From the IMG/VR virus record IMGVR_UViG_3300028591_000186: a stretch of DNA of 20,000 nt; one strand, written 5' to 3'. Positions 1-20,000 of the stretch are shown here, in pieces. How positions within the stretch are numbered: the stretch's first letter is position 1; every line of letters starts with the position of its first letter. The position numbers were made by a program, and so were the translations under genes. The DNA comes from an uncultured virus (IMG/VR IMGVR_UViG_3300028591_000186). Lineage: Duplodnaviria; Heunggongvirae; Uroviricota; Caudoviricetes. A model generated the notes under the pieces. The model saw nothing but the letters and a program-made list of their open reading frames with translations, was not told where the DNA came from and searched no databases.

Positions 1-47
1 AATTCTTGATAACATCCATGAATATCACTAATAGCATATGTGCTCAT
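1..47 (-). CDS. Metallophosphoesterase (calcineurin-like, Ser/Thr phosphatase-type), N-terminal fragment running off the window
   Basis: Manual translation from the ATG at 47 gives MSTYAISDIHGCYQE, which contains the DIHG metal-binding motif I. RBS GAGGTGA at 59-53. Not in the ORF track. Confidence 0.8.
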   Translation of the reverse strand, partial: MSTYAISDIHGCYQE

Positions 48-96
48 ATTATTCACCTCTTTATAGAAGTAGCATAATACTCGCTCATCCTTTTTG

Positions 97-639
97 TCAA
101 TTAAATGCTTTACTCAACGCGTCGCTAAACATTTTATCCATATTTGACTTTTTCATAATTCTTCCAAATTCTCTATCCATTAGTGTTTTAGGAGCCGGAG
201 ACATATTTTTGATAGTTTTTACTCTGATTAATTCCTTACCATATCCGGAACCTCTATATTTGTTCATCTTGCCTTTGTCTTTTTTATTAATTCCATGTAT
301 TCCTTTAACAAATGTTCTATCAAATACCCAGCCTTTATATGCTCTATATGGATTACCAGGAATGTTTGAACTTGAAACATTGATGCCTGCAAAATAAGAA
401 TCTCCAAATTGTTGGATACCTTGTCCGAACACGTCGTTATATGCATTAGATCCTAAATAAGTACTATAAGTTCTTTCGTAACTTTTTGGATTGGGGTAGT
501 CTTCGTAAAATTGTTCAATGAACGTTTCGTATGCGTTTTCAATTTTAAAGGCAACTTCATCTGCTAATTCTTTAACCGCTTTATTATATTTGCTTTTAAT
601 ATCATTTTCTATTCCTTTTAATCCTTGATTTTTTGTCAT
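97..639 (-). CDS. Phage hypothetical protein (possible tail or neck component)
   Basis: 180-aa ORF with RBS AAGGTG upstream, in the same orientation as the late operon. Function inferred only from context. Confidence 0.6.
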   Translation of the reverse strand: MTKNQGLKGIENDIKSKYNKAVKELADEVAFKIENAYETFIEQFYEDYPNPKSYERTYSTYLGSNAYNDVFGQGIQQFGDSYFAGINVSSSNIPGNPYRAYKGWVFDRTFVKGIHGINKKDKGKMNKYRGSGYGKELIRVKTIKNMSPAPKTLMDREFGRIMKKSNMDKMFSDALSKAFN

Positions 640-678
640 AATTCACACCTTTCCGGCGCAAATTACGCCAAAAATAAT

Positions 679-708
679 ACTCCCTCCGGCTATGACCCCG
701 AAGAGAGT
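679..708 (-). promoter_or_regulatory. RNA hairpin with GGUCAUAG loop followed by AUUAUUUUU (terminator- or attenuator-like)
   Basis: Minus strand ACTCTCTTCGG-GGTCATAG-CCGGAGGGAGT forms an 11-bp stem with two G-U pairs that are possible only on the minus-strand RNA. Confidence 0.55.
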
Positions 709-710
709 TG

Positions 711-719
711 TGCTATAAT
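711..719 (+). promoter_or_regulatory. Extended -10 sigma-A promoter (TGcTATAAT)
   Basis: Perfect TGnTATAAT about 65 nt upstream of the 785 GTG start. Confidence 0.6.
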
Positions 720-784
720 CCTCATGTACGTACTGCAACTATTAACATAGGTAGCTGCCGCCTTAATCCGAAAGGAGGCTTGCT

Positions 785-955
785 GTGAAAGCAATGGTAA
801 TAACTACAGCATTAGCCTCTTGCTTATCACAAATCTTTCAGAGAATAGCATTAGCAATATTATTACTAAAAGAAAGTGATCAGATAACGGCTTTGAAAAC
901 CTCAAAAGAAGGATACAAGGTCTTATTTGGCAAGAACTGTGAACCGCTTTTATAA
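785..955 (+). CDS. Small 56-aa protein with hydrophobic N-terminal half; candidate type I toxin
   Basis: Perfect RBS AAGGAGG at 772-778, GTG at 785, TAA at 953-955. Translation: MKAMVITTALASCLSQIFQRIALAILLLKESDQITALKTSKEGYKVLFGKNCEPLL. Has its own promoter and terminator. Not in the ORF track. Confidence 0.65.
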   Translation: MKAMVITTALASCLSQIFQRIALAILLLKESDQITALKTSKEGYKVLFGKNCEPLL

Positions 956-998
956 TAGTTCACATGAGGATTGGAAGGATATCATACACATGTGTACA

Positions 999-1027
999 GA
1001 AAGAGCAAGGACTATCCTTGCTCTTTC
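999..1027. terminator. Hairpin terminator, probably bidirectional
   Basis: GAAAGAGCAAGG-actat-CCTTGCTCTTTC is a perfect 12-bp stem between the convergent 785-955 (+) and 1074-1511 (-) ORFs. Confidence 0.7.
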
Positions 1028-1038
1028 GTTATTACCCC

Positions 1039-1058
1039 CATAGGTTATGACCCCTACG
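1039..1058 (-). promoter_or_regulatory. RNA hairpin with GGUCAUAA loop
   Basis: Minus strand CGTAGG-GGTCATAA-CCTATG. The loop differs by one base from the 679-708 hairpin loop. Confidence 0.45.
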
Positions 1059-1073
1059 ACACCGCTGGCATAA

Positions 1074-1511
1074 TTAATTATTATCAAGTTTAGCCATTAC
1101 TTGACGAATTGCTTCTCTTTCCTTTTCAGTAGATGCTTCCTGCATTGCCTGTTCTAAATGATCAAACATCATAGCTTTTCCGCTATAGCCACCATTATAA
1201 TTCATACCACGACCATTCATAGCATAGCTATTCCCATCACGATACATAATTCTACCATTATAACCATAGCTATTCATGCCACGATAACTATTACCATCAC
1301 GAGGCATTACGCCGTCATCATAATAACCATACATGGTTCTCATGGAATTGCCATTCATACCCATTTCTTTTTCCATAGATTCAGCCAAATCCTTACGAAC
1401 ATCAGCCAATTTATAGAGATTAGAAAGAGATGCATCATTAAGCTCAGGTTGCGTTGTAATCTTATCAATCTCACAATCAACAAGTTTTAAAGCTTTTTCA
1501 TAATCGAACAT
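1074..1511 (-). CDS. Phage accessory protein with Gly/Asn/Tyr/Met low-complexity repeats (RDGNSY x2)
   Basis: 145-aa ORF with RBS AAAGGAG. Helical N- and C-terminal segments flank a low-complexity core. Confidence 0.75.
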   Translation of the reverse strand: MFDYEKALKLVDCEIDKITTQPELNDASLSNLYKLADVRKDLAESMEKEMGMNGNSMRTMYGYYDDGVMPRDGNSYRGMNSYGYNGRIMYRDGNSYAMNGRGMNYNGGYSGKAMMFDHLEQAMQEASTEKEREAIRQVMAKLDNN

Positions 1512-1525
1512 TTTTATCTCCTTTC

Positions 1526-2002
1526 TTACCTTGTCATGAACAGATCAGGGCGGGAGAATATAATATTCGTATTCTGTACCTGAATAGGTTGATCTGATGT
1601 ATTCCGAACAGTAACTGTTTCACAACACCCACGCCAAATATCAACGTTGATTGAACGAGAAACATTGAAATATTGATCAACCGCAGCAGGAGTAACGATC
1701 ATATTACTTGCCGGGACAGTCGCACCATCTACTGAAATAGCGACTGAAATCGGCCCTACTGTGCCGCCTGTAGGTATAGATATGTTTGCTCCAAAATCTA
1801 CAAGATATTCCGCAGAATTGTTACCGCATCCACATCCACAATTACATCCACCGAAAAACGGAACATATCCACTCAGCAGAAAATTGCCAGTACCATCCCT
1901 ATGACGTACAAAACCTCGCCTACAAGGACTTGTAGACTCAGTAAACACGATTGATTCTCCGGGATTGACAATCTGAATGGCATTTGCACTATACTCAGCC
2001 AT
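1526..2002 (-). CDS. Beta-rich protein resembling the BclA C-terminal (C1q/TNF-like jelly-roll) domain, with a GCNCGCGCG insert
   Basis: 158-aa ORF with RBS GGAGGTG. Alternating beta-strand pattern (YLVDFGANIS, ISVAISVDG, TVTVRN). The fold is inferred. Confidence 0.6.
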   Translation of the reverse strand: MAEYSANAIQIVNPGESIVFTESTSPCRRGFVRHRDGTGNFLLSGYVPFFGGCNCGCGCGNNSAEYLVDFGANISIPTGGTVGPISVAISVDGATVPASNMIVTPAAVDQYFNVSRSINVDIWRGCCETVTVRNTSDQPIQVQNTNIIFSRPDLFMTR

Positions 2003-2016
2003 TATGCCACCTCCCT

Positions 2017-2748
2017 TCAGTTAGAACCACATCCGCAACCGTAACCATAACCCTGATTGCAGCAATACGGTGAAGGTACAACGTATGCCGGACGAGGAGT
2101 AGGAGCAAGATACTGCTCAAGAGCAGCTGTCTGAGCCTCATTATTTGCAAGAATAGCGGCTGTCTGTGCATTCTGTGATGCTGCAAGCTGTGACATTGTA
2201 AGCTGTTGCTGAAGAGCTGCAATTTGCTCATTTTTAGCATCAATCTTATCCTGACACATTTGATCTTTAATATTCTGAATGCCCGAATTAACAGTATTAA
2301 GAACACTTTGAAGAGCATCAGTAACCGCTGCACGATCTGCACATGCTTCAGTAGCAACCGTATACTTCAAATCTGCAACTGCTGCACGATTTTCACAACT
2401 ATTAGTTGCCTGATTCATAGCAAGATTACTTATCTGATTAGTCAGATTAGCAAGTTGGTTACAGCGAGATACTTCTGCATTTGCAAGAGAAGTGTTGATA
2501 CCGCTGATACCACTCATGATAGCCGCCTGATCAAAACCATTTTGCACATCGTTTACAACATAGGGAACAGATCCGCCATTACCACCGAATCCATTACCCC
2601 AACCGCCAAATCCACCATTCATAAAAGCGAAAATGAATAAGACGATTATCCAGAAAGACCCGCCGTCGTTCCATCCGAAACCATTACTACCATTACCTAC
2701 CACTGCTGCTACATCTGCCGCAGACAGATCACCATTTGAAAGTGCCAT
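2017..2748 (-). CDS. Membrane-anchored coiled-coil protein with Gly-rich N-terminus and Cys/Gly-rich tail
   Basis: 243-aa ORF with RBS AAAGGAG. Single hydrophobic segment FWIIVLFIFAFM between GFG/GWG repeats, Q/A-rich heptads, and a C-terminal YCCNQGYGYGCGCGSN. Confidence 0.75.
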   Translation of the reverse strand: MALSNGDLSAADVAAVVGNGSNGFGWNDGGSFWIIVLFIFAFMNGGFGGWGNGFGGNGGSVPYVVNDVQNGFDQAAIMSGISGINTSLANAEVSRCNQLANLTNQISNLAMNQATNSCENRAAVADLKYTVATEACADRAAVTDALQSVLNTVNSGIQNIKDQMCQDKIDAKNEQIAALQQQLTMSQLAASQNAQTAAILANNEAQTAALEQYLAPTPRPAYVVPSPYCCNQGYGYGCGCGSN

Positions 2749-2789
2749 TTGGAAACTCCTTTCGTTAAAAAAACATTAATAAGTTATTT

Positions 2790-2817
2790 ATTACTATCAT
2801 GCGCATGAATTAGTAAT
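2790..2817. promoter_or_regulatory. Palindrome or hairpin centred on TGCGCA in the leader of the 243-aa gene
   Basis: ATTACTA-TCATGCGCATGA-at-TAGTAAT: a perfect 12-bp inner palindrome plus 7-bp outer arms. Confidence 0.5.
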
Positions 2818-2824
2818 CGAAATT

Positions 2825-2852
2825 AAAAAAGCCGTGTATATAAATACACGAC
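2825..2852 (-). terminator. Intrinsic terminator-like hairpin inside the accessory module
   Basis: Minus strand GTCGTGTA-tttata-TACACGGC followed by TTTTTT. Confidence 0.6.
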
Positions 2853-2877
2853 GGAGTTCCTTTTAATCCTAAAAAAC

Positions 2878-3099
2878 CTATTTCAAAATTCCCTGTAATT
2901 GTCTCGCCATACCTTGAATTTGATTGAATTGCTGTTGTGTCATTTTTCCAGAATTCAATAAATCCTGTACTTGTTGTTTTGCATCACCCTTAAAATTTTG
3001 CTTAAATTGATTAAAGCTGTTTATGAAATTTGCCATATTCCCAAATGGGCCGTTATTTTGATTATTACCACCCATTTGATTAAATATTGGATTTCCCAT
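2878..3099 (-). CDS. Small Gln/Asn-rich phage accessory protein
   Basis: 73-aa ORF with RBS GGAGG. Its start overlaps the upstream stop (TAATG at 3101-3097). Contains the motif LLNSGKMTQQQFNQ. Confidence 0.75.
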   Translation of the reverse strand: MGNPIFNQMGGNNQNNGPFGNMANFINSFNQFKQNFKGDAKQQVQDLLNSGKMTQQQFNQIQGMARQLQGILK

Positions 3100-3608
3100 T
3101 ATTTGTTCCTCCGTCTTGATGTTGTACTAATATCAGATTCTTCTTTGTTTTCACTTGATAATTGTTTTCTAAGAGAATCTAATTCTTCAAGAACTAAATT
3201 AAAATCTTCCTGTTTTACAAATCCTTTTAGATCTTCTTTTTTTGCAAAATCAACATTTTCCACAACTTCTGGTACTATTTCTTCATCATCGGTTTCTTCA
3301 ATCAAACGGTAAGTACGCATCTTTTGTGGCTTTCCATCTTTATCTGCTGATTTCATATAGATGTATGGATTTTCACTATCCATAAGTAAAAGAGAGTGTC
3401 CCGGAGCAACAAGATAAGCTTTTGCAGCCTCTTTCCCTTCAACCCATATGAAACTATTATTTTCCTGACTTTGTTGTTCTTGCTGTTGAGGTTGCATCAT
3501 AGGTTGTTGCGGGACATACTGCATTTGTGGTTGCTGAACCATAGGTATATTCTGTTGAGCAGGCCATATAAATTGCTGTTGAGGCAAATATGGATTTTGA
3601 TAAATCAT
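3099..3608 (-). CDS. Phage accessory protein with a Pro/Gln-rich N-terminus, a small beta domain and a C-terminal coiled coil
   Basis: The ORF track gives 3099-3626. The better start is the ATG at 3608 (MIYQ), with RBS AAAGGA at 3623-3618, immediately after the upstream stop at 3610. Confidence 0.7.
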   Translation of the reverse strand: MIYQNPYLPQQQFIWPAQQNIPMVQQPQMQYVPQQPMMQPQQQEQQSQENNSFIWVEGKEAAKAYLVAPGHSLLLMDSENPYIYMKSADKDGKPQKMRTYRLIEETDDEEIVPEVVENVDFAKKEDLKGFVKQEDFNLVLEELDSLRKQLSSENKEESDISTTSRRRNK

Positions 3609-3609
3609 A

Positions 3610-3981
3610 TTAATATTTCCTTTCATATATCCAAATTATCTGTTCAGATCCCGAATCCCATGAATCGAAATAGACCCCGTTTTTTACTCCAACCACATGA
3701 TCTCCGGTTCCCAATAAAAAAATCCCGGATGGATACATATCAGTAAATTGCTTGACTGTATAACATCCGGGACATGAACTAAATCTTTCGAACCCATTTT
3801 CCCTTAATAATTTATCGTGAATATAATTGGTCGAAGGCATCATTTTTTCTTCAAAACCATATAACATAAGTTTTATATAAGCTTCATCCCAACTACAATT
3901 CAATACAACAGTTAAAGCCCTTGGAACACAATCTCCAGTAGATCGGTTCAAAGGATTGGGGTTATATTTTTTCCATGACAT
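3610..3981 (-). CDS. Putative papain-fold (C39-like) cysteine peptidase
   Basis: 123 aa with GDCVPRAL (Cys), DHVVGV (His) and YFDSWD (Asp) in papain-like order. Translationally coupled to the upstream gene. Confidence 0.6.
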   Translation of the reverse strand: MSWKKYNPNPLNRSTGDCVPRALTVVLNCSWDEAYIKLMLYGFEEKMMPSTNYIHDKLLRENGFERFSSCPGCYTVKQFTDMYPSGIFLLGTGDHVVGVKNGVYFDSWDSGSEQIIWIYERKY

Positions 3982-4526
3982 TATTTTTCCTTTATGAATT
4001 GTGTAATTTTATTTTTGATTTCTGGAGTTTGAAGAGCCTGTTCAAATGTGTTTAGCAACATAGAAACAGCTTCAAACTTAGTTTCAAAGAATGGAATAAT
4101 AGAACGATTAAGATCTACTTCATCATCTACAACTATATTTAAAACAGTTGTAAATTTAGTAACATCGTCTCCAATTGCATTCATAATCGATTCAATAAGA
4201 CCATTTTGTTCAAGAATATCAAAATCTTTACTAATATCATACTGAACAATAAATCCATCTATTTCTTTTTCTTTCTCAAATTTATCCCATTCCAAATCCG
4301 TATATAACTCAATTACAGCCCGCACAAATAGAAAATATCTCAATGGGGAATTGATAACAAAAGTATCTTTACCATTAATATTCTTATACATAGTTGCTTT
4401 CACTATTTGTCGAACAGAATCAATTTTTTGATAATACGGAATATATGTGGTTTTAATATGCTTCTTCACAAAAGCATCTTTCTGTTTTGAAGTGTTGTAT
4501 TTTTTTGCAAATTCTGAAATTAACAT
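3981..4526 (-). CDS. Phage hypothetical protein (possible tail assembly chaperone)
   Basis: 181-aa acidic, helical ORF with RBS AAAGGGAAG. Function inferred from position only. Confidence 0.6.
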   Translation of the reverse strand: MLISEFAKKYNTSKQKDAFVKKHIKTTYIPYYQKIDSVRQIVKATMYKNINGKDTFVINSPLRYFLFVRAVIELYTDLEWDKFEKEKEIDGFIVQYDISKDFDILEQNGLIESIMNAIGDDVTKFTTVLNIVVDDEVDLNRSIIPFFETKFEAVSMLLNTFEQALQTPEIKNKITQFIKEK

Positions 4527-4538
4527 TTTTCTTCCCTT

Positions 4539-4724
4539 TTAGTCCTTTCTTACTTCAAACTCCCACTCATAACCATCGTCCGTATATATTCGAAATTTAT
4601 CTGAATATGCATCATAATGAACATGTGTTATCTGAGGAGAAGATGAGCAAATATTGAAATAATCTGTCCTTTTAATCATGTAACCATTATCAGCTAACAG
4701 CTGGGATATTTCTGTTGAATACAT
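4539..4724 (-). CDS. Small phage hypothetical protein
   Basis: 61-aa ORF that fills the gap between the recombinase and the 181-aa gene. Weak RBS AGGT. Confidence 0.6.
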   Translation of the reverse strand: MYSTEISQLLADNGYMIKRTDYFNICSSSPQITHVHYDAYSDKFRIYTDDGYEWEFEVRKD

Positions 4725-4759
4725 GATTGTATACCTATGTGTTAAATAAACTTTAAGAT

Positions 4760-5758
4760 TTAATTACCTTTTATACCTTCTGAGGTAAAGAATTTTCCAA
4801 AGGAATCTGAAGCCTCCGAGTCATTGTAGACGGAAAGCATATCTGCACTAGACCAATTGAAGTATGCTTGAATAACATCACTTGGAACACCAAGCTTAAA
4901 TAGTCTTGTGCATAATTGATGTCTTAATGCATGAAAATAAAATGGTTTTCCAAGATATCTTGTTATTGTTTGAGCATAAGAATCTAAAGTTCCAATAGTA
5001 TACACTTTTCCATCAGCATTAGAAAATATATATTCACTTTCCTTAAAATGCTTTTCGTTCTTTTCTTTAATCCATAAATCTAAATATTTCTTAAAATCCA
5101 AAAGTGTATATTTAATAGAGGGCTTTCCCTGAACTCCTCGCCCTTTGGTTTGGATTGTTTCAGGAGTTCTATATAATGCAGCGTCCGACATAATATTTTC
5201 GTCATCGAAAAACGCAGTCTTAAAACGTAACAGTTCAGATTTTCTCGCTCCGCTAAACGCTGCAAGAGCAAAAGCACATGCTATAGAATATTTCTTATCT
5301 TCAACTAACTGTTTTAAAACATTATCAACTTCTTGATCAGTTATAATTGTTTTTTCTCTAACAGTTTGTTTAACAGGAGATTCAATCTTGTAGATAATAG
5401 AACGATAATTCTTAATCTCATCATCAAGTATATTTTCAATATAATTTGAAAGACTACTTAAACATGATTTTACTCTAGCTAATCTATTTGAGCTCCATTT
5501 CCATTCTGTCATTGCGTATTTTTGAAATTTCGCTACTTCACGTTTTGTTAGATCAACAAAATATTTATTATCATTATTATCTATATTCCAACAAAAGAAG
5601 ATATACAAATCGTTTTTATATCCCGCGATTGTATTGGGGCTTCGGTCTACTGATACAAGATAATCGAGAAAATCATTTATAAGTTCTATATTTTTTGGAT
5701 TTATTCTAGCAATTTTTTCTGAACTTGTTATTTCATTATATACGGTTGTACGTCCCAT
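4760..5758 (-). CDS. Tyrosine recombinase (XerC/D-like integrase family)
   Basis: 332 aa. SAM-like N-domain (RSPNTIAGYKNDL). Catalytic residues R (SGARKSE), K (TKGRG), HxxR (HALRH), W (FNWSS) and Y (SVYND). RBS GAGGAGGGG. Confidence 0.92.
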   Translation of the reverse strand: MGRTTVYNEITSSEKIARINPKNIELINDFLDYLVSVDRSPNTIAGYKNDLYIFFCWNIDNNDNKYFVDLTKREVAKFQKYAMTEWKWSSNRLARVKSCLSSLSNYIENILDDEIKNYRSIIYKIESPVKQTVREKTIITDQEVDNVLKQLVEDKKYSIACAFALAAFSGARKSELLRFKTAFFDDENIMSDAALYRTPETIQTKGRGVQGKPSIKYTLLDFKKYLDLWIKEKNEKHFKESEYIFSNADGKVYTIGTLDSYAQTITRYLGKPFYFHALRHQLCTRLFKLGVPSDVIQAYFNWSSADMLSVYNDSEASDSFGKFFTSEGIKGN

Positions 5759-5778
5759 GATCCCCTCCTCTCAGACAA

Positions 5779-5861
5779 AACCTCTATATATAAAAAACGT
5801 GGGCAGAAGAGTAGAGGTTCTCTTCTCAACAGGCTCATGACTTCCTGTTGTTCCCACGTTT
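5779..5861 (-). ncRNA. Candidate structured cis-regulatory leader RNA (three-way junction) upstream of the recombinase
   Basis: Outer stem 5795-5803/5853-5861. Inner stems 5827-5833/5844-5850 (loop AAGUCAUGAG) and 5805-5811/5820-5826. Loop 5812-5819 is complementary to 5779-5786. A U-tract follows the outer stem. Confidence 0.55.
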
Positions 5862-5996
5862 AATACCAAATTTATAAAAAACCAAATAACTACATTGACA
5901 ATTTTACATCATTTTCGTCGTTTTCTAGTCCACGTGGACAATTTACCACCCGCCACATGAAAACTAGAAATTGATTATTTTTTACAAATGTCATCT

Positions 5997-6479
5997 TTAT
6001 TTCGTTAGCGAATCATAATATTCAATGACGGCTAACCCTATATTAATTGCATCAGCCTCATCGTCCGTAACATCTAATCCAAGCCTATCTTTTATATATC
6101 TAACGCTTTCTTCCTTAAGTTCATTCCGAGTTTTCTTTCCTTGTTCAAATTTCGGCAACCATTTCCGCCACTCAGACGGATTTATCTCATGATATTCACG
6201 GCTCTTACATACACACCAACAACGAACTGCTCCAAGTATTTCGGAAAGCTTATTAACCATCATTACATTCCTACCATGTCCTTGTGGATGTTCAATCCAT
6301 ACTATATCTGGATTTTCTTTTTGAAGTAATTTAATAATATCTCTAATCATATTATCTATTCGTTCATTTACATCTTTATTTTTGCGATGGTCAAATAAAA
6401 TATGATAAACATATTTCCCATTAATAAAAAAAGAGACCCCTGTAGCGGTGGTACTTGAGTCTATACTGCATAATTTCAT
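5997..6479 (-). CDS. RuvC-like Holliday junction resolvase
   Basis: 160 aa with the RNase H-fold acidic motifs SIDSSTTATG, VWIEHP, INPSEWRK and DDEADAINIG. Confidence 0.85.
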   Translation of the reverse strand: MKLCSIDSSTTATGVSFFINGKYVYHILFDHRKNKDVNERIDNMIRDIIKLLQKENPDIVWIEHPQGHGRNVMMVNKLSEILGAVRCWCVCKSREYHEINPSEWRKWLPKFEQGKKTRNELKEESVRYIKDRLGLDVTDDEADAINIGLAVIEYYDSLTK

Positions 6480-6508
6480 AAATATGCTCCATTTTATCCT
6501 ATTAATCG

Positions 6509-6724
6509 TTAACTAATTTCTCGGTTTCTCCATTTTTTATATAATTCCTTAGTTTTTTCATTCTTAGGGAATATCATTATTACATCTCCTTGAGATTCAT
6601 AAACATCTAAAGGAAAAATACCTTCTCTTAACCAAATATATTGTTGGTATCTATCTCTACATCTCATTACTTCATGTGTTCTATACTCTTTTGTTTGAAA
6701 TGCTGGCTTTATCAAATTATTCAT
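6509..6724 (-). CDS. Small phage hypothetical protein whose start codon abuts the IS left end
   Basis: 71-aa ORF with RBS AAAGGA at 6738-6733, which lies inside the inferred IS left end. Confidence 0.7.
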   Translation of the reverse strand: MNNLIKPAFQTKEYRTHEVMRCRDRYQQYIWLREGIFPLDVYESQGDVIMIFPKNEKTKELYKKWRNREIS

Positions 6725-6861
6725 AAATAAAATCCTTTCGGTTTCGTAGGCGGAAACCCACCGCCCTTGGGCGGTGGGAGGAGTCTTGTAAATTCGTAGC
6801 CATTAACCTTGGCTTTTGATGTACTTTTATATAGTAGCTAATGATATCTTGAATTAACCGC

Positions 6862-6909
6862 TTGACTTTCACTAATAAATATTATAATATATATTTAGTG
6901 AAATAACAA
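6862..6909. promoter_or_regulatory. Overlapping divergent sigma-A promoters and an inverted repeat in the IS left part
   Basis: Plus strand: TTGACT (6862-6867), 17 nt, TAATAT (6885-6890), pointing at tnpB. Minus strand: TTGTTA (6909-6904), 17 nt, TATAAT (6886-6881), pointing out of the left end. Inverted repeat TTTCACTAA/TTAGTGAAA at 6867-6875/6895-6903. Confidence 0.55.
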
Positions 6910-6920
6910 TGAGGTACATT

Positions 6921-8060
6921 ATGGAACAGATGATAGTCACAGCTAAAATTCAGATATCCGTTAGTGCAGACAATAAGGTTCTACTTGATAAAACCATGTC
7001 TGTTTATTCTGATGCATGTAATTTTGTATCTGAATATGTGTTCCGTACTCATGACCTTAAACAGTTTTCTCTTAATAAGGTTTTGTACTCCACACTCCGA
7101 GAGAGATTTGGACTCAAATCACAGATGGCTCAGTCTGTATTTAAAACTGTTATCGCAAGATATAAGACCATTCTTGAAAATCAGAAAGAGTGGATTCAGC
7201 CATCTTTCAAGAAGCCACAGTATGACCTTGTATGGAACAGGGATTATTCCCTTACACAAAACTGTTTCTCGGTTAATACTCTGAATGGTCGTGTTAAACT
7301 TACTTATTTCGCTGAGGGTATGTCTAAATATTTTGACCACACAATCTATAAGTTCGGCACAGCTAAGCTCGTAAACAAGTATGGCAAATATTTTTTGCAT
7401 ATCCCTGTTTCTTATGATATCGAGGAAAGTAATATCTCTGATATCTGCAATGTTGTAGGCATTGACAGAGGTATTAACTTTGTTGCTGCCACTTATGATA
7501 GTAAGCACAAGTCTGGTTTTGTAAGCGGTAAAGCCATCAAGCAGAAACGTGCAAGCTACGCCAAACTTCGCAAGGAACTCCAAATGCGTCAGACTCCATC
7601 ATCAAGACGTAGGCTCAAAGCTATCGGTCAGCGAGAAAACCGTTGGATGCAGGATGTAAACCATCAAGTATCAAAGGCACTCGTTGAAAGCAATCCGAAG
7701 CATACGCTCTTTGTTCTTGAAGATTTGTCCGGTGTCCGTAATGCTACAGAGCGTGTCAGAACCAAAGACCGCTATGTTTCTGTATCGTGGTCTTTCTACG
7801 ACCTTGAACAGAAGCTAATTTACAAAGCAAAACAGAATCAATCAACTGTTATTAAGGTTGACCCTCGTTATACAAGTCAGTGCTGCCCTGTATGCGGACA
7901 CATTGAAAAAGCCAATCGTGATAAGAAGATACATCTGTTTACTTGTAAGAACTGTGGCTATAAATCAAACGATGACCGCGTTGGAGCTATGAATCTGTAC
8001 CGCATGGGAATCAACTATCTCGAAGATAGACAAGTACCTGATACAGTTACGGCAGAGTAA
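6921..8060 (+). CDS. tnpB: RNA-guided endonuclease TnpB
   Basis: RuvC-I VGIDRG, RuvC-II VLEDL, zinc finger CPVC..CKNC and RuvC-III NDDRVGAMN, so the D-E-D triad is intact. The likely start is ATG 6921 after GAGGT; the ORF track starts at 6909. Confidence 0.95.
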   Translation: MEQMIVTAKIQISVSADNKVLLDKTMSVYSDACNFVSEYVFRTHDLKQFSLNKVLYSTLRERFGLKSQMAQSVFKTVIARYKTILENQKEWIQPSFKKPQYDLVWNRDYSLTQNCFSVNTLNGRVKLTYFAEGMSKYFDHTIYKFGTAKLVNKYGKYFLHIPVSYDIEESNISDICNVVGIDRGINFVAATYDSKHKSGFVSGKAIKQKRASYAKLRKELQMRQTPSSRRRLKAIGQRENRWMQDVNHQVSKALVESNPKHTLFVLEDLSGVRNATERVRTKDRYVSVSWSFYDLEQKLIYKAKQNQSTVIKVDPRYTSQCCPVCGHIEKANRDKKIHLFTCKNCGYKSNDDRVGAMNLYRMGINYLEDRQVPDTVTAE

Positions 8061-8212
8061 ATCTTTGTCGTAAGGGGCGGTGTCAACCGTCCCATGATGC
8101 GACCCCACGGAAGTTACACCGACAAAATGTAGGAGTTATTGCAACGAACTACAGGGGAGTCGCAAGCCCATTACCTTTAGGTGATGGGTAGTTGACAATA
8201 CTTTTCACCTTT
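8061..8212 (+). ncRNA. TnpB omegaRNA (reRNA) scaffold plus guide; 5' boundary uncertain
   Basis: GC-rich stems GGGCGGT/ACCGTCCC and TGCGAC/GTCGCA, the right-end hairpin, and GTCAAC (8082-8087) complementary to the terminal GTTGAC (8191-8196). The guide would be the flank AATACTTTTCACCTTT. Confidence 0.7.
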
Positions 8213-8232
8213 TAATCCTTAATCAGATCCCT

Positions 8233-8275
8233 AAAAAAAGGGATACCCGTGTATTTCTACATGGATATCCCTTTT
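8233..8275. terminator. Bidirectional intrinsic terminator
   Basis: AAAAGGGATA...TATCCCTTTT arms with an inner stem, an A7 tract on the left and T4 on the right. Confidence 0.7.
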
Positions 8276-8300
8276 GTCAAGAATTAATTCAATATCCATG

Positions 8301-8597
8301 TTAATATAATTTTCTTTTTCTCCTGCCTCTTGGTTTAATTTCTGGTTTAACCATTATTTCTTGTAAAACAGATGCTATTTCAGATTTATAACTAGAACAA
8401 TCCTTCATCGGAATCTTTTCAAGAATAGAAGATGCCTTATCTTTATTCAATAATTTCATATTATAAGCAGATATTGTATTCGCTATCTCTTTACAACTCT
8501 CAGTATCATATAACATCTTCCAAGATGGCCCATTACTACAATGCGGGCAGAATTTATATTTATTTCCACAAACCGGACATTCTCTTATTTCGGACAT
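8301..8597 (-). CDS. Small zinc-binding phage protein
   Basis: 98 aa with CPVC-x6-CPHC, a basic C-terminus and RBS GAGGT. Confidence 0.7.
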   Translation of the reverse strand: MSEIRECPVCGNKYKFCPHCSNGPSWKMLYDTESCKEIANTISAYNMKLLNKDKASSILEKIPMKDCSSYKSEIASVLQEIMVKPEIKPRGRRKRKLY

Positions 8598-8614
8598 AAT
8601 ATTTACCTCATACT

Positions 8615-8646
8615 AAAATAAAGGCCGCCTTGTAATAAAGCGGCCT
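8615..8646 (-). terminator. Terminator-like hairpin after the major tail gene
   Basis: AGGCCGC/GCGGCCT arms (8622-8628/8640-8646) followed on the minus strand by TTATTTT. Confidence 0.55.
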
Positions 8647-8659
8647 ATTATTATCTATA

Positions 8660-9904
8660 TTATGCCTCAAGAGTAAGTCCGGAGAGACTAAACTTCTGAG
8701 TCTTCTCACCATCAGGAGTAGTCGTAACAACAACAAACTTCTGAGCGTCCTTATCTGTAACTTTAAATGCTCCATTTCTATCAGGATCATTGATAATCTC
8801 AACAAGACCAGAACCTTGTGAAGGATCAAGTCCGACTTTTACGGAGGTAGCATTTGCATCTATATCAGTAAACTTCAGAGCAATAAAGTGTCCTTCACCC
8901 CAAGAATCTACAAGAGCACCAGACTCAAGCTTCTTAAGAGTACCTGTTATTGCACCATCAGCTACAACTACATCATTCGCCTGAAGATCACTTACAGGAG
9001 TTCCAAACATTGAAAATGTAGGAACCTCAGCCGCTACGGTAACATCGCTTATCTCATCCTCAGTCTCAGCTCCGGGAAGATTTATATCCTGATTGATTTT
9101 TGCATCATATTCATCTGAATCCTCTGCAATAGCAATGTAAAACAGAAGCTGATTCTTAGCGCAATAATCCTTGAACGCCTGAGCCGTAAAACTCTGTGCT
9201 GATTCAGTATCTACTGTCCAATCGAAATCAGGTGCCATCTGGAAACGAGGGAATACAGCGTAAAGAGCCAAAGTTGTCTCAGCGTCACAAACATCAGAGC
9301 AAAGTATACGGAATGTAGCCTTGCACTCCTTCGGGAACGAAGATCCATCCTGATTAACTCTAACTGCAACGTTGCCCTCAGCAACCTGATAGTCATATTT
9401 AATCTGTACAGAAGGTGTTGCATCCGTAGGAAGCATAATTGAAGTTACACCATCTACAGTAGATATAGCATATGTACCAGCTCCTGCAACGGTGCCTCTT
9501 GTATACCTCAAATCTATATTTGGAAGGCCATTGTCATATGTGCCGTAAACAGACAGAGTTCCCTCAATAGGAGTATCCGGCAGCTTAAGAGCAGAGTCTG
9601 ACTTAGCAACCTGAAGAATACGAGGAAGTACTACATCAGCATTCTTTATAATATCAGAACCTGTCTGAAGAGACATAAGGTTCAGAGAAAGAACTGCATT
9701 CTCGCCTGTTATCTCAACATTCTTCGCCGTATAGAATCTCTTTATAATATTACCAACCGCATCTGTCTTATCTTTAGTTTCAGAAGTCGTATTAATCGAG
9801 AAATTCTGAACCTGGTCAAGAACAGCCAGAAGCTTATTATTCTTATCCTCAAACTGTCCGTCAACCACACGGTCGATAACCAGCTTATCAAGATTAAGTT
9901 CCAT
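8660..9904 (-). CDS. Major tail (tube) protein with a C-terminal accessory domain
   Basis: 414-aa acidic, beta-rich protein located after the head-tail joining genes, with RBS AAAGGGG. Assignment by synteny and composition. Confidence 0.65.
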   Translation of the reverse strand: MELNLDKLVIDRVVDGQFEDKNNKLLAVLDQVQNFSINTTSETKDKTDAVGNIIKRFYTAKNVEITGENAVLSLNLMSLQTGSDIIKNADVVLPRILQVAKSDSALKLPDTPIEGTLSVYGTYDNGLPNIDLRYTRGTVAGAGTYAISTVDGVTSIMLPTDATPSVQIKYDYQVAEGNVAVRVNQDGSSFPKECKATFRILCSDVCDAETTLALYAVFPRFQMAPDFDWTVDTESAQSFTAQAFKDYCAKNQLLFYIAIAEDSDEYDAKINQDINLPGAETEDEISDVTVAAEVPTFSMFGTPVSDLQANDVVVADGAITGTLKKLESGALVDSWGEGHFIALKFTDIDANATSVKVGLDPSQGSGLVEIINDPDRNGAFKVTDKDAQKFVVVTTTPDGEKTQKFSLSGLTLEA

Positions 9905-9919
9905 AATCTAAAACCCCTT

Positions 9920-10708
9920 TCATTTAGTTTTATTATTTATTAGTTTCTTGCCTTTCGGCTTGTATTTATCATCACTGTATGTCCATGTCATATCTGTGCT
10001 AGATATATCTTTAGTGTCTACAAAACCAGACATACTGCCTTGCATAAGAGCAACAGCAGCTTTCTTACCTTGTATTTGTGTAAAAGATTTCATAAGCTGA
10101 TATAACGTAAGGCCATATACAGTTTCATATGTATATGAAAATTCCTCGGTATTCACCAAGGAAACAATTATGTCGAATATCATCGACTCAGATTCATCTT
10201 GTTTTTTTGCATTGCGTTTTCGTTCTTTTCTATCATCTATTATCATGATTTTAGCGGTAGCTTTATTTGCGGCTTTCTTGTTCTTGTGTTGAAAACCAAT
10301 TAATTCTCTTAAATAAGCTATGAATACTTTATATAGTTCTTCATCGAATACAGCTTGATCTGAAGGTCTATATAAGACAGTTCTTTTGTCTCCATCTTGA
10401 GTTTGTTCTTCCATAAGCCGAAACTCACGGAAATCGAAATCGCCCATAATGATTTTTAATTTGCTTGGATCTATTACAGATAAAAGAATACGGAAAAAAT
10501 CCCATTCAGAAATTTCCATAAAATTAATTCCTAAATCGTCAAGCATACTAGGCATATCCCAAGGAGAAGAGCAAAGTGTCCATGCCGTACTGTAAAAATC
10601 ATCTTCTCCAAACTCTTCAATTTCATCTATTGTAGGCTGCTGTAAAATAAGCCAATCGGTTATCTCAATCGGCTTACCTCTAAGAATTCGATTTTTATTA
10701 AGTACCAA
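9920..10708 (-). CDS. Phage morphogenesis protein (tail-associated; LTLYQL motif)
   Basis: 262-aa ORF with a TTG start, overlapping the upstream stop. Confidence 0.6.
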   Translation of the reverse strand: MVLNKNRILRGKPIEITDWLILQQPTIDEIEEFGEDDFYSTAWTLCSSPWDMPSMLDDLGINFMEISEWDFFRILLSVIDPSKLKIIMGDFDFREFRLMEEQTQDGDKRTVLYRPSDQAVFDEELYKVFIAYLRELIGFQHKNKKAANKATAKIMIIDDRKERKRNAKKQDESESMIFDIIVSLVNTEEFSYTYETVYGLTLYQLMKSFTQIQGKKAAVALMQGSMSGFVDTKDISSTDMTWTYSDDKYKPKGKKLINNKTK

Positions 10709-11255
10709 TTCTTAAGCCCATCGTTCTTCCATTTTTAGTAATAGAGTTTGTAGTATGATTTTCGAATATAAGGGTGCGGCTAGGATAGTCGTTATCTACT
10801 ATACTAGGTTTGTTAGACACCAATTTTAACTGTGTGCCAAAATCATTACAACCGTTAAATTTGTCAATCAAGACTGCGCTAATTAAGTCGTGACGTGGTA
10901 CACTAACCTCAGCAACATTCATATCATCCTTATGACAAAGAATATAAAAAATAATTTGCTGATACTTGATAATCGAATTATCGCGTGACACGTAGTCAAA
11001 AGATGTTTCAAAACAAAGGTAATTTCTTACTTTCGTTTGAACACCGGGTACTAGGAAGTACGGTAAAATAATCTGATTAATATATTCTTCCGGTTCCGCT
11101 TCTGAGCTTTCAAGCTCCTGATCATGAAGAAGATACGCAATTACATTATCTTCTATAAGTTTTTCTTTGATGATCTGTTTATATCTAATATCATCCTCAT
11201 CCGGTATATTACGATAATCTCGGAGTTTTCGAAGTTCCTTATCACTAAGTTTCAT
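10698..11255 (-). CDS. Putative tail completion/terminator protein
   Basis: The ORF track gives 10698-11279. The better start is ATG 11255 after AAGGAGG. Assignment by synteny. Confidence 0.55.
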   Translation of the reverse strand: MKLSDKELRKLRDYRNIPDEDDIRYKQIIKEKLIEDNVIAYLLHDQELESSEAEPEEYINQIILPYFLVPGVQTKVRNYLCFETSFDYVSRDNSIIKYQQIIFYILCHKDDMNVAEVSVPRHDLISAVLIDKFNGCNDFGTQLKLVSNKPSIVDNDYPSRTLIFENHTTNSITKNGRTMGLRIGT

Positions 11256-11265
11256 AACGACCTCC

Positions 11266-12435
11266 TTAATTTCCCGCAATATTCATTTCGATAGAAGAGG
11301 AAATATTACTATTCGTTGTATATTTCAATGTTACTTTTTGCCCAATATAATCGTCTGAACCGATAAATCTGATTTTGAACGAGTCATCATCTTGTTGTTC
11401 TACTGTAAAAAGATCGTCTTTAGGTTGATTTTCTATCATAAAAGACCAATTCCCAGATGTGAAATTCACTTCTTCATCATCCTTGTAAAATTTCACATAG
11501 AATACACGGGCGTTACCATTCACCTTAAATTGATTGTTTTGGACACCCTTATATGTGATTTTACAATAGATGTTAGTAGTATCTTCAATAAGTTCGGTCG
11601 GTTTTATTTTATTATCATAATATGATGCCCACATTCCTATAAGATTTCCATTATCATCATATTCAATATAATCCTTATGTGGATCGAATTGATCCTGAGC
11701 ACAAGTATATCTTGCAATACCGCGTACATTAATATCCTCAACTTTACTAACCGACCAAACTACAGGTGTTTTCCGGTTTTGACTTATAATTATTCTTTGA
11801 TCGTAAAATATAGTTTGTGTTTTGTCATTGTACGGAAGCCAGATAATTTTCTGGTTTTCCGGATTAGTTATTCTGTAATCTTGCCAGATTCCAGAGTTGT
11901 ACGAATTCTGGGATCTTAAAACACACCAACTTTCATATTTATGATTATCATAAACCCATTGAAGCTTATGATTGCATGGGAGTATTAGATACGTGGGGAA
12001 TTGATCACTATAATATCTATACTGATCGACTACCAAATAACGATGAAAAATGCCATTGCCATCCGGAGCTTCAACATACATTCCAATTGGAAATATTGCT
12101 CCTAACGGATCAGCAAATTTTTCCTTATAATACGGTATATTACATTTGTAACTTGGCTTAAACTGAAGATGGAGGGCTATAGTATCTTTTGCAAGAGAAT
12201 TATATTCTATCTCAAATATTTTAACTTCAACAGGAATCTTAGAATGAGACTTTTCTGGATGTAAATTGTCTCTGACAAAAAATTCGTCATCATGATCCTG
12301 ATCGTAAAACCAAGCAGTTTTCGCACTTATATCGTTATACCACGTAGCTTCCATAACATTATCCGATTGTATTTTATGAGCTTGCCCTGTAGTTCTGGCA
12401 TTATTCAGTTTTTTATATATATCAAGACTCGGCAT
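11266..12435 (-). CDS. Putative head closure / head-tail joining protein with a C-terminal Ig-like domain
   Basis: 389 aa with RBS AAGGAGGTG and a beta-rich C-terminus (YIGQKVTLKY). Assignment by synteny. Confidence 0.55.
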   Translation of the reverse strand: MPSLDIYKKLNNARTTGQAHKIQSDNVMEATWYNDISAKTAWFYDQDHDDEFFVRDNLHPEKSHSKIPVEVKIFEIEYNSLAKDTIALHLQFKPSYKCNIPYYKEKFADPLGAIFPIGMYVEAPDGNGIFHRYLVVDQYRYYSDQFPTYLILPCNHKLQWVYDNHKYESWCVLRSQNSYNSGIWQDYRITNPENQKIIWLPYNDKTQTIFYDQRIIISQNRKTPVVWSVSKVEDINVRGIARYTCAQDQFDPHKDYIEYDDNGNLIGMWASYYDNKIKPTELIEDTTNIYCKITYKGVQNNQFKVNGNARVFYVKFYKDDEEVNFTSGNWSFMIENQPKDDLFTVEQQDDDSFKIRFIGSDDYIGQKVTLKYTTNSNISSSIEMNIAGN

Positions 12436-12769
12436 CGTCCACCTCCTTGATATTCAAAACTTCCTTACCAGCATCTAATACAAGCTTTCGATATACAGGG
12501 AAATCAAGTCCGTTTTGATAATTAAGTAAAGCTTCTTCAAGCAAACTTGCTATTGTAACAACTTCCCTCGGATAACCGACCAAGGAATTATAACCATCAA
12601 GCATATATTGGACATTTCTAAAAGCTTTTTCCACATCTACATGATATTCATCAGCAGTATTTGGATCTACAATAAGCAGAAGGAAATATATCTTTTTACG
12701 AAGTTTTTCTTTAGTAAGGTGAATTTGATTTGACTCAAATTCACCATATTTATAAGTTAACTTGTTCAT
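12422..12769 (-). CDS. Phage hypothetical protein
   Basis: 115-aa ORF with an ATGA overlap with the upstream gene. Confidence 0.7.
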   Translation of the reverse strand: MNKLTYKYGEFESNQIHLTKEKLRKKIYFLLLIVDPNTADEYHVDVEKAFRNVQYMLDGYNSLVGYPREVVTIASLLEEALLNYQNGLDFPVYRKLVLDAGKEVLNIKEVDDAES

Positions 12770-13230
12770 GACGTACCCCCAATATAACTATTAGAGATAT
12801 ATCCTCTGTCTTGAACAAAGAATCTTGCCTCTTTGTATACATCATCCATAAGGCCACGAAGTTCAGCTATATGTTGTGCCTGTGAATAATATTTTTGCTC
12901 TTTACCACCAAAGAATTGAGTAGTATTAGTCTTATTCCTAACCTCTTTATGAAGCCATTCATATACCATCCACTTAGCAATAGCATCTATCACAAATCTC
13001 TTATCAGCTTCATCGTCTACTACATATTTCATCTCATAAGATAAAATATGTGTTTCATCATCTAATGTAAGAGAAGAGAATATACGTCTTAAATAAGTCT
13101 CTGCTAAAGCATTATGAAGATATTCTGTCATAAGGGAGAAAGAATCACTGATACTAAGATTAGCAAATTCATAATCTGTTATATTTCCTAAAAAGTTTTC
13201 AAATATTACTTGATAATCTATAGAGGTCAT
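12766..13230 (-). CDS. Putative head-tail adaptor (connector) protein
   Basis: 154-aa helical protein with RBS GGAGGTG and the motif YSQAQHIAEL, two genes after the capsid gene. Confidence 0.6.
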   Translation of the reverse strand: MTSIDYQVIFENFLGNITDYEFANLSISDSFSLMTEYLHNALAETYLRRIFSSLTLDDETHILSYEMKYVVDDEADKRFVIDAIAKWMVYEWLHKEVRNKTNTTQFFGGKEQKYYSQAQHIAELRGLMDDVYKEARFFVQDRGYISNSYIGGTS

Positions 13231-13246
13231 ATTTCACCTCCCGACA

Positions 13247-13837
13247 TTATTTGTCGCCAAACAATTCACTCAGAAGATTAAAATCTGCACCGAAAATATC
13301 AGAAAGCACACGAGCTGAAGCAATACTGTCCATTGATCCATTAGCAATCGCAGTAGCAGCCATCGTCCTAAGAGTATCTTTTGCTCCATCGGGGAGCTTT
13401 TCGATCTCTATTCTCATCTGTTCTGCCGGAAGTTTAAGAATCTGCTTCAGATCACCTCTGCTATACATGTTATTATATGCTTCAACTACTTGCGGGAATT
13501 CCTCAAGGAAATCCTTGTCATCGATTATAATCCTCGGCATAAAAATATATTCCGAACGACTACGCACAAGATGAACAAGATCTATGTATTCTATGTCACA
13601 CTCCGCTCCATACTCATTAAAACGGTAGTAAGTTTCAGTCTTTGCACCGATAATACCCAAACCGCCAGTAGTAACAGAGTGACATAGAATGTAATCATGA
13701 TCATCAAATTCCTTTGACTTAGAATTATTTCTTTTATTCTCAACTGATTTCTCTTCTTCAACAGGAATATTTTCCTCAATCTCAGGAGTCTCTTTTACTT
13801 CCTGTTCTTGAACTGTTTTCTTCTTTGTATATGCCAT
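13247..13837 (-). CDS. Phage hypothetical protein downstream of the capsid gene
   Basis: 196 aa with RBS AAGGAGG and a charged, probably disordered N-terminus. Confidence 0.7.
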   Translation of the reverse strand: MAYTKKKTVQEQEVKETPEIEENIPVEEEKSVENKRNNSKSKEFDDHDYILCHSVTTGGLGIIGAKTETYYRFNEYGAECDIEYIDLVHLVRSRSEYIFMPRIIIDDKDFLEEFPQVVEAYNNMYSRGDLKQILKLPAEQMRIEIEKLPDGAKDTLRTMAATAIANGSMDSIASARVLSDIFGADFNLLSELFGDK

Positions 13838-13871
13838 TTTAGGCCTCCTTTTAATCGTAAACTGTTATTTA

Positions 13872-14999
13872 TTACGGAGTTATAGTCCACTGGCCAAAAT
13901 ATCTCCCCGGACGGAAAGCAACACCAAACTCTCTCTGAGCTTCATACTTCTTAGTATCATCAATACGTCCGTCCGCCTCGCCTCTCTCGTTAATTTCGTC
14001 AATGATTGTCTCTCCGACATCCACGAAATCAACGATCTTGTTTTCACCAGCAGCAAAGAAATAAAGTTTACTATTATCAAACTCATATGTCGGGCCAGCA
14101 GTCGTAAGAGTCTTAAATCTCTGAGGTATCTCAACAAGAGTATAACGGCCATAATTACCAAGACGGCTATTACTAGCAACATCTTCCTTCATAGAATTTG
14201 CAATCCAGTTAACCTGAATAAGATTTTCAAGCTCCTGAAGCGCAAGCATCGTACCCATGATTACAACATCGGCATTGTTATTAGCAATACTTACATTCAT
14301 AGGTATCCGATTAAACTGTCTCCTTACAGTAGCAGTATTTGCAAGTGCACCACTGTCCACAAAACCTGTCTGGACAGGAAGCTTAGTAACTGCATTACTT
14401 ACCTCTGTAAAAATAAGACGCTGAATTACTTTAATGAACGCTTCAGTTATCTTTGTAACAAGCTTATCCCAAGGCTCACGGCCAAGAATAAACAGATCTA
14501 TATCAGCACCGACGGCCGCACCGTAAACATCGGTATCAATGCTATAAGTCCTGCCGGGCATCAGTCTCTGAAGGATTGTATCATGATGCCTCTTACCCAT
14601 ACGTCCAACAGAAAGAATTACATTATCATCCTCAACCACGAACAGGTTCTCATCACCTGCTGCAAGATTCTTCTCATTTACAAGAGCATTGAACCACTCG
14701 TTTGCCTGAAGACCAAGTGATACCGTAATATCTATAGCCTCTTCAACTATTGCATAAACCTGACGGTCATGATCCTTATGTGCATAACGAAGCTGTCTAG
14801 GAGTAGGCTTCTCAACACCATCAAGACCATAGCATCCCTTCAGAAGATTACGAAGCTTATCATTAGCTTCAGCATATGAAAGCCCGTCAAGATTACCTGT
14901 AAACAGGTCTATCATAAGATTCTTAGCTTCCTCATATGTCGCATCATACTTTGCGAAAATATCCTTTGAAAGCTGATCAAAAGTTACTATATTTGACAT
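13872..14999 (-). CDS. Major capsid protein
   Basis: The ORF track gives 13872-15035. The likely start is ATG 14999 (MSNIV) after AAAGGAGG, giving 375 aa. Follows the protease/scaffold and decoration genes. Confidence 0.75.
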   Translation of the reverse strand: MSNIVTFDQLSKDIFAKYDATYEEAKNLMIDLFTGNLDGLSYAEANDKLRNLLKGCYGLDGVEKPTPRQLRYAHKDHDRQVYAIVEEAIDITVSLGLQANEWFNALVNEKNLAAGDENLFVVEDDNVILSVGRMGKRHHDTILQRLMPGRTYSIDTDVYGAAVGADIDLFILGREPWDKLVTKITEAFIKVIQRLIFTEVSNAVTKLPVQTGFVDSGALANTATVRRQFNRIPMNVSIANNNADVVIMGTMLALQELENLIQVNWIANSMKEDVASNSRLGNYGRYTLVEIPQRFKTLTTAGPTYEFDNSKLYFFAAGENKIVDFVDVGETIIDEINERGEADGRIDDTKKYEAQREFGVAFRPGRYFGQWTITP

Positions 15000-15024
15000 T
15001 TTACTGTTTCCTCCTTTCCTAAAA

Positions 15025-15507
15025 TTAAGATGCAATTACAAGCTTACCGCTTGTTGCGTTAGCGGAAACCGACTTGCCTATAGAACTAGCACTAGGAGGT
15101 GTAGTAAATCCTTCTGCACTAAGCTCAAAAATGTCACCCTTATGAAGGGCATAACCACGAACCGTGTCACCCTCTTTGTTATAGAAGTTCTTAGGATCCG
15201 TAAAACGAGCATCATAATCAATACCCATCTCAGGAACTTCAAGAATAAGAATTGCATCAGCAGGATTAGTAACTTCAACATAGTAATTGCCGTCAGCCGC
15301 CTGATCGACTATTACACCCGCAAAAGCAGTAGGAGCCGCAGCTTCCTCATAAAGATCAAATTCTACCCAATCACCCTTTCCACGGATAACACCATTATCA
15401 CGGTCAGCAGTAAGCAGAATATTATAAATATGCTCTCCGCCATTTCCGGCAAGAAGCTTGCTCTGGAAGGCATAAGCATGTTTTGTAATTGTCATATTAT
15501 ATGCCAT
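15025..15507 (-). CDS. Putative capsid decoration/stabilising protein
   Basis: 160 aa between scaffold and capsid genes, with RBS AAAGGAG and the motif FYNKEGDTVRGYALHKGDIFELS. Confidence 0.6.
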   Translation of the reverse strand: MAYNMTITKHAYAFQSKLLAGNGGEHIYNILLTADRDNGVIRGKGDWVEFDLYEEAAAPTAFAGVIVDQAADGNYYVEVTNPADAILILEVPEMGIDYDARFTDPKNFYNKEGDTVRGYALHKGDIFELSAEGFTTPPSASSIGKSVSANATSGKLVIAS

Positions 15508-15537
15508 GACGATATTTCTCCTTTCGTAAAATTACGC

Positions 15538-15561
15538 AAAAAAAAAAGAGCCTTGCGGCTC
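15538..15561 (-). terminator. GNRA-capped hairpin plus U10 between the scaffold and decoration genes
   Basis: Minus strand GAGCC-GCAA-GGCTC followed by 10 T. Confidence 0.65.
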
Positions 15562-15570
15562 GAATTCTCT

Positions 15571-16332
15571 TTAATCTTCCTTTTTCTTTCCTAATCCACC
15601 ATATCTGCCACGTTTTGATGGCTGATTAAATAGAATAGGTTTCATTGTAACTGTAGGTTTTGATTCTGTTGTCTGAGCAAATTTTACAGAACCAGACTTA
15701 GCTGCATTCAACAGAATCTCATCAGCTTTAGCTCTGACTTCATCGACACTGAAATTAAAATGAGAATCTTGTTTCTTAAATTCAACAAATTCTTCAGAAT
15801 CAGCAATAGAAGAGTAAACTTCGCTATTAAGTATCTCCATTTTTTCCGGCTCAGCCTTAAACTTGCCAAGCTCCTCAGATATAGAAGAATAATTTGACCT
15901 CATCTCATTAAGAGAATCAAGTTCTGAATCTGTAAGATATTCAACATTTACATGAACACGCTCGCCATTTAAAGTGATATCATCTCCGTCTTTCTTGTAA
16001 TTTTGAGAGTATTTATTGGATTCATTAAACCATCCTTCGTATATGAAATGATCGTCGTATACAGCAGTTATGCCATACCAATCATTATCTTGCTCCTCGT
16101 AAGGGGTAAGTAAATTATACAAAGCAACACGGATATCCTCGTGAGATATTTCAAAAGTCTTAGTAAATTTCTTTTCCTCAGAAGGAGCACCATCATTAGT
16201 TTCCTTGGACTGCACCACAGTAACTTCCGTCTCTTCAGTGGATTTTTCACCGGAAACTCCTTCGTCCGTCGCAGTTTCATTAACAGCGCCTTCATCTTCT
16301 GAAGTTACTTTACTATTCTCTTCAAAATCCAT
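15571..16332 (-). CDS. Nested in-frame scaffold protein (internal start MDFEEN, 253 aa)
   Basis: Strong RBS GGAAAGGAGGA (16350-16340) 7 nt before an in-frame ATG at 16332, at the domain boundary. Confidence 0.6.
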   Translation of the reverse strand: MDFEENSKVTSEDEGAVNETATDEGVSGEKSTEETEVTVVQSKETNDGAPSEEKKFTKTFEISHEDIRVALYNLLTPYEEQDNDWYGITAVYDDHFIYEGWFNESNKYSQNYKKDGDDITLNGERVHVNVEYLTDSELDSLNEMRSNYSSISEELGKFKAEPEKMEILNSEVYSSIADSEEFVEFKKQDSHFNFSVDEVRAKADEILLNAAKSGSVKFAQTTESKPTVTMKPILFNQPSKRGRYGGLGKKKED

Positions 16333-17136
16333 TTGATTTTCCTCCTTTCCGATAGAATTTATATTATCAAAAGCCTCTTTTATCGAGTCTTGGATAAACT
16401 TTTTTAAATCTTCATTAGTTTCAAATTGAATAGAATTCTTTTCCCGACTAAATTCAACCATATCTGCTCTGGAACCTAACATTCCTTCACCTATAGGAGT
16501 CCCATCATCTTTAGAACCAAGTAAAGTAGAAGCGGATAGATAAAACTTCTTCAAATCTAAATATTTATCTTTAGCATTGAAAGCCATATTTTCAATAACT
16601 AATTCACAGCTATTTTTACTTCCGCCATCTTTTTGACGAAGAATGTCTGCGGCTTTAGTATATTCTTCAGCTATGTATCCATAAGCGCAAAGATAATCTT
16701 TATTCAGTTCATCGTCATGTTCCCAAAAAGGCGATTCAGAAGAAAAAGAACCTACTTGCTTTTCTATATAATTAATTTCTTCTTCACCATCTTCATTTTC
16801 TATTTTTTCCATCTCATGACCTTCAAAATCCCAGGATCCATCATCTAACTGATGAATAGCAGCTAAAATAGGTCTATCAGCAATAGTAGGAGCAGCATCA
16901 TTTGCTGCATCCTCAGAAACAAAGGTTCTGTTCCTGTTAAGCCCAGTATGAAAAATCCTAAACTTTAACCGTACCATTCCACGATGACTATCATTGTCAT
17001 CATCATCTATTTCAAATGTTGTTGGAACTTGTACAGCTAAAGGGTATCCAGACTGTTTAGAACTAAATCTAACTACTTTTTGATCCTGACAGAAACGCAC
17101 GAGATCATCGATTGTAAGTAATTTACGTTTCGCCAT
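15571..17136 (-). CDS. Prohead protease / scaffold fusion
   Basis: 521 aa. Globular N-domain (FHTGLNRN, FEGHE, SCEL, STLLG, IGEGM) and an acidic, coiled-coil C-terminal half. Lies between portal and capsid. Confidence 0.7.
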   Translation of the reverse strand: MAKRKLLTIDDLVRFCQDQKVVRFSSKQSGYPLAVQVPTTFEIDDDDNDSHRGMVRLKFRIFHTGLNRNRTFVSEDAANDAAPTIADRPILAAIHQLDDGSWDFEGHEMEKIENEDGEEEINYIEKQVGSFSSESPFWEHDDELNKDYLCAYGYIAEEYTKAADILRQKDGGSKNSCELVIENMAFNAKDKYLDLKKFYLSASTLLGSKDDGTPIGEGMLGSRADMVEFSREKNSIQFETNEDLKKFIQDSIKEAFDNINSIGKEENQMDFEENSKVTSEDEGAVNETATDEGVSGEKSTEETEVTVVQSKETNDGAPSEEKKFTKTFEISHEDIRVALYNLLTPYEEQDNDWYGITAVYDDHFIYEGWFNESNKYSQNYKKDGDDITLNGERVHVNVEYLTDSELDSLNEMRSNYSSISEELGKFKAEPEKMEILNSEVYSSIADSEEFVEFKKQDSHFNFSVDEVRAKADEILLNAAKSGSVKFAQTTESKPTVTMKPILFNQPSKRGRYGGLGKKKED

Positions 17137-17151
17137 TATTCTATACCTCTG

Positions 17152-17328
17152 TTACATACACAAAATATCTGTTTTAATTATCTTTTTATTGTCTTCTTCA
17201 GAAAAGTTATATTTACCATCATTAAGAAAAACATAATATTTCCCCTCCTGTGAAACGGCAGTAAAATTATTTCTTCTTAATTCAGCAGCTACTTTCTCGT
17301 CTGAAGTCTTTATAAAATTCTGTCCCAT
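17152..17328 (-). CDS. Small 58-aa phage protein (not in the ORF track)
   Basis: Manual translation gives MGQNFIKTSDEKVAAELRRNNFTAVSQEGKYYVFLNDGKYNFSEEDNKKIIKTDILCM. It fills the 17137-17346 gap and has a purine-rich upstream sequence. Confidence 0.7.
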   Translation of the reverse strand: MGQNFIKTSDEKVAAELRRNNFTAVSQEGKYYVFLNDGKYNFSEEDNKKIIKTDILCM

Positions 17329-17346
17329 CCTTTTAATCCCTTCTAA

Positions 17347-17631
17347 TCACAATTCCTCATTTCCATCTGCGTCATATATGTGAGAACCATCTGAAGAATT
17401 ATCATCAGACTTATTAATATTAGTGTCTATTTCATATTTAACAGGCTCAACAATAATAAAATCTTTCTTCTTATAATCACCATTCAACATATTTTCAACT
17501 TGATTCTCTAGTTCAGACTTATCATCAGTTTCCCAAACCACATAATTACCTTTTGAGTTTTTTACTTTAAGAAACTGATATTTTGAAGAATTATTAGCCG
17601 TCTCTTCGACGACAATCATTATCTTATACAT
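17347..17631 (-). CDS. Phage hypothetical protein
   Basis: 94-aa ORF starting 1 nt after the upstream stop, with RBS GAGGA. Confidence 0.65.
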   Translation of the reverse strand: MYKIMIVVEETANNSSKYQFLKVKNSKGNYVVWETDDKSELENQVENMLNGDYKKKDFIIVEPVKYEIDTNINKSDDNSSDGSHIYDADGNEEL

Positions 17632-17632
17632 T

Positions 17633-17968
17633 TCATTCCTCTTTCTTGGATGACTGCATATTTTCCGCTATGCCAGCAAGTTGTATTGCGGCACCCTTTA
17701 CCTTGTCGTAACCAACTTGACATATAACCCATACAGCTAATACCGAGCCGACAAGACAAATAATATTATTAACCGTCCACGGAATCTCAAGAAGCATATA
17801 TGATGCAGCTGTTCCACCACCACCCACAACGATAGAATTAATAAGAGCGATTACATTCGGAGAACTAGCCTTATTGGCATTCTTATATGCTTGCTTAATT
17901 GCTTCTGTTAAAAGCGAAGATACTATTGATCCCGCTGTTAATATCGATATAAACATTGTAACTGTCAT
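17633..17968 (-). CDS. Holin-like small membrane protein
   Basis: 111 aa with three hydrophobic segments, a GYDKVK motif, a charged C-terminus and RBS GAGGTG. Confidence 0.55.
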   Translation of the reverse strand: MTVTMFISILTAGSIVSSLLTEAIKQAYKNANKASSPNVIALINSIVVGGGGTAASYMLLEIPWTVNNIICLVGSVLAVWVICQVGYDKVKGAAIQLAGIAENMQSSKKEE

Positions 17969-17985
17969 TTCTTTTCACCTCTTAA

Positions 17986-19584
17986 TCATTTGTTTCTGGA
18001 TCTTTCGCCAGACGGTGACAATTCACCTGAATCAACTTCAGGTCTACCTTCACCTACTTCTCCTTTACCAGATTGTGTATAGCTAGAAGCCAACGGATAC
18101 ATCATAAGATCTTGTAAAGTAAGCTCCTGTGACTCTAACATCAATTCAGCCATAGTCTGTCTTTCCGAATATCCAAGCAAAGTTCCATATTCCAATCTAT
18201 ACATAAAACCATGCTGATTTGCTTCTAAAAGATTCTTTCTATAATCTTCCTTGGTATAAATAGTTACCGGAGAATATGAAACATGACTGTAATTATTAAT
18301 GTTTAGCATCAGTTGAAGATTTGTCCATGCTTCAATTTGACAAAGAACATCATTTAATACATAAGCTGACTCCATTTTTAGAGCAGATTTAATCAACTCT
18401 GTATTATTAACAGCTTTCGTGGCGTTAATTAAAGCACCTATTCCACCTGCTCCGCCAAGAATTTGTTGCTGAGAATTTTCTACTCTGTTGACATCCTCAG
18501 ATACATTATCTGAAAATTCTATAGTTTTTAATTCTTCTCCAGGAATAACAGCCGAACTTACCCCTTCCGGAATTGCCTTTTCAGCTGCTATTTCAAAATA
18601 ATCGATGGCCAAATCTGGACTGACCTTCCAATCATCTGAAGCCTTAGCGGAATTAAGTGTGCTCAGCGGGAGATATATCATTTTGTAAAATGACAGAGAG
18701 TCTGCCGAAGCTTGAGAATCGACTAAATCATTTAAATTCGCTAACTGGCTTAAATAAGGTAGAAGAGGAGGAATTATAATATCTTTCAAATCGCTCCTAA
18801 ATTTTAATACCATAGAATACTCAGCTGGTACATGTATATATTTAATCCCTGTTTTTCGATATTCATCCCATAATTCCTTAAGTGGCGATCCAAATACCTC
18901 GATGATATACTGTCTTTGTGCATTACGCCATTTTGACATATCTATAGCAAAACCTAAACAAGTTCCACCATCACAAACGTATTCCGAATCTATTATTGCC
19001 TCAGAAGGGTCTATATTATAAAATAATGTTCCAGTATCATCATGAAAAAATATATTAAAGCTTATATCTTGAATATACATGTTCAATAACGGCCCAGCCA
19101 TATTATTTTTCAAACTTAGTATATTCAAAAAATCTATTGTATCATCAAGACTTTTTAATGCTTTACTATCTAATCCCTTAGAAAATGTATAATTTGGTAT
19201 AACTTTTCTACAATCCAAGCAATACATATCAGAATATAATTTACACATTTTCGCATAAATAGGAGATCGATAATATAGATATCTTGACGCAGCAATTAAA
19301 TTAGAACTTTGGGAATATATATTCCCTGTTAAATAACCACGTATTCTTTCTTTATCCGTTGTTGTCAAAGAAGATGTCGAAGTAGAATTACTTGAAATAT
19401 CTCTTAATGCACGTTTTACTTTTTCTTCTGATGCCTTAGCATAATTCTGTTTTTGTTTATTTTCAATCTGTTTATATTGTTCATTCATAGCTGAAACAGT
19501 TATATTAGGTTTTCCAATATCTCCTGAAACTGTCGCAACCTTATTTTTCGAGGCACTATTAGTGCTCGATTTTACTCGCGGCAT
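17986..19584 (-). CDS. Portal protein
   Basis: 532 aa with RBS AAAGGAGG, the motif SRYLYYRSPIY and a C-terminal SSYTQSG..GRP tail. Lies upstream of the protease and capsid genes. Confidence 0.75.
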   Translation of the reverse strand: MPRVKSSTNSASKNKVATVSGDIGKPNITVSAMNEQYKQIENKQKQNYAKASEEKVKRALRDISSNSTSTSSLTTTDKERIRGYLTGNIYSQSSNLIAASRYLYYRSPIYAKMCKLYSDMYCLDCRKVIPNYTFSKGLDSKALKSLDDTIDFLNILSLKNNMAGPLLNMYIQDISFNIFFHDDTGTLFYNIDPSEAIIDSEYVCDGGTCLGFAIDMSKWRNAQRQYIIEVFGSPLKELWDEYRKTGIKYIHVPAEYSMVLKFRSDLKDIIIPPLLPYLSQLANLNDLVDSQASADSLSFYKMIYLPLSTLNSAKASDDWKVSPDLAIDYFEIAAEKAIPEGVSSAVIPGEELKTIEFSDNVSEDVNRVENSQQQILGGAGGIGALINATKAVNNTELIKSALKMESAYVLNDVLCQIEAWTNLQLMLNINNYSHVSYSPVTIYTKEDYRKNLLEANQHGFMYRLEYGTLLGYSERQTMAELMLESQELTLQDLMMYPLASSYTQSGKGEVGEGRPEVDSGELSPSGERSRNK

Positions 19585-19608
19585 TTATGTGCCTCCTTTC
19601 ATAAATAA

Positions 19609-19866
19609 TCATCCTATTGCTGGAATTATATACCATTCACCATCTTCACTTTCAAAATCAACTTTATTTGGTAAATCTGAAGACATTAATTCAGCTTCAT
19701 GTGTCGTATAATGCAAAATTGTTTCGAAAACAGCTATACATTGATTATATGTGACACCATTATCTGACATAAGATGTGAAATAGTCCTTACCATACTCCA
19801 TACTTTTGCATCATCATCCATAGATTGCATACAAGATGCAATATTTTCCAATTTTTCGTTATTCAT
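19609..19866 (-). CDS. Phage hypothetical protein (85 aa)
   Basis: The ORF track gives 19609-19956. The better start is ATG 19866 (MNNEK) after AAAGGAG. Confidence 0.6.
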   Translation of the reverse strand: MNNEKLENIASCMQSMDDDAKVWSMVRTISHLMSDNGVTYNQCIAVFETILHYTTHEAELMSSDLPNKVDFESEDGEWYIIPAIG

Positions 19867-20000
19867 TTTTTCTACTCCTTTTAATCCCAAAATATTGTAT
19901 AGTATTGGTACGGTACTATACGCCCGCCCACGAGTCCTTGAGGTATTACCTCTCACACTTTGCCACCACAGCTAAATGACTATATATCGTCGTCCTACTC

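Follow-up and report, generated by a model that had tools for sequence, protein, structure and literature searches.

An IS605-type element at a phage start codon belongs to a family whose left ends carry a predicted ribosome-binding site

The ends of IS200/IS605 elements recognise their sites by base pairing between a guide and the target, a rule with which the AAAG/TTAC combination of IS608 agrees. According to the accessible text on IS608 of Helicobacter pylori, this element inserts 3' of a short target without target duplication, and its 4-nt guide lies 5' of the hairpin foot (PMC3201880). The ISGst1-5 elements and PATEs are described, in the accessible part of bioRxiv 10.1101/2023.03.14.532601, as having left and right hairpins with DNA guides, a target 5' of the left end, TnpB with an omega-RNA, and mini-elements that lack ORFs. 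The element family described here is alike in all of these respects, and shares its TTCAT motif with the IscB element ISGst5. The same partial text differs in reporting an orientation bias for IscB elements that is absent for TnpB elements, and it makes no mention of start-codon sites or of an element-borne ribosome-binding site (RBS). IS605 stem-loops have been linked to the 3' ends of genes and not to their starts (PMC2775950, accessible text), and the part of PMC6006769 that was available covers the general guide mechanism only.

We analysed a window of 20,000 nucleotides, which is part of a phage genome with genes for a portal, a virion structural protein, a RuvC-like resolvase and an integrase-like protein (PHROGs) on the minus strand. 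A plus-strand island among these genes is a tnpB-only, non-autonomous IS605-type element of 1,472 bp (Table 1), the family of which occurs chiefly in Lachnospiraceae-like bacteria of the gut and in phages of these, with many independent insertion sites that attest to past mobility. Each end has a subterminal hairpin with a 4-nt guide on the 5' side of the hairpin foot, and these structures are kept in relatives; the arms of the left basal stem covary. The tnpB gene, which begins MEQ in relatives, encodes a RuvC triad and a zinc finger, and is followed by a structured omega-RNA region that extends to the right end. By the pairing rule, the guides GAAA and CAAG predict TCAT and TGAC, as found. 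Full-length relatives carry a divergent ORF of ~134 aa, which we take from its sequence to be a Y1 TnpA; contigs of other copies diverge from the window at 6846 into tnpA, and only ~180 bp precede tnpB in the present element. Membership of IS607 was ruled out by the guide-hairpin ends and by the ORF beside tnpB in relatives, which is the short divergent one. Rfam scans of the element and of five loci with mini-elements found no intron family; this and the short stretch before tnpB argue against an IStron, in which a group I intron spans the element. The omega-RNA region (8061-8196) gave no credible Rfam match. A 51-aa ORF at 6717-6872 was rejected as a gene, as it overlaps the tnpA remnant and the left end.

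Table 1. Features at and around the insertion (positions in the window).
Feature	Position	Strand	Basis
RuvC-like resolvase gene, after the 71-aa gene	5997-6479		PHROGs
Conserved 71-aa phage gene, function unassigned; its ATG is the insertion target	6509..6724	-	Homologues
Target/TAM TTCAT (ATGAA on the gene strand)	6720..6724	+	214/214 clustered relatives with a callable TCAT, among the matches listed
tnpB-only IS605-type element	6725..8196	+	Empty-allele joint 6724 to 8197; ends of relatives
Putative outward Shine-Dalgarno (SD) sequence GAAAGGA, element-encoded, 8 nt from host ATG, -5.7 kcal/mol	6733..6739	-	Conservation, spacing; centroid fold
Left-end structure: basal stem 6748-6751/6783-6786, DNA guide GAAA 6753-6756, hairpin 6757-6778	6748..6786	+	Sequence; basal-stem covariation
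tnpA 3'-end remnant with in-frame stop; remaining tnpA deleted	6803..6846	-	Comparison with full-length TnpA ending SSATIQKYIESQG
Overlapping inward (tnpB) promoter, 9/12 consensus	6862..6890	+	Promoter scan; relatives
Outward sigma-70-type promoter TTGTTA-17-TATAAT, at tnpA-promoter position of full-length relatives	6881..6909	-	Promoter scan; offset
tnpB, probable start 6921; RuvC D186, E271, D356 and two CxxC motifs	6909..8060	+	Pfam PF07282, PF01385
omega-RNA scaffold region and right end: guide CAAG 8163-8166, hairpin 8167-8188, terminal TTGAC	8061..8196	+	Fold z=-5.15; common to relatives
Right flank, predicted TnpB guide; minus strand holds spacer and displaced native SD 8206-8211	8197..8216	+	Guide role after bioRxiv 2023.03.14.532601, accessible text
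Native terminator-like hairpin (8240-8271), then seven U on gene strand	8233..8275	-	Fold z=-5.3

An initial, sequence-only reading of this DNA had predicted both ends of the element and the allele that its removal should restore. Contigs from two runs of different studies (X4 and X5, neither being the possible source run) are free of the element and run from 6724 straight into 8197, skipping 1,472 bases; both boundaries and the predicted empty allele are therefore real, and the joint is exactly the one foreseen. A 2-base ambiguity at the joint was resolved by comparison with relatives: after TTCAT, almost every left end begins with AA, and the last bases of the right ends are TTGAC. The native RBS that was expected 9 nt from the ATG is present in these alleles as AAGGTG (-6.9 kcal/mol against the anti-SD probe). 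The clean joint also agrees with the proposal of insertion 3' of a short motif without target duplication, as does the occurrence of TTCAT at 214 of 214 callable sites among the matches listed. The motif had been given as the tetranucleotide TCAT, reverse complement of the start of the 71-aa ORF; its position and this relationship are correct, but the motif comprises five bases.

The insertion separates the ATG of the 71-aa gene from its native RBS. Judged by its homologues, this ATG is the true start of a conserved protein of 70-79 aa: 16 homologues of this length cover 93-100% of the 71-aa protein, and the start position was the same in the 7 of 7 that were read. A search for the locus of this gene found only 35%-identical loci, an exact search of viral contigs with the right flank gave 0 matches, and a search with the 98-aa upstream gene found no relatives. 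Elsewhere in the window, at 1074-3981, phage ORFs of low complexity, rich in Gln, Asn, Gly and Met, are clustered; the four that were scanned had no Pfam match.

A replacement RBS, 8 nt from the same ATG, had been proposed within the first bases of the element, and GAAAGGA is indeed found there (6739-6733) in element sequence, largely unpaired in the centroid fold. We ruled out that this RBS is phage sequence; the SD is conserved among the left ends of relatives. The further expectation that left ends always start with one 15-mer was too strict, as 58 of 204 do so among the matches listed, but their SD character is kept. Among the same matches, an outward SD of -3.5 kcal/mol or better was present in 167 of 204 evaluable left ends; this cut was chosen after the data had been seen, and under a stricter one the in-frame count of SD-bearing copies given below (76 of 166) becomes 72/157. 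The SD was found in 80 of 85 distinct long left-end haplotypes (among the matches listed), against a mean of 20% and a maximum of 32% in 200 shuffles, with its core 8-9 nt from the cut. Its spelling differs by lineage (GAAAGGA, GGAGGT, GAAGGAG or GAGGAGG), a pattern better explained by selection for pairing with the ribosome than by a fixed site for a protein. In IS608 the target lies 19 nt from the hairpin foot (PMC3201880, accessible text), whereas TTCAT lies at 32 nt here and the extra linker holds the SD. By comparison among relatives, the RBS in the left end is a real family-wide feature, the function of which we infer.

A promoter pointing out of the left end had also been recognised. 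It is present, and 25 of 31 related segments have it at an identical offset, where it faces divergent tnpA, but it is not a dedicated addition: it is the ordinary tnpA promoter of the family, left after deletion of tnpA, and no outward consensus promoter was found in 9 of 10 mini-elements. Loss of all but the last codons of tnpA has placed this promoter within ~150 bp of the host ATG. The promoter scan returned four promoter-like sites against 6.9 expected by chance, and the terminator scan called no terminator at the left-end hairpin on the outward strand. The divergent promoters overlap, and across them runs an inverted repeat, TTTCACTAA ... TTAGTGAAA (window 6865-6903), which is conserved in relatives and is a possible operator. 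In a close relative (94% TnpB identity; L001 and L026, ~1200-1450), an extra small reading frame lies between the shared promoter and tnpA.

The suggestion that insertion would be nearly silent in a late operon found no support. The terminator-like hairpin lies ~20 nt upstream of the native SD, and was not listed by the consensus terminator scan. Given this hairpin, the 71-aa gene may not be transcribed together with the structural genes, and an increase in its expression would be as plausible an effect of the element as no change. The hairpin is probably bidirectional, and on the plus strand could end the omega-RNA transcript ~40-75 nt past the right end.

Relatives were collected with a hairpin-only search pattern, containing neither SD nor flank, from viral, genome and metagenome collections and 401 family genomes. 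This yielded at least 221 unique left flanks, at least 214 after clustering, all ending TTCAT, and six further matches without TCAT in the search span (among the matches listed). These six, seven near-duplicate flanks, 10 whose length did not permit the 80-codon test and the window itself were dropped. ATGAA sites in the host flanks of the insertions served as background, and an identical rule was applied to insertions and background, the in-frame class being a frame of at least 80 codons that opens from the target ATG. Among the two-ended copies, some (L195/L202, L010/L342, L344/L347) have one flank in common but differ in the other, a mismatch that suggests recombination between copies or mis-assembly. 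One copy (L193:2558-3019) is inserted in frame within another tnpB gene.

Among the matches listed, a long in-frame ORF opened from the target ATG in 76 of 166 SD-bearing copies, compared to 233 of 1,070 background sites (p=3e-10), and out-of-frame and inward genic sites accounted for 30 of 166 copies against 521 of 1,070. Thus, the enrichment at ATG starts relative to all target sites that had been anticipated is seen with this flank-based background. NCBIfam profiles matched 35 of the 84 ORFs scanned behind the target ATG and left 49 without a match, among the matches listed. We read the 31 profile-informative ORFs of the SD group, again among the matches listed, as 26 true N-termini, 2 ambiguous and 3 internal; the first class includes ClpX, Psd, RdgB, DusB, TyrA, NrdG and KdpE, several of them housekeeping proteins near model length. 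By our estimate, roughly 64 of 166 SD-bearing copies among the matches listed lie at real starts, compared to 47-74 of 1,070 background sites. We then reserved the term strict start for sites at which a long ORF was accompanied by an upstream stop and by displacement of the native SD. In the two-ended set, which omits L195 (mismatched flank) and two short copies (L197 and L177), 11 of 36 SD copies among the matches listed were strict starts, against 55 of 1,049 background sites (p=3e-6). A separate phage set, found via an internal motif of the mini-elements, gave strict starts in 6 of 9 copies and a displaced native SD in 8 of 9, against 36 of 454 background sites. As measured by these sequence comparisons, real start codons are strongly over-represented among the insertions that survive.

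We favour, with a probability of about two in three, a reading in which insertion occurs at any TTCAT and those copies are then retained whose gene stays translatable, the element RBS replacing the displaced one. Comparison shows that the left-end DNA guide selects TTCAT and so places the element immediately upstream of ATGAA on the opposite strand; as their conservation shows, the first ~15 left-end bases combine an SD with 8-9 nt of A/T spacer. At target sites that open a reading frame with Met-Lys or Met-Asn, the element SD would take the place of the displaced RBS, with transcription presumably supplied by the tnpA promoter of the element in the window copy, or by host read-through in mini-elements. 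The insertion step probably takes no account of gene starts; copies within genes would afterwards be purged, and those at starts would survive at least as well as intergenic ones. This would explain why, by our estimate, ~4 in 10 surviving SD-bearing copies, among the matches listed, lie at real starts, against ~5-7 in 100 available sites. From the known mechanism, an intact TnpB with a flank-derived guide would also cut the empty allele, which is present in related phages. Mini-elements were at starts more often than tnpB-bearing copies (8/13 versus 3/23, p=0.006; two-ended copies among the matches listed), as expected if selection accumulates. A more elaborate proposal, of a start-codon specialist in which target motif, left-end RBS and perhaps site choice co-evolved and insertion swaps the host translation start for that of the element, strikes us as doubtful.

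Active targeting, by a transpososome that prefers TTCAT at translation starts and for which the built-in SD would complete the strategy, is in our judgement unlikely. The purine tract after the left-end hairpin might, for example, find an additional pairing partner in the pyrimidine-rich anti-SD of the target strand; alternatively, starts might be preferred through single-strand exposure. Such targeting would account for the one-ended data, in which starts exceed estimated intergenic sites ~2.2-fold (p=0.002, on estimated counts, among the matches listed), which is more than plain neutrality gives. In two-ended copies among the matches listed, the start-to-intergenic ratio was not significantly above background (11:12 against 55:111, p=0.17). 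Targeting would also account for the enrichment of copies that keep the tnpA end beside the left end (35/91 in-frame, p=0.0006, among the matches listed), and for phage mini-elements, nearly all of which are at starts, two of them without an outer SD. Extended pairing can increase the specificity of engineered IS608 variants, according to the accessible text of PMC5934647. However, tnpB-bearing two-ended copies were at starts in only 3 of 23 cases (not significant, p=0.12) and at genic sites in 11 of 23, among the matches listed. Further, an SD-less lineage with the same purine tract and near-identical TnpA shows no start excess: its in-frame sites numbered 5 of 34 versus 76 of 166 (p=0.0009, among the matches listed), two of the five being clear starts in our reading, and host is confounded in this comparison, as ~27 of the 34 sites come from one genome (G005) of a different phylum. 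The purine tract lies, moreover, in an internal loop above the covarying basal stem. On these comparisons, retention fits the data better than targeting. The earlier idea of an element adapted to land at starts thus stands as far as enrichment among survivors is concerned, but is not supported as to the element being built to land there; insertion at TTCAT anywhere followed by retention fits the data.

We consider it distinctly unlikely that the SD-like tract serves the structure of the left end or its contact with a protein and merely resembles an RBS, with start copies surviving because their coding sequence is intact and precise excision or weak leaky translation suffices. The SD bases can alternatively pair with AGGA after the hairpin on the top strand; in top-strand folds, bases 9-12 do so with a mean pairing weight of 0.49 over 120 left ends (among the matches listed). 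In addition, several elements without an outer SD lie at starts, among them three phage copies (L041, L348 and L349); such elements also weigh against retention alone. Against this, good SD spellings vary at a fixed spacing of 8-9 nt while their partner is nearly constant, the partner being constrained by the search pattern, and the 27 SD-less copies in G005 show left ends that transpose without the tract. Precise excision would restore internal sites equally well (PMC3201880, accessible text), yet internal sites are depleted. That the enrichment is an artefact of ascertainment or background choice is very improbable: although the background comes from insertion flanks, the gene rules are home-made and the counts are those among the matches listed, the search pattern contained no SD or flank, one rule served insertions and background, and profile matches and the separately found phage set agree.

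GstTnpA is able to use an alternative boundary further out (bioRxiv 10.1101/2023.03.14.532601, accessible text), and a long left end could therefore arise by capture of a host RBS region between two TTCAT motifs. A quick, unfinished TnpB tree nested two SD-less copies among SD-bearing ones without starred support, and so cannot order gain and loss of the SD.

Mini-elements of 406-449 bp were found at 22 loci. Between left end and omega-RNA they have a promoter-like site that points inward, and a noncoding segment, conserved over ~155 nt (e.g. L203:2569-2723), with invariant loops and a 6-bp stem that shows two-sided changes in 5-7 of 13 sequences. This segment had no Rfam match and is possibly an undescribed structured RNA. 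A strong inner SD occurred in 14 of 22 haplotypes without an outer SD and in 0 of 114 with one (among the matches listed; these are related sequences and not independent), and at nine loci it adjoins the inner base of the left-end stem-loop. Short left ends may thus carry a split RBS, in which hairpin folding brings the inner SD near the ATG; the inner SD could be such a hairpin-bridged RBS or an RNA pairing partner. A functional split RBS is made less likely by the commonest inner-SD lineage, which shows no enrichment at starts. Five short left-end relics ending GCAAG, without an outer SD, were observed at apparent gene starts, assigned by profile for L095 and L317 and by our reading for L109, L156 and L337; at L156, a small upstream frame continues in frame into the host ATG.

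Among described systems, the ISC and IS605B families are alike in having ATGA targets preceded by any base, with insertion immediately upstream of ATGA; they differ in being from Cyanobacteria and Proteobacteria, and the accessible text draws no link to start codons or an RBS (PMC4810608). Our literature searches, which covered the main texts of mostly open-access papers, turned up no description of left ends that carry an RBS or of enrichment at start codons. Thus, ATGA-type targets and the TTCAT motif are known already, and it is for the RBS-bearing left end and the enrichment at starts that we found no description. If our reading is correct, it offers a testable reason for the recurrence of ATGA-type targets in the IS200/IS605 superfamily: a share of the target sites, the start codons, would be turned from harmful to tolerated. 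A gene with a copy on its start codon probably stays translatable, and elements of this kind would quietly rewire how phage and housekeeping genes of gut Firmicutes are translated and sometimes how they are transcribed. IStrons, in the accessible texts, are likewise IS605/IS607 elements with a built-in lowering of insertion cost (bioRxiv 10.1101/2023.11.20.567912, PMC4227781). They splice out of mRNA (bioRxiv 10.1101/2023.11.20.567912), whereas the present family would rescue translation only at start codons, by RBS replacement. This would add another route by which IS200/IS605 insertions become cheap, beside splicing out, as in IStrons, and landing between genes.
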